In this document: one piece after another, positions 1 to 37,459 of the stretch
How the letters are laid out: every line of letters starts with the position of its first letter
How positions within the stretch are numbered: position 1 is the stretch's first letter
Source: an uncultured Candidatus Saccharibacteria bacterium
Lineage (GTDB): Bacteria; Patescibacteriota; Minisyncoccia; Phycocordibacterales; Phycocordibacteraceae
NCBI GenBank assembly: GCA_964650475.1
Contig: CAZYRK010000005.1
Span: forward strand, 1-37,459
Length of the DNA stretch: 37,459 nt
Direction: 5' to 3'
Notes under the pieces: model-generated
The model's database searches: none
What the model was told of the DNA's origin: nothing
Seen by the model: the letters and a program-made list of their open reading frames with translations, nothing else
Translations under genes and position numbers: made by a program

Positions 1-40
1 TTTTTGAAAATTAGAGCCTTTCCGCTCCTCTGATTAAGAG

Positions 41-135
41 GGAGCCAAAACAGAATTTTTTTCATTTCCTTTTTTGATTTAAAAAAATTGGGGGGACGAA
101 ATAAAATTGTAATGAAAATTTTCTGTTTTGGTTCC
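41..135. repeat. Imperfect long inverted repeat (intergenic)
   Basis: GGAGCCAAAACAGAA (41-55) pairs with TTCTGTTTTGGTTCC (121-135), one G-T pair; AT-rich interior with further partial complementarity. Confidence 0.6.
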
Positions 136-321
136 GCCGAGTGGAGCGAGGCGAGTGGAAAGGCGAGGCGTTACCACATTTGTCGGAGCGTACGATTTGG
201 GTGGCATTACCGCGCGCTCGGAGCGTGAAAGATTAGTCAAAATCCTGCGGATTTTGTTCGTAATGAGTTCCGACTTTATCCAGTAAGCACCACAAAACAA
301 AAGCAAGCTTCGTTTGTAAAG

Positions 322-372
322 CCCACACACAGAGAACCGCGCGCCTTCGGCGCGCGGTTCTCTGTGTGTGGG
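322..372. terminator. Perfect 24-bp-stem hairpin downstream of tRNA-Ala; probable terminator or palindromic repeat
   Basis: CCCACACACAGAGAACCGCGCGCC-TTC-GGCGCGCGGTTCTCTGTGTGTGGG. Confidence 0.6.
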
Positions 373-429
373 TGTTTGGGTATACCTCTTTATAAAATGA
401 GGCGGGGCACTTCCTGCCTGTTATTTTTG

Positions 430-502
430 TGGACTCGAGGAGAATCGAACTCCTGACCTCCGCAATGCGAATGCGGCGCTCTACCAACTGAGCTACGAGC
501 CC
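430..502 (-). tRNA. tRNA-Ala(CGC), CCA not encoded
   Basis: Minus strand GGGCTCGTAGCTCAGTTGGTAGAGCG-CCGCA-TTCGCAT-TGCGG-AGGTCAGGAGTTCGATTCTCCTCGAGTCC-A; full cloverleaf with G3:U70. Confidence 0.97.
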
Positions 503-594
503 TTTTACACACTGCACAAGCATAGTATAGCTTAGTGTTAGTTTCAATGCCTATCGGGCGAGACTCCGGCAAACACAGCGCACTCTGCCCTCAC

Positions 595-1605
595 CTAACG
601 CTTTGTTATAATGCTTCTTTTGTACGTGTCTATATGTTGAAGCACGACACCTGTTCCGCGAACCACGCAATAATAAGCATCTTGCGCGAGTCTGGACTGC
701 ACACCAGTACGCCGATAAACAAGCTCTGAAAGATTTTTAAGCTGTGAGGTTCCTCCCGTTAAGATAATTCCGTTATCAATAATGTCGCTCGCGAGCTCCG
801 GAGGTGTCTCTTGTAAAACCTTGCGCGCTGCTCCCATCATTTCGCGCAATTCACGATTCATTGCCTGGACAATTTCGTTTGTGGAAAGCTCTATCGTGCG
901 TGGGAGCCCAGAAATTAAATCACGACCTTTGATTGAGATTGTGCTTTCCTCCGTCACCGGCACTGCAGATCCAACACGTATTTTTGTCATCTCCGCCGTA
1001 CGCTCACCTATTGCGAGATTATATCGCTTTTTAACATAATCAATAACAGAATGGTCGAGCTTATTTCCAGCACACTTCACGCTTGTGGACGCGACAATGC
1101 CACCGAGAGAAATCACAGCAACGTCTATCGTGCCTCCTCCAATGTCTATGACCATACGCCCCATTGGCTCGTGAATGGGAATGCCCGCCCCTATTGCAGC
1201 GAGTATCGGCTCCTTAACAGCAAAAGCGTCTTTTGCCCCAGCTTTTACAGCGGCTTCTATCACAGCGCGCTTCTCTGTGCTTGTAACACCAGCGGGCACC
1301 GAAATAAGAACCGTCGGGCGAAAACGATTCCATTGGAGAGTCTTACGTATAAAATATCGCAACATAACCTCCGTCACCCGATAATCTGCTATAACGCCGT
1401 CTTTCATCGGACGGTATGCAATAACCGTATCGGGAGTACGCCCAACCATTTCTTTTGCTTCCGCTCCAATAGCAAGCACTTTGTTGTTTTCCGTAGAGAC
1501 CGCAACAACCGACGGCTCGTTTAGCACAACACCCTTGCCTGGCAAATACACAAGCACATTTGTGGTACCGAGATCGATACCTATTCTAGGTGAAAAAAAT
1601 GACAT
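595..1605 (-). CDS. mreB: Rod shape-determining actin-like protein MreB/Mbl
   Basis: 336 aa; IGIDLGTTN, NEPSVVA, RPMKDGVIAD, DIGGGT motifs. Confidence 0.96.
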   Translation of the reverse strand: MSFFSPRIGIDLGTTNVLVYLPGKGVVLNEPSVVAVSTENNKVLAIGAEAKEMVGRTPDTVIAYRPMKDGVIADYRVTEVMLRYFIRKTLQWNRFRPTVLISVPAGVTSTEKRAVIEAAVKAGAKDAFAVKEPILAAIGAGIPIHEPMGRMVIDIGGGTIDVAVISLGGIVASTSVKCAGNKLDHSVIDYVKKRYNLAIGERTAEMTKIRVGSAVPVTEESTISIKGRDLISGLPRTIELSTNEIVQAMNRELREMMGAARKVLQETPPELASDIIDNGIILTGGTSQLKNLSELVYRRTGVQSRLAQDAYYCVVRGTGVVLQHIDTYKRSIITKR

Positions 1606-1708
1606 ACCTAGCTATAATAGCGTGCTTACCCTTCTCTCGCCAACACCCGCCAATATAAGTGCTTTGTACGTGAGCTATTGCGAATATTTTATATAAGCGG
1701 GTAATAAA

Positions 1709-1724
1709 TGGTAATATACTTTAT
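1709..1724 (+). promoter_or_regulatory. Extended -10 promoter directly upstream of the murA start (leaderless geometry)
   Basis: TG-G-TAATAT (1709-1717) followed by 7 nt, then ATG at 1725. Confidence 0.5.
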
Positions 1725-3038
1725 ATGACGTTTCAGTCCGGTTTGAATTTCAGTATTGAGGGCGGAAAAACTCTTTCGGGGAGTGTTTTAACAAGTCGCT
1801 CGAAAAACGGAGCGGTTGCTCTACTTGCGGCATCGATACTGAACAAGGGCACCACCACACTCACAAACATGTCTCAAATAGAAGAAGTGTACCGACTCAT
1901 CGAGGTGCTCCGCTCTATCGGTATGAAAATTGTTTGGGATAAAAACACTCTCACAATCACTCCGCCTGAAAAATTTTCTCTTGAGAAAATCGATCGCGTT
2001 TCTGCAATGAAGACTCGTAGCATTCTGCTTTTTACAGGACCACTTCTTCATTTTTTGAAATCTTTTTTGCTTCCGCAATCCGGAGGATGCGAACTCGGCA
2101 CACGCACAATCCGACCGCACTTGGACGCCCTTGCAAAATTCGGTGTTTCAATAGATGTGTTACCAGACGCGTACCATGTAAAACATGATGGGCTTCATTC
2201 TGCAGAAGTTGTTCTTTACGAATCTGGCGATACTGCAACCGAAAATGCATTACTTGCCGCCGCAGGAATTGAAGGCACCAGTGTTATAAAATACGCCTCC
2301 GCAAATTATCAAGTACAAGAGCTTTGCGGTTTCTTGCAAAAACTCGGTGTTCAGATTGAAGGAATAGGTTCAACAACACTTAAAATTACTGGGCATGCGG
2401 ATATCAAAAAAGACGTTAGGTACAGCGTGGCGGAAGACCCTATTGACAGTATGTTTTTTATAGCAACCGCAATAACCACACACTCCGCACTCACCATTCG
2501 AAATGCACCAATTGCTTTTCTGGAAATTGAGCTGGCCATACTTGGACATATGGGATTACGTTACAAGCTAACAAAACGCGGTTTTTCTGAAAATGGAATT
2601 ACACGCATGGCGGATATATCTATTAAGCCGTCCGATTTAATAGCTTTCTCTGAGCGCATTCACCCACGTCCGTATCCGGGGCTAAACATGGACAACCTCC
2701 CCTTCTTTGCTGTTATCGCCACGCAAGCTGTTGGAACAACAACCCTGCACGACTGGGTATATGACAAACGCGCAATTTATTATACAGAGCTTGACCGGCT
2801 CGGAGCGAACACTTTTTTGCACGACCCGCACCGCATTTCCATTACCGGACCAACAGTATTAAAACCTGCAGAAATGCTCTGCCCTCCGGTACTTCGCGCG
2901 GGAGCAATGCTCGTCGCTGGGATGCTCGGAGCAAAAGGGCATTCTCTTTTGCGAAACGTATACACAATAAACCGAGGGTACGAAGACATAGTAAAGCGTC
3001 TGCAAAACATAGGAGCATCTATCGAGGAAGTAGAATAG
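1725..3038 (+). CDS. murA: UDP-N-acetylglucosamine 1-carboxyvinyltransferase
   Basis: 437 aa; SKNGA, MKTRSI, GGCELGTR (catalytic Cys loop), SGDTATEN, PYPG, LRAGA, RGYE motifs. Confidence 0.95.
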   Translation: MTFQSGLNFSIEGGKTLSGSVLTSRSKNGAVALLAASILNKGTTTLTNMSQIEEVYRLIEVLRSIGMKIVWDKNTLTITPPEKFSLEKIDRVSAMKTRSILLFTGPLLHFLKSFLLPQSGGCELGTRTIRPHLDALAKFGVSIDVLPDAYHVKHDGLHSAEVVLYESGDTATENALLAAAGIEGTSVIKYASANYQVQELCGFLQKLGVQIEGIGSTTLKITGHADIKKDVRYSVAEDPIDSMFFIATAITTHSALTIRNAPIAFLEIELAILGHMGLRYKLTKRGFSENGITRMADISIKPSDLIAFSERIHPRPYPGLNMDNLPFFAVIATQAVGTTTLHDWVYDKRAIYYTELDRLGANTFLHDPHRISITGPTVLKPAEMLCPPVLRAGAMLVAGMLGAKGHSLLRNVYTINRGYEDIVKRLQNIGASIEEVE

Positions 3039-3071
3039 TACGTTTTATATTCGTCTGATATGCTGTTATTG

Positions 3072-3851
3072 ATGCGTACAAAATTATGGTGGGTTGTAAC
3101 ACTGTTGCTGGTCATTTTTTTTGGACTTGCGGTTATCGGTTATATAAACGGGTACCGAATAAGCTCCAACATCACAATTGTAAAGGTGCAAACGCTTACC
3201 ATTACCGATATACCTGAAAACTCGTCCGTGTTTGCAGACTATGCCTTGCGTGGAAAAAGTTCCGGAGGTGCTTTCTCTTTGTCGCTGGTACCAGGCGATC
3301 ATCTTATGCTGGTGACAGCACAAAACCATTACCCGTGGACGGCGCTTATAACAGTTCCGGATAATTCCAACACAAAAGTACGTGCACTAGTCGTACCAAA
3401 AGAAGCGTCTGGCACATTGCTTTACGGGAAAGCACGCGAAGACGCCCTATCTTTAATTACAAACGAAAAACTCCCAACCCCAAGCAAACCGCTCGTTCTT
3501 GCAAACGGGTGCGCATTATTATCTATTACAGACGGTACAGGTACCATCGTTGCAACACCAACGACAACACCCAAATGTTCTCCTCCAAAATATCTTTGCA
3601 TAAACAACTCGTGTGCAACAACTATAGTTTACTCCCAAAAGAATACGCCAAAAGCCGTGATAGCTTATCCAAACAGACAAGATGCTTTTCTCATACTCAG
3701 TGGCAAAGACTTATACGCAGTGTCTCTCGACCCCAGAAACCCGCGTACTTTTGTACATATGCTACACGGAATCGCACCAAGTATTGCAACGCTTCCAAAC
3801 GGAAATGTCGTAGTATCTGATCAGTCTTCTGTATACATTCTTAATCTATAA
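3072..3851 (+). CDS. Membrane-anchored protein with N-terminal TM helix and a PEGA-like beta segment; function unknown (ORF track starts at 3060)
   Basis: Hydrophobic N-terminus, GYING YRI juxtamembrane motif, LVPGDHLMLVTAQNHYPW PEGA-like stretch; start 3072 preferred because TG-A-TATGCT sits 7 nt upstream. Confidence 0.65.
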   Translation: MRTKLWWVVTLLLVIFFGLAVIGYINGYRISSNITIVKVQTLTITDIPENSSVFADYALRGKSSGGAFSLSLVPGDHLMLVTAQNHYPWTALITVPDNSNTKVRALVVPKEASGTLLYGKAREDALSLITNEKLPTPSKPLVLANGCALLSITDGTGTIVATPTTTPKCSPPKYLCINNSCATTIVYSQKNTPKAVIAYPNRQDAFLILSGKDLYAVSLDPRNPRTFVHMLHGIAPSIATLPNGNVVVSDQSSVYILNL

Positions 3852-3862
3852 TTTTAGATACT

Positions 3863-5677
3863 ATGTTCGTCATCGATGTAATTCCTTTTGCAAGACACGC
3901 ACCAGCGAACGCACTTTCGTATCGTTTTAAAGAAAAGCTGTCTGTAGGCACTATTGTCTCCGTACCACTACGAAAAAAAATCGTTTCGGGTATTGTTGTC
4001 AAATGTATTAGTGTCCACGATGCAAAATTTGCATTGAAAACAGCCCCTTTTGTACTTCGTGCTGGAACACTGACAAAAACAGGAGCGCTTCCAGATTTTT
4101 ATGGCAGTGCCTTTGAGTACACCGCAAGATATCACTTTCTACCTCTTGGAAATATTTTGCGCGCCATGTTACCGGAAGCGATACTTACAAACGGGTTTTC
4201 ATCTGGAGACTTACTTAAAGGAGACAGTAACGAACATTTCTTTTGCGAGACCACCTACGAATCCAGAATTGCAAAATATCTCTCGTTACAAAAAGGAGAT
4301 AATGGTACCGTTCTTATAATCACCCCAACAGCGATAGAGGCTGTACGACTGTTTGAAAAAATAAATGACTCAGTGTTGATAACGGGGGCCCTCACTGCCC
4401 CAACACGTAAAAAGGCTTTCTCTAAAACATGGGACGCTGAGTTTGTAATAGCTACCCCACAATATGCGTTTGTACCAATTCAAAAGATATCTCATATTGT
4501 AATTGAAAACGAAAGCGCTCGTAGTTACAAAACAATAACAACTCCTCCGATTGACATGCGAATCGCAATCCGCGCTTACGCAAAAGAACGAAATACACCC
4601 ATCACGTTTGGTGACTATCCTCTACGGATAGAGGTTCGCCCAAAACCAGACGCCCCACTCGCGAGCGTCTCCGCGATACAAATACATACGGTAGACATAC
4701 GCAAAAAAAAGACGGAGCAAGACGCGCAAAAATTCGATGCAATTCCACTGCCAATACGCACGAAAATTACACAAGAAATGTCCAAAAACGGTCAAGTAGC
4801 AATACTGGCAACAAGAAGAGGTTACGCGAGCACTATTGTGTGTCGAGATTGCGGTACTGTTGTAAAAGACAAGAAAGGTAAGATACTTACACTCGCCACT
4901 GTTTCTGGAAAAAGAATTCTGCGGTCATCTGATAACACTACAAAACAAAGCGCTAAAACATTATGTGACCTATGCGGGAGCTGGAACCTTATACCTCTTG
5001 GCGTTGGCGTAGAAAGAATTGCGGAATCAATAGCAAAACATTTTCCTAACGAACAAATTATTCGTTTCGATACAGATGTTATCAAAACGCGCAAAATGGC
5101 AGAAGATGCCGTATCTCGCTTTTCAAACCCACGCACAATCATCGTTGGAACAGAGGCGCTTATTCCTTGGCTTAATCCATTCGCAAAACTCTCTATGGCA
5201 ATCATAGCTTCCGCCGACTCATTACTCTCACTTCCGTTTTGGCGAGCGCGGGAGCGACTACTCCACATCACTTGCGCACTTAGTGAACGGGCAGAAAAAG
5301 TTTTGGTCGTTACTCGCCGTCCAAACGACACGGTCTTCCAAACAATTTCCGACACGAGTGATAACGCTTTTTTCTCTGAAGAAACATCTTTGCGAAAAAT
5401 GCTAAATTACCCGCCATTTGCTCATATAATAACCGTTCATATAGAAAACACAGAGGAAGACCTAGAGCAAGACGAGAAACGCATCCGCGAGCTTTTTAAT
5501 TCGCAAGCTCACTTTACACAACTTCCCGATCGACAAACCACAAAAAACAAAACTCTGCGAACACTTGTCGGCAAACTTAAAAAAGAAGTGCCGTACCCTC
5601 TTTCCGAAAGCGAAAAGAAAATCGCGCACCTGCCTCCATGGATAACCGTACAGATAGACTCGGAATCGATATTCTAG
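3863..5677 (+). CDS. priA: Primosomal protein N' (PriA), degenerate helicase motifs
   Basis: 604 aa; N-terminal LSVGTIVSVPLRKK 3'-binding domain, RRGYA, CRDC...CDLC, GVGVERIAE, RFDTD, IIVGTE, LNYPPF. Confidence 0.88.
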   Translation: MFVIDVIPFARHAPANALSYRFKEKLSVGTIVSVPLRKKIVSGIVVKCISVHDAKFALKTAPFVLRAGTLTKTGALPDFYGSAFEYTARYHFLPLGNILRAMLPEAILTNGFSSGDLLKGDSNEHFFCETTYESRIAKYLSLQKGDNGTVLIITPTAIEAVRLFEKINDSVLITGALTAPTRKKAFSKTWDAEFVIATPQYAFVPIQKISHIVIENESARSYKTITTPPIDMRIAIRAYAKERNTPITFGDYPLRIEVRPKPDAPLASVSAIQIHTVDIRKKKTEQDAQKFDAIPLPIRTKITQEMSKNGQVAILATRRGYASTIVCRDCGTVVKDKKGKILTLATVSGKRILRSSDNTTKQSAKTLCDLCGSWNLIPLGVGVERIAESIAKHFPNEQIIRFDTDVIKTRKMAEDAVSRFSNPRTIIVGTEALIPWLNPFAKLSMAIIASADSLLSLPFWRARERLLHITCALSERAEKVLVVTRRPNDTVFQTISDTSDNAFFSEETSLRKMLNYPPFAHIITVHIENTEEDLEQDEKRIRELFNSQAHFTQLPDRQTTKNKTLRTLVGKLKKEVPYPLSESEKKIAHLPPWITVQIDSESIF

Positions 5678-5680
5678 ATT

Positions 5681-6058
5681 CTATAAAGTAGGATATGTCG
5701 GTGCGGAGTATCCTCCGAGTCCGAAAAAGTTTGAAAGCAAAGCAACAAGTCCCCATACCGAGAAAATAATTGCGAAGCCGATGACTCCATACATAATAAA
5801 CTTAGTTCCCTCACTGCGTTTTTCCGGGTTTGCCCCACCAGAAATAAAATAAGTATAGATACCCCAGACAAATGTTATAAACGCAATTGATACAATAATC
5901 GGAAGCACTATATGATTTATCAAATAAACAAATTTCATTTCATATGAAGTCGCCATCGACAAATTAAGACCTATGGCGCGCGTAACAAACGGCGAGATAA
6001 CGCTTGCAAGAGTAGCTATCGGTACAAATAAGCGTATTGCGGAAAAAGGTGCTTTCAT
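5681..6058 (-). CDS. VirB2/TrbC-like (CPR-type) pilin-like membrane protein
   Basis: 125 aa; two TM helices linked by GG-NPEKR-EG, IMYGVIGFAIIFSVWGLV. Confidence 0.75.
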   Translation of the reverse strand: MKAPFSAIRLFVPIATLASVISPFVTRAIGLNLSMATSYEMKFVYLINHIVLPIIVSIAFITFVWGIYTYFISGGANPEKRSEGTKFIMYGVIGFAIIFSVWGLVALLSNFFGLGGYSAPTYPTL

Positions 6059-6070
6059 AAAGAAATATAA

Positions 6071-6568
6071 CTAATAAGATAACGGTATCTGTGGAGCCGT
6101 TTGCCCGGTAAGACCAAATGTTGAAGCCACAATATTTACCAACCCCCACAAACTCACCATAACAGCAAAACCGATTATTCCGTACAAAATAAGTTGCTTA
6201 CCCTTTTCTTGCCCTTCTGCGGAATCACCCTGCGCGATAAAATACTTGTAAATGCCCCACAAAAAAGTAATGAAAGATATGGCAAAAATTAACGGTATCA
6301 ATACACCGTTAATTATATAAAGAATAGTCTGACCTATGCCAACTACACCGCCACGATTTACCGAAAGCCCGTTATTAAAAAGATTTCCAAAAGATACACC
6401 CAAACCATAACTCACGTTTTTATCTCCACCAGTAGCCCCCAAAAGAAGCCCTACTTTTGCTTGTACAGGTGCTGTTGGAATAAAAAGAACGCCTACCAAC
6501 ACACTAAGTGCCACGTACTTCAAGAAGCTTTTTGTTTTTCGAACAATCATATTGTTTTTGTAATTCAT
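6071..6568 (-). CDS. VirB2/TrbC-like pilin-like membrane protein with signal peptide and Gly-rich N-terminal region
   Basis: Start moved to 6568 (ATGA overlap with upstream gene); FLWGIYKYFIAQGDSAEGQEKGKQLILYGIIGFAVMVSLWGLV. Confidence 0.75.
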   Translation of the reverse strand: MNYKNNMIVRKTKSFLKYVALSVLVGVLFIPTAPVQAKVGLLLGATGGDKNVSYGLGVSFGNLFNNGLSVNRGGVVGIGQTILYIINGVLIPLIFAISFITFLWGIYKYFIAQGDSAEGQEKGKQLILYGIIGFAVMVSLWGLVNIVASTFGLTGQTAPQIPLSY

Positions 6569-6810
6569 GAAATACCGAGAGTTACGAGCAGTAAACGCAC
6601 AAGACCCCAAACTGAGAATAATAATACCATGCCGAGTATGCCCCACAACATAAACGAGTGCGCTTCTTGGCGCTTTGTACTGTCGGTGCTGAAAAAGAAA
6701 TTTTTAACGACCCCTGTAATGAACACAAAAAAAGTGAGCGTTATTATAATTGGTATAACGATATAGCTAAATGCGTCGATTATTTCTTTTATGAAGTGTG
6801 CGAAGGTCAT
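6565..6810 (-). CDS. Short VirB2/TrbC-like pilin-like membrane protein (81 aa)
   Basis: Start moved to 6810 (ATGA overlap); FITGVVKNFF...KRQEAHSFMLWGILGMVLLFSVWGLV. Confidence 0.72.
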   Translation of the reverse strand: MTFAHFIKEIIDAFSYIVIPIIITLTFFVFITGVVKNFFFSTDSTKRQEAHSFMLWGILGMVLLFSVWGLVRLLLVTLGIS

Positions 6811-7187
6811 GATGCTGAAATAGCTGTAATGGTGCTCGCAATACCCATCGAGATTGCTTGCGCGCCTAAAATAATAAGAGCTCCGATAATAGTCCACAAA
6901 AGCATTTCGCGCGCCTTTTGTAGTTTTGTCGGGTTACCTCTGGCAAGTACGAACTCAAAACCAATATATACCATCATCAAAACAATAATGACGGTTCCGA
7001 CTTGCACAAGATATCCCAAAACGGCGACCAATAATTCTTGTATAGAATTAACTTTGAGAGGATTACACAATCCGCCCCCCTTACTTGAACAGTTTGTCGA
7101 GGCAAAAGACACAAACGGCAAGACACTTATAACAAGCATGGTGAAATTACTTATTTTTTTAATAAAATTACGGCGTTTGAAAATCAT
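6807..7187 (-). CDS. VirB2/TrbC-like pilin-like membrane protein
   Basis: 126 aa; signal-like N-terminus, NPL motif, VYIGFEFVLARGNPTKLQKAREMLLWTIIG. Confidence 0.8.
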   Translation of the reverse strand: MIFKRRNFIKKISNFTMLVISVLPFVSFASTNCSSKGGGLCNPLKVNSIQELLVAVLGYLVQVGTVIIVLMMVYIGFEFVLARGNPTKLQKAREMLLWTIIGALIILGAQAISMGIASTITAISAS

Positions 7188-7195
7188 ATATTTGT

Positions 7196-8512
7196 TTAGT
7201 TACTTATTCCCGGAATAGCTGACCTGATAAGTTTCTCCGCGTTCGCCAGAGCTTGTGTAATGGAGGTTCTTCCTACTACGATATCTTTAACCATTCGCGA
7301 AAAAATCTTATCTGTTATTTGCGGAGCCGGCGAGATCCATACACGAGACATGATTGCTAGCGGATACACAACAGCAGATATAGGATTGTTTGGCGGTGTG
7401 GCAAGAAGCGAGCGCAATGCCGGAGCCAGCCCCGTTGCTTTAGCAATAAGCTTTTCGTTTTTAGGTTTTGAGAAAAGTGAGGCTACTTTCAAAGCCCCAG
7501 CAGAATTCCTACTTCCATTTGGTATTGCAAGAGCATAAACATGTGCGTAATCTGTTTTGAATTTCGCTGTAGAAAGCTGTGGAACCGGAGCGATATCAAA
7601 CACTAGATTTGGATTTGCCTCTTTTATAAAAGGAATTTCCGATGAATATCCGAGATACAAGGCGCTATTACCACGAATAAACTCTTGTTGCGAATCCGGC
7701 ATTGTCGTGTTCCATGTGTACGATATTTTTGTAGGGTCTGCGAACTGTGTATAAAACCGCATCACAGCTTCTCCGTGGCGAGACGCTGTTCCAGAGCCTC
7801 CGTTAAGAGACACAACATACTGCCCTTCAGAATTTACAGAAACAATGGGAACACCTGCCTGCAAAAACAGTGTGGACAATATGCCCATGGCGTTATGTAT
7901 ATTGTCGTAAGTTCCAAGCGCAATAAGCGCGCGAGAAACATTTTGAGTATTTGTAACATTTACAACACGCGGAGCCCAACCAGTTAGAGCTTCCCATGTT
8001 ACCGAGGAGACTTCTGCAATTCCAGCTGAAGACAGCATGGGTTTGTTGTAATAAAGAACTAACGGATCTATGGCAATCGGTATCCCGTACACTCCGTTTT
8101 GTTGAAGATAAATAGAACTGGCATCTGAAAAAGTATTCATAAAAGTTCTCTGCGGAATAGCAGAGTACGGTATCGGAATGATTTCACCAGAAAGTCCTGC
8201 CAAATATTCTTGTGAGATTAAAACCACGTCGGGGCTTTTCCCTGTTGCTATAGCTGTTGTCAAATCATCTTCAAAAGTAGCCGGATTTTTATAGACATAG
8301 GACACTTCTTTAAGACTCTGGTTCGACTGAGTCATAATGGAAAGCACTGGCGAAATAGTTGCTTTTGGCAAAATGCCCCAAATAACGACAGTACCGACTG
8401 TTTCTTTTTTTGAGGACGAACCAGAATATGTTGCAAAAACAAAAATACCGATAAGAGCAAACAGAGCAAAAGACCCCATTAACACTGTTTTGAAAACAGA
8501 TAAGTTTTTCAT
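7196..8512 (-). CDS. Extracellular solute-binding protein (carbohydrate ABC SBP family 1-like), membrane anchored
   Basis: 438 aa; N-terminal TM, VVIWG, ATGKSPDV, YGIPIAIDPLVLYYNK, F-RG--A-Y-GY motifs. Confidence 0.85.
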   Translation of the reverse strand: MKNLSVFKTVLMGSFALFALIGIFVFATYSGSSSKKETVGTVVIWGILPKATISPVLSIMTQSNQSLKEVSYVYKNPATFEDDLTTAIATGKSPDVVLISQEYLAGLSGEIIPIPYSAIPQRTFMNTFSDASSIYLQQNGVYGIPIAIDPLVLYYNKPMLSSAGIAEVSSVTWEALTGWAPRVVNVTNTQNVSRALIALGTYDNIHNAMGILSTLFLQAGVPIVSVNSEGQYVVSLNGGSGTASRHGEAVMRFYTQFADPTKISYTWNTTMPDSQQEFIRGNSALYLGYSSEIPFIKEANPNLVFDIAPVPQLSTAKFKTDYAHVYALAIPNGSRNSAGALKVASLFSKPKNEKLIAKATGLAPALRSLLATPPNNPISAVVYPLAIMSRVWISPAPQITDKIFSRMVKDIVVGRTSITQALANAEKLIRSAIPGISN

Positions 8513-9039
8513 GGTGCCGAAAAAATAAGTCCGTAATGGTGCGGTCCTGGCATAATGTCTTCAACCTTTTCAAAACCGGCGGAAACACACATCTCTTCCG
8601 CCTTATGTTCAGGAATAACATTTTCCGGAGACGGTCCGATACCGCCAAACGAGCCTGACCAATCTACAACAAGCAAAGTGGCACCGTGTTTTAAAGTCCG
8701 CTTAATTTCCTCAAGAGCAGATGGGATATCTTCAAGTTGAAACAGAGTATTTGAAAGTATTCCAGCGTCTAAGAAATGCTCGCGTAGTTTAGTGCCATTT
8801 TTCTTTTCGAAATTTCCCCAGATTGTTTCGATATTATGTAAACCAACTTGTTCTGCCATATATCGAACATGTTTTAAAATATCTTCTTGTACATCGACAG
8901 CATATACGCGACCCTCTTTTCCAACTAAATTCCCCGCTGCAATCGCGTAAAAACCCGATCCTGCGCCAAAGTCTCCAACTTTCATACCTGCGCGTAGCCC
9001 CATTTGTTGTACGGTCGCTTTCGGATCGGTAAAATTCAT
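8509..9039 (-). CDS. Class I SAM-dependent methyltransferase
   Basis: 176 aa; VGDFGAGSG motif I, VYAVDVQ, LKHGATLLVVDW. Confidence 0.88.
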   Translation of the reverse strand: MNFTDPKATVQQMGLRAGMKVGDFGAGSGFYAIAAGNLVGKEGRVYAVDVQEDILKHVRYMAEQVGLHNIETIWGNFEKKNGTKLREHFLDAGILSNTLFQLEDIPSALEEIKRTLKHGATLLVVDWSGSFGGIGPSPENVIPEHKAEEMCVSAGFEKVEDIMPGPHHYGLIFSAP

Positions 9040-9055
9040 ACTTTATATTATAGCA
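9040..9055 (-). promoter_or_regulatory. Consensus extended -10 promoter, leaderless geometry
   Basis: Minus strand TG-C-TATAAT (9055-9047), 7 nt, then ATG at 9039. Confidence 0.6.
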
Positions 9056-9119
9056 AACGACCGGTACTTCGTGTGCGTGTAATCAACAGGCTGTAACCAA
9101 CAGTAGACACGGAACGTTT

Positions 9120-11588
9120 TTACAAGACAACCATTGAAGCAATAGAATCTCCTGCGCGCATCTTCATAATACGAACACCCTGCGTAGCTCTTTTTAGAGC
9201 AGGAACTTCTATAGCTCCGGTACGAATCACTTGCCCTTTCTTTGAAACAACCACTATTTCCTGTTCGTGTATCTTGTCTATAAGAATCTTCGCTCCTATA
9301 ATCTTTCCAGTTTTTTCAGTAACTTCCGCTGTTTTTATTCCGGAGCCACCACGACCCTGTACTTTGTATCCATTCATCAAAGTACGTTTTCCATAACCCT
9401 TCTCTGTAATAACCAGAAGTGACGCATCTTTTGCATCTGCCGGTATTATTTCTGCTGAAACAACGCGATCGCCTTTTTTAACATTCATACCCTTTACACC
9501 ACCGGCTGTGCGACCCATTTCGCGTACATCTTCAATATCAAATCTTATAGACTGTCCGTTTCTTGTTACAACAGAAACGGTGTCTCCTGTTCCTGCAAGC
9601 GAAGCACATACCAAACGGTCATCACCTTTCAAAGAAATTGCAATTATTCCCGTGCTTCGCACACCGGAAAAACTCTTTGCTGCAACGCGTTTTGTAACGC
9701 CTCCGCTTGTGACAAATACAATCGAATAAGCATCCCATGCAGCGCCCTTTTGCACAGGCAAAATAGAAGTTACCTTTTCATCACCAGCCAAAGGCAAGAA
9801 ATTCATAATACTCTTACCTTTTGTAGCGCGTCTCCCTTCTGGAATCTCATACATTTTAAGAGCGTACGCCTTACCGTAATCTGTAAAGAACAACAGATCA
9901 GCATGAGCAGAAGCTACGAGAAAATGCTTCACAATATCTTCCTCTTTTGTTGCGATATCTACAACCCCAACACCACCGCGTTTTTGGTGTTTGTATTCGT
10001 CTGGGTTGGTGCGCTTCACATAGCCACCTTTCGTTAGCACCAAAACAGACTCCTCGTCTGGAACAAGGTCTTCAACAGAAATATTTTTTACCCCGCCCTT
10101 AACTATTTTCGTACGGCGATTGTCACCATATTTATCACTCACCTCGATAAGCTCTGTTTTTACAACAGCGAGAATATTCTTTTCAGAAGAAAGTATTTTT
10201 TTAAGTTTCTCAATTATCCTCTCGAGTTCTGCCAACTCATCGTCAATCTTCTTGCGCTCAAGACCTGCGAGTGTTTGCAAACGCATCGCAAGTATCGCGG
10301 TAGTCTGGCGTTCGGAAAACTTAAACTTTTTTTGGAGGGCGAGTCCGGCGCTTGGCACATCTGGAGCTTTTTTGATAATCGCAATAACCTCATCGATATG
10401 ATCGAGCGCTTTCGCAAGACCCAGCAAAATATGTTCACGCTCTTGCGATTTACGTAAATCGAACTCTGTACGGCGACGCACGACTTGCTGTCTGTGTGCC
10501 ACAAAGTTTTCAAGCATTCCTTTTAAGGAAAGTGTTTGGGGTACGCCGTCAACCAAAGCGAGCATATTATAATGAAAGGCGCTTTCAAGCTCTGTATGTT
10601 TGTAAATAGCGTTAAGTACAGCCTGTGGAAACGCATTGCTCTTTAGCTCTACAACCACACGAATATCGCTCGTAGATTCATCTCGAAGATCGCGAATCCC
10701 CTCTATCTTCTTTAAACGTACCAAATCTGCGATTCGCGTAATCATATCAGCTTTGTTCACTTGATATGGTATGGAAGTGATAATGATGCTTGTTCCCTTT
10801 TTCTCATCAACAATCTCCGCCTCGCCTCGTACAATCACACCGCCTCTACCATTTATATACGCATGTCGTATATCATCTTGATTAAACGCGACACCTCCCA
10901 ATGGAAAATCAGGTCCTTTAACGAATTGAAGCAAATCTTCTGTGGTTGCACTAGAATTCTCAATGAGGTGCACTGTTGCTGCAACAACCTCGCGCAAGTT
11001 GTGTGGAGGTATCTTTGTAGCCATACCTACAGCTATACCGAGAGTTCCGTTTAGTAACAGATTCGGAAGTGCCGATGGAAGTACTTTCGGTTCTTGGCGC
11101 GTTGCGTCATAGTTCGGGTTCCAGTCCACTGTATCTTTTTCGATATCACGCAAAAGCTCTTCGCCGATACGTGACATTTTTGCCTCGGTGTAACGCATAG
11201 CGGCAGGAGAATCGCCGTCGATAGAACCGAAGTTTCCCTGACCAAGCACCAAAGGATACCTGTACGAAAATTCCTGTGCCATTTTTGCCATCGCGTCATA
11301 AACGGCCGTGTCACCATGTGGGTGATATTTACCAAGCACTTCACCGACGACTGTAGCGGATTTACGAAACTTCGATGTTGGGGCAAGCCCCATGTTTTTC
11401 ATAGCGTACAAAATACGACGATGCACAGGTTTCAAGCCGTCACGCACATCAGGTAACGCACGCCCAGTGATAACAGACATGGCGTAATCTACATACGATA
11501 CGCGCATTTCCGATGTAATACTCTGGTTTATAATGCGAGCATCGCCAAGAGCAGTTGTTTCTTTTTTCTCGTTATTTTGGTCTGCCAT
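9120..11588 (-). CDS. gyrA: DNA gyrase subunit A
   Basis: 822 aa; [29 protein letters not shown] (catalytic Tyr), GyrA-box QKRGGVG, CTD propeller repeats. Confidence 0.98.
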
Positions 11589-11594
11589 ATTTTA

Positions 11595-11972
11595 TTAAAA
11601 AGGTATCAATGTTTTTGCGTCAGTTGAACTCGCAGAACCTGTAAAAGAGTGACTGACTTCGACTATTTGTAAATGAGGCGCCTGTTTTATGCTCTTATGC
11701 ATTACAGCCGATCCGGCGGCGGCTACAAAATCGGAATTGTTTACATTAGGTCTTCCTGTATCATAAACCGCTGCGGCATCCAACACTTTCTGGCTTTTCT
11801 CAAACGAAAGCGCTGGTGAGAGCATCGGAGCAAAGAAACCTCCAGTAGAAGTTAATGATGTTGTAATCCATATTATAGCTATAAAGATAGTTGCTCCCGT
11901 AGCAACACCAAACGCAATGCGCTCACGAACATGCACCGGCTTTGCTTTTAATCTTTGGATAAAATCGTTCAT
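11595..11972 (-). CDS. Hypothetical single-pass membrane protein
   Basis: 125 aa; one TM helix; ATGA overlap with upstream gene and co-oriented with gyrA. Confidence 0.65.
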   Translation of the reverse strand: MNDFIQRLKAKPVHVRERIAFGVATGATIFIAIIWITTSLTSTGGFFAPMLSPALSFEKSQKVLDAAAVYDTGRPNVNNSDFVAAAGSAVMHKSIKQAPHLQIVEVSHSFTGSASSTDAKTLIPF

Positions 11973-12610
11973 GGCGTTATCACTATAATAGCACCTTCTT
12001 TTTCGGCTGCATCTTTCTTTTTCAAAGTTAACTTATTTACAGTTTCCGCACTATCGCCGGTCTCTTTCAAAAAAGTCTCGAGCGATGACGGCTCACCCAT
12101 TCCGTTCCAATGCATCGGAATGATAATGCGCGGCTCGAGAACCATTGCGAGTTTTTTTGCAGAGATAGCATCCAAAACACCGTCTCCGCCGATAGGAACG
12201 AATAATATGTCTATTGTTTCGATTGCTTCGCGCGCTGTTGGAGAAAGCATCGTATCGGAAAGAGCTCCTAAATGTAAGATGTTCATTCCCTCAAGACCGA
12301 CCAAATAAGCGGTATTCATTACTTCATCGGTGCCTTCTGGAAGCTTGTATTGGCTTTTTGTTAAAAAACCCTGAACCATAATACCGGAGTGCTCGTACTC
12401 ACCAGGACCATTTATGACAAACGGTTTTTTCCCGCCGTTTGTAACCTCTGCTACGCCGTTCATGTCCGGATTGTTGCGCGAAACAAAAGCGATATCCGCC
12501 CCAAAACGCACTGCAGGAAGCGAAGCTCCTTTTGCGATAGGGTCAAACACCAGCGTTAAATCGCCAAATGTAACTTTAAAACATTGTCCTCCTTGATGTG
12601 TGATGACCAT
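11969..12610 (-). CDS. MBL-fold (lactamase_B_3-like) protein lacking canonical metal ligands
   Basis: Start moved to 12610 (MVITHQGGQCF); LVFDP, GPGEYE, ILHLG, IDILFVPIGG, EPRIIIPMHW; the HxHxDH position reads RNNPDM. Confidence 0.82.
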   Translation of the reverse strand: MVITHQGGQCFKVTFGDLTLVFDPIAKGASLPAVRFGADIAFVSRNNPDMNGVAEVTNGGKKPFVINGPGEYEHSGIMVQGFLTKSQYKLPEGTDEVMNTAYLVGLEGMNILHLGALSDTMLSPTAREAIETIDILFVPIGGDGVLDAISAKKLAMVLEPRIIIPMHWNGMGEPSSLETFLKETGDSAETVNKLTLKKKDAAEKEGAIIVITP

Positions 12611-12647
12611 ATATTGAATATATTTTACCACACACAAGTGCGCAGTG

Positions 12648-12690
12648 GTAGAGCGCGACAAAAAAACTGCGTTTTTTTGTCGCGCTCTAC
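12648..12690. repeat. Perfect 20-bp-stem palindrome between divergent genes
   Basis: GTAGAGCGCGACAAAAAAAC-TGC-GTTTTTTTGTCGCGCTCTAC. Confidence 0.85.
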
Positions 12691-12824
12691 TCAAACAAAA
12701 CAAAATGAAGTTATTTTAGTTTCGGTGTGTATTGACAATATTTACGTCTTGCCACAATATATCTTGTGGATAGTGCTTGTTTACAAATACCTGTAACAAG
12801 CAAAAAATAAACATGGAGGTGTTT

Positions 12825-13019
12825 ATGAAAAAGGACAAAGAGCAGCGAGAGAAAAGGTTGTCCGAATTGGAAAGAGAATGGGAAGATGACGACTTGGACG
12901 TCGGGCATCTAAGCGATGCAAGGTGGAAAAAGTTGGCAACATCTCCGAAATCTTTTTTGAATCCTATGTATTCAAAAAGAGAAACAAGGGATACCCCTAC
13001 GCCAAGCACTGGGGGGTAA
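12825..13019 (+). CDS. Small charged hypothetical protein (64 aa)
   Basis: SD GGAGGT (12815-12820) 4 nt before ATG; MKKDKEQREKRLSELEREWEDDD...; downstream hairpin. Confidence 0.6.
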   Translation: MKKDKEQREKRLSELEREWEDDDLDVGHLSDARWKKLATSPKSFLNPMYSKRETRDTPTPSTGG

Positions 13020-13025
13020 GACAAA

Positions 13026-13049
13026 AAGGCACTCAATCACGAGTGCCTT
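13026..13049 (+). terminator. Hairpin after the small ORF; probable terminator
   Basis: AAGGCACTC-AATCAC-GAGTGCCTT. Confidence 0.55.
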
Positions 13050-13064
13050 AAACATTTTATAATA

Positions 13065-13093
13065 TTTACATACTTGCTTTTCTCTGATACTCT
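13065..13093 (+). promoter_or_regulatory. Sigma70-type promoter for rpsA
   Basis: -35 TTTACA (13065-70), 17-nt spacer, TG at 13085-86, -10 TACTCT (13088-93). Confidence 0.5.
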
Positions 13094-13112
13094 TTTTTTA
13101 CTAACGAAAGTG

Positions 13113-13185
13113 GAGCGCTCCGAGGGGTGCTTTAGAAGTCGCGAGCGGGCTAACACTGGTAAGGAAACGAACCGGAACCCATCGC
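13113..13185 (+). promoter_or_regulatory. Candidate structured 5' leader RNA of rpsA
   Basis: GC-rich two-hairpin segment in an AT-rich intergenic region: GAGCGCTC-CGAG-GGGTGCTT, and GCGA/GGG/CTGGT paired with ACCGG/CCC/TCGC. Confidence 0.45.
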
Positions 13186-13210
13186 AAAACCATTTTCGTA
13201 CAATATTTTA

Positions 13211-14350
13211 ATGTCAGAATTAATGTCAGAAGAGACCCAATCCGCACCGGAAATTTCCGTAAGCGCAACAATTAACCCGGAAAGTTCAATGTTCCAGTTC
13301 GCTGAACAAATTCCAAACCCGCCTAAAATCAGCGACCTCATTGAGGGAACGATAGTCGCAATCAGTCGCGGTCGAATTTATATCGACCTACCGCCTTTTG
13401 GTGCAGGAATTATTTACGGACGAGAATACTTAAACGCTGCAGATGTTTTGCGAAAAGCAAATGTTGGCGACACTATTACTGCAAAAGTTGTCGACCCTTC
13501 CGGACACGAAGGATATATTGAGCTTTCGCTTAAAGAAGCACGTCAAGCCGCTATCTGGGGCGAAGCTGAAAAAGCAATCCTTTCTGAAACGACATACACA
13601 CTGCCGATTGAAGAAGCAAACAAAGGTGGTCTTATTATTTCATGGCAAGGAATTAACGGCTTCCTTCCTGCAAGTCAGCTTTCTAAAAAGCACTATCCGC
13701 GCGTAGCAGACGGTGATAAAGACCGTATCTTGGAAGAGCTCAAACATCTTGTTGGGCAGACACTTTCAGTGCGTATTATCACAGCCGACCCTAAAGAAGG
13801 AAAACTTATCTTTTCCGAACGAACTGGCGTGGAAGATGAAGAGAAAGCAACTCTCATAGACAAATACGAAGTTGGTGATGTTCTTGAGGGTGAGGTTACA
13901 GGTATTGTCGATTTCGGTGTATTTGTAAAAGTAGAATCCGGTCTTGAGGGGCTAGTGCATATTAGCGAACTCGACTGGGGTCTCGTTGAAGACCCCCACA
14001 CATTATTTAATGTAGGCGACTCTGTAAAAGTAAAAGTTATCGAGATTAAAGATGACAAAATGTCACTTTCGATAAAAGCGCTTAAAGAAAACCCGTGGCA
14101 TACAGCCGGCAAACGCTACAAGAAAGGCATGGAAGTTTCTGGAGTTATCATCAAATACAATAAGTATGGGGCACTCGCCTCCATCGAGGAAGGTATCGCC
14201 GGTCTCGTGCATATCAGTGAGTTTGAAAGCCCTCAAGCCCTGCGCGATACACTGGAGCTTGGAACTACATACCCTTTCAACATCACGTTGTTTGAGCCTA
14301 AAGATCAGCGCATGACACTAACCTACGTGGGAGATAAAAGTAAAAAGTAA
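13211..14350 (+). CDS. rpsA: 30S ribosomal protein S1 (four S1 domains)
   Basis: 379 aa; NKGGL, GFLPASQL, DFGVFV-GLEGLVHISEL, GIAGLVHISEF repeats. Confidence 0.95.
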   Translation: MSELMSEETQSAPEISVSATINPESSMFQFAEQIPNPPKISDLIEGTIVAISRGRIYIDLPPFGAGIIYGREYLNAADVLRKANVGDTITAKVVDPSGHEGYIELSLKEARQAAIWGEAEKAILSETTYTLPIEEANKGGLIISWQGINGFLPASQLSKKHYPRVADGDKDRILEELKHLVGQTLSVRIITADPKEGKLIFSERTGVEDEEKATLIDKYEVGDVLEGEVTGIVDFGVFVKVESGLEGLVHISELDWGLVEDPHTLFNVGDSVKVKVIEIKDDKMSLSIKALKENPWHTAGKRYKKGMEVSGVIIKYNKYGALASIEEGIAGLVHISEFESPQALRDTLELGTTYPFNITLFEPKDQRMTLTYVGDKSKK

Positions 14351-14364
14351 ACTCTATTTATCAC

Positions 14365-14413
14365 AAAACAAACCGGGCGCGATGGCATTCTGCCATCGCG
14401 CCCGGTTTGTTTT
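14365..14413. terminator. Bidirectional terminator-like perfect 23-bp hairpin between convergent rpsA and pth
   Basis: AAAACAAACCGGGCGCGATGGCA-TTC-TGCCATCGCGCCCGGTTTGTTTT. Confidence 0.8.
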
Positions 14414-14436
14414 AATCACAAGCTGTTTTGACACCC

Positions 14437-15036
14437 CTATTTCTTTGTATTTGCAAACTGCATTGCAGACTCGACACCTTCAACAGCAAAAAGATGTGCC
14501 GAGAGAACGGCTTTTTTTAGCGCTTTGTTTATAGCGAGTTTTTCTTTTGGAGAAAATTTTCCAATAACATGCTTAATCACCCGCTCTTCACCGGATGGTT
14601 TTTTTATTTTCCCTTTTGGTGTTGCGGGGGAAATTCCGATTTTTATCTGCGCAAAATCTTTCGTTTTTATTGCTCGCATAATACTCTCGATACCTTTATG
14701 CCCTCCGGACCCGTGCCCGAAAGTCATTTTAATTTTACCAATCGGCATATCCAAATCGTCACGCAATACAAGTAATTTTTCAGAAGCCTTTTTGGACTTA
14801 GCAAGTGTCATCACAGACTTTCCGGATAAGTTCATCATAGTTTCCGGAAGTGCCAGCACTGTTTTCGTCCCATCGATATCCCCTTTCGAAATAAGTGCTT
14901 GCGATTTTTTGTTTAATGTAAAGTTTTCAAACTGCTCTTTCTTTGCAAGAGCCTCGACAGCCATACGCCCCGCGTTGTGACGAGTTTTCGCATACTCTGC
15001 CCCAGGATTTCCAAGACCAACAATAACAGTATTCAT
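14437..15036 (-). CDS. pth: Peptidyl-tRNA hydrolase
   Basis: 199 aa; IVGLGNPG-EYAKTRHNAG, PETMMNLSG, DDLD, GSGGHKG. Confidence 0.96.
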   Translation of the reverse strand: MNTVIVGLGNPGAEYAKTRHNAGRMAVEALAKKEQFENFTLNKKSQALISKGDIDGTKTVLALPETMMNLSGKSVMTLAKSKKASEKLLVLRDDLDMPIGKIKMTFGHGSGGHKGIESIMRAIKTKDFAQIKIGISPATPKGKIKKPSGEERVIKHVIGKFSPKEKLAINKALKKAVLSAHLFAVEGVESAMQFANTKK

Positions 15037-15166
15037 AATTTATTTATTAAACGCTATTGCGACCGGTCTGACAAATCACAATACACACAGCGAGCAAATA
15101 AAACATGATTTCTAAATTATTTTAATAATTAATTAGCATTAAATTGCACTGTTTTTAAGCGAAAAT

Positions 15167-15194
15167 TTGACGTGCGCGCAACAGGGCTTACAAT
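15167..15194 (+). promoter_or_regulatory. Sigma70-type promoter for lepB, near-leaderless
   Basis: TTGACG (15167-72), 16 nt, TACAAT (15189-94), 8 nt, then ATG at 15203. Confidence 0.55.
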
Positions 15195-15202
15195 ACACAT
15201 AA

Positions 15203-15790
15203 ATGCAGAACAACTCGAGCATAACGAGAGAGGTTATTAAGTTTATATTGTTGGTAGTTTTGGTTGTAATTCCAATTCGGCTATTCATTGCACAACCATT
15301 CATTGTAGACGGAGAATCGATGCATCCCACATTTGAAAACGGCAACTATCTTGTCGTAGACGAGCTTACATACGACTTCGAAAAACCTCGTCGTGGCGAT
15401 GTTATCGTTTTTCGATACCCTGGAGACCCTTCTATTTTTTATATAAAACGAATAATAGGGCTACCTGACGAAACAGTAACTATTAAAAACGGAAAGACTA
15501 CGATAACCGAGTCCAACGGCTCTTCACGAGTACTTAAAGAGCCCTACATTTCCGCTCTGGACGCAAGCTACAATACAAACGTAACCCTTACACCAAATCA
15601 ATACTTTGTTATGGGTGACAACCGCCCTAAGAGCTCTGATTCTCGCGTATGGGGTCCGCTTCCTTCAAAAAACATCATTGGTCGTGTCATTACACGACTA
15701 TATCCACCTTCCGTTCTTGGTATTTTCCCCGGTAAACATTATTTTGCACCTATTATTTCCACAAAATCAAATTCAACAACAACGCTATGA
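15203..15790 (+). CDS. lepB: Signal peptidase I
   Basis: 195 aa; GESMHPT (Ser), YIKRIIGLP (Lys), YFVMGDNR--SSDSR-WG. Confidence 0.96.
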   Translation: MQNNSSITREVIKFILLVVLVVIPIRLFIAQPFIVDGESMHPTFENGNYLVVDELTYDFEKPRRGDVIVFRYPGDPSIFYIKRIIGLPDETVTIKNGKTTITESNGSSRVLKEPYISALDASYNTNVTLTPNQYFVMGDNRPKSSDSRVWGPLPSKNIIGRVITRLYPPSVLGIFPGKHYFAPIISTKSNSTTTL

Positions 15791-16935
15791 GTCCTTTAAT
15801 TTCAATACTTCCTGAAGAGGTTTTACGTCGTGCATATTCCATTGGTAACTACTATGGGTTTTCTCCATTTCCAAATCTTGCACTTGAAGCACGAGAAAAG
15901 CGCCCGCCTCGAGCCCCATACCCAAAAGACTTCAATCTCTCCGAGTTAGATTCTCATGCACAGATAGTTGCCAGCTTCCTCAAAAAGATACGTGACGCGG
16001 GAATTACTCCGTCTGTACAACAACCATTATTTACATGGCATACAAATGTAACAGCAGGACGCCCAGCACCAAAAAAGATTATTGTTCAGTTCCACGCCCT
16101 AGGCTCCGCGCACGCCATAGCCGACGCCGTTATTATGCGTGCGGCACAAGCGTTTATTACAGACATCTTAAAAGCAAAGCCTACGCTCCATGTAAATAGT
16201 GTTGGGGATAAAGAAACTCGAGTACGCTACTCTCGCGAACTGAGCTCTTATTTTCGACAAAACGGTACGGATATTCCTGCAGACTGTATGTCTGATACAA
16301 AAACAGAGCTTTTTGAAACTCTTGAAAATATGCTGTCCAACCTTCCACAAAAACATATCCCTTCGTCTACAGATCACCTTTCCGAGTCCAGCAGAAAACA
16401 TTTTGAAAACGTATTGGAGTTTCTTGAAGAAGCTGATACTCCATACAAACTTGCTCCGGAGCTTGTTTCCAGAGCAGATGCATGGACAGACACACGTTTT
16501 GATATACGAGTAGACAACGAGTGCGTAGCGTGGGGCTCTCGATACCACGACATAACATCACATTTTTTCGAACAGCCAGTGCCGGGAATCGCAGTGATTA
16601 TACGTTTTGCCACACGAAGAGGCGTTGTTCCCACAGTACGTGCACCGGAAAAACCACGAGCAATGTTTCTTCACATTGGAGACGAAGCAAAAAAAACGTG
16701 TGTCAGAATGGTGGAAAGTTTACGAAAAGAACACATGCCGATTGTTCAAATGATAGGAGTCGAATCCTTGGTCGAGCAGATGCGCATCGCAGAAATACTA
16801 AAGCCTCCATACATTATATTGATGGGACGTAAAGAGGCTTTGGAAGGTACCGCTATTTTACGATCTCGCGCGACACATGTTGAAACCATTATCCCTCTTG
16901 ACGAATTGATTCAGAACTTAAAAACAGTTTTATAA
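15787..16935 (+). CDS. Degenerate histidyl-tRNA synthetase paralogue (class IIa fold plus anticodon-binding domain)
   Basis: 382 aa; remnants YYGF, LAPELVSRADAWTDTRFDI (cf. LVRGLDYYT--VFE), AWGSRY (cf. GGGRY); C-terminal LRKE-M...MRIAEILKPPYIILMGRKEALEG. Confidence 0.72.
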   Translation: MSPLISILPEEVLRRAYSIGNYYGFSPFPNLALEAREKRPPRAPYPKDFNLSELDSHAQIVASFLKKIRDAGITPSVQQPLFTWHTNVTAGRPAPKKIIVQFHALGSAHAIADAVIMRAAQAFITDILKAKPTLHVNSVGDKETRVRYSRELSSYFRQNGTDIPADCMSDTKTELFETLENMLSNLPQKHIPSSTDHLSESSRKHFENVLEFLEEADTPYKLAPELVSRADAWTDTRFDIRVDNECVAWGSRYHDITSHFFEQPVPGIAVIIRFATRRGVVPTVRAPEKPRAMFLHIGDEAKKTCVRMVESLRKEHMPIVQMIGVESLVEQMRIAEILKPPYIILMGRKEALEGTAILRSRATHVETIIPLDELIQNLKTVL

Positions 16936-17029
16936 TTTGCGGTATGAATAAAAACAATGTATCCAAACATGTAGTTCATGCTGTTTTCGGTGGACAAGCA
17001 ATGCCTGAGTATGTTAATGTAACGCTAAT

Positions 17030-17290
17030 ATGACTTGCGCAACACGAGTAGAAGTTCGTCGCGGAAAGAACGAGAGTTCTATCGCACTTATTCGACGTTT
17101 TTCACGCCGAGCAAAAGGAACGAACATTGTTCGCCATATGCGCATACGTCGCTATTACGCGCGCCTCAAATCAAATAACGTAAATCGCAAACGAGCACTC
17201 GTCGGAATTATGCGCCGTGAAAAATATCACGAGCTGGTGAAACTTGGCAAGATTGACCCTATGGCACGCAGAAATACACGTCGTCGATAA
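17030..17290 (+). CDS. rpsU: 30S ribosomal protein bS21 (CPR-like)
   Basis: 86 aa, very basic; VEVRRGKNES-IALIRRFSRR...RRYY. Confidence 0.8.
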   Translation: MTCATRVEVRRGKNESSIALIRRFSRRAKGTNIVRHMRIRRYYARLKSNNVNRKRALVGIMRREKYHELVKLGKIDPMARRNTRRR

Positions 17291-17318
17291 ACACTTATTT
17301 TCTTTGCAAACTCATTCC

Positions 17319-17720
17319 ATGGGTGGTCTTACAATACGAAACTTTACCCGGCGCAACGTGCCGGGTTCTCCATTTGAAAAAGCACTTTCTCTCATACTTC
17401 CCGACTGGGAAATCTCACTTGTTTTTGTAGGAGAAACTCGTGCAAAAAATCTAAATATTCGCCTGCGAAAAAAAACATACACACCGAACGTTCTTTCATA
17501 TGAACTCGGAAAAAACAGCGGTGAGATATTTATATGTCCAAAAATTGCTGTCAAAAACGCGAGTTCTTTCGGTCTTTCGTCCAGTAATTTCATACTACTT
17601 TTATTTATCCACGGTTTATTGCATTTGAAAGGATACCGACACGGCACTACAATGGAAGAACACGAACGAAAATTCCTTTCACGCATTGTTAGGAACAGCG
17701 CTTGTATACAAAAAAAATGA
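17319..17720 (+). CDS. ybeY: rRNA maturation endoribonuclease YbeY
   Basis: Start moved to 17319; LNIRLRKK-YTPNVLSY, GEIFIC, IHGLLHLKGYRH metal motif. Confidence 0.9.
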   Translation: MGGLTIRNFTRRNVPGSPFEKALSLILPDWEISLVFVGETRAKNLNIRLRKKTYTPNVLSYELGKNSGEIFICPKIAVKNASSFGLSSSNFILLLFIHGLLHLKGYRHGTTMEEHERKFLSRIVRNSACIQKK

Positions 17721-18898
17721 CCAGACGCATTGCAACCGGAATAGACATAGGGACATACCAAATCAAAATGGTTGTTGTTGAAGAGGTCGTCGACAAGGGA
17801 GTGCGAGAGACACATGTCATAGGCACCGGAAGCGCTCCGACCCGCGGAATGCATCAAGGGTACGTCGTAAACAAAGACGACGTCATTGCCAGTATCAAAG
17901 TTGCAAAACAAGCTGCGGAACATGCTGCGCGTGTTCACATACAAAGTGGTTTCCTTGCTCTTGGAAGTGTCTCAATAAACGAAATTCGCGCTACTGGCGA
18001 AACCATAATATCGCGCGCCGACCAAGAGATTACCGAACTGGATGTTGAAACAGTACGTAAATCAGCACGAGAAGCTGCTAAACCAAATTTTTTAAACCAC
18101 CGTGTTTTGCACGAGATTCCACTTGAATACCGTATAGACGGGAACAAAACATACGGCGATCCAATAGGAATGAAAGGGATGCGTCTTGAAGTGGAGTTTC
18201 TTTTTATAACGTGCCTTGCTTCGCACTCGGACATGCTTGTTTTGGCAACAGAAGAAGCGGATATTGAGATTGTCGACCAAATGGCATCACCTCTTGCAAG
18301 TAGCTATGTCACTCTTACAAACGACCAAAAAATGCGCGGGTGCTTGCTTACAAACATAGGAGCTGAAACAACCTCTATCGCAGTTTATGATGAGGGAATA
18401 CCTCTTTCTGTACGAGTATTCCCTGCCGGCAGCATGCAGATAACCGACGATATAGCACTGGCGTTCAAAATACCTCTTGAAGACGCGGAGCGCGTAAAAC
18501 TCGGACGCCTTGGAGGTGTTATGTATCCTCGCAAAAAAATCGACACCATAATCAATACCCGTCTAACACGTGTTTTGCAAACTATAGAGAAACATTTAAA
18601 AACACTTTCGAACCGAAGCGTTCTTCCTGCGGGTGTGGTCTTGCTTGGTGGCGGTTCCGGAAATACAGCAACAATAGATATAACCCGAAGAGTCCTTTCG
18701 CTACCGGCGCGCAATGCAGAGCTTATCTACACAAACAACACTCCACAAGCAACAAAACCGCGTGATGGCATATGGGCTGTTGCATACGGTATCGCGCTAT
18801 GGGGTCTGACAGGCGAAACCGAGATAACCGGACGCTCAAACATTGTTACTCAAGTACAAAAAGTCTTACGCAAGATAATACACCAGTTTTTACCGTAA
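17717..18898 (+). CDS. ftsA: Cell division protein FtsA
   Basis: Start moved to 17717 (ATGA overlap); GIDIGT, GMHQG-V, P-GMKG-RLE, NIGAETT, AERVK, GVVLLGGGS; directly upstream of ftsZ. Confidence 0.92.
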   Translation: MTRRIATGIDIGTYQIKMVVVEEVVDKGVRETHVIGTGSAPTRGMHQGYVVNKDDVIASIKVAKQAAEHAARVHIQSGFLALGSVSINEIRATGETIISRADQEITELDVETVRKSAREAAKPNFLNHRVLHEIPLEYRIDGNKTYGDPIGMKGMRLEVEFLFITCLASHSDMLVLATEEADIEIVDQMASPLASSYVTLTNDQKMRGCLLTNIGAETTSIAVYDEGIPLSVRVFPAGSMQITDDIALAFKIPLEDAERVKLGRLGGVMYPRKKIDTIINTRLTRVLQTIEKHLKTLSNRSVLPAGVVLLGGGSGNTATIDITRRVLSLPARNAELIYTNNTPQATKPRDGIWAVAYGIALWGLTGETEITGRSNIVTQVQKVLRKIIHQFLP

Positions 18899-18988
18899 AA
18901 AATAAGCAACATCAACGCTTTATGTCAATATTTCCATCGAGCGCAAGTCTGATATGATGTAAAGCATAATTGTTACCAAAAAAAATAC

Positions 18989-20275
18989 ATGTCAAAACGC
19001 GTAGAATCTGAAATCGAAACATTTGCCCGTATCCGTGTCATCGGAGTGGGTGGCTCAGGGGGTAATGCCATTAACCACATGGTTAACTCTAAAGTTAAAG
19101 GTGTTGAGTTTGTCGCTGTAAACAGTGACGCTCAAGACTTGCACCGCTCACTCGCCAAACGAAAGATACATATTGGCAAAAACCTTACACGAGGTCTCGG
19201 TACCGGAATGAACCCAGAGCTCGGTCGGCGTGCCGCAGAAGAGACTCGCCAAGAGATTCAAGAGGCTCTTCAAGGTTCCGACATGGTATTCATCACATGC
19301 GGTTTCGGTGGAGGCACTGGCACAGGAGCATCAGCCACTGTCGCAAAGATTGCAAAAGAAATCGGAGCACTCACCATAGCTGTCGTTACGAAACCGTTTT
19401 CTTTTGAAGGTGCTCAGCGAGCGCTCATCGCAGAGCAAGGTCTTTCCGACCTTAAAAAAGAAGTAGATGCTTTTATAGTTATTCCGAACGACAAACTCCT
19501 CTCTATTGTGGAACAAAACACAAGTGCGAAAAACGCGTTTGCAATGTGTGATGAAATATTACGACAAGCTGTTGAAGGTGTTTCCGATATCATCACGACC
19601 CCAGGCGAAATCAACACCGACTTTAACGACATTAAAACAATAATGGAAGCCGCGGGTCCAGCCCTTATGGGTATCGGTAGCGCCGACGGTGACAACCGAG
19701 CACGCGAAGCGGCAAGCCGTGCTATCAATTCCCCACTTCTTTCCGTATCTATTAACGGGGCGAAAGGTATTTTGTTTGTTGTTGCCGGTTCGGACGACCT
19801 TGGTATTCTCGAAGTACAAGAAGCTGCCAAGGTTATCAACGAATCAGTCGACAAAGATGCGCGAGTTATCTTCGGTATGATGCATGACGAAACACTTAAG
19901 AAAGGTCAGATTCGCATTATTGTAATAGCCACAGGCTTCCCTGAAAATACTATTGAGAACCACGAAATAGACTCTCCGGAACATTCTCTATTCTCACTTC
20001 CAGATGAAAACCAACAAGACGAACGTGGAAAAATATATAACGATGTACTAAAACGTTCTGCCCCAAGTACACAAACACACTCTGCATCCACAGATGAAGA
20101 ACCGAAAAAAAAAGACAAGAGTAGCAAAGAAGAACCCGTAGTAACAGCCCAACCTTCCAAACGCGAGACACCTCTTAAACCACCGGTAACGCAAAATACC
20201 AAAACAGCACCGAAGAACGGTGACGAAGATGCGTGGGGTGCTATTCCACAATTCCTAAGGCGACATAAAAAATAA
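18989..20275 (+). CDS. ftsZ: Cell division protein FtsZ
   Basis: 428 aa; VIGVGGSGGNA, GFGGGTGTG, G-IN-DFND; C-terminal IPQFLRR. Confidence 0.98.
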   Translation: MSKRVESEIETFARIRVIGVGGSGGNAINHMVNSKVKGVEFVAVNSDAQDLHRSLAKRKIHIGKNLTRGLGTGMNPELGRRAAEETRQEIQEALQGSDMVFITCGFGGGTGTGASATVAKIAKEIGALTIAVVTKPFSFEGAQRALIAEQGLSDLKKEVDAFIVIPNDKLLSIVEQNTSAKNAFAMCDEILRQAVEGVSDIITTPGEINTDFNDIKTIMEAAGPALMGIGSADGDNRAREAASRAINSPLLSVSINGAKGILFVVAGSDDLGILEVQEAAKVINESVDKDARVIFGMMHDETLKKGQIRIIVIATGFPENTIENHEIDSPEHSLFSLPDENQQDERGKIYNDVLKRSAPSTQTHSASTDEEPKKKDKSSKEEPVVTAQPSKRETPLKPPVTQNTKTAPKNGDEDAWGAIPQFLRRHKK

Positions 20276-20287
20276 ACCGTTTCTCAA

Positions 20288-20329
20288 AAAAACCGGGCGG
20301 GGCGTCTTTAGACGCCCCGCCCGGTTTTT
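20288..20329 (+). terminator. Perfect 20-bp hairpin terminator after ftsZ
   Basis: AAAAACCGGGCGGGGCGTCT-TT-AGACGCCCCGCCCGGTTTTT. Confidence 0.8.
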
Positions 20330-20373
20330 ACACACTTGCCCGCGCGCTCCATAGCAAGTATTATAAGAAAATC

Positions 20374-21321
20374 ATGGTTGACGCACCCCTACACGACTTG
20401 GTAATCATTGGAGGAGGACCCGCAGGAATAACAAGCGGAATATACGCTGCACGCAAACAGCTTTCCACCGCACTTCTAACAGATATAATCGGCGGACAAA
20501 GTATGGTTTCCGAGGGCATAGAAAACTGGATAGGCACAATAAAAATATCAGGGGCTAATCTCTCGCAGATGATGTACGACCACCTAAATGCGTACAAAGG
20601 CGACTTCGTAGAAGTACATGAAAACGAACGTGTTACAAAAATTTCTCGAGATAGCGGTTTTTTCAAAGTAGAGACATCTCTCGGAAACTCGTTTATAAGC
20701 CATGCCGTATTCATAGCCTCAGGAGCATCCCGCCGAAAACTAAACGTACCGGGAGCAAAAGAATTCGAACATAAAGGGCTCACATACTGTGCGTCATGTG
20801 ACGGACCAATGTACTCCGGTGAAAATGTAGCGGTAATCGGTGGTGGAAACGCAGGGTTTGAAACCTCCGCACAGCTTCTTGCATATGCAAAATCCGTCAC
20901 ACTAATTCATCGCAACAAAACATTCAAAGCAGATCCCTCGACAGTCGCACAACTCTCCAAACACGAAAATATGCACATACTTGCTCCGGCGGAAACCCTC
21001 GAGATAAAAGGCGATAAATTTGTAAACGGTATTATGATAAAAAATAAAGAGACCGGGGAGATATCCGAAATTCCCGTAAAAGGCGTGTTTGTTGAAATAG
21101 GTACGATACCAAACTCTGATTTCGCAAAAGACATTTTAGACTTAAACGAATCCGGACATATTAAAATCGACCCTAGAACACAGCGAACTTCCGTTGAAGG
21201 CATTTGGGCTGCCGGAGACTGTACAGACGAGCTGTATCATCAAAACAACATCGCTGCAGGCGATGCTGTAAAAGCTACGGAAGATTTATACAGCTGGATT
21301 GCAACCCACCGCACAAAATAG
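20374..21321 (+). CDS. trxB: Thioredoxin reductase / AhpF C-terminal-type FAD-dependent disulfide oxidoreductase
   Basis: 315 aa; IIGGGPAG, YCASCDG redox motif, VIGGGNAG, TSVEGIWAAGD. Confidence 0.88.
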   Translation: MVDAPLHDLVIIGGGPAGITSGIYAARKQLSTALLTDIIGGQSMVSEGIENWIGTIKISGANLSQMMYDHLNAYKGDFVEVHENERVTKISRDSGFFKVETSLGNSFISHAVFIASGASRRKLNVPGAKEFEHKGLTYCASCDGPMYSGENVAVIGGGNAGFETSAQLLAYAKSVTLIHRNKTFKADPSTVAQLSKHENMHILAPAETLEIKGDKFVNGIMIKNKETGEISEIPVKGVFVEIGTIPNSDFAKDILDLNESGHIKIDPRTQRTSVEGIWAAGDCTDELYHQNNIAAGDAVKATEDLYSWIATHRTK

Positions 21322-21324
21322 ATT

Positions 21325-22521
21325 ATGTTAATTCGCGATGAAGCATACGCACGAAGTTTAGATCTTCTTAAAACACTTTCCACCGATGCCGGGTTCCTTG
21401 CATCAAACGAACATGTCGAAAACTATGAACGAGTATGGGCAAGAGACGGCATCATTGCGGGTATTGCATCACTTCTTTCCGGAGACACAAAACTGATTGC
21501 AGTATTTAAAAAAACTCTGGAAACACTTAGTGCTCACCAAGACGAAACAGGGCGTATCCCGAGCAATGTCACTCCCGAGACAGGGCGTACAAGCTACGGA
21601 ACAACCGTTGGACGTGTAGATGCGACTATTTGGTACGTTATAGGTGTGATTGCTTTTACGAAGTCCTCCAATGACCACTCTTTCTTTTCCACTCACAGAG
21701 CCTCAGTAGAGCGTGCGCTATTTTATCTGAAATGTCTCGAACTAAACGGGCGAGGACTTCTTTACATTCCACAAGGAGGCGACTGGGCGGACGAGTACAT
21801 AAACCACGCATACGTCTTGTATGACGAGATGCTTTATTATTTTGCATTGTCTGCTTTCGCCTCACTAACAAAAGATGAGCGCGTAACCTCCGCAAAAAAA
21901 CATCTTTCAGACCTTATTCGCGTAAACTACTTTCCAAAAAAAGAAAACCTTGAGAGCCCTCTTGTCTACAATAAAACCCTTTACAAAAAATCTCTTGACC
22001 TTGATACACCACAGGTACCAGCTTCTTATTTCACAAACCACAGCATTCATTTCAATCTGGACACTTTCGCAATAAGCCTGTTGCTGATGAGCGACATTCT
22101 TGAAACTGACACGCACGCGACCCTACGCAAACATGTCCTTGATTTTGGATTAAACAAAGACTTCCCTATTCTACCGGCGTTTGATCCCGTAATTACAGAA
22201 AAAGACTACGAGTGGAAACGCCTCGCACTGGACTTTCTGTATGAGTTTCGCAATAAACCAAACGAGTATCACAACGGCGGACTATGGCCACTTGTACACG
22301 GCTTCTTCATTTCCACGCTCCCACAAAACGAAGGCTTTGAACAGCTAGATGCTTTTGCACAAGTGCTTGCTCGAGATAGCTATATTTTCCCAGAATTTTA
22401 TCACGGGAAAACTTTCAAAGCACTCGGCACAAAAGACCTAAGCTTCTCTGCATCCGCATATATCATCGCCTATGAGGCGATTGTGCACCGTAAATCCTTT
22501 TTTACGACACTCACCACATGA
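21325..22521 (+). CDS. (alpha/alpha)6 glycoside hydrolase, GH100 (alkaline/neutral invertase)-like
   Basis: 398 aa; VWARDG, GRIPSNV, GRVDATIW, GGDWADEY, YHNGGLWP (cf. YHNGGSWP of A/N-invertases), FPEFYHG, LSFSASAY. Confidence 0.72.
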   Translation: MLIRDEAYARSLDLLKTLSTDAGFLASNEHVENYERVWARDGIIAGIASLLSGDTKLIAVFKKTLETLSAHQDETGRIPSNVTPETGRTSYGTTVGRVDATIWYVIGVIAFTKSSNDHSFFSTHRASVERALFYLKCLELNGRGLLYIPQGGDWADEYINHAYVLYDEMLYYFALSAFASLTKDERVTSAKKHLSDLIRVNYFPKKENLESPLVYNKTLYKKSLDLDTPQVPASYFTNHSIHFNLDTFAISLLLMSDILETDTHATLRKHVLDFGLNKDFPILPAFDPVITEKDYEWKRLALDFLYEFRNKPNEYHNGGLWPLVHGFFISTLPQNEGFEQLDAFAQVLARDSYIFPEFYHGKTFKALGTKDLSFSASAYIIAYEAIVHRKSFFTTLTT

Positions 22522-23345
22522 TACTCTTCGCAACCGATTTAGATCGCACACTTTTGCCAAACGGACCTGCTCCAGACGATAAAAACACCGCCGAGCTTTT
22601 TAGAGAACTCGAGAAAGTCCCCCACCTGCTTGTTTACGTTACAGGAAGAAACCTCGACATGGTGCGCGAGGCGGAAGAAAAATACAGCATCCCGACACCA
22701 GACTACCTCATTGCCGAAGTCGGCACAGCCATGTTTAAAAAACAAAACATGGCTCTTGTGCCGGAAACGCGCTGGAACGAATACATAACGGCGCATGAAC
22801 AAAAATGGAATCGTGAAAAAATAGAGGAGTCCATTGGCACGAAGCACGAGCTCGTACTTCAAGAAGAGTGGAAACAAAACCACTTCAAGATAAGCTACTA
22901 TCTGCCAAGCACTGCCTCAAAAAAAGACGCTCTCGAGCATATCGGCAACGTGCTCGCGGATATTGGCATTCATGCAAACGTTTTGTGGAGCGTCGACCCT
23001 CTTGCAGACAATGTCGGGCTCATAGACATACTCCCAAAGACAGCTACAAAAGCCACCGCACTTGAGTTTTTGCGTGAGCAAGAGTATCTTTCCAAAAAAG
23101 ATGTCGTGTACTGCGGAGACAGTGGAAACGATATCCAACCACTCACAAACGGCTACAGATCAATTTTAGTTAATGATGCCCCGGAAGATGTAAAAGAAAC
23201 TGTTTCCAATATCGTCGCAAAAAACGGCAACTCCGACACCCTATACATAGCGCACAAAACAAAAAACCTAAACGGAAACTACGCCTCCGGCATCCTAGAA
23301 GGACTCATCCATTTTGGAATAGTGCCCGGCACGGAAGCGGAGTAG
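22518..23345 (+). CDS. HAD-IIB phosphatase, sucrose-phosphate phosphatase-like
   Basis: 275 aa; TDLDRTLLPNG motif I, YVTGR, PDYLIAEVGT, KISYY, IDILP--ATKATAL, GDSGND; ATGA overlap with the GH gene. Confidence 0.85.
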   Translation: MILFATDLDRTLLPNGPAPDDKNTAELFRELEKVPHLLVYVTGRNLDMVREAEEKYSIPTPDYLIAEVGTAMFKKQNMALVPETRWNEYITAHEQKWNREKIEESIGTKHELVLQEEWKQNHFKISYYLPSTASKKDALEHIGNVLADIGIHANVLWSVDPLADNVGLIDILPKTATKATALEFLREQEYLSKKDVVYCGDSGNDIQPLTNGYRSILVNDAPEDVKETVSNIVAKNGNSDTLYIAHKTKNLNGNYASGILEGLIHFGIVPGTEAE

Positions 23346-23402
23346 TGCACGCGACATAAAATAAACAGCCTACACGCCAAACAAAAGCAAAAACAAGCCG
23401 GC

Positions 23403-23939
23403 TTAGTCCTGCTCTCCACTACCTTTCGCTACGTACCTTTCTCTCCATTCGTTAAGAATTTTTGCTAAATCTTTCGCTTTTTTATTGTACGTATCTGGCA
23501 AACCTCCATCTGCTCCGGAGACGGATTTTGACAGTTCCTTACCAACATCCGATGCAATACTTTCATCCGATGCAATACTTTCTGAATCAAAACTTTGACT
23601 GTAATTAAAAGTAACTTTTTTTGCACCACCCAACAAGAAAAATCCGATATATTTAGTTCCAAAACTCTCCACATCACTCCATTTTGTAAAAGTACTTCGA
23701 GACATTACACATACTTCAAACCCTTTTTCAGATAAACGGAGATAAGAACGTTTGTGTGAAAAATTTATAACCGCCACAAAAGAACTAAAACCAAAGAATA
23801 TTAAAATCAGCCAACCAGTAAGGTCTCCCGTACTCGCCAACCAGACACCTCCTACAGTAAAGAACAGCGATATACTTAAAATTACAAACGACTTTAATTT
23901 GCTTGGATACAGGACTAAAGATTTTTGATTTTTATTCAT
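23403..23939 (-). CDS. Hypothetical membrane protein (two N-terminal TMs plus PH-like beta region; STM3941-like)
   Basis: 178 aa; LVLYPSKLK, two TM helices, LRLSEKGF, I-WSDV-type motif, LAKILNEWR; internal ESIASD duplication. Confidence 0.65.
   Translation of the reverse strand: MNKNQKSLVLYPSKLKSFVILSISLFFTVGGVWLASTGDLTGWLILIFFGFSSFVAVINFSHKRSYLRLSEKGFEVCVMSRSTFTKWSDVESFGTKYIGFFLLGGAKKVTFNYSQSFDSESIASDESIASDVGKELSKSVSGADGGLPDTYNKKAKDLAKILNEWRERYVAKGSGEQD
23547..23582. repeat. In-frame 18-bp tandem duplication
   Basis: ATCCGATGCAATACTTTC x2, encoding ESIASD-ESIASD on the minus strand. Confidence 0.9.
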
Positions 23940-24116
23940 AATTTTTCGGGGATATCTTTTTTTAAACTTAACCTTACAAAAGTAACGATTATTAAATATA
24001 CTATTTTAAGTATACCAAACATGTCTATAATAAAAAACAATGGGGTCTATTGCAATACAACAGTTAGTAGGAACGAACTATACAATACTTAGCCCCCCCG
24101 AACAAACGCTACTCCC

Positions 24117-24650
24117 TTATTTTTCCATAAGAGAAATTAGTTTATTTAATTCTGTGATACTTTTTCTCCTTTCCTCAAATAACGCTTTTGGGAATGTCTT
24201 TTTATACTCATTTATATCTCTTCGTTTTTTCTTCTCGATATAATCTGATTCAAATTCTTTTTTACACCACGCCGAAGTTTTGTTTATAAACAACTCACCC
24301 TCACGTAAAACCGACAATAACAACGCTTCAAGACATGGCAAATTTTCTATTAACTCTATACTTCTTGATTTTGCTTCTTTACGCGCTCCTGTAATTTCTT
24401 GCTCACCCTTATCATTATCTACAACCACAATACGATTATCAAAACCACCGATTTCGTTCACTGCGCAAACAACAACATCTTTTGGTGTACCGCCTTTGCC
24501 ATTTCGAATAGTTACAGATATACCACTATTGCGATTATACAGCCCTCGCAAATACTTTAAAAACATTTCCTCGCCAAGACCTTCACCATATATAAGAAGA
24601 GTCTGTTTTGCAGCATGCCGTTTCTTTTTATAAGGATTCGTTCGCGACAT
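24117..24650 (-). CDS. RloB / AbiLii-like TOPRIM-related protein
   Basis: 177 aa; LIYGEG-GE--FLKYL, VVVDND, LPCLEALLL; directly downstream of an AAA_21 ATPase. Confidence 0.75.
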   Translation of the reverse strand: MSRTNPYKKKRHAAKQTLLIYGEGLGEEMFLKYLRGLYNRNSGISVTIRNGKGGTPKDVVVCAVNEIGGFDNRIVVVDNDKGEQEITGARKEAKSRSIELIENLPCLEALLLSVLREGELFINKTSAWCKKEFESDYIEKKKRRDINEYKKTFPKALFEERRKSITELNKLISLMEK

Positions 24651-24662
24651 GATAGCGTAATC

Positions 24663-25874
24663 TTATTGAAGTTTTGGCACGGCACCATATGCACCAGCAA
24701 TGTATTTAGTGTAATAATTTTCGTCTGATCGCACGCCAGAAACATCATCAAGTCGCCAAGCTTCACTAACGCCACTCTTATTTTTCTCTACAAGCACAAC
24801 TTGGTATTTATCCAGTTTGTTCAAAATTACATGGCTGTGTGTACTGAAAAATAACTGAGCATCGTGAGGATTTGTTTCCGGCTGCACAAACAAATCAAAA
24901 AGTGCCATTACCATTTCCGGATGCAGGTTTACATCAAACTCGTCAACAACCGCTATACTTCCATACATCAATGCCGTCAAAATACTTTTCAAAAGTACGA
25001 ACAACTGCTTTGTCCCCGACGATTCATAATTTAAACTTAGAGGATATTTTTCGCCGTCTATAGTATGAACAGCATGAGCATGCAAGTTTACCCCGTTTTC
25101 TGTCGCTTTTTTTATAATTTCAAATTCAGACAAACCAAGATCAAAACGAGAAAGTAATTTTTCAGCTTCTTCTTTAAGCACCTTGTTTTCGCTGTAAAAA
25201 TTAAGTGCTTCAAATAACTGCTGTGTGGCATTTGGCAAAAGCTGTCCACCAACCCAACCGGCTTCTATCACGTTTGTTTCCAACCGTTGCCATGCTGTAG
25301 CGATATCGCGACTTTCTTTATGTTCCAATCGCGCCGCTGTACTAATAACACTTGCATTTGTGCGAAGTAGATTTTCAAAATCTTTTGGCAAGCCAAAACT
25401 ATCTCCGGAAAATTCATACTGTTTTTTATCTTTATTCCATGTGCGAGAAAATACTTTCTTGCTTGATTTCTTTTCTTTAATGAACTCTGTTAACCTTAAT
25501 TCCTCTGATAAAATTTTGTATTGTGTAAGTTTAAAACTATAGGTATATACTTTGCCATCCACCTCAAAAACAACCGAAAGCTCTATAGCTTTTTTTTTGT
25601 TTTTGCCGAATGCAAAATTCTTCACAGGCAATTGCGCGCCTGGGTCAGACTTAAAAGAATCGGTAATAAGCCACTTTAAAAAAGGTAAAATCTTTAGAAG
25701 ATTTGTTTTTCCGGATGCGTTTGAACCAATTACCGTGATTACTTTTGAAAGACGCGTACCTGATTTAGACTCAAAATAGCCATTATTTTTAGGAGCGTTA
25801 TCATTAACAACAAAGTCAACGGTCGTTTCATCACCAAACGAATAGAAATTCTTGCAAGTAAATGAATGTATCAT
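24663..25874 (-). CDS. RloA / AbiLi-like ABC-type (AAA_21) ATPase
   Basis: 403 aa; FTCKNFYSF, Walker A GSNASGKTN, signature ESSGTKQ, Walker B VVDEFD--LHP, FSTHS, Y-AGAYGAVP. Confidence 0.85.
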   Translation of the reverse strand: MIHSFTCKNFYSFGDETTVDFVVNDNAPKNNGYFESKSGTRLSKVITVIGSNASGKTNLLKILPFLKWLITDSFKSDPGAQLPVKNFAFGKNKKKAIELSVVFEVDGKVYTYSFKLTQYKILSEELRLTEFIKEKKSSKKVFSRTWNKDKKQYEFSGDSFGLPKDFENLLRTNASVISTAARLEHKESRDIATAWQRLETNVIEAGWVGGQLLPNATQQLFEALNFYSENKVLKEEAEKLLSRFDLGLSEFEIIKKATENGVNLHAHAVHTIDGEKYPLSLNYESSGTKQLFVLLKSILTALMYGSIAVVDEFDVNLHPEMVMALFDLFVQPETNPHDAQLFFSTHSHVILNKLDKYQVVLVEKNKSGVSEAWRLDDVSGVRSDENYYTKYIAGAYGAVPKLQ

Positions 25875-26204
25875 GATTTTGTGATTAAAATGATAATTTT
25901 CTTATCATTGCAAACATAACAAATAAATACCTGTTTTGCAAGCATTTCCACGAGATTTTGTGGAAACTTGAGAAAAGTATCCTGTTTTAGGCACTTTTAT
26001 TAAAAACCCTCAGTAGTTTTTCAAACCAAAAAAACGACTTCCCTGTTCCTTGCACGCCCTAATTAAGGTACATAACTAACTCTACCGCACCACGGCCCTA
26101 CTTTCCTACTTTCACTTAAATGAAAACCAAAGCTACATGTTCTCGCTTTTTTGTCATCGCCAAATTTCATGTCTGTAAAAAACCGCACGCTCCCCAAGCA
26201 GGCG

Positions 26205-26861
26205 TTATAACTTAAACTTTTTAAGTAACTCAACCTCGTGGCCTGAAAATGGCTGGCAAAATATTTGTTGATTACCAAAAGTCAAAATCTTTTCTCCGGT
26301 GTTATTAAAATGATTTGCCACACCGCTACCGAGCAAAAAGATAGAATCCTCCTCGGTCGCTACAGCAAAAACAATTTTAAGATTGATAAAATCTTTAATC
26401 CATTTATCTAAATATCCTCTATCTATTCTACTTGTTGAATAGATTGTATAAATGTTGTCTCGCTCCTTAAGTTTCTCAAATGCGCTTTCAATGCCTTTGC
26501 GGTTTTTGTAAACCATATCGCATTCCTCAATATGGATAAAAATTTTCTTATCTGTTTTTAAATCACTTATTTCGTGGAGAACATTTATCGCCTCCTCGGG
26601 TTCACTAATAACCGGTTTTATTAAATAATCAGATGACCAGTTATAGAAATCTGTTTTTGTCATATCAAGAAAAACGAAACCAATTTCGTCTGGTGAATAT
26701 TTCTCGACTAATTCTTTATAGAAATTAAGGTGAAATATACTTTTACCTGAAGCGGTTTGACCAGCCAATAACACGAAATTTATTTTTTCTTTATCAAAAT
26801 CTATCTCGATTTTTCTCCCATTTTTATCATTCCCTAAATATATTTTTTTCATACTTTTCAA
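26205..26861 (-). CDS. Stand-alone FtsK/SpoIIIE-like P-loop ATPase domain
   Basis: 218 aa; IYLG-DKNG, VLLAGQTASGKS Walker A, FVFLD; Walker B position reads IFIHIEE. Confidence 0.75.
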   Translation of the reverse strand: MKSMKKIYLGNDKNGRKIEIDFDKEKINFVLLAGQTASGKSIFHLNFYKELVEKYSPDEIGFVFLDMTKTDFYNWSSDYLIKPVISEPEEAINVLHEISDLKTDKKIFIHIEECDMVYKNRKGIESAFEKLKERDNIYTIYSTSRIDRGYLDKWIKDFINLKIVFAVATEEDSIFLLGSGVANHFNNTGEKILTFGNQQIFCQPFSGHEVELLKKFKL

Positions 26862-26924
26862 TCAAAAAATTATAAAATATTCTGTCCCCGCTTCACTTCG
26901 TTTCGCTGAGCTTCGCGACGACTC

Positions 26925-26952
26925 GGTTCGAATCCTCCCCGCTCTCGCAAAA
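26925..26952 (+). repeat. Degenerate inverted copy of the tRNA-Ser T-arm/acceptor 3' end
   Basis: + strand GGTTCGAATCCTCCCCGCTCTCGCAAAA versus tRNA-sense GGTTCGAATCCCTCCCTCTCCGCAAAA (27014-26988, minus). Confidence 0.7.
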
Positions 26953-26992
26953 GCATAGTCCCGAAACAGCATGCCTTTTGCTCCTTGTTTTG

Positions 26993-27079
26993 CGGAGAGG
27001 GAGGGATTCGAACCCTCGATACAGTTGCCCGTATGCCGGTTTTCGAAACCGGTGCCTTCGACCACTCAGCCACCTCTCC
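26993..27079 (-). tRNA. tRNA-Ser(CGA), long variable arm, CCA not encoded
   Basis: GGAGAGGTGGCTGAGTGGTCGAAGGCA-CCGGT-TTCGAAA-ACCGG-...-GAGGGTTCGAATCCCTC-CCTCTCC-G. Confidence 0.97.
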
Positions 27080-27136
27080 TTTCGCGCGTAAAACTAAACG
27101 CTACGCAGGTATCCTAACATATTTTGTATACAAAAA

Positions 27137-27180
27137 GGACGCAGCCCTCTGCCTTCCGTAAAAGGCACAGGGCTGCGTCC
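27137..27180 (-). terminator. Long hairpin terminator after the small acidic ORF
   Basis: GGACGCAGCCCT-C-TGCCTT...AAGGCA-C-AGGGCTGCGTCC, followed on the minus strand by TTTTT (27136-27132). Confidence 0.7.
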
Positions 27181-27194
27181 GAAAGAACGGAAAG

Positions 27195-27302
27195 TTAGGC
27201 AGCAGCCTCGCCTTCCGTTGTCGGCTGTGCATCCGTTGCTGGCTGCGCGTCCGTAGTGGTCTCTTCCTGAGTTGCCTCTGTGTTCTGTGTTTCGTTGTCC
27301 AT
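27195..27302 (-). CDS. Small acidic low-complexity peptide (35 aa)
   Basis: MDNETQNTEATQEETTTDAQPATDAQPTTEGEAAA; own terminator immediately downstream; TDAQP repeated twice. Confidence 0.5.
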   Translation of the reverse strand: MDNETQNTEATQEETTTDAQPATDAQPTTEGEAAA

Positions 27303-27677
27303 ATTATTTTTGGTTAGACGGACCTTTTCAAAAGAAAAAACCCGTCTTGTAATTAGACTGGCAAAATTCGACCTGCACACATAAAGTTACCATGTAGCGG
27401 GCAAGAAATCAACCACGCAAGCCGTCATGTGTGACAAACCTTTTAGCACCCCCCACATCACTATATCTCTACTTTAGTTGTTACAAAAGCTCTTGTCTTT
27501 CTCCAAAAACATTATTTACATACTTCATTGAGCTCAAAATAACCTGTGCGAAAACGAGCCTTTTGTTGCCCGATATTAAGACACGGAATTTCGTACTCCC
27601 CTACCAGCTCATTTTTTCTCTAGATTAAATGGTGGCAATTATCGTACAAAAATGGCATAGTATCATCTACAGGTTAT

Positions 27678-27752
27678 GGCCCTATCGTCTAACGGCTAGG
27701 ACAACGCCCTTTCACGGCGTAAATCGGAGTTCGATTCTCCGTGGGGTCACCA
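27678..27752 (+). tRNA. tRNA-Glu(TTC), CCA encoded
   Basis: GGCCCTATCGTCTAACGGCTAGGACA-ACGCC-CTTTCAC-GGCGT-AAAT-CGGAGTTCGATTCTCCG-TGGGGTC-ACCA. Confidence 0.97.
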
Positions 27753-27869
27753 ATATTCTTAATAAACCGTTTCGTAGATATACAGAATTGTAACGGTGGC
27801 GGTATAACGCCAATTATTGTATATTGCATAATAGCTTTTGCGATACTTTCGCATAGCCAAAACTAGCTT

Positions 27870-27946
27870 GCGCGGTTAGCTCAGTTGGTTAGAGCGTCCC
27901 CTTGACGTGGGGAAGGTCGGGGATTCGAATTCCTCACCGCGCACCA
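27870..27946 (+). tRNA. tRNA-Val(GAC), CCA encoded; atypical A53-U61 and G37
   Basis: GCGCGGTTAGCTCAGTTGGTTAGAGCG-TCCCC-TTGACGT-GGGGA-AGGTC-GGGGA-TTCGAAT-TCCTC-ACCGCGC-ACCA. Confidence 0.94.
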
Positions 27947-27969
27947 AATACATAAATAAATATTTCATC

Positions 27970-28734
27970 ATGTCTGCAAAACATACAAAAAAAGAGAAAA
28001 TCTATATATACGGTAAGCACGCCCTCGAAGAGGCACTTGCTTATGCTCCGCACTCGGTAAGAAAAGTTTTTATCGATCCGGCGGTTAAAGATCAAGAGCT
28101 CCGAAAACTTGTAGAAGAAACCAAAATACCTTTCGCTCCTCTTAAAGCAAACGGAGCAAGTCGTGTCTCTAAAGAAGCGGTGCATCAAGGAATTATAGGA
28201 ACACTAAACCCTTCTGCCCTGCTCACCCCTTTCGATAAATTCGTAAAGACGCTCGACATAGACAAAAAACCTTCTCTCGTACTTTTAGGAGAGATACAAG
28301 ACCCGCACAATGTTGGAGCAATTATCCGCTCGGCAGCTGCGTTTGGAATCTCCGGCGTACTAATCCCCGAGCACAATCAAGCTGGAATAACCGGTGCTGT
28401 TGTAAAAGCCTCTGCGGGAATGGTGTTTCGCGTTCCGCTTGTATCTATCGGCAATATAAACAACACAATCCGCACATTAAAAGAGCAGGGTTTTTGGGTG
28501 TACGGTCTGGAAATGGAAGGTAAAAATATTCTTAGCGAAGAAAGTTTCGAAACTCCGACACTGTTTATTATGGGAAATGAAGCAACCGGTGTACGCCAAA
28601 AAACACTCGAGCTTTGCGATGTTGCTCTTTCAATAAAAATGCACCCTCGGTGCGAGTCGCTAAACGTAGCGGCATCTGCAGCGATAGTTTTCTCTGCATG
28701 GAGTGCAAAGCATCCGAAAGCATTAACAACATGA
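27970..28734 (+). CDS. rlmB: SpoU/TrmH-family RNA methyltransferase (23S rRNA Gm2251 RlmB-like)
   Basis: Start moved to 27970; IYGKHALEEAL, HQGI, IQDPHNVGAIIRSA, KASAG, MGNEATG, ESLNVAASAAI. Confidence 0.88.
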   Translation: MSAKHTKKEKIYIYGKHALEEALAYAPHSVRKVFIDPAVKDQELRKLVEETKIPFAPLKANGASRVSKEAVHQGIIGTLNPSALLTPFDKFVKTLDIDKKPSLVLLGEIQDPHNVGAIIRSAAAFGISGVLIPEHNQAGITGAVVKASAGMVFRVPLVSIGNINNTIRTLKEQGFWVYGLEMEGKNILSEESFETPTLFIMGNEATGVRQKTLELCDVALSIKMHPRCESLNVAASAAIVFSAWSAKHPKALTT

Positions 28735-29630
28735 GCACATCAAAACGTATCGATATCACAGCAAATGCGTGGAGTGGATACGAGCTTTTAGACTCCGGCG
28801 AAAACATGAAGCTGGAGCGTTTTGGCGAAGTGGTCGTGGCACGTCCGGAAACACAGGCGCTTTGGTTAAAAAAACAACCCGAGCTTTGGAGCAAAGCAGA
28901 CGCATCTTTTTCATGGGAGAAAAAGAAAGGAGCGTGGAAAATTGCAAAAGATGTTCCTGAAAAATGGCAGGTGCCGTGGAAAAAGATGCATCTTAATGCA
29001 CGACTAACCTCGTTTAAACACACCGGAATATTTCCGGAGCAAGCACCAAACTGGGAATGGATAGAAGCCCGCACTAAAGCTCTAAAAAATCCCAAAGTTC
29101 TAAACCTTTTCGGTTATACCGGCGGGGCAAGTATCGTGGCGGCACTCGCCGGAGCAGATGTGACGCACGTAGACGCATCCAAACAAAGCCTCACATGGGC
29201 GCACAAAAACGCAGACTCTTCTGGCATAGACGACTCCTTTGAAGACGGCAGTGTCCGTTATATTCTCGATGATGCACTTCGTTTTGCAAAGCGCGAAGCG
29301 CGCCGTGGCACAAGCTACGACGGCATAATACTCGACCCGCCGGCTTTTGGTCGTGGCGCCAAAGGAGAGGTTTGGCATATAGAAAAAGATCTGCCAATCC
29401 TCATGGAGATATTGCAAACCCTCCTATCTGAAACAGCAGGATGTTTTTTTCTGCTAAACGGATATGCCTCCGGATACTCGCCACGCACTTTTTTGCAAAT
29501 AACAGAAGATATTTTCCCCAAAGAAAATATTACATACGGCGAAATATCCATTGCACAGCGCGACGATGAGGAGCGCGTTGTTCCTGCCGGTATATATGTA
29601 CGCTTTGCACGAGGTACAGATACGTCGTAA
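28731..29630 (+). CDS. Class I SAM-dependent methyltransferase (RlmI/RlmK-like family)
   Basis: Start moved to 28731 (ATGA overlap); YELLDSGENMKLERFG, FKHTGIFPEQAPNW, VLNLFGYTGG, HVDAS, ILDPPAFGRG. Confidence 0.88.
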   Translation: MSTSKRIDITANAWSGYELLDSGENMKLERFGEVVVARPETQALWLKKQPELWSKADASFSWEKKKGAWKIAKDVPEKWQVPWKKMHLNARLTSFKHTGIFPEQAPNWEWIEARTKALKNPKVLNLFGYTGGASIVAALAGADVTHVDASKQSLTWAHKNADSSGIDDSFEDGSVRYILDDALRFAKREARRGTSYDGIILDPPAFGRGAKGEVWHIEKDLPILMEILQTLLSETAGCFFLLNGYASGYSPRTFLQITEDIFPKENITYGEISIAQRDDEERVVPAGIYVRFARGTDTS

Positions 29631-29639
29631 AGTAAACAT

Positions 29640-30509
29640 ATGCCAAAACCACGCACAATAATTTTGTATCACGGCGGATGCCCCGATGGTTTCGGAGGAG
29701 CTTATTCCGCATGGAAAAAGTTTGGAGACGATGCCGAGTACATTCCTCTGTACCGCTCGCACCCTGTTCCAGAGGGGTTAGACGGATGCAATCTTTATTT
29801 TATCGATTTCTGCTACCCGAAAGAAATAATGGAAACTTTTAGAAAGACCGCGCAGTCTGTCATCGTACTCGACCACCACGAAGGAGCCAGCGAAACAGCC
29901 CTGTCTTTCGAGGGGGTATTCGACCAAAACCATTCCGGAGCTGTTATTGCTTGGAACTATTTTCACAAAGAAAAGCCCGTACCTAAACTACTCTCGTATA
30001 TAGAGGACGGAGATCTTTACCGCTTCGCGCTTCCCCACTCCCGAGAAATACTTTCTTCCATATATAGCGAGCCTTGGGAATCTTTTGAATACTTCGATTC
30101 TACAATCGAAAAAATGAAAGACCCTTCCAAGCTTGAGCAGATGGCAACAATCGGGGCGCACTATATAAAGTATCGCCAAAGTATAATAAACTCTCACGTT
30201 AAAAAAGCCGAGTTGGTACTTTTTGAAGGCTACGAGTGCTATCTCGCAAGCTCCACAGGAGAGTTTACAAGCGATGTGGGGCATGCGCTCGCAGAGAAAA
30301 AACCGCCGATTGCGCTTATAGTAAGCGCAGACGCTTTAGGTTTAAGAATATCTCTTCGAAGCGATAGTAGCGTAGATGTTTCAAAGCTTGCGCAAATATA
30401 CGGAGGAAACGGTCACCCCGCTGCCTCAGGTATCCGAATCCCGTTCGGGGCACCTATCCCATGGAAAATTATTCCGAAAGATGAAAAAGATGAAGTTACT
30501 GGCGATTGA
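29640..30509 (+). CDS. DHH/DHHA1-family phosphoesterase
   Basis: 289 aa; YHGGCPDG, FIDF, LDHH, SGAVIAW, D-DL, SLRS, GGNGHPAASG. Confidence 0.85.
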   Translation: MPKPRTIILYHGGCPDGFGGAYSAWKKFGDDAEYIPLYRSHPVPEGLDGCNLYFIDFCYPKEIMETFRKTAQSVIVLDHHEGASETALSFEGVFDQNHSGAVIAWNYFHKEKPVPKLLSYIEDGDLYRFALPHSREILSSIYSEPWESFEYFDSTIEKMKDPSKLEQMATIGAHYIKYRQSIINSHVKKAELVLFEGYECYLASSTGEFTSDVGHALAEKKPPIALIVSADALGLRISLRSDSSVDVSKLAQIYGGNGHPAASGIRIPFGAPIPWKIIPKDEKDEVTGD

Positions 30510-31776
30510 AACCTCGTGCGATGAAACCGCAATAGCTATAGTGGAAGCTGTCGGGGACGAAACTTCTGCCACCTTTCAAATACAAGGAGACGCCTTACTT
30601 TCGCAAATAGAATTGCATCGACCATACGGAGGTGTTTTCCCAAACCTCGCAAAGCGTGAACATGCAAAAAATATAATTCCACTCACCCGCGCAGCGCTTG
30701 AAGAGTCTGGTCTGCTACACCAAAATGCAAACGCCGTATCTACTGAAAAGAGAAACCGCATCGCTTCTCTTTTTACACACGACCAAGATCTTGCTGAGCA
30801 ATTTTTCGATTTTGTAACAGAAGTCGAACCGCCAGAAATAGATGCTATCGCCGTTACGGCATGTCCGGGGCTTGAACCGGCGTTGTGGGTTGGTGTAAAC
30901 ACCGCAAAAGCTTTTTCCATTTTTTGGGACAAACCTCTCGTAGCCGTTAATCATATGGAGGGGCACATACTTTCCGCACTGGCAAAAACCAAAAACAATG
31001 GCTCCACCGAAACACCGATGCTTGAGATTTCAAATGTCGAGCTACCTGTTCTCGCGCTTCTTATTTCCGGTGGTCATACCGAGCTTACAGTAATGCGCAA
31101 ATGGCTTTCATATGAACTTATCGGAGAAACGCGCGACGATGCCGTCGGCGAAGCCTTCGACAAAGTCGCGCGTTTGCTCGGACTTCCATACCCTGGAGGA
31201 CCAGAAATATCAAAACTCGCGGAAGATGTTCGTGCATCCACGGAGGAAAAAGAGGCTGGTGACTTACCTGCAAAAACTTCGGATAAGCAAGACCGCCGAG
31301 AACAGGAAAAAGATGCTTTCATGTGCAAACTTCCCCGCCCGATGATACAAGACCAATCATGCGACTTCTCATTCGCTGGGCTCAAAACTGCCACAAGATA
31401 TTTAATACAAGACCTTGGCGAAATAAACGACTCTACAAAATCGCAAATTGCACTCGAGTTTGAAAATGCCGTAACAGATGTCCTTCTTTCAAAAACACTG
31501 CGCGCACTTAAAGAAACCGGAGCAAAAACACTCGTGCTTGGTGGAGGAGTTTCCGCAAACAAACATATCCGCGAGGTTTTCACAAAAGAAATCGCGCACG
31601 CACATCCGGAAGTGTCTCTTAAAATACCTCAAGCATCTTTAACAACCGACAACGCCATTATGATTGCGCTCGCCGGTTTCTATCGTGCTTCGCGCCACGA
31701 ATACGCAGATACAGAATCTCTCACACCGAGCGGTTCGAAGTCTCTTGCTAAAAAACCGACTAACACCGCCAGCTAA
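30490..31776 (+). CDS. tsaD: tRNA threonylcarbamoyladenosine transferase TsaD, with lineage-specific insertions
   Basis: Start moved to 30490 (MKLLAIETSCDET); HMEGH, LLISGGHT, DDAVGEAFDKVAR, YPGGP, FSFAGLKT, GGVSAN, TDNAIMIA. Confidence 0.95.
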   Translation: MKLLAIETSCDETAIAIVEAVGDETSATFQIQGDALLSQIELHRPYGGVFPNLAKREHAKNIIPLTRAALEESGLLHQNANAVSTEKRNRIASLFTHDQDLAEQFFDFVTEVEPPEIDAIAVTACPGLEPALWVGVNTAKAFSIFWDKPLVAVNHMEGHILSALAKTKNNGSTETPMLEISNVELPVLALLISGGHTELTVMRKWLSYELIGETRDDAVGEAFDKVARLLGLPYPGGPEISKLAEDVRASTEEKEAGDLPAKTSDKQDRREQEKDAFMCKLPRPMIQDQSCDFSFAGLKTATRYLIQDLGEINDSTKSQIALEFENAVTDVLLSKTLRALKETGAKTLVLGGGVSANKHIREVFTKEIAHAHPEVSLKIPQASLTTDNAIMIALAGFYRASRHEYADTESLTPSGSKSLAKKPTNTAS

Positions 31777-32060
31777 AACTACGCGATACGTTGCGATGCA
31801 TTTGGGAAGGTCTAACCTTCCCAAAATGTTAGACGATCTATCATGATGAAAAACCACGCGCTACATTACAAGAGGTAGGGTGCTCCAGGCCGCTAGGCCG
31901 AGCCTTACCCTACGCTCTTGCAACGTACCATATGCTTTTTAGTTGTGGAAAAGTTGGGAAGGTTAGACCTTCCCAACTAAAAACGTAGTATGGGAGTTCG
32001 TATCTCGATAACAACTCGTAAGAACCCGCGGTGTTTTTTACAAAACACCGCGGGTTCTTA
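31776..32060. repeat. Mosaic palindromic repeat cluster after tsaD (modules A and B plus two hairpins)
   Basis: B ACGCGATACGTTGC 31781-94; A TTTGGGAAGG-TCTAA-CCTTCCCAAA 31801-25; hairpin 31869-31920; inverted B 31920-29; inverted A 31952-78; 19-bp perfect hairpin 32019-60. Confidence 0.85.
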
Positions 32061-32141
32061 TCTTGCGCTCCAAGCAAAAAAGTGGCATGCTTCAAAAAGA
32101 TTGTATCCCATAAAAGCTGTTTAAAATAAAGGAGAGTTGTT

Positions 32142-32603
32142 ATGAACGCACCGGAAATATTGGAAAGACTTAGTGGGCGAGTTCGTTGTATCACTATTGG
32201 TGAAAATATCTGGATAGGCGGTACTTCACTTTGGTATTATGAAAAAGAAGTTGGACACCTAATCTGCCTTAATCTGGACGGGTCGCTGAACGAGGGCGTG
32301 ACCAACCGATTGAAAAAAATTGATGGCAATGTTTATTGCATCACACAAACAGGTAACAATGTATGGGTTGGCGGAGACTTCAGTCACTATGGAGGAAAAG
32401 AAGTTGGGCGTCTCGTTTGCCTCAACATGGACGGGTCGTTGAATGAAAGCGTGATGAATAAATTGGAAGGGTTTGATGACTGCGTTTATTGCATCACAAA
32501 AATTAACAACAAAGTGCTGGTAAGCGGGGACTTCATTATGTACGGTACAAAAAAAGTCGGTCGCTACATCTGGCTTGACTTAGATGGTTCGCTAGTGAAA
32601 TAG
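32142..32603 (+). CDS. Small protein of three tandem ~49-aa beta-propeller blade repeats (delta-60 / DUF5122-like)
   Basis: 153 aa; three repeats of V-CIT....W(I/V)GG....KEVG-L-CLN-DGSL; SD AAGGAG at 32129-34. Confidence 0.75.
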   Translation: MNAPEILERLSGRVRCITIGENIWIGGTSLWYYEKEVGHLICLNLDGSLNEGVTNRLKKIDGNVYCITQTGNNVWVGGDFSHYGGKEVGRLVCLNMDGSLNESVMNKLEGFDDCVYCITKINNKVLVSGDFIMYGTKKVGRYIWLDLDGSLVK

Positions 32604-32624
32604 CGAACCATTGAAACAGCTTAT

Positions 32625-32657
32625 AAAAGCCCCTTATTAATTAAATAAGGGGCTTTT
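32625..32657 (+). terminator. Intrinsic terminator after the propeller gene
   Basis: AAAAGCCCCTTATT-AATTA-AATAAGGGGCTTTT followed by CTTTTT. Confidence 0.75.
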
Positions 32658-32739
32658 CTTTTTTGTAATGTTTATAATTATGATTTAAATTGGTGTTTCT
32701 AAAAACCCCTTAATTTGCTACACTATTTATAATAAACTT

Positions 32740-34938
32740 ATGGACGACGCCTTTCGAAAACCATATAAATCTGTCGATACTGAGCCTAAAATATATGAGC
32801 TGTGGGAAAAGAGCGGTATGTTTAACCCCGACAATTTACCGGACGCAAAAAACCGCGAACCTTTTTCAATAGTGCTTCCACCGCCAAACGTGACCGGTCG
32901 CCTGCATATGGGTCATGCACTTATCCTTTCTCTGGAAGACATAATCATTCGTTTCAAACGCATGCGCGGGTACCGAACACTCTGGCTCCCCGGCACCGAC
33001 CACGCGGCAATCGCAACGCAGTCTGTCGTCGAGAAGAGAATTCAAAAAGAAGAAAAGCTAAATCGCCACGACCTTGGGCGCGATGAGCTACTAAAACGTA
33101 TAGAAAAATTCGCAAACGAAAGTCACGACACCATCATCTCTCAGATAAAAACAATGGGAGCATCTGTCGACTGGTCACGTGAAGTTTTCACTCTCGACCA
33201 AACACGTAGTTTGGCGGTGCGCACCATGTTTAAAAAAATGTACGATGCCGGTCTTATTTACAGAAGCAACCGTATTGTAAACTGGGATCCAAAAGGACAA
33301 ACAACAATCTCTGATGACGAAATTGTTTATAAAGAACGCTCCACCACTCTTTATACTTTCCGATACAGCAAAGACTTCCCTATCCCCGTAGCGACCACGC
33401 GCCCCGAAACCAAAGTGGGCGATGTCGCTGTTGCTGTGCACCCAGACGATACCCGCTACAAAGACTTTATCGGAAAAGAATACAATCTTACTTTTTGCGA
33501 TGTACCAATTCATATTAAAGTCGTTGCAGATTATGCTGTCGACATGGAATTTGGCACCGGAGCGGTGGGTGTTACACCTGCGCATAGCCAAACAGACTGG
33601 GATATTGCAGAGCGCCACAATTTACCGCGAAAACAAATCATAAATGAATACGCAAAAATGACCGTATCGGGTCGTCTTGAAAACAAAAAAGTAGCAGAGG
33701 CGCGCGAAATGGTAGTAGCATGGCTTCGCGAAGAAAACTTGCTCGAAGAAGAACAAGAAATGACACACAACGTCTCTACCGCAGAGCGCACAGGAGGAAC
33801 AATCGAACCGCTACCAAAACTACAATGGTTTATCGACGTAAACAAACAGTTCACAATCCCTAACTCAAAAATTTCAGGTATCGAATCCGGAAGCGAAACG
33901 ACACTGAAAGAAATGACACGTAAAGCCGTAGAGAGTGGTGACATAAAAATTCTTCCGGAACATTTTGTAAAAACGTATTTCCACTGGATTGATAACCTGC
34001 GCCCGTGGTGCATAAGCCGTCAGATATGGTACGGGCACCGTATCCCCGTATGGTATCGCGGTGAAGAAATATATGTTGGTATTGAAGAACCTTCCGAAGA
34101 CGGCTGGAAACAAGACCCCGACACCCTCGACACATGGTTCTCTTCCGGTCTATGGACATTTTCCACCATGGGTTGGCCTGAGGCATGGGATATGGAAAAA
34201 GGAGTGGCAAAAGAAGGCAGTGACCTCGCCGTTTGGCGTCCTACAGATATTCTCGAAACAGGACACGATATTTTATTTTTCTGGGTTGCACGCATGGTGC
34301 TTATGACAGGCTTCGCGCTTGGCGAAATTCCTTTCAAAACAGTGTATCTAAACGGTCTTGTGCGCGATGCCAAAGGTCGAAAAATGTCGAAATCTCTCGG
34401 AAACAATCTCGATCCGCTAGACGTAACCGAAAAATTCGGTACCGACGCAACACGTATGGCACTTGTGGTTGGCAACGCACCTGGCATGGACACGCGTATA
34501 AGCGAGGAGAAAATTAAAGGCTACAAACATTTTGCAAACAAGCTGTGGAATATCTCACGTTTTATTTTGGAACGTACCGATGAAATAGACCTAGCGGAAA
34601 AGCTCTCCGAGACTGATGCCAAGATTTATGGCGAGCTTTCAAAAATTGTTCGCGAAGTTTCAGAAGACATAGATGCATACCGCATACACATAGCCGCAGA
34701 AAAACTTTATCACTTTACATGGCACAGACTTGCCGATGAAATACTCGAGGAATCGAAACCGATACTTTTGGATGGTGATGAAGTCGCGCGCGCTTCGCGC
34801 GCGCGACTTCTGCGCGACACCCTAGACACTATCCTAAAACTCCTACACCCTTTTATGCCTTTTATAACCGAAGAAATATGGCAACGTATCCCCAACCAAT
34901 CTGAAAAAATGCTTATGACCGCCACGTGGCCGAGTTAA
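32740..34938 (+). CDS. valS: Valine--tRNA ligase lacking the C-terminal coiled-coil arm
   Basis: 732 aa; PPPNVTG-LHMGH, GTDHAAIATQ, ATTRPET, WCISRQIWYGHRIP, DTWFSS, KMSKSLGN; ends at TATWPS. Confidence 0.97.
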   Translation: MDDAFRKPYKSVDTEPKIYELWEKSGMFNPDNLPDAKNREPFSIVLPPPNVTGRLHMGHALILSLEDIIIRFKRMRGYRTLWLPGTDHAAIATQSVVEKRIQKEEKLNRHDLGRDELLKRIEKFANESHDTIISQIKTMGASVDWSREVFTLDQTRSLAVRTMFKKMYDAGLIYRSNRIVNWDPKGQTTISDDEIVYKERSTTLYTFRYSKDFPIPVATTRPETKVGDVAVAVHPDDTRYKDFIGKEYNLTFCDVPIHIKVVADYAVDMEFGTGAVGVTPAHSQTDWDIAERHNLPRKQIINEYAKMTVSGRLENKKVAEAREMVVAWLREENLLEEEQEMTHNVSTAERTGGTIEPLPKLQWFIDVNKQFTIPNSKISGIESGSETTLKEMTRKAVESGDIKILPEHFVKTYFHWIDNLRPWCISRQIWYGHRIPVWYRGEEIYVGIEEPSEDGWKQDPDTLDTWFSSGLWTFSTMGWPEAWDMEKGVAKEGSDLAVWRPTDILETGHDILFFWVARMVLMTGFALGEIPFKTVYLNGLVRDAKGRKMSKSLGNNLDPLDVTEKFGTDATRMALVVGNAPGMDTRISEEKIKGYKHFANKLWNISRFILERTDEIDLAEKLSETDAKIYGELSKIVREVSEDIDAYRIHIAAEKLYHFTWHRLADEILEESKPILLDGDEVARASRARLLRDTLDTILKLLHPFMPFITEEIWQRIPNQSEKMLMTATWPS

Positions 34939-34947
34939 AATAAAAAC

Positions 34948-35652
34948 GTGACTATCTCTTCAATCGCCACAATAATAGTAAGCGGAATACTTCCGCCTCT
35001 TTTATGGCTTTATTTTTTACTGAAAGAAGACTCTCGAAACCCCGAACCGAAGCGTATTATCGCTCTGGCATTTTTTGCAGGCATGCTTTGCGTTCCTATT
35101 GCGATTCCTATTGAACAGTACACATACGCGCACCTTAGCAAAACCCTCTTAGTTGTTATTTCGTGGGCAACAATAGAAGAAACTGTAAAATATGCGCTCG
35201 CCGCCCTTTTAATACTCTGGCGACCCGCGGTAGACGAACCGCTCGATTATGTGATTTACCTTATTACCGTAGCTCTCGGTTTTGCAGCAATGGAAAACAT
35301 GCTTTTTCTTTTTTCACCGGTTACAGCCGGACACCTTACAAGCTGGTTTATAATAGGTGACCTACGCTTCCTCGGAGCAAACATTTTACACGTTGTCGCA
35401 TCTGCAACGATAGGTTTTGCGTTTGCTTTTTCGTACGCAAAAAAACCTGTAGTACGAATGCTGTACGCATCGGTCGGCGTTATCCTCGCCATATCATTGC
35501 ACGCTGGGTTTAATCTACTTATAATGAGTCAAGGTGGATCGCGCGCGTTCGAAGCACTCTTATTGGTATGGAGTAGCCTCATTGTTGTGCTCGCACTGTT
35601 TGAAGTTGTAAAATATCGCACCTACAGAAATTTACCAGCCCATATTCGCTAA
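34948..35652 (+). CDS. prsW: PrsW-family intramembrane glutamic metalloprotease
   Basis: 234 aa, multi-TM; PEP, IEETVK, LGFAAMEN, LHVVASA, LHAGFN. Confidence 0.9.
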   Translation: MTISSIATIIVSGILPPLLWLYFLLKEDSRNPEPKRIIALAFFAGMLCVPIAIPIEQYTYAHLSKTLLVVISWATIEETVKYALAALLILWRPAVDEPLDYVIYLITVALGFAAMENMLFLFSPVTAGHLTSWFIIGDLRFLGANILHVVASATIGFAFAFSYAKKPVVRMLYASVGVILAISLHAGFNLLIMSQGGSRAFEALLLVWSSLIVVLALFEVVKYRTYRNLPAHIR

Positions 35653-35721
35653 CCATTAAAGAACTCATTTCAAAAGACTCACAAAAAGCTCTGATTTGAT
35701 TTCCAGTACAATTTCCATTCT

Positions 35722-36192
35722 ATGTTTAAAAAACGCTCCATTTTCTCACGGCTATCAGGCACTGTGCCAAATGACGAAAAGTTCGACTCGTTTGAAGACG
35801 AGTTTCCAGAACCGCAAACAAATAACGACAAGATAACTGAGGAGCTTGAGGAAGAAGCAGACGCAGGACAGCTTCCGACAGACGTGTTTCAAACACCGGA
35901 CGATATAATAATCCATGCTTTTGTAGCCGGAGTGCGTCCGGACGAGCTCAATGTTTCCATAAGTCGCGACATTGTTGTCATCGAAGGAACGCGTGCGGAG
36001 ATACAACAGGTTTCCGAGGCAGATTACTTCACGCGCGAGCTTTTCTGGGGCTCTTTCACACGAACAATAATGCTCCCGCAAGAAGTAGACGTGGACAACG
36101 CCGTTGCACACTCAAAAGACGGATTAATGACGATTACACTCCCAAAACTCGACCGAACAAAACAAACAAAACTACGCGTTAAGTCCGGCTAA
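35722..36192 (+). CDS. Small heat-shock protein (Hsp20/alpha-crystallin)
   Basis: 156 aa; DVFQTPDDIII, GV-PDELNV, RELFWGSF-R-I-LP, KDGLMTITLPK. Confidence 0.92.
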   Translation: MFKKRSIFSRLSGTVPNDEKFDSFEDEFPEPQTNNDKITEELEEEADAGQLPTDVFQTPDDIIIHAFVAGVRPDELNVSISRDIVVIEGTRAEIQQVSEADYFTRELFWGSFTRTIMLPQEVDVDNAVAHSKDGLMTITLPKLDRTKQTKLRVKSG

Positions 36193-36207
36193 TTTCCACA
36201 CCGATAC

Positions 36208-36256
36208 CAAAAACCAAAACACCAAACCGCGTAGCGGTTTGGTGTTTTGGTTTTTG
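36208..36256 (+). terminator. Perfect 23-bp hairpin after hsp20
   Basis: CAAAAACCAAAACACCAAACCGC-GTA-GCGGTTTGGTGTTTTGGTTTTTG. Confidence 0.8.
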
Positions 36257-36297
36257 CCACATCCTCACCAGTATCCTCACTCTGTACATAAAATATT

Positions 36298-36650
36298 TTG
36301 GGAAGGTCTAACCTTCCCAACTTTCCAAACTAAAAAGTACGCGGTACGTTTGCGATGGATAGGGAAAGACCCGGGGTGAGCGGTCTCGAGCGTCTCTGCC
36401 GACACTTAGTGTCGGCAGAAAGTAATGTAGCTAATGTAGCGCGGGGCTTTGCGGACACTTAGTGTCGGCAGAGAGAGAAAACCACGCGATACGTTGCAAG
36501 AGCGTGAGGAAAATCTAGTGGCAAGCTCCACTACGGGGCTTTGCGGACACTAAGTGTCCGCAAAAGACACTTAGACACTTTGCGGACACTTAGTGTCCGC
36601 AAAAAGAGGCCCGCTAGAATTAACAGCTAAAAACCTAAGCGGTACGTTGC
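36298..36650. repeat. Mosaic palindromic repeat cluster downstream of tRNA-Phe (modules A, B, C)
   Basis: A 36298-36320; B 36339-53, 36484-97, 36637-50; C core GACACT(T/A)AGTGTC at 36401, 36454, 36546, 36585. Confidence 0.9.
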
Positions 36651-36670
36651 GGTTGCAATTTTAAACAAAA

Positions 36671-36747
36671 TGGTGCCTGGGGTCGGATTTGAACCGACGA
36701 CCCTTCGCTCTTCAAGCGAACGCTCTAACCAACTGAGCTACCCAGGC
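36671..36747 (-). tRNA. tRNA-Phe(GAA), CCA encoded, G37
   Basis: GCCTGGGTAGCTCAGTTGGTTAGAGCG-TTCGC-TTGAAGA-GCGAA-GGGTC-GTCGGTTCAAATCCGAC-CCCAGGC-ACCA. Confidence 0.97.
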
Positions 36748-36833
36748 AGATAACAAAAATATAACATATCCTTATGTGTTTTGCCTCCCACGAACACTCC
36801 AGAACTCTACTATTACCCGCACCTAGCGATACT

Positions 36834-37175
36834 TTAAGGTGTAGAGGTAACCTGCTGTACCGCCTGTGTTGCGGTGTGCGAAAGATTCTTTGCTGTATCA
36901 AGAGCGTGCTGTATAGAGCTAACAGACGGTAAACCAAGAGCATTTAAGATGTGATTTCCACCAGAACCGCCTGCGGGAATAATGCTCGCCACAATCGGAG
37001 CCAAATATGTAAAATAAAGATACGTAGGAATTCCGAACATGATAATCCAAAAAAGTATCTTACCGACAAAACCAAAACGCGCGGAGCGGCGCATCGAGTG
37101 AAGCATTTTGTTGTTTTCTTTGGAAACAGAAATACTCTCCTCCAACAAATCTCTCATATCTTTATCTCCTTCCAT
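36834..37175 (-). CDS. Hypothetical single-pass membrane protein (start may be the second Met at 37157)
   Basis: 113 aa; N-terminal LLEE-I-VSKENNKMLHSMRR, one TM; TG-G-TAAAAT upstream; AAGGAG before the second Met. Confidence 0.7.
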   Translation of the reverse strand: MEGDKDMRDLLEESISVSKENNKMLHSMRRSARFGFVGKILFWIIMFGIPTYLYFTYLAPIVASIIPAGGSGGNHILNALGLPSVSSIQHALDTAKNLSHTATQAVQQVTSTP

Positions 37176-37230
37176 ATCCTCCGTATTTTACCACATAGAA
37201 ACCCGCACATGTTTTATAACTCCACACTGT

Positions 37231-37420
37231 TTGCGGTACGTTGCAAACAGGGCCGACAGTTGGGAAGGTCTAACCTCTTCCCAACTCTGCCGACACTTAG
37301 TGTCGGCAGAAAGTAATGTAGCTAATGTAGCGCGGGGTTTTGCGGACACTTAGTGTCCGCAAAACCCACTTAGACACTTTGCGGACACTTAGTGTCCGCA
37401 AAAAACTTAGTGTCCGCAAA
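37231..37420. repeat. Mosaic palindromic repeat cluster downstream of the edge tRNA (modules B, A, C)
   Basis: B 37231-44; A with 2-nt insertion 37258-86; C core at 37292, 37345, 37384 plus a half-site at 37405-20; 37285-37357 matches 36394-36466 at 72/73. Confidence 0.9.
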
Positions 37421-37437
37421 AAAACACATTTTGAATG

Positions 37438-37459
37438 TGCCCTCGGCAGGAATCGAACC
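37438..37459 (-). tRNA. 3' end of a tRNA truncated by the window edge (identity uncertain, possibly Arg)
   Basis: Minus strand GGTTCGATTCCTGC-CGAGGGC-A: T-loop, T-stem and acceptor 3' strand; anticodon lies outside the window. Confidence 0.75.

Follow-up and report, generated by a model that had tools for sequence, protein, structure and literature searches.

The gene under study encodes a protein of 382 amino acids and lies in a 37,459-nucleotide stretch of DNA, the whole of which is referred to here as the window (Table 1). As stated in a preliminary description of this DNA, its start overlaps the end of lepB in an ATGA, which can be read directly in the sequence, and the gene is followed by rpsU and then ybeY. 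A promoter-like site, TTGACG and TACAAT separated by 16 nucleotides, is located upstream of lepB and could be the promoter of the lepB-pseudo-HisRS unit; the count of such promoter-like sites was not enriched relative to shuffled sequences. An expression search recovered the window sequence from DNA runs only. An RNA operator in the form of an anticodon-like stem-loop between the gene and rpsU was considered by analogy with the autoregulation of ThrRS; the 116-nucleotide region folds no better than its shuffles (z = +0.93), and the idea was dropped.

Table 1. Features of the pseudo-HisRS locus, in window coordinates (Ec, E. coli HisRS; AF2, AlphaFold2).
Feature	Position	Strand	Description
pth (peptidyl-tRNA hydrolase)	14437..15036	-	PF01195, E 1.5e-51; divergent from lepB; conserved left edge of the slot
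Promoter-like site TTGACG-16-TACAAT	15167..15194	+	Consensus scan only; ends 8 nt before the lepB ATG
lepB (signal peptidase I)	15203..15790	+	PF10502, E 2.6e-45; ATGA overlap with the pseudo-HisRS start
Pseudo-HisRS (degenerate hisS orthologue)	15787..16935	+	382 aa; ORF, HisRS fold by AF2/Foldseek, hisS slot
Degenerate motif 2 hairpin	16036..16104	+	Residues 84-106 (WHTNVTAGRPAPKKIIVQFHALG); aligned to Ec F112-G129
HisRS insertion domain	16207..16461	+	Residues ~141-225; AF2 helices 142-162, 175-185, 200-215
HisA remnant LVSRADAW	16462..16485	+	Residues 226-233; aligned to Ec LVRGLDYY
HisB remnant AWGSRY	16528..16545	+	Residues 248-253
Motif 3 position	16582..16608	+	Residues 266-274, PGIAVIIRF; G.G.ER signature gone
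Class IIa anticodon-binding domain	16654..16932	+	Residues ~290-382; PF03129
Anticodon-reader codons	E350 16834-16836; R359 16861-16863; E366 16882-16884	+	Alignment to T. thermophilus HisRS
rpsU (S21-like)	17030..17290	+	Weak Pfam match, E 0.018; syntenic gene matches PF01165 in related loci
ybeY	17319..17720	+	PF02130, E 8e-19; start per public gene call (offset 9115), longest ORF from 17244

The protein carries the name histidyl-tRNA synthetase (HisRS) at JGI. A phmmer search of the PDB sequences with the window ORF retrieved the HisRS of S. aureus at 1.2e-13, and the family profile matched HisRS in the PDB at 2e-55. An AlphaFold2 model of the window protein (pLDDT 92, pTM 0.90) was compared with the PDB using Foldseek, and the best 44 matches were all HisRS with a probability of 1.0. 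The HisRS architecture that the preliminary description had traced is thus borne out; a class II catalytic fold is combined with the insertion domain typical of HisRS and, at the C terminus, with an anticodon-binding domain of class IIa. Pfam reports PF03129 alone (residues 297-379, E 2.6e-7), and with the NCBIfam hisS equivalog model TIGR00442 the window protein scores 87.4 bits, below the cut-off of 286.75 bits, compared with 402-415 bits for canonical Parcubacterial HisRS. Sampled family members contain PF03129 only, with or without a weak PF13393 match, and no domain fusions were detected among 10 atypical members. No curated family covering the protein was found, and literature searches gave no paper on such a bacterial HisRS-like protein or on HisRS anomalies in Candidate Phyla Radiation (CPR) bacteria.

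The position of the gene is that of hisS. The canonical order of this slot in Parcubacteria, which are ultra-small bacteria, is gyrA..S1..pth followed by lepB-hisS-(rpsU)-ybeY-ftsA-ftsZ-trxB. In about 20 loci, a motif-complete HisRS (KGMRD, LRPEGT, FRHDxPQRGRxRQF, LVRGLDYY, GGGRYD, GxxIGxDR) was found between pth/lepB and rpsU-ybeY-ftsA-ftsZ, and canonical hisS was also seen in this slot in Nomurabacteria and Lloydbacteria contexts. Because related Parcubacteria carry canonical hisS in the same slot, the window gene is the positional orthologue of hisS, and the label of paralogue given to it earlier is not supported. Nor is the proposed special coupling to signal peptidase. In the clade of the window, lepB lies upstream of the degenerate gene in 82 of 82 loci and pth is present in 78 of 82, but lepB is also found directly upstream of canonical hisS, and the adjacency is therefore ancestral, a legacy of hisS. 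What sets the clade apart is the 4-nt overlap with lepB alone (66 of 82 loci, compared with 0 of 14 canonical loci). The identity of flanking genes to those of the window is similar in canonical and degenerate lineages (60 and 63%, respectively, for gyrA, 52 and 52% for lepB, 40.5 and 41% for ftsA), and pseudo-HisRS is the least conserved gene in the neighbourhood.

The aminoacylation site is eroded, with loss of all the residues on which class II synthetases and HisRS depend for catalysis and for binding ATP and histidine. The strings quoted in the preliminary description are all present (WHTNVTAGRPAPKKIIVQF at residues 84-102, LVSRADAW at 226-233 and WGSRY at 249-253), and alignment to E. 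coli HisRS confirms that key residues of motif 2, HisA and motif 3 have been replaced. At 12 positions compared for their part in catalysis or histidine binding, the window protein has none of the expected residues. The arginine and glutamate of motif 2 are absent (E. coli R113 is H85, E115 is N87), the hairpin contains four inserted residues, and the RPEGT histidine loop reads SHAQIV, with E131 not retained. In HisA, the catalytic R259 is replaced by S228 and the tyrosines Y263/Y264 by A232/W233, while in motif 3 G304, G308, E310 and R311 correspond to A269, R273, A275 and T276, respectively. The arginines of motifs 2 and 3 are considered a constant feature of class II synthetases. Core residues that are still present comprise G91-R92 (E. 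coli G120-R121), Q101-F102-H103 (Q124-F125-H126) and the sequence NSVGD (NSIGS); in the E. coli enzyme, the counterparts R121 and F125 presumably touch the gamma-phosphate of ATP and stack against its adenine. The sole surviving element of the HisRS-specific histidine pocket is G250-x-R252-Y253 of HisB, in which G250 and R252 (E. coli G285 and R287) are invariant throughout the degenerate family.

Members of the larger degenerate group differ in their motif 2 loop, unlike those of the window's own clade, where W84, H85, N87, G91, R92, P95 and Q101 are invariant in an alignment of 121 sequences. The invariance of the remodelled hairpin in this clade (W-H-x-N...G-R-P-x-P-K...Q-F-H) suggests that what was once the active site is still occupied by some ligand or partner. 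The contacts to G-1 and the acceptor end are all absent. In HisRS, G-1 is held by the N-terminal KGMRD and GG elements (PMC4357726), both of which are missing from the window protein.

The basic helices of the insertion domain, together with the segment DHLSExSRKHFExVLE, form the best-conserved part of the whole family, with E143, T144, R145, R147, R150, E151, P192, L198, S199, E200, S202, R203, H205 and E207 invariant in the clade; the motif HFxEVLEYLE is common to the window family and canonical Parcubacterial HisRS. The anticodon-binding domain is intact, as had been noted, and its residues E350, R359 and E366, all invariant in the clade, align to E388, K397 and Q404 of T. thermophilus HisRS. 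These three residues read G34, G36 and U35 of tRNA-His, respectively, and E388A and K397Q were the most damaging mutants on the anticodon side of that enzyme (PMC4357726). Neither the broad alignment nor that of the clade shows any variation at E350 and R359. Position 366, where the T. thermophilus enzyme has its U35-reading Gln, is occupied by an invariant E in the window's clade, whereas about 95% of the sequences in the broad set have Q.

Degenerate genes of this kind are widespread. Among 154 complete slot genes sampled, 125 have none of the catalytic arginines R113, R259 and R311. Carriers of the degenerate gene include the contigs LFCN01000006.1 (686 kb, Parcubacteria C7867-004), DASPLI010000001.1 (743 kb), CAWKPH010000001.1 (688 kb) and JAZKIU010000001.1 (640 kb), and a JGI contig of 795 kb. 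The window's own clade yielded 291 matches in a species-representative genome collection, and the best 150 cluster representatives (50% identity) are all degenerate; the first broad family alignment was too diverse for locus scanning. There are 137 intact full-length degenerate ORFs, and 62 columns are invariant across the 121 clade sequences. NG86 dN/dS values are 0.02-0.05 in pairs that are 89-97% identical, with a median of 0.13 over 84 pairs, compared with 0.08-0.11 for canonical pairs. The degenerate slot genes are under strong purifying selection. Measured from the root of the tree, the window protein has diverged roughly 1.8 times as far as the canonical copies. It is equally similar to canonical forms (28.9% identity) and to the other degenerate group (28.7%), so that catalytic function may have been lost repeatedly; in a neighbour-joining tree the degenerate forms are monophyletic, a grouping to which long-branch attraction may contribute.

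A second HisRS was sought by tblastn in the window and all fetched loci, the queries being the HisRS of E. coli and four canonical HisRS from Parcubacteria. None was found in the 37-kb window or within 10 kb on either side of the slot in 173 sequences, a result that says little either way, because one syntenic region per genome was sampled. Among the best 120 of more than 8000 canonical Parcubacterial clusters, no contig or organism was shared between matches to the degenerate family and canonical HisRS. A search for CPR genomes deposited as plasmid or phage records gave none, only ordinary hisS matches, and a search of viral contigs with the canonical profile gave five HisRS loci, all unrelated. 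No tRNA-His gene was present in the window or in any fetched locus.

Since the catalytic residues are lost while the anticodon-reading domain is kept under strong selection, the product is probably a non-enzymatic tRNA-binding protein. The best reading of the sequences is that of a pseudo-synthetase that would have kept the binding of tRNA-His and lost its charging. We thus favour, with moderate confidence, a descendant of the Parcubacterial hisS in its slot that has lost the aminoacylation chemistry and is retained as a non-catalytic tRNA-His-binding protein. Its C-terminal domain, being intact and having three conserved reader residues, would still bind tRNA-His or an RNA with a GUG anticodon-like loop; a point against this is E366, which stands in place of the U35-reading Gln. 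Binding would probably be by a dimer, given that motif 1 retains its 'YYGF' region. Histidine activation and tRNA charging would be beyond it, and its role might be that of a factor that sequesters, chaperones, hands over or senses tRNA-His; sensing of uncharged tRNA in the manner of GCN2, which the preliminary description had suggested, is possible. Histidine is apparently still used by the clade, because pseudo-HisRS itself contains His residues that are invariant in the clade alignment. As pseudo-HisRS is without the charging residues, a true synthetase would therefore have to be encoded elsewhere: His-tRNA-His would be supplied by a second HisRS from another part of the genome, which a duplication or a transfer had probably provided by the time the slot copy began to decay.

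The emphasis on tRNA can be questioned, since the segments conserved best across the family lie in the insertion domain and in the helix that precedes HisA, and not in the C-terminal domain alone. A conserved non-catalytic protein without any tRNA role, for instance a scaffold or a regulator whose former active site accommodates a protein partner or a small ligand, would account for this pattern; the invariant motif 2 hairpin of the clade also points to a specific ligand, and synthetase folds reused without tRNA have precedents in HisZ and POLG2. We nevertheless regard such a role as unlikely, because the invariant residues of the C-terminal domain are exactly those that contact the anticodon, and no conserved new neighbour or domain fusion hints at a protein partner.

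More doubtful still is the reading that the slot protein is the organism's only HisRS and works, with H85, N87, R92, R229 and R273 replacing the lost arginines. R229 is indeed only one position away from the lost R259, and R273 three positions away from the lost R311, and the hairpin, invariant in the clade, keeps R92, F102 and H103. However, the arginines of motif 2 and motif 3 are both gone. The protein further lacks E115, E131, the RPEGT loop and the tyrosines of HisA, and has no KGMRD or GG element with which to hold G-1; in the larger degenerate group, conservation does not extend to the motif 2 loop. The gene occupies the hisS slot, is under selection as strong as that on canonical copies, retains the anticodon readers and bears the synthetase name at JGI, and no other HisRS was found in any sequence fetched. 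This is countered by the roughly 1.8-fold root distance relative to canonical copies and by a level of conservation below that of every other gene in the neighbourhood.

We consider it very improbable that the clade has no HisRS homologue besides the degenerate slot gene and encodes no competent HisRS. If this were true, His-tRNA-His or the activity would have to come from a host, the clade being episymbionts, from an unrelated enzyme, or from a catalytic partner acting in trans, which would use pseudo-HisRS as its tRNA-binding subunit.

A HisZ-type regulatory subunit of ATP phosphoribosyltransferase would likewise be an inactive HisRS-like protein, but there is hardly any room for this assignment, and the preliminary description had already set the protein apart from HisZ. 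The HisZ models (TIGR00443, NF0089xx) gave no match at E<=10, although canonical Parcubacterial HisRS match TIGR00443 at 144-155 bits, and the C-terminal anticodon-binding domain is present. Furthermore, no HisG family was detected by Pfam in the larger ORFs of the window or among the genes listed for nine related neighbourhoods, and CPR bacteria generally lack histidine biosynthesis. That the gene is a functionless, decaying hisS relic, as the lost catalytic residues and the accelerated early divergence might indicate, is refuted by the selection analysis (137 intact full-length ORFs, dN/dS of 0.02-0.13, 62 invariant columns over 121 sequences), the fold being confidently predicted, and deserves practically no credence.

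Pseudo-enzymes derived from synthetases are already known in HisZ, GCN2 and POLG2. If the favoured reading of a retained tRNA-His-binding protein is correct, what is new is that the housekeeping hisS itself was converted, in its ancestral operon position and across a large radiation of uncultivated bacteria, into a product that would have kept the anticodon reader and discarded the chemistry. The genomes with a degenerate slot gene would then hold either an unnoticed replacement HisRS or none, and a complete lack would be remarkable. Automatic annotation misleads here, as JGI and several submitters name the degenerate proteins histidyl-tRNA synthetase, which would affect marker-gene estimates of completeness and metabolic reconstructions for these lineages. 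The family also offers a natural, testable case for the role of a tRNA-specific, non-catalytic synthetase body in a bacterium.

Of the known systems, canonical Parcubacterial HisRS (Nomurabacteria GW2011_GWE1_32_28, Lloydbacteria) is the closest, sharing with the window the slot pth/lepB-hisS-...ybeY-ftsA-ftsZ and with pseudo-HisRS the three-domain fold, the anticodon-reading residues and the motifs YYGF, INSxGD, HFxEVLEYLE, GxEAK and GxKEA...R...Q. In contrast to it, pseudo-HisRS is about 40-50 residues shorter, lacks the N-terminal KGMRD segment, has 29% identity and has lost all the residues for ATP, histidine, G-1 and the acceptor end. HisZ is likewise derived from HisRS and without aminoacylation activity, but it has no anticodon-binding domain, which pseudo-HisRS possesses, and acts in histidine biosynthesis together with HisG. 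The accessory subunit of mitochondrial DNA polymerase gamma, POLG2, resembles a class IIa synthetase in its dimeric form and its anticodon-binding-like domain but does not act as a synthetase; it is, however, kin to GlyRS/ProRS-type enzymes, eukaryotic, and binds DNA polymerase and DNA with no link to tRNA-His. The HisRS-like domain of GCN2 (PDB 8t7t, chain A), the 45th Foldseek match (E 9e-13), combines degenerate catalytic motifs with an anticodon-binding-like part and binds uncharged tRNA. Whereas this domain is one of several in a eukaryotic kinase, pseudo-HisRS is a stand-alone bacterial protein of 382 amino acids that appears to have been derived in situ from a housekeeping gene and that, judged by its predicted structure, is nearer to bacterial HisRS than to GCN2.

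The homology of the 382 aa product of the degenerate hisS-like gene (pseudo-HisRS) to HisRS is secure. A phmmer search of PDB sequences with the window protein reached HisRS at 1e-13, and the family profile matched S. aureus HisRS at 2e-55. An AlphaFold2 model based on 121 sequences was confident (pLDDT 92, pTM 0.90), and the best 44 solved structures matching it were all HisRS, followed at rank 45 by the HisRS-like domain of GCN2. The only Pfam match was the class IIa anticodon-binding domain PF03129 (residues 297-379), and the score against the NCBIfam hisS equivalog was 87 bits, with a cut-off of 287. Alignment to E. coli HisRS (Ec) showed that motif 2 residues R113 and E115 are replaced by H85 and N87, catalytic R259 by S228, Y263/Y264 by A232/W233 and motif 3 R311 by T276; the RPEGT histidine loop is replaced and E131 is lost. 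Core remnants are G-R (Ec 120-121), Q-F-H (Ec 124-126), NSxGD and the HisB G-x-R-Y, and the protein fails four of the five testable defining features of HisRS. The HisRS architecture with eroded motifs, the intact C-terminal anticodon-binding domain and the ATGA coupling to lepB proposed in the preliminary description, which had also called for a structure prediction, were thus all borne out, the last by the overlap of the lepB TGA with the ATG of the gene.

The degenerate proteins constitute a large and conserved family. Among 5.8 billion proteins searched, 963 matched the window protein; the best 120 of these are 371-394 aa long, 49-95% identical and derived from metagenome-assembled genomes of Parcubacteria, Paceibacteria and Kaiserbacteria. 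Against 1.84 billion cluster representatives, a filter-free search gave 1682 matches (692 below 1e-10); the best 150 of these, most of them 370-430 aa long with some fragments, are 26-54% identical to the query over the matched stretches and all lack canonical motif 2, R259 and R311. A scan in which each species was represented by one genome yielded 291 relatives from the window's own clade. Two very small DNA sequencing runs (X1 and X4, about 160-200 million letters) contain 92-98% of the sampled words of the pseudo-HisRS locus; therefore, the organism must be abundant in these samples.

The place between lepB and ybeY-ftsA-ftsZ is hereafter called the slot. In all 82 loci of the window's clade lepB is directly upstream, with rpsU, ybeY, ftsA and ftsZ downstream where the contig extends, and the same arrangement surrounds members just 26-28% identical to the window protein. 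Among 80 loci from a metagenome scan seeded with the larger degenerate subgroup, about 20 encode a full-length protein 33-37% identical to E. coli HisRS (227-276 bits, versus 70-112 bits for the degenerate ones). These canonical proteins carry KGMRD, LRPEGT, FRHDxPQRGRxRQF, LVRGLDYY, GGGRYD and GxxIGxDR, exceed the hisS equivalog cut-off (402-415 bits) and are encoded 3' of pth/lepB and 5' of rpsU-ybeY-ftsA-ftsZ where the contig extends. A Lloydbacteria contig (gyrA, a Lactamase_B_3 gene, S1, pth, lepB, hisS, ybeY, ftsA, ftsZ, trxB) reproduces the extended order of the window with a real hisS in place of the degenerate gene, and a Nomurabacteria genome has pth/lepB-hisS-def-fmt. Canonical Parcubacterial HisRS are 39-43% identical to the degenerate family member P0219 and share EVAxYYGF, INSIGDKE, HFKEVLEYLE, YFIQLGxEAKLKSL and GQKEA...VIVR...RSQ with the family. 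Lineages with a canonical slot gene and those with a degenerate one have flanking genes equally close to those of the window (gyrA 60 versus 63%, lepB 52 versus 52%, ftsA 40.5 versus 41% identity). As canonical hisS occupies the same slot between similar flanking genes, the window gene is the positional orthologue of hisS rather than an additional copy that came to lie beside the signal peptidase gene, and the earlier label of paralogue is not supported. The expected synteny with lepB was found throughout the clade, but the adjacency is ancestral and common to canonical hisS; what sets the window's clade apart is the 4-nt overlap alone, present there at 66 of 82 loci but at 3 of 53 loci of the other degenerate group and at none of 14 canonical loci.

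In seven canonical loci (L131, L138, L153, L165, L171, L173, L174) hisS is followed by def, fmt and an opposite-strand ribosome hibernation factor gene, in place of rpsU-ybeY-ftsA; therefore, the right side of the slot was rearranged at least once. Five contigs classed as viral in IMG/VR (L176-L180) carry HisRS genes 25-43% identical to Parcubacterial HisRS, at the contig end in four; either host sequence flanking a provirus or a synthetase encoded by the virus may explain them.

The dichotomy between canonical and degenerate proteins is sharp. Of the 154 complete slot proteins, 18 retain every key residue, including the three catalytic arginines, and 125 carry none of these arginines; in 12, one or two arginines stand at aligned positions within lysine/arginine-rich loops. 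An E. coli-rooted neighbour-joining tree groups all degenerate proteins (137/137) in a single clade within a canonical grade, with root-to-tip distances ~1.8-fold longer; inside this clade, the members of the window's clade (82/82) branch together from a long stem. Long-branch attraction could, however, produce such a single clade. The window protein is 28.9% identical to canonical forms versus 28.7% to the other degenerate group, and the Q-F-H and G-R of motif 2 are kept only in the window's clade among degenerate forms; two independent decays are possible.

A functionless relic is ruled out by intact reading frames in all sampled copies and by low dN/dS (Nei-Gojobori), which was 0.02-0.05 in pairs 89-97% identical (dS about 1), with a median of 0.13 over 84 pairs; two canonical pairs gave 0.08-0.11. 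Over longer distances pseudo-HisRS is the fastest-evolving gene of the neighbourhood (median identity in the clade 49.5% versus 56-75% for its neighbours). This pattern fits a burst of change after loss of enzymatic constraint, then stable selection for a new or residual role.

Features of the window
Feature	Position	Strand	Remarks
T4SS pilin family PF18895	5681-6646	-	two adjacent small proteins; pair kept in related contigs
pth	14437-15036		left of lepB, divergent
lepB promoter-like site	15167-15203		TTGACG-16-TACAAT; sigma-70-like, consensus match only; ends 8 nt 5' of lepB ATG
lepB	15203-15790		TGA overlaps ATG of next gene (ATGA)
Degenerate hisS orthologue	15787-16935	+	ORF, 382 aa
S21-like gene (rpsU)	17030-17290	+	then ybeY, ftsA, ftsZ
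RloB-like gene and AAA_21/AAA_15 ATPase	24117-25874	-	side by side; 177 and 403 aa
FtsK/SpoIIIE fragment	26205-26861		adjoins RloB-like/ATPase pair
tRNA-Ser	26992-27079		adjoins RloB-like/ATPase pair
DHHA1-containing ORF	29640-30509	+	overlaps TsaD-family ORF by ~130 nt
TsaD-family protein	30376-31776	+	466 aa; profile matched in two stretches
LeuRS	32740-34938	+	only 732 aa; editing-domain family PF13603 matches just residues 262-307

Highly divergent in sequence (Pfam E 0.018, 15 bits versus a cut-off of 27), the S21-like protein is only 36-38% identical to syntenic counterparts in other Parcubacterial groups, so that its gene ranks next to pseudo-HisRS as the least conserved of the flanking genes. 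If the promoter-like site were used, the lepB-hisS-like transcript would be leaderless or near-leaderless, since the site leaves no room for a Shine-Dalgarno sequence. With MreB, MurA, gyrA, type IV secretion pilins, a TsaD homologue, LeuRS and five tRNAs, the gene content of the rest of the window is that of a CPR (Patescibacteria) bacterium. The RloB-like/ATPase pair lies in the lowest GC of the window (0.36 at 24001-26000 versus about 0.44), and the region has the look of a small mobile or defence island that integrated at a tRNA. The CP1 editing domain of LeuRS may be reduced, and the TsaD/DHHA1 overlap may reflect a fusion, an insertion or a mis-set start.

In the T. thermophilus HisRS-tRNA-His complex, E386-E388 read G34, K397 reads G36 and Q404 reads U35, and among anticodon-side mutants E388A and K397Q did the most damage (PMC4357726). 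The window protein has E350, R359 and E366 at the aligned positions. Neither E350 nor R359 varies in the broad or the clade alignment; at position 366 the window's clade has an invariant E, whereas ~95% of the broad set has Q, as do canonical Parcubacterial HisRS. The elements for G-1 and the acceptor end are all lost, namely T. thermophilus R7 (in the N-terminal KGMRD segment), the GG dipeptide and motif 2 E114, R115 and R122. The insertion domain, the acceptor-stem clamp of the real enzyme, is still present; it has conserved basic residues and holds the most conserved stretch of the whole family. As judged from these alignments, the retained residues point to the anticodon.

We propose that pseudo-HisRS is a non-catalytic dimer that would be unable to activate histidine or charge tRNA, and that probably still recognises the anticodon arm of tRNA-His, with its GUG, or else an RNA mimicking this arm. 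Bound tRNA might be sequestered, chaperoned, transferred to another enzyme or used in signalling. The remodelled motif 2 hairpin is invariant in the window's clade, suggesting that a ligand or partner still docks in the old active site. Invariant histidines are present in pseudo-HisRS itself, and since histidine is used normally, an active HisRS should be encoded elsewhere in the genome, presumably through a duplication or transfer that predates the decay of the slot copy. No second HisRS-like gene was found within the 37 kb window, whose five tRNAs include no tRNA-His, or in the related loci searched, which sample one region per genome. Of the more than 8000 canonical Parcubacterial HisRS, the best 120 had no contig in common with a degenerate copy. 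A slot gene with no other HisRS homologue beside it in the genome, either active by other chemistry or marking a clade that lacks the enzyme, is unlikely on biochemical grounds.

Identity with HisZ was rejected, as HisZ models gave no match, the protein has an anticodon-binding domain, and neither a Pfam scan of the larger reading frames of the window nor the related neighbourhoods with listed genes showed a HisG family. Pfam and NCBIfam hold no model specific for the family, which PGAP (NCBI) names 'His/Gly/Thr/Pro-type tRNA ligase C-terminal domain-containing protein' or hypothetical, and JGI and some submitters histidyl-tRNA synthetase; a full-text literature search found no description of it. 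The family is best read as a synthetase-derived pseudo-enzyme, a kind already known; the unusual feature is that, in a wide radiation, it is the hisS orthologue itself that underwent this conversion, without leaving its place. In its working, the closest likeness is to the HisRS-like domain of GCN2, a degenerate HisRS body binding tRNA, as predicted here for pseudo-HisRS. However, pseudo-HisRS is a stand-alone bacterial protein closer to bacterial HisRS, and not a member of the GCN2 family.

Follow-up and report, generated by a model that had tools for sequence, protein, structure and literature searches.

Escherichia coli carries 22 tRNA-linked repeats (TLRs) in ten loci. Each TLR finishes at its 3′ side in 18-19 bp identical to those that end the tRNA or rRNA upstream of it, and the repeats are transcribed and processed; a function is known for none of them except three rRNA-linked members (PMC8144298, which cites Egan and Landy 1978 and Rudd 1999 as sources on TLRs). 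In the case of the 178-nt tyrT/tyrV repeats, a degenerate inverted tRNA-Tyr end (GGGGAAGGAU...UUCGACC) comes first, GC-rich hairpins follow, and a direct copy of the tRNA end (AAUCCUUCCCCCACCACCA) stands last. In the Rfam consensus of RtT (RF00391, the RtT/RttR RNA of the tyrT operon), it is the inverted and the direct piece that pair, GGGGAAGG with CCUUCCCC, and CACCACCA is unpaired.

Partial tRNA copies are also found as attL and attR at islands that integrate into tRNA genes (tyrosine-integrase islands; tycheposons, 10.1101/2020.12.28.424599), where they border low-GC cargo that varies on its tRNA-proximal side and can occur in tandem. These repeats are direct, flank the island and are accompanied by an integrase. 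For the Thermococcales, integrase-mediated inversions between tRNA genes are reported (pTN3 integrase; PMC5495485). Besides the TLR paper (PMC8144298), a literature search turned up nothing specific on inverted tRNA fragments at att sites.

The locus described here lies in a window of 37,459 nucleotides, the whole stretch of DNA that was analysed. A tRNA-Ser(CGA) gene stands there beside a low-GC defence island, and an inverted copy of a tRNA 3′ end lies between the two. At a probability of roughly 0.8, a TLR (RtT-like) unit once stood behind tRNA-Ser(CGA), and positions 26891-26955 (minus strand) are its 5′ third. The features are as follows.

26993-27079, minus strand: tRNA-Ser(CGA), found by ARAGORN and by the Rfam tRNA model (59.2 bits); intact, CCA not encoded
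26953-26992, minus strand: trailer of the tRNA, with a spacer hairpin; spacers of TLR-like units in other Patescibacteria share the trailer GCAAAACAAGGAGC (alignment A2: L148, L149, L150)
26925-26952, minus strand: inverted copy, UUUUGCG-A-GAGCGGGGAGGAUUCGAACC; it supplies the 5′ strand of P1, the helix that closes a TLR-like unit, and has the one-base bulge typical of the family
26891-26924, minus strand: 5′ strand and loop of helix P2, GAGUCGUCGCGAAGC...CGAAACGAAGUGAAG, matched by model R1
26881-26890, no strand assigned: breakpoint zone between truncated unit and low-GC island; homology to intact units stops after ...GAAGUGAAG
∼23370-26890: low-GC island of 3.5 kb (GC ∼0.35 versus ∼0.45), with four genes, all on the tRNA strand
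26205-26852, minus strand: FtsK/SpoIIIE-like P-loop protein of 215 aa (Pfam PF01580, E 1.3e-8), first island gene, co-oriented with the tRNA
24663-25874, minus strand: AbiLi, an AAA_21 ATPase (PADLOC AbiLi, E 6.9e-75; Pfam AAA_21)
24117-24650, minus strand: AbiLii, RloB-like (PADLOC AbiLii, E 3.5e-12; Pfam RloB)
23403-23939, minus strand: predicted membrane protein at the left end of the island (23368-23939), bordering the S6PP gene

TLR-like units resemble the E. coli TLR/RtT elements in lying directly downstream of a tRNA, on the tRNA strand and often in tandem. In intact units, as in E. coli, a terminal copy of the tRNA 3′ end and an inverted copy at the 5′ end form a closing helix, and GC-rich hairpins are present. 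The link to the window would be one of architecture, with no detectable similarity of sequence or Rfam model between E. coli RtT and either the window or the Parcubacteria unit L035: the RtT model gave no match in the window at E-values up to 1-10 and none in L035 or L111, whereas the E. coli control scored 137 bits. Full-length RtT matches occur right behind tRNAs in the gammaproteobacterial loci L071 (37 bits) and L108 (26 bits), both below the gathering score of 45. The Patescibacteria units differ from E. coli TLRs in having motifs of their own (GGAUUCGAACCGAGUCG, CGACGAGUGG and CCAUGAGAGUGACCGAAUCC) and a spacer hairpin before the unit, and the window copy differs further in that the defining 3′ repeat was lost by truncation. 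The Rfam model sX4 (RF02223, a Xanthomonas sRNA) scores 29.1 bits in the window and 38.8 bits in L051, each match taking in tRNA-Ser, the trailer and the inverted T-arm; both scores are below the gathering value of 70, and such sub-threshold matches suggest that the sX4 seed has a similar layout.

Compared with attL and attR, the window copy is inverted, lies between the tRNA and the cargo, and has neither a second repeat nor an integrase. The Thermococcales inversions share with it the principle that recombination at tRNA-derived sites can yield inverted arrangements; they are large chromosomal inversions between full tRNA genes, whereas the piece in the window is one that is conserved inside a structured unit of 160 nt.

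The inverted copy beside tRNA-Ser(CGA)

On the minus strand, the 3′ end of tRNA-Ser and its trailer read GGTTCGAATCCCTCCCTCTCCGCAAAA; on the plus strand, positions 26925-26952 read GGTTCGAATCCTCCCCGCTCTCGCAAAA, which resembles a tRNA 3′ end. The earlier note on this DNA had reported an inverted copy of the tRNA 3′ end downstream of tRNA-Ser, and this is confirmed: 11 exact T-arm bases are followed by 13 of 17 matching positions, making 24/28 with one gap. The copy does stand downstream, at a measured distance of 40 nt (26952 to 26993) in place of the ∼35 nt claimed, and the purine-rich minus-strand stretch GCGAAGCTCAGCGAAACGAAGTGAAGCGGGG and then the low-GC island are both present as described. 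The note was also right that the sequence derives from a tRNA and that it lies at the edge of a defence island. The copy is not simply, as had been thought, one of the tRNA's own end: three positions differ once a one-base bulge is allowed.

The partner implied by the inverted copy has the T-stem CCTCC, the acceptor CCGCTCC and then a G, and looks like another tRNA-Ser. Together with the three differences, this implied partner suggests that the lost direct copy, or the tRNA from which the unit came, was not identical to tRNA-Ser(CGA). When a parent tRNA that ends in this way was sought by exact match, the genome contigs and the viral contigs gave none, and the metagenome scan returned the same species only.

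Chance is excluded as the origin of the copy. Its 28-mer has no further match with up to three mismatches and none in 100 shuffles; the T-arm 11-mer, with up to one mismatch, is confined to tRNA T-arms and this site (4 seen versus 0.64 expected); and the alignment score of the part beyond the T-arm was equalled in 23 of 5000 shuffles. The copy is also real DNA and no assembly artefact, since Logan contigs from two samples (L004 and L005, 100% identity across the copy) and a single NCBI metagenome contig (L026, spanning 25941-27910 in a strain 2.2% diverged) cross it. Three independent assemblies show the same inverted copy.

Structured units behind Patescibacteria tRNA genes

A motif common to the window and L035, GGATTCGAACCGA-GTCG-CGAAGC, occurs in nine loci, eight of them from Patescibacteria, and all nine lie directly behind tRNA genes, mostly tRNA-Ser. 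Seven intact units fold into a three-way junction composed of a 16-bp closing helix P1 (the inverted and the direct copy), a helix P2 (GUCGCGG...CCGCGAC) and a helix P3. Aligned with one another, these seven have 91% of their cells paired and compensatory changes at 18 of 43 pairs, values that no shuffle equalled. The covariance model R1 was built from the seven intact units and complemented by a second motif scan; at a cut-off of E ≤0.001 there are 74 R1 matches in 69 loci, all in Patescibacteria or in MAGs of unclassified bacteria, and loci titled with other phyla gave 0.

The alignment of all 74 matches (A3), in which the fit to the R1 model inflates the pair counts somewhat, has 90.9% of cells paired and compensatory changes in 39 of 43 pairs; none of 500 shuffles equalled this and slid controls pair at 37-49%. 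Its covariation score is 0.42, against 0.15 in shuffles and at most 0.085 in slid controls. Half of the matches (37/74) lie no more than 120 nt downstream of a same-strand tRNA, at a median of 37 nt, and the tRNA is tRNA-Ser in 21 of these 37; a further 13/74 lie 150-415 nt from a tRNA. Judged by its aligned sequences and their positions, the R1 family is established as a real structure tied to tRNA 3′ ends. Patescibacteria thus hold a well-defined family with strong covariation and a preference for tRNA-Ser, and Rfam 15 gave no match in the two members scanned (L035 and L111). Because Patescibacteria genomes are tiny, an abundant conserved structured RNA in them deserves attention.

Within an intact unit, the inverted copy has its partner ∼100 nt farther downstream, where the tRNA 3′ end is repeated in direct orientation. 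Read along the tRNA strand, such a unit follows the tRNA 3′ end after a short trailer with a spacer hairpin; the inverted copy of T-arm and acceptor comes first, then ∼100 nt of hairpins and last the direct copy. The RNA would form a three-way junction closed by the helix of inverted and direct copy, with an end like an acceptor/T-arm minihelix. By analogy with the E. coli TLRs, and from their strand and position, intact units may share a transcript with the tRNA, from which tRNA-processing enzymes would free them.

Model R1 finds one site only in the 37 kb window. With truncation allowed and the stretch searched cut at 26891, it reaches 39.5 bits (E 2e-12) at 26891-26955 (minus strand); this match takes up model positions 1-67 of 172 and carries the flag for 3′ truncation. 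Forced to full length on the window, the model scores 16.9 bits with its 3′ two-thirds mismatched. The inverted copy aligns to model positions ∼4-31 and has its counterpart at the homologous position in L035 and L148-L153. Like a TLR, the fragment lies downstream of a tRNA on the same strand, and it begins 37 nt past tRNA-Ser, a distance equal to the family median. On the minus strand, UUUUGCGAGAG...GGAUUCGAACCGAGUCGUCGCGAAGC aligns with units found right behind tRNA-Ser in Kaiserbacteria (L148, L149), Saccharibacteria (L150, L151) and Parcubacteria (L035, L153), and a 26-mer of the window is identical to the Kaiserbacteria units L148/L149. The sequence GGATTCGAACCGAGTCGTCGCGAAGC, with the same one-base bulge, recurs downstream of tRNA-Ser genes in other Patescibacteria. 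Alignment A2 shows that the window conserves the trailer and the spacer, UUUUGCG and the one-base bulge, as well as the inverted copy and P2 on its 5′ side, whereas the 3′ strand of P2 and CGACGAGUGG are lost and AT-rich DNA leads toward the FtsK-like gene instead.

According to the R1 alignment, the window unit lacks P2 on the 3′ side, the whole of helix P3 and the direct repeat that makes up the 3′ strand of P1, and a direct copy of the tRNA 3′ end was found nowhere in the window. The 3′ repeat of ∼18-19 nt of the upstream tRNA end that characterises TLRs (PMC8144298) is likewise absent there and present in the intact units L035, L111, L151 and L153. With the 5′ strand of P1 at 26925-26952 and no partner strand, the helix cannot form in the window; in intact units P1 is complete and covaries. 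The unit breaks within P2 at ∼26881-26891, its 3′ two-thirds gone and the 3.5 kb island in their place; with the direct copy among the lost parts, the inverted copy is left as an orphan half-helix. GC content drops from ∼0.45 to ∼0.35 at the breakpoint zone (26881-26890), where the AT-rich upstream region of the FtsK-like gene begins, a region also present in L023 and L024. The homology of the fragment, its truncation at the island border, the structure of the family and its tRNA linkage are the established parts of this account. An intact ancestral unit at this locus is what we infer from them; the window itself holds no 3′ part and no direct repeat.

Facing T-arms in bacteria and archaea

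A scan for two facing T-arms 45-75 nt apart, in one genome per GTDB species, yielded at least 120 loci. For the pattern GGTTCGAATCC-N45-75-GGATTCGAACC, 121 of the 129 matches listed consist of one tRNA and one inverted T-arm that belongs to no tRNA, and one is a genuine convergent tRNA pair. These loci are spread over bacteria and archaea. They have one order in common: a tRNA, a hairpin or terminator, an inverted T-arm that often takes in some of the acceptor strand, GC-rich hairpins over ∼100 nt, and a direct repeat of the tRNA 3′ end starting from the T-loop. An exact direct repeat of at least 14 nt is present in 35 of the 81 distinct loci listed, typically 85-135 nt past the inverted arm, and in the minimum free energy (MFE) fold of 21 of these 35 repeat-bearing units the inverted copy is base-paired to the direct copy that lies downstream of it. 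Two or three units stand in tandem at several of the surveyed loci.

The layout of the E. coli TLRs is no enterobacterial curiosity, as it recurs at numerous tRNA genes of Actinomycetota (Collinsella), Bacillota, Bacteroidota, Gammaproteobacteria, Patescibacteria and, among the archaea, haloarchaea. In Collinsella, units are found behind Val, Glu, Gln, Ser, Arg and Lys tRNAs. The neighbouring ORFs of 13 loci with TLR-like units, read by eye, look ordinary and include no recombinase. Units seem to spread between tRNA species, the closing helix being re-matched each time, and no recombinase is in sight for this.

Three other origins for such units were considered and rejected. In Collinsella, a GUGCG after the inverted T-arm hinted at a group II intron; neither this nor a known ribozyme was matched in Rfam. 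A retroelement primer-binding site is at odds with the extent of the inverted copy, which, judged by eye, usually ends at the T-arm and leaves the CCA end uncovered. Tandem-inversion duplication or hairpin template switching leaves the ∼100-nt foreign, covarying middle unexplained.

The island border and competing readings

The left end of the island is marked by contigs that break at 23367 and by a minor variant path at 23367-23588. No tRNA-derived or direct repeat was found at the left border (23340-23470), where a 19-nt A-rich match is at background level, and Pfam and PADLOC identified no integrase or recombinase among the four main ORFs. The FtsK-like gene has 63 homologues and lies closely downstream of tRNA-Gln in L018 and L024. 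The possibility that the fragment is part of an FtsK-like island family was rejected: the homologous islands lack the fragment, and their loci (L018-L025) have no R1 matches, even though two lie behind tRNA-Gln. From these comparisons the fragment appears to belong to the tRNA locus and not to the island.

The organism is a member of the Patescibacteria that resembles Parcubacteria/Kaiserbacteria. Relatives were taken from the protein database; a genome scan with the S6PP protein gave no close relative. They carry different genes each time between S6PP and the tRNA block, and this varied cargo identifies the tRNA-Ser 3′ flank as a variable hot spot. In L014, the closest of the relatives that share this synteny, the order S6PP ... 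tRNA-Ser(CGA) (minus strand) - tRNA-Glu - tRNA-Val - SpoU is kept with other cargo, no inverted copy and no R1 unit. Given L014, the unit in the window may be a recent arrival or may have come with other DNA. Island depth is close to flank depth in runs X1-X3, and a search there for the empty site found no clean joint that skips the island.

A strain ∼1% diverged, seen in run X6, has 26289-26940 (island, part of P2 and inverted T-arm) joined to different DNA, of which 30 bases are visible. The break at 26940 lies inside the inverted copy, exactly at the border between T-stem and acceptor, and the window version has zero depth there. At least in this strain, the junction implies that the fragment travels with the island side. 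It suggests that units belonging to separate tRNA loci have exchanged DNA, or that the junction has had another history.

The break at the T-stem/acceptor border, the low-GC, foreign character of the island and the cargo that differs among relatives at the tRNA-Ser hot spot would all suit the work of a tRNA-targeting integrase. Such an enzyme, acting on the near-palindromic T-loop core TTCGAA, might have inverted or mis-oriented an att copy and left an attR-like fragment beside attL; integrase-driven inversions between tRNA genes are reported for the Thermococcales (PMC5495485). However, there is no integrase in the island nor, read by eye, in the ORFs beside the 13 TLR-like loci, and the far island end has no direct repeat, so that flanking direct repeats with a recombinase, the usual signs of an att site, are both missing at this island. 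The same inverted copy and flanks are moreover conserved inside 74 structured units, which is not expected of a one-off rearrangement. An integrase scar is therefore unlikely. The inversion scar proposed in the earlier note finds no support in the form given, the inverted copy being a regular, built-in part of TLR units; a weaker form of it, a relic at a recombination junction, stands.

The second proposal of that note was a cis-antisense switch on tRNA maturation and read-through into the defence genes. On this reading, the copy would be kept so as to pair with the T-arm and acceptor of tRNA-Ser and thereby gate RNase P/Z processing, read-through into the FtsK-like and AbiL genes, or both. 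The folding on which it relied is reproduced: in the MFE structure of a 200-nt read-through RNA (-74.6 kcal/mol, z -2.15), the copy pairs with the T-arm/acceptor strand. No terminator-like site was found in 26500-27700, and thus none between the tRNA and the co-oriented island genes; the spacer hairpin at 26953-26992 is weak (-10.6 kcal/mol, z +0.88), no more stable than shuffles and not recognisable as a terminator. The copy is also constant in two strains ∼2% diverged, but this means little at such a distance, as the 140-nt spacer region has 4 changes overall. Against a switch, the copy stems from a larger element, here truncated, in which its own partner is the downstream direct repeat, the duplex with tRNA-Ser is weakened by three mismatches and the bulge, and inverted identity extends at least 6 bases past the T-arm in just 14 of the 81 distinct loci listed. 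A dedicated switch is very improbable, the unit being truncated in the window and L014 having the same synteny without the copy.

A remnant of a second, convergent tRNA gene on the plus strand, its 5′ part deleted by the island, is scarcely credible: the plus strand does read T-loop, T-stem, acceptor and trailer, then a hairpin and a T-rich run, and 26885-26952 is GC-rich relative to the island, but the sequence upstream of GG is unable to form a T-stem and corresponds to helix P2, as conserved among the TLR-like units, the matching place in L014 is free of tRNA genes, and true convergent pairs are as rare as the survey indicates. A plus-strand tRNA or pseudogene was rejected on direct search as well, with none found by ARAGORN and none by Rfam at E up to 10 with truncation allowed.

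On the preferred reading, that of a truncated TLR-like unit, the AbiL island would have come in by recombination in or beside the unit, replacing its distal part. The relic would then have no function of its own. It is probably inert; a side effect on the 3′ processing of pre-tRNA-Ser, or on read-through into the co-oriented island genes, is possible from the predicted fold, and nothing conserved points to one. The sole RNA run with any of this DNA (X20) has 30-mers of the tRNA only. The relic itself, which probably does little, is of low interest, and the family is the interesting part.

A wider and rather doubtful idea is that TLR-like units are small structured RNAs or elements of one class found throughout the prokaryotes, which copy the acceptor/T-arm end from the preceding tRNA, move between tRNA loci with the closing helix re-matched, and act as landing pads or portable homology for the capture of cargo. 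If this were true, the window would represent a capture event in which a unit took up the AbiL island by fusion, and the same fusion would stand behind another flank in a sister strain. The inverted copy, though orphaned, might then continue to influence how pre-tRNA-Ser is processed or how far transcription from the tRNA promoter reads through into the defence genes. A comparative set of this breadth would make the function of TLRs testable, more than 40 years after their discovery.

The units also mark sites of foreign cargo, and where a tRNA gene is without the usual direct repeats they may be of use in mapping the borders of an island. Beside the window, this is seen in L149, where two near-identical units flank 1.1 kb of low-GC cargo, and at some Collinsella tRNA-Glu sites, where a terminator and an inverted T-arm alone are followed by unrelated DNA, a truncation of the same kind as that in the window.

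Sequence variation at the two island edges

In public sequencing run X6, a 1039-nt contig from a strain that is ∼1% diverged matches the window across 26289-26940 and thereafter reads CCACTCTGCCAATTTTCACTTTTACTCGAA (+ strand), and the depth of the same run is 0 for the window version of 26951-26977. The contig thereby represents a structural variant whose breakpoint, 26940, falls within the inverted copy of the 3' end of tRNA-Ser(CGA).

The region has a second polymorphic point. In runs X1-X3, a minor path accounting for ∼10% of the depth departs from the window at 23367, runs through 2.5-3 kb contigs and returns at 23588, constituting alternative cargo at the island's left edge. The open reading frame (ORF) of the island's membrane protein contains an exact 18-nt tandem duplication, CATCCGATGCAATACTTT, at 23546-23581, one copy of which is missing from the strain of run X5.

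tRNA-linked units and islands in other genomes

The tRNA-linked repeat (TLR)-like units combine an inverted T-arm/acceptor copy, hairpins and a direct copy of the tRNA 3' end. In Kaiserbacteria HyVt-514 (locus L149, 1791-3411), 1.1 kb of low-GC DNA lies between two near-identical units, scoring 135 and 131 bits with R1, the covariance model of Patescibacteria units. This insert is downstream of tRNA-Ser(GCU) and encodes a 167-aa ORF, putatively NYN-like from a reading of its sequence. Among the matches listed, at least six tRNA species of Collinsella have TLR-like units behind them, frequently in tandem, and the internal hairpins of these units have GNRA loops and carry compensatory changes. 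Three units of 142 nt are present in Butyricicoccus (L067), a Saccharibacteria locus (L094) has two in succession that differ from each other, and some sites are reduced to a terminator and an inverted T-arm. The loci behind these observations are L028, L029, L030, L059, L067, L080, L094, L144 and others among the matches listed.

Sub-threshold matches to the Rfam family sX4, a Xanthomonas sRNA, at window 26929-27081 (−) and at comparison locus L051 (3883-4051) extend from tRNA-Ser through its trailer to the inverted T-arm. What Rfam describes as sX4 may itself be a tRNA-Ser plus the beginning of a TLR-like unit.

The FtsK/SpoIIIE-like protein of the island (215 aa) has homologues in L018 (4211-6648; 73% identity) and L024 (6893-7848; 67%), both with tRNA-Gln(CTG) directly upstream in the same orientation. 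Islands close to tRNA genes seem to carry this gene family along with them.

Flanks of the window tRNA genes

The following tRNA genes were compared for CCA:
429-502, 26993-27079, 27678-27946 and 36671-36747

CCA is encoded in tRNA-Glu, tRNA-Val and tRNA-Phe of the window and is not encoded in tRNA-Ser(CGA) and tRNA-Ala(CGC). Long perfect or repeated inverted sequences lie 3' of two of them, on the − strand: the hairpin CCCACACACAGAGAACCGCGCGCC-GAAG-GGCGCGCGGTTCTCTGTGTGTGGG after tRNA-Ala (∼300-370) and repeated palindromes, GCGGACACTTAGTGTCCGC, after tRNA-Phe (∼36480-36600). The terminal T-arm-like sequence at 37449-37459, GGTTCGATTCC (− strand), is probably a tRNA gene interrupted by the window edge.

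On its 5' side, tRNA-Ser is separated from a small acidic ORF (27195-27380, −) by a hairpin at 27137-27180, whose 19-nt arms are 95% complementary. An analogous hairpin occupies the equivalent place (∼11770-11815) in L014, a relative with the same tRNA-Ser synteny.

Follow-up and report, generated by a model that had tools for sequence, protein, structure and literature searches.

Several described families of small bacterial repeats resemble the elements reported here. In the Enterobacteriaceae and Pseudomonas, the REP/BIME/REPIN repeats associated with RAYT are short imperfect palindromes that occur in tens of copies, in variously oriented clusters with recurrent linkers; REPs are species specific and, like REPINs, strictly extragenic, carry a conserved GT(A/G)G tetranucleotide at the 5' foot of the palindrome, and typically flank a cognate RAYT (Y1 HUH) gene in the genome, and REPINs are inverted REP doublets that replicate as hairpin units of ~70-110 nt, are read on one strand, persist at orthologous sites, and keep their pairing across the population. 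Rickettsia palindromic elements (RPEs) are palindromes of ~100 nt that lie in frame in housekeeping genes in either orientation and also between genes, with no transposase encoded or known; their copies are alike along their entire length and are found only in Rickettsia and its relatives. In the BOX elements of Streptococcus pneumoniae (boxA-boxB(n)-boxC), which are intergenic, number tens of copies or more, and are not known within genes, the outer modules pair as a long stem around variable inner modules. MITEs derived from IS200/IS605 (PATEs) and other HUH hairpins are non-autonomous copies subject to strand-specific recognition of a single-stranded hairpin, and PATEs carry subterminal hairpins at left and right ends that are distinct and have guide sequences, and go with a TnpA(Y1) gene of the same family in the genome. 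The genomes of CPR bacteria (Patescibacteria) are held to be extremely streamlined, and our literature search turned up neither a report of dispersed repeats of this kind in them nor a paper that ties REP, MITE, or palindromic elements to CPR.

We analyzed a 37,459-nt stretch of DNA (the window) from a hydrothermal-vent Patescibacteria (CPR) genome of the Paceibacteria. The repeats 3' of tsaD in this window are a genuine multicopy mosaic of three small hairpin elements, and the central 97-nt hairpin belongs to a family that spans CPR and three Bifidobacterium species. This CPR-wide family has apparently not been described before, and its core sequence appears in no paper.

The modules form only three clusters in the window, all in its last 6 kb, with the following features.

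31767-31798, plus strand: linker remnant and solo 5' arm (B), CAGCTAAAACTACGCGATACGTTGC, then GATG, the start of the inner stem
31802-31824, plus strand: module A hairpin; bin depth ~483x versus 43x for unique sequence
31847-31943, minus strand: 97-nt imperfect hairpin, member of the CPR-wide family; 99 bits with model R1
~31850-31880, minus strand: 3' arm D of this hairpin (GTAATGTAGCGCG; the motif itself at 31850-31869)
31881-31906, minus strand: apical core of the hairpin, AAGGCTCGGCCTAGCGGCCTGGAGCA
~31907-31940, minus strand: 5' arm of the hairpin (module B)
31936-31953: linker CTTTTCCACAACTAAAAA, which with module A at 31954-31976 makes up the 5' end of an A-linker-hairpin composite
31954-31976, minus strand (which carries the TCTAA loop): module A hairpin in the orientation opposite to that at 31802-31824
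31977-31996, plus strand: putative degenerate CTAAAAA and B-like remnant (CTAAAAACGTAGTATGGGAG), weak, read by eye from the letters
32020-32059: perfect 18-bp palindrome with a TTAC loop, terminator-like, outside the repeat families; depth at or near single copy
36298-36320, plus strand: module A hairpin; depth 1156-1520x versus 46-54x
36329-36453, plus strand: rearranged hairpin unit with linker and B, inner stem GATGGATAGGG, and degenerate core AAAGACCCGGGGTGAGCGGTCTCGAGCG; R1 32.7 bits, E = 1.8e-7
36448-36650, plus strand: further mosaic, with C palindromes at 36448-36473, 36540-36564, and 36579-36603
36478-36497, plus strand: solo B arm with decayed remains to 36540; absent in strain L111
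36620-36650, plus strand: linker and solo B; the mosaic adjoins tRNA-Phe at 36671-36747 (minus strand)
37221-37422, plus strand: third mosaic; R1 24.6 bits
37231-37244, plus strand: B arm of the third mosaic
37260-37284, plus strand: fourth copy of module A, with a window-specific 2-nt CT insertion
37286-37310, 37338-37363, and 37378-37402, plus strand: C palindromes of the third mosaic, with a half-unit at 37405-37422
37316-37337, plus strand: arm D of the third mosaic

Module A, TTGGGAAGG-TCTAA-CCTTCCCAA, has a 9-bp stem and the loop TCTAA. A preliminary description had placed it at four sites, and we confirmed all four: allowing ≤3 mismatches, the module A 19-mer gave 7 strand matches in the window, compared with 0.00 expected from shuffles. 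The fixed loop polarity ascribed to module A did not hold up, since the loop that follows arm D reads TCTAA in L089, L092, L099, and L110 and TTAGA at window position 31802 and in L093; the polarity of A relative to its neighbors varies, and the argument built on a fixed polarity fails. The flanks are variable across 57 copies, with no GT(A/G)G tetranucleotide at the 5' foot, and the sequence 3' of the module is CTT.. or AAT.., with no T-run. Long open frames contain just 2 of the 57 copies, both of them borderline. Exact module A had 0 matches in one genome per GTDB species, and the lineage, or its version of A, is absent from that set. Among 80 tsaD loci of relatives, none carried A, B, or C patterns apart from C-like palindromes in L014.

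Module B proved to be only the 5' arm of the 97-nt imperfect hairpin at 31847-31943 (minus strand). The sites reported for it were real (5 matches to GCGRTACGTTGC at ≤1 mismatch versus 0.29 expected, with weaker copies at 36333-36352 and, on the minus strand, 31912-31931), as was the A+B unit shared by two loci, where 31950-31976 (minus strand) is 100% complementary to 36298-36324. The shared TACGTTGCAAGAGCGT was likewise borne out by a comparison of the repeat families within the window. Thus, both modules A and B exist, but the division into two modules was incomplete: B is half of a hairpin, arm D, with further copies at 36431 and 37322, was overlooked, and the C palindromes were under-described. 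Arms B and D were not found as independent short palindromes, and the solo arms are truncations. On the minus strand, the hairpin has a folding energy of -50.8 kcal/mol (z = -7.0), compared with -35.1 kcal/mol on the plus strand, so that the claim of a strand-specific structure stands for the B-to-D hairpin and not for module A. Within the window lineage, both bases have changed at six pairs of the hairpin, and certain alignment columns always hold a G.U pair. Relative to the two adjoining genes, one of them tsaD, the intact copy runs antisense, and the sequence 3' of the long hairpin is variable; neither this hairpin nor module A is followed by the T-run of an intrinsic terminator. No copies inside ORFs were seen in the window itself.

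The C palindromes, TTTGCGGACACTTAGTGTCCGCAAA / TCTGCCGACACTTAGTGTCGGCAGA, have TTTGCGG or TCTGCCG at their feet and are present in 8 copies within 36394-36605 and 37285-37422. One to three of them lie between arms B and D in the rearranged unit at 36329-36453 and in L099/L106; in the former, part of arm D is duplicated, and a C palindrome (36395-36419) stands where the 3' inner stem would be. The remnant at 31767-31798 overlaps the tsaD stop codon (TAA, 31774-31776), and its CAGCTAAAA plus B fits the linker-plus-B consensus CCACAGCTAAAAA-ACGCGGTACGTTGC of L103, L089, and L110. Given that the perfect palindrome at 32020-32059 lies downstream, the mosaic occupies the space between the tsaD stop codon and this palindrome; comparable long perfect palindromes occur at 322-372, 14365-14413, and 36208-36256. 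The third mosaic adjoins a tRNA-Arg gene (minus strand) that is cut by the window end and present in L111. A tRNA gene lies beside the mosaic at ~9 of ~30 loci, a share that the scarcity of intergenic space might by itself produce.

In the source metagenomes, unique sequence had a depth of 43-54x, whereas bins containing A reached 480-1520x (~10-28x the single-copy depth) and bins containing C up to 2100-2670x (~50x), with many different flanks at equal depth. An exact-match scan of metagenome contigs placed ~54 distinct A sites on 33 contigs, and Logan contigs from the source runs break off at 36322, at the A copy at 36298-36320. The raised depth, the many flanks, and the ~54 A sites argue against local duplication; the dispersed, BIME-like mosaic of the preliminary description is therefore upheld, and, of its stated grounds for refutation, confinement of the copies to a few loci did not materialize. 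The polymorphism that it looked for between strains was also found, as indels of 57 nt and ~33 nt, a further indel of 2 nt within A, and substitutions that cluster in the hairpin. In L111, for example, 57 nt (37348-37404) and the CT in A are missing.

Across CPR, the family is defined by a conserved apical stretch of 26-33 nt, GUAAGACUYGGSCKARCGSCCYGGAGCG, within a hairpin of ~95 nt. This core pattern was found in at least 120 stretches of Patescibacteria genomes (GTDB), from many CPR classes, and also in 3 Bifidobacterium species, compared with a chance expectation of ~0.07 by our own estimate. Model R2, which was built solely from such copies and includes no sequence from the window lineage, matches the window at 31847-31940 (minus strand) with 43.5 bits (E ~1e-10); it gives no match to the rearranged unit at 36329-36453. 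The core consists of a covarying 4-bp stem, a KAGC loop, two invariant U.G pairs, a purine-rich internal loop, a conserved G.A/A.G mismatch, and an AAGA/AGC internal loop, and GUAAGA sits in the hairpin apex rather than at its foot. The purine-rich internal loop and invariant U.G pairs resemble an RNA-protein recognition module more than an HUH DNA hairpin. Pairing is maintained throughout the family: 85% of cells are paired versus 57% after shuffling and ≤50% in slid controls, and double-change cells number 514 versus 191 after shuffling, with 0 of 500 shuffles attaining the observed figure. On the complete chromosome OY970216.1, the outermost 4-8 bp of the stems are copy specific yet complementary; its six copies lie in mixed orientation within 3 kb, a small sample for replication-strand bias. 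Stems of Saccharibacteria copies are diverged but related.

The strand asymmetry is a property of the whole family. Scored symmetrically, G.T outnumbered A.C by 156:57 (p ~1e-11), and the bias was alike in intergenic copies (98:34), copies sense to an ORF (24:9), and copies antisense to an ORF (34:14), indicating that the strand specificity is independent of host transcription. This is as expected if one strand is recognized.

Long ORFs contain 40 of the 124 family copies, of which 18 are sense and 22 antisense, in four stop-free frames; host genes of in-frame copies, which occur in either orientation, include valS, cysS, tgt, and queA. The queA site is empty in L136 and L127 and filled in L122, where the extra ~31 amino acids correspond to the whole palindrome (~93 nt). 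In valS, which has at least 3 distinct insertion sites, the linker is typically 47 amino acids when empty and 57-65 when filled, a length comparison that is ambiguous. Orthologous copies at two valS sites are 87-92% identical in the core and ~50% identical in the arms, which still pair, so that the core is as conserved there as a strongly constrained coding segment. At the tsaD loci, 12 of 12 copies beside or inside valS are sense to valS. This conservation, together with the 12/12 orientation, fits a host-selected function better than pure selfishness. No target-site duplication and no precise excision or insertion of the hairpin itself was demonstrated between near-identical strains.

Other accounts of the stems and the core were considered and rejected. 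Since the whole ~93-nt palindrome is extra in queA and the Saccharibacteria stems are related to one another, the gene-internal copies can be explained neither by inverted target duplication producing copy-specific stems nor by insertion of the core into preexisting terminator hairpins. The core does not reflect a conserved peptide either, given that copies are also found between genes and those within genes use four frames and both orientations.

Searches for a partner enzyme or a known relative were negative within their scope. Six-frame ORFs from 2.32 Mb of DNA (the window, 33 lineage contigs, and ~200 CPR loci) were searched by phmmer with E. coli RayT and with an HMM of 120 enterobacterial RAYTs; they yielded no RAYT-like or other Y1-like ORF, the best hit having E = 0.37 with this profile, which is narrow because the homologue search gave only close enterobacterial relatives. 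No nuclease, transposase, or reverse transcriptase family was enriched in 8-kb tiles around the 124 copies. The attribution of the repeats to HUH or RAYT enzymes is a guess. With Rfam 15, no RNA family reached its gathering threshold: the window and 13 canonical CPR and Bifidobacterium loci yielded tRNAs only, the repeat regions at permissive thresholds gave only sub-threshold miRNA-like hairpin noise, and L188 scored 23.6 bits at best, where the gathering score is 40.5. The core sequence had no matches in INPHARED phages, PLSDB plasmids, or IMG/VR, and no conserved promoter or terminator was found in the flanks of the hairpin alignment.

Set beside the known systems, modules A and C match the REP/BIME pattern of numerous short, imperfect, extragenic palindromes in mosaics of alternating orientation, and the long hairpin is comparable to REPINs in its ~100-nt size, the probable reading of one strand, its persistence at orthologous sites, and its maintained pairing. 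In contrast to REPs, no GTAG-type tetranucleotide is present, no RAYT was found with the narrow profile in the 2.32 Mb searched, and the core is common to a whole superphylum; unlike a REPIN, the hairpin is a single palindrome whose conserved apical core is asymmetric, and 40 of 124 copies lie inside long ORFs. The CPR-wide family, outside the window, resembles RPEs in its in-frame gene insertions in both orientations and its intergenic copies. It differs in that only the apical core is shared, while the stems are lineage or copy specific with compensatory change; the RPE host phylum is unrelated to CPR, and the comparison is with descriptions of RPEs rather than their sequences. BOX elements parallel the pairing of outer arms around variable inner modules, but their sequences and host are unrelated and they have no deeply conserved core. 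Finally, PATEs and other HUH hairpins resemble the element in their strand-specific single-stranded hairpin and non-autonomous copies, but neither distinct ends with guide sequences nor a nearby TnpA(Y1) or TnpB was found, and conservation here lies at the apex of the hairpin instead of its foot.

The reading that we favor, and to which we give about an even chance of being correct, is that small non-autonomous palindromic elements of at least three families, similar to REPINs or RPEs, have collected in this region, nested in one another, in the scarce noncoding gaps of a streamlined genome, and that they are recognized as single strands and served by an enzyme in trans. What is observed is that the copies are numerous and dispersed, that they are structured and covary, that their two strands differ, that genes carry them in frame, that sites occur both filled and empty, and that copies persist at orthologous positions; from this we infer mobility via a single-stranded intermediate as well as the existence and nature of a mobilizing enzyme. 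The conserved apical core would be the functional recognition site of the ~95-nt element, which would be read as a single strand with fixed polarity, most likely as single-stranded DNA exposed in replication or repair, and copied or moved by a trans-acting enzyme encoded elsewhere. The element may behave as a REPIN or RPE population in which lineage-specific stems drift, and we propose that complementarity between the arms is preserved because copies that cannot fold are neither propagated nor kept. In the window lineage, one stem variant (arms B and D) would have been amplified recently, along with the unrelated short hairpins A and C, and recombination or gene conversion among copies may have produced the truncated, nested, and strain-variable mosaics.

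It is rather unlikely, in our judgment, that the hairpin instead functions as a structured RNA (a small RNA or a cis element of mRNA) whose core is bound by a conserved RNA-binding protein or RNase and which is selected by the host rather than mobile. Such an RNA would account for the one-strand excess of G.U, the core with its invariant U.G pairs and covarying 4-bp stem, its conserved G.A/A.G mismatch and AAGA/AGC internal loop, the 87-92% core identity at orthologous valS sites where the stems drift with compensation, and the sense orientation of all 12 valS-associated copies. It is harder to reconcile with the 22 antisense versus 18 sense copies in ORFs and the persistence of the G.T bias in the antisense ones, the interruption of essential proteins in frame, flanks that lack a conserved promoter or terminator, the absence of an Rfam match, and an intact window copy that is antisense to both adjoining genes. 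The RNA-like, noncanonical features of the core and its fixed folded strand could also reflect SINE-like spread through an RNA intermediate, with a reverse transcriptase of the group II intron, retron, or DGR type, which are common in CPR, recognizing the transcribed core and the cDNA being inserted; the inserted unit is the whole palindrome. However, no reverse transcriptase family is enriched near the copies, the element has no promoter of its own, and no poly(A), other 3' signature, or target-site duplication was seen, and we regard this route as very improbable.

We consider it improbable, too, that the modules are ordinary host cis elements that act as duplex or transcript at many regulated loci, whether as terminators, operators of dimeric regulators (especially the C palindromes, GACACTTAGTGTC), or nucleoid-protein sites. 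The mosaics do lie 3' of genes and beside tRNA genes, C-like palindromes follow hsp20 in L014, a relative with 60% TsaD identity, and palindromic symmetry fits dimeric binding. Nevertheless, A and the long hairpin lack a T-run and the genes already have long perfect terminator palindromes of their own, copies are inserted within ORFs, and strains differ in copy number and arrangement. Moreover, the stems covary within one genome (GCGGACAC/GTGTCCGC versus GCCGACAC/GTGTCGGC; TTGTGAAGG/CCTTCACAA versus TTGGGAAGG/CCTTCCCAA), which points to a constraint on the hairpin rather than on a sequence-specific duplex, and duplex binding cannot create strand asymmetry. Chance similarity or purely local duplication on this contig, which would fit the restriction of the window modules to three clusters in the last 6 kb, can practically be dismissed: shuffled sequence would give 0.00 and 0.29 matches, the depth is 10-50x the unique level and comes with many flanks, ~54 A sites lie on 33 other contigs, and the family is CPR wide.

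For this one lineage, the finding amounts to three nested hairpin families in tens of copies, precisely where short-read assemblies break. Across many CPR classes, a family with a near-invariant structured core has copies in frame in genes for aminoacyl-tRNA synthetases and tRNA modification, where it is maintained while its stems evolve by compensation. We suggest, quite tentatively and with more doubt than confidence, that the hairpin may be an undescribed superphylum-wide nucleic acid module, shared with some Bifidobacterium species, that is kept by selection even in essential genes (valS) and read as a single strand by a conserved host factor; in that case, the element would have been domesticated for a cellular role, or would be an RNA-like recognition module that can act in both DNA orientations, and would be more than selfish DNA. 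The sharing with Bifidobacterium possibly arose by transfer between an epibiont and its actinobacterial host. The covariance models can be used for annotation, and they mark gene-internal insertions that now inflate the "lineage-specific inserts" of CPR proteins. If the recognizing enzyme or factor is found, it would represent a new mobilization system or a new conserved nucleic acid-protein interaction in an uncultivated superphylum.

Module A of the preliminary description, a short hairpin with a 9-bp stem and a TCTAA loop, was recovered in four window copies (shuffling predicts 0.00 matches), and its module B (GCGRTACGTTGC) in 5 near-exact matches versus 0.29 expected, along with additional weaker copies. 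The A+B repeat that it reported also held, since minus-strand 31950-31976 is 100% complementary to 36298-36324. We further identified a third palindrome, C (TTTGCGGACACTTAGTGTCCGCAAA; stem variant TCTGCCGACACTTAGTGTCGGCAGA), with 8 window copies. In the flanks of A, one composite kept recurring, A - CTTATCCACAGCTAAAAA - B - GATGGATAGGGTAAGAC..GGCCGAGCGGCC..CCCTGTCCATTG - D (TAATGTAGCGCGnGGTTTT) - ..ACCAGCTAACATT - A, whose elements B and D pair as arms of a single hairpin of ~96 nt that had been overlooked. Other units have parts missing or are longer, with one to three C palindromes separating arms B and D. The repeats in the window are as follows.

31775-31794, solo B arm (truncation)
31802-31824, plus strand, module A
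31847-31943, minus strand, intact long hairpin (-50.8 kcal/mol, z = -7.0, versus -35.1 for the plus strand)
31954-31976, minus strand, module A
36298-36320, plus strand, module A
36329-36453, long hairpin unit, lengthened or with parts lost
36394-36605, copies of C
36478-36497, solo B arm (truncation)
36631-36650, solo B arm (truncation)
37221-37344, long hairpin unit, lengthened or with parts lost
37260-37284, plus strand, module A with a CT insertion
37285-37422, copies of C

The lineage consensus built from eight canonical copies of the long hairpin contains 23 pairs, six with double compensatory changes, and certain columns always hold a G.U pair.

These repeats lie in a housekeeping neighborhood that, by ORF calls that are mechanical throughout, encodes in order a SAM-methyltransferase-like protein, a DHHA1-domain protein, tsaD, a small DUF5122 ORF, valS, prsW, and hsp20, followed by tRNA-Phe, a 113-aa ORF, and tRNA-Arg. 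TsaD relatives are Paceibacteria/Kaiserbacteria-type Patescibacteria MAGs (identity ≤63%), and the label "uncultured Candidatus Saccharibacteria" that several MAGs carry is generic; the G+C content is 43%, and the region was present in sequencing runs of hydrothermal-vent and other metagenomes. The mechanical tsaD ORF spans 466 aa from 30376 and overlaps the upstream gene, while gene callers on public contigs start at 30481 (431 aa). Linker motif CAGCTAAAA (31767-31776) accompanies the solo B arm at 31775 and supplies the tsaD stop codon as its TAA; a repeat element seems to have replaced the native tsaD 3' end. In relatives such as L012 and L014, valS directly follows tsaD after ~30 to 45 nt, versus ~960 nt in the window (31777-32739), a stretch that contains the mosaic, a terminator-like palindrome, and the 153-aa DUF5122 ORF (32142-32603) and looks like a lineage-specific insertion. 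Very long perfect palindromes with 18- to 24-bp arms and 3- to 4-nt loops also occur 3' of genes (322-372, 14365-14413, 32020-32059, and 36208-36256); they fall outside the repeat families and probably act as bidirectional terminators of a kind typical for this genome.

The proposal that the repeats form a dispersed family, rather than local copies, was borne out by both depth and contig scans. When run contigs were placed on the region, unique sequence had a depth of 43 to 54×, versus 480 to 1,520× in A bins and up to 2,100 to 2,670× in C bins, and dozens of differing "loose ends" occurred at equal depth in the repeat bins. Depth thus suggests roughly 10 to 28 copies of A and about 50 of C, rough estimates given that they rest on assembler contig word depths to which related strains may contribute. 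An exact 23-mer scan of public metagenome contigs found 57 A copies at ~54 distinct sites on 33 contigs, often paired at a spacing of 39 to 52 nt in inverted or direct arrangement, with compensated stem variants (TTGTGAAGG..CCTTCACAA and TTAGGAAGG..CCTTCCTAA). Since 41 of the 54 sites had no neighboring B or D, A constitutes a separate family. Clusters of the TTGTGAAGG..CCTTCACAA type at L083 2439-2590 and L094 2175-2260 may represent a different sub-lineage or a hotspot; the former adjoins what we take to be an AbiE-type toxin-antitoxin-like gene pair, with a presumably NYN-like ORF further upstream. Locus L014 (TsaD 60% identical) carries C-like palindromes (GTGGACACTTAGTGTCCAC) 3' of hsp20 and one within the tsaD coding sequence (7505-7530 and 11060-11140), and C may be an older, wider family able to sit in genes. 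Short-read assemblies of the window organism break at module A (ends of L001 and L002, window 36322) and inside C arrays, and a Logan metagenome contig identical to 27793-36322 ends exactly at module A; the A and C repeats are a practical cause of the fragmentation of this MAG.

The repeats also proved polymorphic between strains, as had been anticipated, in comparisons with lineage contigs that may mix strains and sister species. Contig L111, ~97% identical to 36541-37364, lacks 37348-37404 (C units), ~33 nt at 36505-36540, and the CT insertion in A. Contig L093 is 99.6% identical to the window across 5 kb, and five of its 16 differences fall within the 97-nt hairpin, among them a patch by which the B arm returns to consensus and which is also present in run contigs.

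A covariance model from the window lineage (R1) unexpectedly matched eight relatives' loci, all within or at the end of valS, that share the apex of the long hairpin on different stems. In one genome per GTDB species, the core pattern AGACTYGGSCKARCGSCCYGGAGCG gave at least 120 matches, a lower bound on the taxonomic range, versus ~0.07 by chance (our own estimate). The matches listed fall in many classes of Patescibacteria (including Saccharibacteria with Nanosyncoccus, Paceibacteria, Kaiser-, Adler-, Jorgensen-, Nomura-, Peri-, and Peregrinibacteria, and Minisyncoccia) and in Bifidobacterium hapali, B. aerophilum, and B. sp. ESL0763, and one complete 805-kb chromosome holds at least 6 copies. 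A second model (R2), built from 60 core copies, none from the window lineage, independently found the window hairpin (31847-31940, minus strand; 43.5 bits, E ~1e-10) and its counterparts in L093 (51 bits) and L110 (57 bits), which places it in the wider family. Each Bifidobacterium has one canonical copy among the matches listed (L125 273-297, L130 7626-7650, and L195 32-56), that of B. hapali just upstream of what we take, from its ORF sequence, to be an RluA-like pseudouridine synthase gene. The hairpin may have passed between the two groups horizontally, as the link of CPR epibionts with Actinobacteria suggests. The wider hairpin has the following parts.

Outer stem, ~17-30 bp, lineage- or copy-specific
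Closing pairs, G:C and U.G
Internal loop, AAGA/AGC
Pairs C:G and U.G, both invariant
Single-nucleotide bulges
4-bp covarying stem, GGCC/GGCC in 84 copies and GGGC/GCCC in 36 copies
Apical loop, KAGC

In a 60-sequence alignment, 85% of cells paired, versus 57% when shuffled and ≤50% with partners slid, and double-change cells numbered 514 versus 191 (0 of 500 shuffles equaled the observed value). With symmetric mismatch scoring, the stems contained 156 G.T versus 57 A.C (P ~1e-11), an excess implying that one particular strand is the folded one. The loop orientation of A relative to the long hairpin varies among copies, so the argument from fixed loop polarity fails for A; the general idea of a mobile or recombinogenic repeat recognized as a structured single strand is reasonable but was attached to the wrong module. 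The HUH enzyme proposed with it is unsupported, no RAYT-like ORF having been found in 2.32 Mb searched with a narrow profile of limited sensitivity.

Long ORFs enclose 40 of 124 copies (18 sense and 22 antisense), where four stop-free frames are used (KTWPSGPER, RLGLAARSA, ALRGASPSL, and RSGPLGQVL); another 18 touch the end of an ORF, and the remaining 66 are crossed by no long open frame. Since the G.T bias is present in intergenic, sense, and antisense copies alike (34:14 in the antisense ones), the folded strand is not simply host mRNA. The hosts are housekeeping genes and, with valS, cysS, tgt, and queA among them, appear conspicuously tRNA-related; others are presumably rarA-like and prmC-like, judging from their sequences. 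The queA site carries no insert in L136 or L127, but in L122 it holds ~31 extra aa corresponding to the whole palindrome; L163 queA has at the same site a larger nested insert between recognizable hairpin-arm peptides. A tandem duplication of the hairpin 5' arm plus core was seen at L165 1807-1915; L163 and L165 both point to nesting and rearrangements across the wider family.

Across CPR lineages, valS is struck at no fewer than three positions, namely, ~230 aa into the protein, in the linker preceding the anticodon-binding domain, and at the stop codon.

L178 (ValRS, 939 aa), ~230 aa into the protein
L012, L025, L023, L019, and L003, hairpin-bearing valS loci
L021, L036, L022, L010, and L031, hairpin overlapping the valS stop codon, as a repeat does that of tsaD in the window

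The linker typically measures 47 aa; five species that carry the hairpin have 57 to 65 aa there, and L032 retains a decayed remnant. Over 1.24 Mb around tsaD in 80 relatives, R2 gave 12 matches, all in the valS 3' part or across its stop codon (the linker site, the stop-codon-overlapping site, and a truncated match in L023) and all 12 in sense orientation. When two valS sites were compared across species, the core was 87 to 92% identical, versus 81% for a nearby highly conserved coding segment, and the arms were ~50% identical but still paired.

Several features of the family match palindromic, non-autonomous elements of the REPIN or RPE type, read as single strands: its dispersal, the gain and loss of modules between strains, copies that are truncated or nested, insertion into genes in either orientation and in whichever frame is open, the occurrence of both filled and empty sites, and the absence of transcription signals, no conserved promoter or terminator having been found in hairpin flanks in the family alignment. 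No Rfam family matched the repeats or hairpin loci, neither the sequence nor the concept of the hairpin family was found in the literature, phage, plasmid, and viral-contig collections contained no core copy, and only housekeeping protein families recurred in 8-kb tiles holding hairpins. In one complete genome the inner ~24 nt of each arm are common to the copies, while their outermost 4 to 8 bp are copy-specific yet still complementary. Given that the core is near-invariant at orthologous sites, that its architecture is non-canonical and RNA-like, and that its orientation around valS is consistently sense, we also give substantial weight to the hairpin being an RNA or host-function element. 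Selection acting on single copies accounts better for these three features.

Follow-up and report, generated by a model that had tools for sequence, protein, structure and literature searches.

REP-type palindromes around a tRNA-Phe gene of a CPR bacterium, and a probable REP/REPIN-RAYT system to which they belong

The stretch of DNA analysed here, 37,459 nt in full length and referred to as the window, is an entire contig, and its end lies 57 nt past the last full copy of a recurring palindrome. The palindrome core, GACACTWAGTGTC, occurs in exactly seven exact copies arranged in two clusters, against a mean of 0 in 100 dinucleotide-preserving shuffles. Each core is the center of a 25-nt unit, T(T/C)TGC(G/C)GACACTWAGTGTC(C/G)GCA(A/G)A, here called family A, which forms a near-perfect hairpin with (T/G)TAG as its apex and with the central base as its sole asymmetry. 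Units carry one of two arm sets, C-type or G-type, except for a single hybrid that lies 53 nt from the preceding unit and so belongs to a 53-nt tandem period. One pair of G-type units, at 36540-36603, makes an inverted doublet with arms that are 100% complementary and a fold of -36 kcal/mol (z -12). An earlier reading, made from the sequence alone, had listed the seven cores in their two clusters, the two arm sets, the hybrid copy and the half-sites, and all are present as it described them. Coordinates are collected in Table 1.

Table 1. Repeat units, linker modules and neighboring genes of the window, with units named as REPs according to the interpretation in the text.
Feature	Position	Strand	Remark
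Family A core, GACACTWAGTGTC, start positions	36401, 36454, 36546, 36585, 37292, 37345, 37384		central A at 36546
Family B core, GGAAGGTCTAACCTTCC, start positions	31805, 31957, 36301, 37263		reversed at 31957
REP family B unit	31802..31824	.	beyond the span of the earlier reading
REP family B unit	31954..31976	.	opposite orientation, 129 nt from the unit at 31802..31824
REP family B unit, TTGGGAAGGTCTAACCTTCCCAA	36298..36320	.	five Logan assemblies break 2 nt past it, at 36322
Conserved linker module, AAAAAGTACGCGGTACGTTTGCGATGGATAGGGAAAGACCCGGGGTGAGCGGTCTCGAGCGTC	36332..36394	+	found beside REPs at many loci, in L011 and L084 also beside the RAYT gene
Composite REP doublet: a C-type REP and a second REP, separated by a 28-nt spacer	36394..36470	+	copy 1 of the 77-nt direct repeat
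REP family A, C-type arms (TCTGCC..GGCAGA), TCTGCCGACACTTAGTGTCGGCAGA	36395..36419	.	ssDNA hairpin -12.8 kcal/mol, z -7.6
REP family A, hybrid arms (TTTGCG left, GGCAGA right)	36448..36472	.	weaker hairpin, -6.9 kcal/mol
Linker module, short copy, AAAACCACGCGATACGTTGC	36478..36497	+	
REP family A, G-type arms (TTTGCG..CGCAAA), central A	36540..36564	.	inverted doublet with 36579-36603, 14-nt spacer
Partial REP, GACACTTAGACAC	36566..36578	.	half-site: left half and loop, without matching right arm
REP family A, G-type arms, central T	36579..36603	.	
Linker module, short copy	36631..36650	+	adjoins tRNA-Phe
tRNA-Phe (GAA)	36671..36747	-	between both REP clusters; context, outside the repeat system
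113-aa ORF with hydrophobic stretch	36834..37175	-	context
Linker module core, GCGGTACGTTGC	37233..37244	+	
REP family B unit, imperfect	37260..37284	.	2-nt insertion; perfect in L096
Composite REP doublet	37285..37361	+	copy 2 of the 77-nt direct repeat
REP family A, C-type arms, central T	37286..37310	.	central A in strain L096
REP family A, G-type arms	37339..37363	.	
REP family A, G-type arms	37378..37402	.	within a 57-nt stretch missing from strain L096
Additional tandem REP arm and loop, ACTTAGTGTCCGCAAA	37405..37420	.	half-site
tRNA-Arg (CCT), 3' part	37438..37459	-	truncated by contig end; assigned through L096 967-1039

The two composite doublets are direct repeats of one another. The match of 72 in 73 positions reported over a shorter span extends to 75 of 77, and a second direct repeat pairs 36534-36605 with 37333-37404 (72 nt, 94%). 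The clusters are mosaics, in which family A units are combined with a second REP family (B, with core GGAAGGTCTAACCTTCC) and with conserved linker modules, AAAACYACGCGRTACGTTGC being the one that recurs in the window. The earlier reading had passed over the second palindrome family and the linker module, as well as the spread of the motif beyond the clusters. Most likely, the two clusters are REP arrays in gene-free DNA around tRNA-Phe and tRNA-Arg. The 113-aa ORF between them has no Pfam match.

Comparison with other assemblies shows that the duplication is not a one-off misassembly, for the independently assembled L066 (VAPL010462975.1) matches the first cluster at 100%, and L096, the same locus from a strain about 97% identical, contains both clusters. 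L096 differs from the window by at least one extra 53-nt unit (which could be an assembly effect, as L096 begins within the repeat there), by a 32-nt indel, by a 57-nt indel whose boundaries fall inside the palindrome, and by a T/A flip of the central base. The local amplification proposed from the sequence alone finds support here: REP copy number in the array is not the same in the two strains, and the breakpoints lie within the palindrome. Slippage of replication at the hairpins, without any enzyme, could account for these inter-strain indels.

A more specific proposal was recombination at the 73-77-nt direct repeats, by which a 0.9-kb cassette containing tRNA-Phe and the membrane gene would be excised or amplified. 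The two repeat copies are 97% identical to each other and about 80% identical to copies elsewhere, a point in its favor. However, L096, the only other strain with the locus, has the tRNA-Phe segment intact, once, and in the same order (the 113-aa ORF is kept with 6 amino-acid changes). No contig directly joins the outer flanks, and a Pfam scan of 36 window ORFs found no integrase or recombinase. The repeat itself is a generic REP doublet that recurs at about 80% identity at many loci, with similar doublets in L011, L073, L079, L084, L090 and L095. The proposal is not supported, and we regard such a cassette as extremely unlikely.

Family A is widely dispersed. Searching with a 21-mer plus arms found, outside the window, 97 cores with identical arms on 30 metagenome contigs, nearly all from the VAPK, VAPL and VAPM assemblies that also hold the window's own locus; there are at least 108 usable units on 31 contigs in all, these counts being pooled over contigs and not per genome. 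The motif, of which the earlier reading had wanted a genome-wide count, extends well beyond its two clusters, and hybrids are common, with 14 of 108 units hybrid at the inner arm pair. Of 103 cores, 89 (86%) are not within open frames of 120 codons or more, although such frames make up 83% of the DNA. In 21 of 29 contigs a palindrome copy is found within 150 nt of a contig end; these ends, like the five assemblies that break at 36322, are expected of a multi-copy repeat. A scan of viral contigs for the palindrome returned 0 matches. Scanning genome contigs with the 17-mer CSGACACTWAGTGTCSG gave 60 matches, roughly as many as chance would give for so short a pattern. Most were isolated palindromes with no relation to this family, and many of these were terminator-like stems from unrelated phyla; only L011 and L027 were informative.

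The unit is computed to fold into a stable single-stranded DNA hairpin, and its arms covary in ways that preserve pairing (Fisher p=8e-8 for positions -1/+13 and p=6e-8 for -5/+17). About one third of family A REPs are followed by extra tandem arms, which begin exactly at GTGTC; the side on which they occur shows no coupling to the central base (21 T vs 15 A). REPs are irregularly spaced, at 29-145 nt, and neighbors compared by central base are 35 same vs 28 opposite, orientation being hard to define because the unit is symmetric. Inverted doublets occur in the window (36540-36603) and in L098 (17572-17617). No conserved 4-mer such as the GTAG or CGTC foot tag is found 5' of family A arms; CGTC appears upstream of 6 of 33 C-type arms only, as part of the linker module.

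Perfectly symmetric half-sites, and extra tandem arms (GTGTCSGCA) that look iteron-like, are also what one would see if the palindromes were double-stranded operator or iteron sites of a dimeric protein, serving a regulon or organizing the nucleoid. The compensatory arm changes, however, preserve pairing and not a fixed half-site sequence, the copies, more than 100 in number, are irregularly clustered at spacings of 29-145 nt, and the associated gene, described below, encodes an HUH transposase and not a regulator. Operator sites are therefore highly improbable. Because spacing is irregular and the scanned window ORFs gave no match to Cas or Nop-domain proteins, we also rejected a CRISPR or TIGR array. 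TIGR-Tas systems, known from phages and parasitic bacteria, have regular 36-nt periods, 9-nt variable spacers and an adjoining Nop-domain Tas gene (PMC12045711). The resemblance lies in short repeats or stem-loops arrayed in small-genome bacteria (PMC12045711), but the palindromes here are identical, irregularly spaced and dispersed over many loci.

A protein linked to the motif was found on related contigs. In L011 the family A palindrome, with the same arms, hybrid and linker modules as in the window, brackets a 229-aa ORF, and in L084 a 229-aa ORF has the palindrome, again with the same arms, hybrid and linkers, on the upstream side, the only side visible. Homologs in L027 (66% identical) and L098 (67%) have the palindrome on both sides. 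Altogether, genes for Y1 transposases carry the palindrome on both sides in L011, L027, L098 (twice), L100, L102, L104, L105 and L106, and on the upstream side only in L084 and L107. A tblastn search found no RAYT gene in the window, and the RAYT contigs L011 and L084 probably share its genome. The suggestion that the core is a site-specific recombination or cleavage site stands in part: cleavage gains a candidate HUH nuclease, a protein type that the earlier reading had named among its candidates, since the palindrome brackets a RAYT-type Y1 gene in L011, L027, L098 and others, whereas recombination of the tRNA segment at the direct repeats gains no support.

The 229-aa ORF passes the Pfam model Y1_Tnp (28.6 bits, cut-off 23). 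Its top NCBIfam family is NF047646, REP-associated tyrosine transposase (E 1e-7), with scores of 31.8 and 29.8 bits that are far under the cut-off of 80 but still those of the best-scoring family. An alignment of 27 transposase sequences shows invariant HVxNR, N-H-x-H and Y-x4-N motifs, which include the HUH motif and the catalytic tyrosine, with N85-H86-x-H88 and Y146...N151 invariant throughout. The AlphaFold model (pLDDT 91) of this protein of about 230 residues shows an insertion ahead of the HUH strand, and its C-terminus carries a helical extension. Its top Foldseek match is 4ER8_A, the E. coli RAYT with a REP hairpin (E 4.7e-5, TM 0.63 target-normalised), followed by the TnpA proteins of IS608 and ISDra2. 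At the sequence level, phmmer against PDB sequences returned nothing useful, and a profile search of PDB gave ISDra2 TnpA alone (E 0.035).

REP sequence tracks transposase clade. More distant homologs have variant GACAC-loop-GTGTC palindromes on their flanks, those 50-63% identical having TGATGGACAC(G/T)TAGTGTCCATCA, TGGTATGACACGSCGTGTCATACCA or GACACTCCGTGTC. In a clade at about 40% identity the flanking palindrome is GGAAGTCWGACTTCC, similar to that of family B in the window.

L098 bears on mobility. It has an inverted REP doublet, with a 5-nt spacer, in frame inside pth, for which the syntenic gene in the window is an empty site. Along a 14-kb block whose gene order matches that of the window, it also has two RAYT cassettes at intergenic sites; both cassettes are absent from the window, and no REP remnants were seen at the syntenic sites there. 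Such cassettes, with their hairpin-gene-hairpin layout, have the look of a minimal IS200 element, and C-terminal fragments of the transposase gene, at 70-95% identity, are found in L073, L093 and L097 from the same metagenomes. Gene and two hairpins could then be an autonomous IS200/IS605-like insertion sequence, with the gene-less palindromes, those of the window included, as solo ends or MITE-like derivatives and not partners of a domesticated, single-copy RAYT. We consider this unlikely. Homolog clusters are each confined to one or a few contigs, none of the contigs showed near-identical duplicates, and gene-less REPs far outnumber transposase genes. The two genes of L098 are just 41% identical to each other, each with its own palindrome, and the top fold and family matches are to RAYT and not to IS200 TnpA.

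An RNA-level role was weighed as well, in which the palindromes would be mainly terminators or 3' stabilisers of adjoining tRNA and mRNA transcripts, duplicated without a dedicated enzyme. REPs do lie downstream of the minus-strand tRNA-Arg and tRNA-Phe, and they adjoin tRNAs at several other loci; secondary roles of this kind are known for REPs of other bacteria (PMC3733652). Yet this leaves unexplained the tight flanking of RAYT genes and the in-frame insertion in pth, and the likely terminators of this genome are unique long palindromes, such as that at 36208-36256. Identity as intrinsic (rho-independent) terminators was rejected, because on either strand the stem has a T run before it and an A run after it, leaving no U-tract, and the terminator scan reported no family A unit. 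A mainly RNA-level explanation is thus very unlikely. At the Rfam 15 gathering score tRNAs alone pass, and an RNA-family identity for the REPs was likewise discarded, as at E up to 1 they gave only sub-threshold, spurious matches to unrelated miRNA hairpin models.

The palindromes are, with high probability, REPs of a Paceibacteria/Parcubacteria-type CPR bacterium and part of a REP/REPIN-RAYT system; the taxonomic placement comes from named ValRS homologs that are about 70% identical. Judging by homology, a RAYT-type Y1 HUH transposase encoded elsewhere in the genome would bind the hairpin as single-stranded DNA, cleave and rejoin DNA through a covalent 5'-phosphotyrosine link, and in this way seed single REPs and inverted doublets between genes. 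Recombination or slippage between nearby copies would then add or remove units, which would account for the tandem period of 53 nt, for hybrid arms and half-sites, and for the 77-nt direct repeat.

The system resembles the REPtrons of Proteobacteria, such as E. coli TnpA-REP with REP/BIME and the REPINs of P. fluorescens SBW25, in its high-copy short extragenic palindromes (PMC5581495; PMC3733652). Further points in common are the bracketing of a Y1 HUH transposase gene by one palindrome type, the presence of several REP families per genome, each with its own RAYT clade, the inverted doublets, the occasional intragenic insertions, and 4ER8 as top structural match. It differs in host, CPR/Patescibacteria being a lineage without mention in the surveys consulted, and in a protein of about 230 aa that has an insertion and a C-terminal extension and scores under the NCBIfam RAYT cut-off. 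Classical REPs have a GTAG or CGTC foot tag, which is absent here; the unit is instead an almost perfect 25-nt palindrome with a (T/G)TAG apex and frequent extra tandem arms. Given the REP/REPIN-RAYT architecture, the "undescribed repeat-based system" that the sequence-only reading had envisaged is a known kind of system in a new lineage, and no new kind of system.

The mixing of clustered REPs with further short conserved motifs, in varying arrangements, recalls the BIMEs of enterobacteria, the motifs here being the linker AAAACCACGCGGTACGTTGCGATGGAT.GGGAAAGACCCGGGGTGAGCG... and REP family B, although the motif sequences are unrelated. With IS200/IS605 elements (IS608, ISDra2) the system shares the Y1 HUH fold, hairpins placed subterminally to either side of the transposase gene, and a presumed mechanism of single-stranded DNA cleavage and joining at the lagging-strand template. 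Those elements have unlike hairpins at their left and right ends and are cleaved outside the stem, whereas here one symmetric palindrome occurs on both sides; and the multi-copy entity there is a near-identical gene, here a gene-less hairpin.

A variant of the REP/REPIN-RAYT interpretation, rather improbable in our estimate, is that this Patescibacteria Y1 clade cuts not at the foot but at the apex or loop/stem boundary (GACAC/TWA/GTGTC), with the cassette of gene and hairpins still mobile as an intermediate between IS200 and domesticated RAYTs. It is suggested by (T/G)TAG at the apex in place of a GTAG foot tag, by extra arms that start from GTGTC in about one third of REPs, and by the two L098 cassettes opposite empty sites in the window.

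To our knowledge, REP-RAYT work so far has been almost wholly in Proteobacteria and Cyanobacteria with complete genomes. The present material provides a well-populated REP family, and two co-resident REP types with matching RAYT clades, in Paceibacteria-type CPR bacteria, where persistent intragenomic repeats are less expected because genomes are very small and gene-dense. The repeats break short-read assemblies, the window contig and most related contigs ending at them, which matters for binning and closing metagenome-assembled genomes of this lineage. The top of the stem, GACAC...GTGTC, is conserved across RAYT homologs that are 50-100% identical, and offers a simple way to test how a Y1 transposase recognizes its hairpin.

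The core palindrome GACACTWAGTGTC occurs seven times in the window, which is a complete contig of 37,459 nt. All copies lie within 36401-37396, and 100 shuffles gave none. With its arms each unit is 25 nt long. Two units have C-type arms (TCTGCC..GGCAGA), four have G-type arms (TTTGCG..CGCAAA), and one is a hybrid, just as the sequence-only reading described them. The region is reproduced by independent assemblies: L066 matches at 100% across 35338-36830, and L089 does so as far as 36447; L096, the same locus in a related strain, spans both clusters at ~97% identity. An artefact explanation of the clusters was rejected on this evidence.

A second palindrome, TTGGGAAGGTCTAACCTTCCCAA (family B, the 25-nt unit being family A), lies at 31802, 31954 (reversed), 36298 and 37260, and a linker motif, AAAACYACGCGRTACGTTGC, occurs in at least six places, all within the two intergenic regions that hold the second palindrome. 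Because these elements are present as well, the clusters are mosaics of several modules. A second mosaic cluster (31775-31976) separates tsaD from a DUF5122 gene; it contains three linker copies, a pair of oppositely oriented family B palindromes spaced by 129 nt, and no family A units. The window also has five unique long perfect palindromes, with 20-24-nt arms, 3-nt loops and A/T-rich feet; these are probably this genome's bidirectional terminators, separate from the REP families. For the REP palindromes themselves, terminator, operator, CRISPR/TIGR and phage explanations were each examined and rejected.

Features of the window and of L098, a relative with a colinear block
Feature	Location	Strand	Remarks
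Hybrid-arm unit	36448-36472
Long direct repeat	36394-36470, 37285-37361		75/77
Second direct repeat	36534-36605, 37333-37404		94%
Partial units	36566-36578; 37405-37420
tRNA-Phe	36671-36747	minus	between the two clusters
113-aa ORF	36834-37175	minus	between the two clusters
tRNA-Arg, 3' part	last 22 nt of window
Unique long perfect palindromes	322-372, 12648-12690, 14365-14413, 32019-32060, 36208-36256		at gene ends
RAYT cassettes	L098 10001-10693, 14401-15105		window counterparts 9040-9119, 12704-13210
REP doublet in pth (peptidyl-tRNA hydrolase)	L098 17572-17617		window counterpart 14856-14875
AAA_21/AbiEii-like ATPase	24663-25874	minus	low-GC island
RloB-like protein	24117-24650	minus	low-GC island; slightly below Pfam cut-off
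178-aa ORF, unknown			low-GC island
FtsK/SpoIIIE-like fragment	26205-26861	minus	low-GC island
tRNA-Ser	26992-27079		adjoins low-GC island

The palindrome belongs to a dispersed family, as a search of related DNA established. A scan of metagenome contigs with TGCSGACACTWAGTGTCSGCA returned 30 contigs carrying 97 cores; 29 of the 30 have ~40-49% G+C and come from the VAPK, VAPL and VAPM assemblies, which also contain the window's own locus. Open frames of 120 codons or more make up 83% of the DNA, yet 89 of 103 cores lie outside them. Of 29 contigs, 21 have a copy no more than 150 nt from one end, and five Logan assemblies of the window locus all end at 36322, in the second palindrome; contig ends at repeats are an effect of multi-copy repeats on short-read assembly. 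The consensus from 108 usable units is T(T/C)TGC(G/C)GACACTTAGTGTC(C/G)GCA(A/G)A, with variable flanking sequence. At both variable arm positions, covariation with the partner base keeps the pairing (p=8e-8 and 6e-8). Mismatched hybrids such as the unit at 36448 make up about 13% of copies. In computed folds, a single unit forms a stable single-stranded DNA hairpin (-12 kcal/mol, z about -7). After 36 of 110 units, a single arm is repeated in tandem one to four more times, beginning exactly at GTGTC; these extra arms may result from cutting at the loop/stem boundary or from simple slippage. Single CSGACACTWAGTGTCSG copies in unrelated phyla (genome contigs L015, L017, L019, L021, L032, L034, L039, L057 and others) are mostly the tops of longer terminator-like palindromes; we read them as a selection effect of the GC-rich palindrome query rather than as homologs.

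The sole informative many-copy match from the genome scan is L011. This contig of 1,284 nt carries eight palindrome copies, whose arms, hybrid type and linker modules are all as in the window. It encodes a 229-aa ORF with palindrome copies on both sides. This protein scores above the Pfam Y1_Tnp cut-off, and in NCBIfam it matches REP-associated tyrosine transposase (RAYT) best, although far under that model's cut-off. An identical gene adjoins the same modules on L084, from the VAPM metagenome, and TGCCGACACTWAGTGTCGGCA lies on both sides of 66-67% identical homologs in L027 and L098. The family found comprises 53 proteins of ~230 aa, with named members annotated as transposase of Patescibacteria or Taylorbacteria, and has invariant motifs HVxNR, N-H-x-H and Y-x4-N. 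The AlphaFold model (pLDDT 91) is closest to 4ER8, the E. coli RAYT in complex with its REP hairpin; IS608 and ISDra2 TnpA come next. The window itself encodes no Y1 transposase, and no recombinase was seen among 36 of its ORFs scanned with Pfam. A Y1 HUH gene, of the nuclease type suggested as a candidate partner for the motif, is tightly linked to the palindrome at eleven related loci. Among REPs on another contig, L073, a fragment at 39-236 with only the RAYT C-terminus (70% identity) may be a decayed gene copy; the contig also includes the terminal part of a RAYT gene at 100% identity.

Across homologs, repeat and enzyme change together. The repeat flanking P0018 (53% identity to the L011 protein) is TGATGGACACGTAGTGTCCATCA, that of P0013 TGATGGACACTTAGTGTCCATCA, that of P0016 TGGTATGACACGSCGTGTCATACCA and that of P0019 GACACTCCGTGTC; P0038 has a GACAC-containing inverted pair upstream. 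A clade at ~40% identity, including P0044 and the second L098 gene, is flanked by GGAAGTCWGACTTCC. This repeat is similar to the window's second palindrome, GGAAGGTCTAACCTTCC, itself dispersed on VAP contigs. Two RAYT clades therefore probably serve two REP families in the window organism, as in L098.

Window 5.7-16.9 kb and L098 5.2-19.6 kb are colinear (GyrA ~75% identical) except for three pieces present only in L098. One RAYT cassette lies between a methyltransferase gene and gyrA, another between a Lactamase_B_3 gene and an S1 gene, and a doublet of two inverted REP units, 5 nt apart, is inserted in frame within pth. The doublet adds ~13-16 residues (..SRHLVSASNADTKCRQ..) where the window protein is shorter. 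Both window sites opposite the cassettes are short intergenic DNA, and no REP remnants were found at the window sites matching the three pieces; they are empty sites. The pth doublet and its empty counterpart form one filled/empty site pair, which is evidence for movement. Tandem small genes with T4SS_pilin domains are syntenic between the two (window 5681-6646, L098 5192-7693).

Between the window and L096, the arrays themselves differ. In the left cluster L096 has one or more additional 53-nt units, a difference that is provisional because L096 starts inside the repeat. Other differences are an indel of 32 nt (36505-36540), an indel of 57 nt with both ends inside the palindrome and with loss of the unit at 37378 and the half-site, a central T/A flip in the unit at 37292, and a 2-nt indel within the second palindrome. 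Because of these differences in units and palindrome-bounded indels, we conclude that the arrays expand and contract through the palindromes, in keeping with the local amplification first suggested. Excision or amplification of the 0.9-kb tRNA-Phe segment, also proposed, was not seen in this comparison; L096 keeps the order tRNA-Phe, ORF, tRNA-Arg. Substitutions in the 113-aa ORF are confined to ~50 nt (36990-37040) in its hydrophobic part, with six amino-acid changes and identity elsewhere, and may mark a recombination tract or local diversification.

If it works as known for E. coli TnpA-REP and for IS608/ISDra2 TnpA, the enzyme would bind the hairpin in single-stranded DNA, then cleave via a 5'-phosphotyrosine intermediate and rejoin, so that single or paired REPs spread. 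Local duplications, hybrids and half-sites would then arise by recombination or slippage among adjacent copies. Two more novel readings, cleavage at the apex and a RAYT cassette that still moves, seem unlikely. The initial idea of an undescribed system gives way to a known architecture, REP/REPIN-RAYT for the system and BIME for its mosaic clusters. Here, however, the host is a CPR lineage, the RAYT clade is divergent and longer, the foot tag GTAG or CGTC is absent, the unit is almost perfectly symmetric with (T/G)TAG at its apex, and extra arms are frequent. We found no literature on REP or RAYT in CPR bacteria; two large surveys, both based on complete genomes, leave CPR unmentioned.

The best named relatives of the window's ValRS (32740-34938), at ~70% identity, are from Candidatus Paceibacterota, Minisyncoccia, Kaiserbacteria and the Parcubacteria group. 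A low-GC island at 23000-27100 (GC 0.35-0.39 vs ~0.44) resembles a defence-type island that was acquired at a tRNA gene. The remaining genes are an ordinary housekeeping set: mreB, gyrA, ftsZ, ftsA, pth, lepB, tsaD, hsp20 and prsW.
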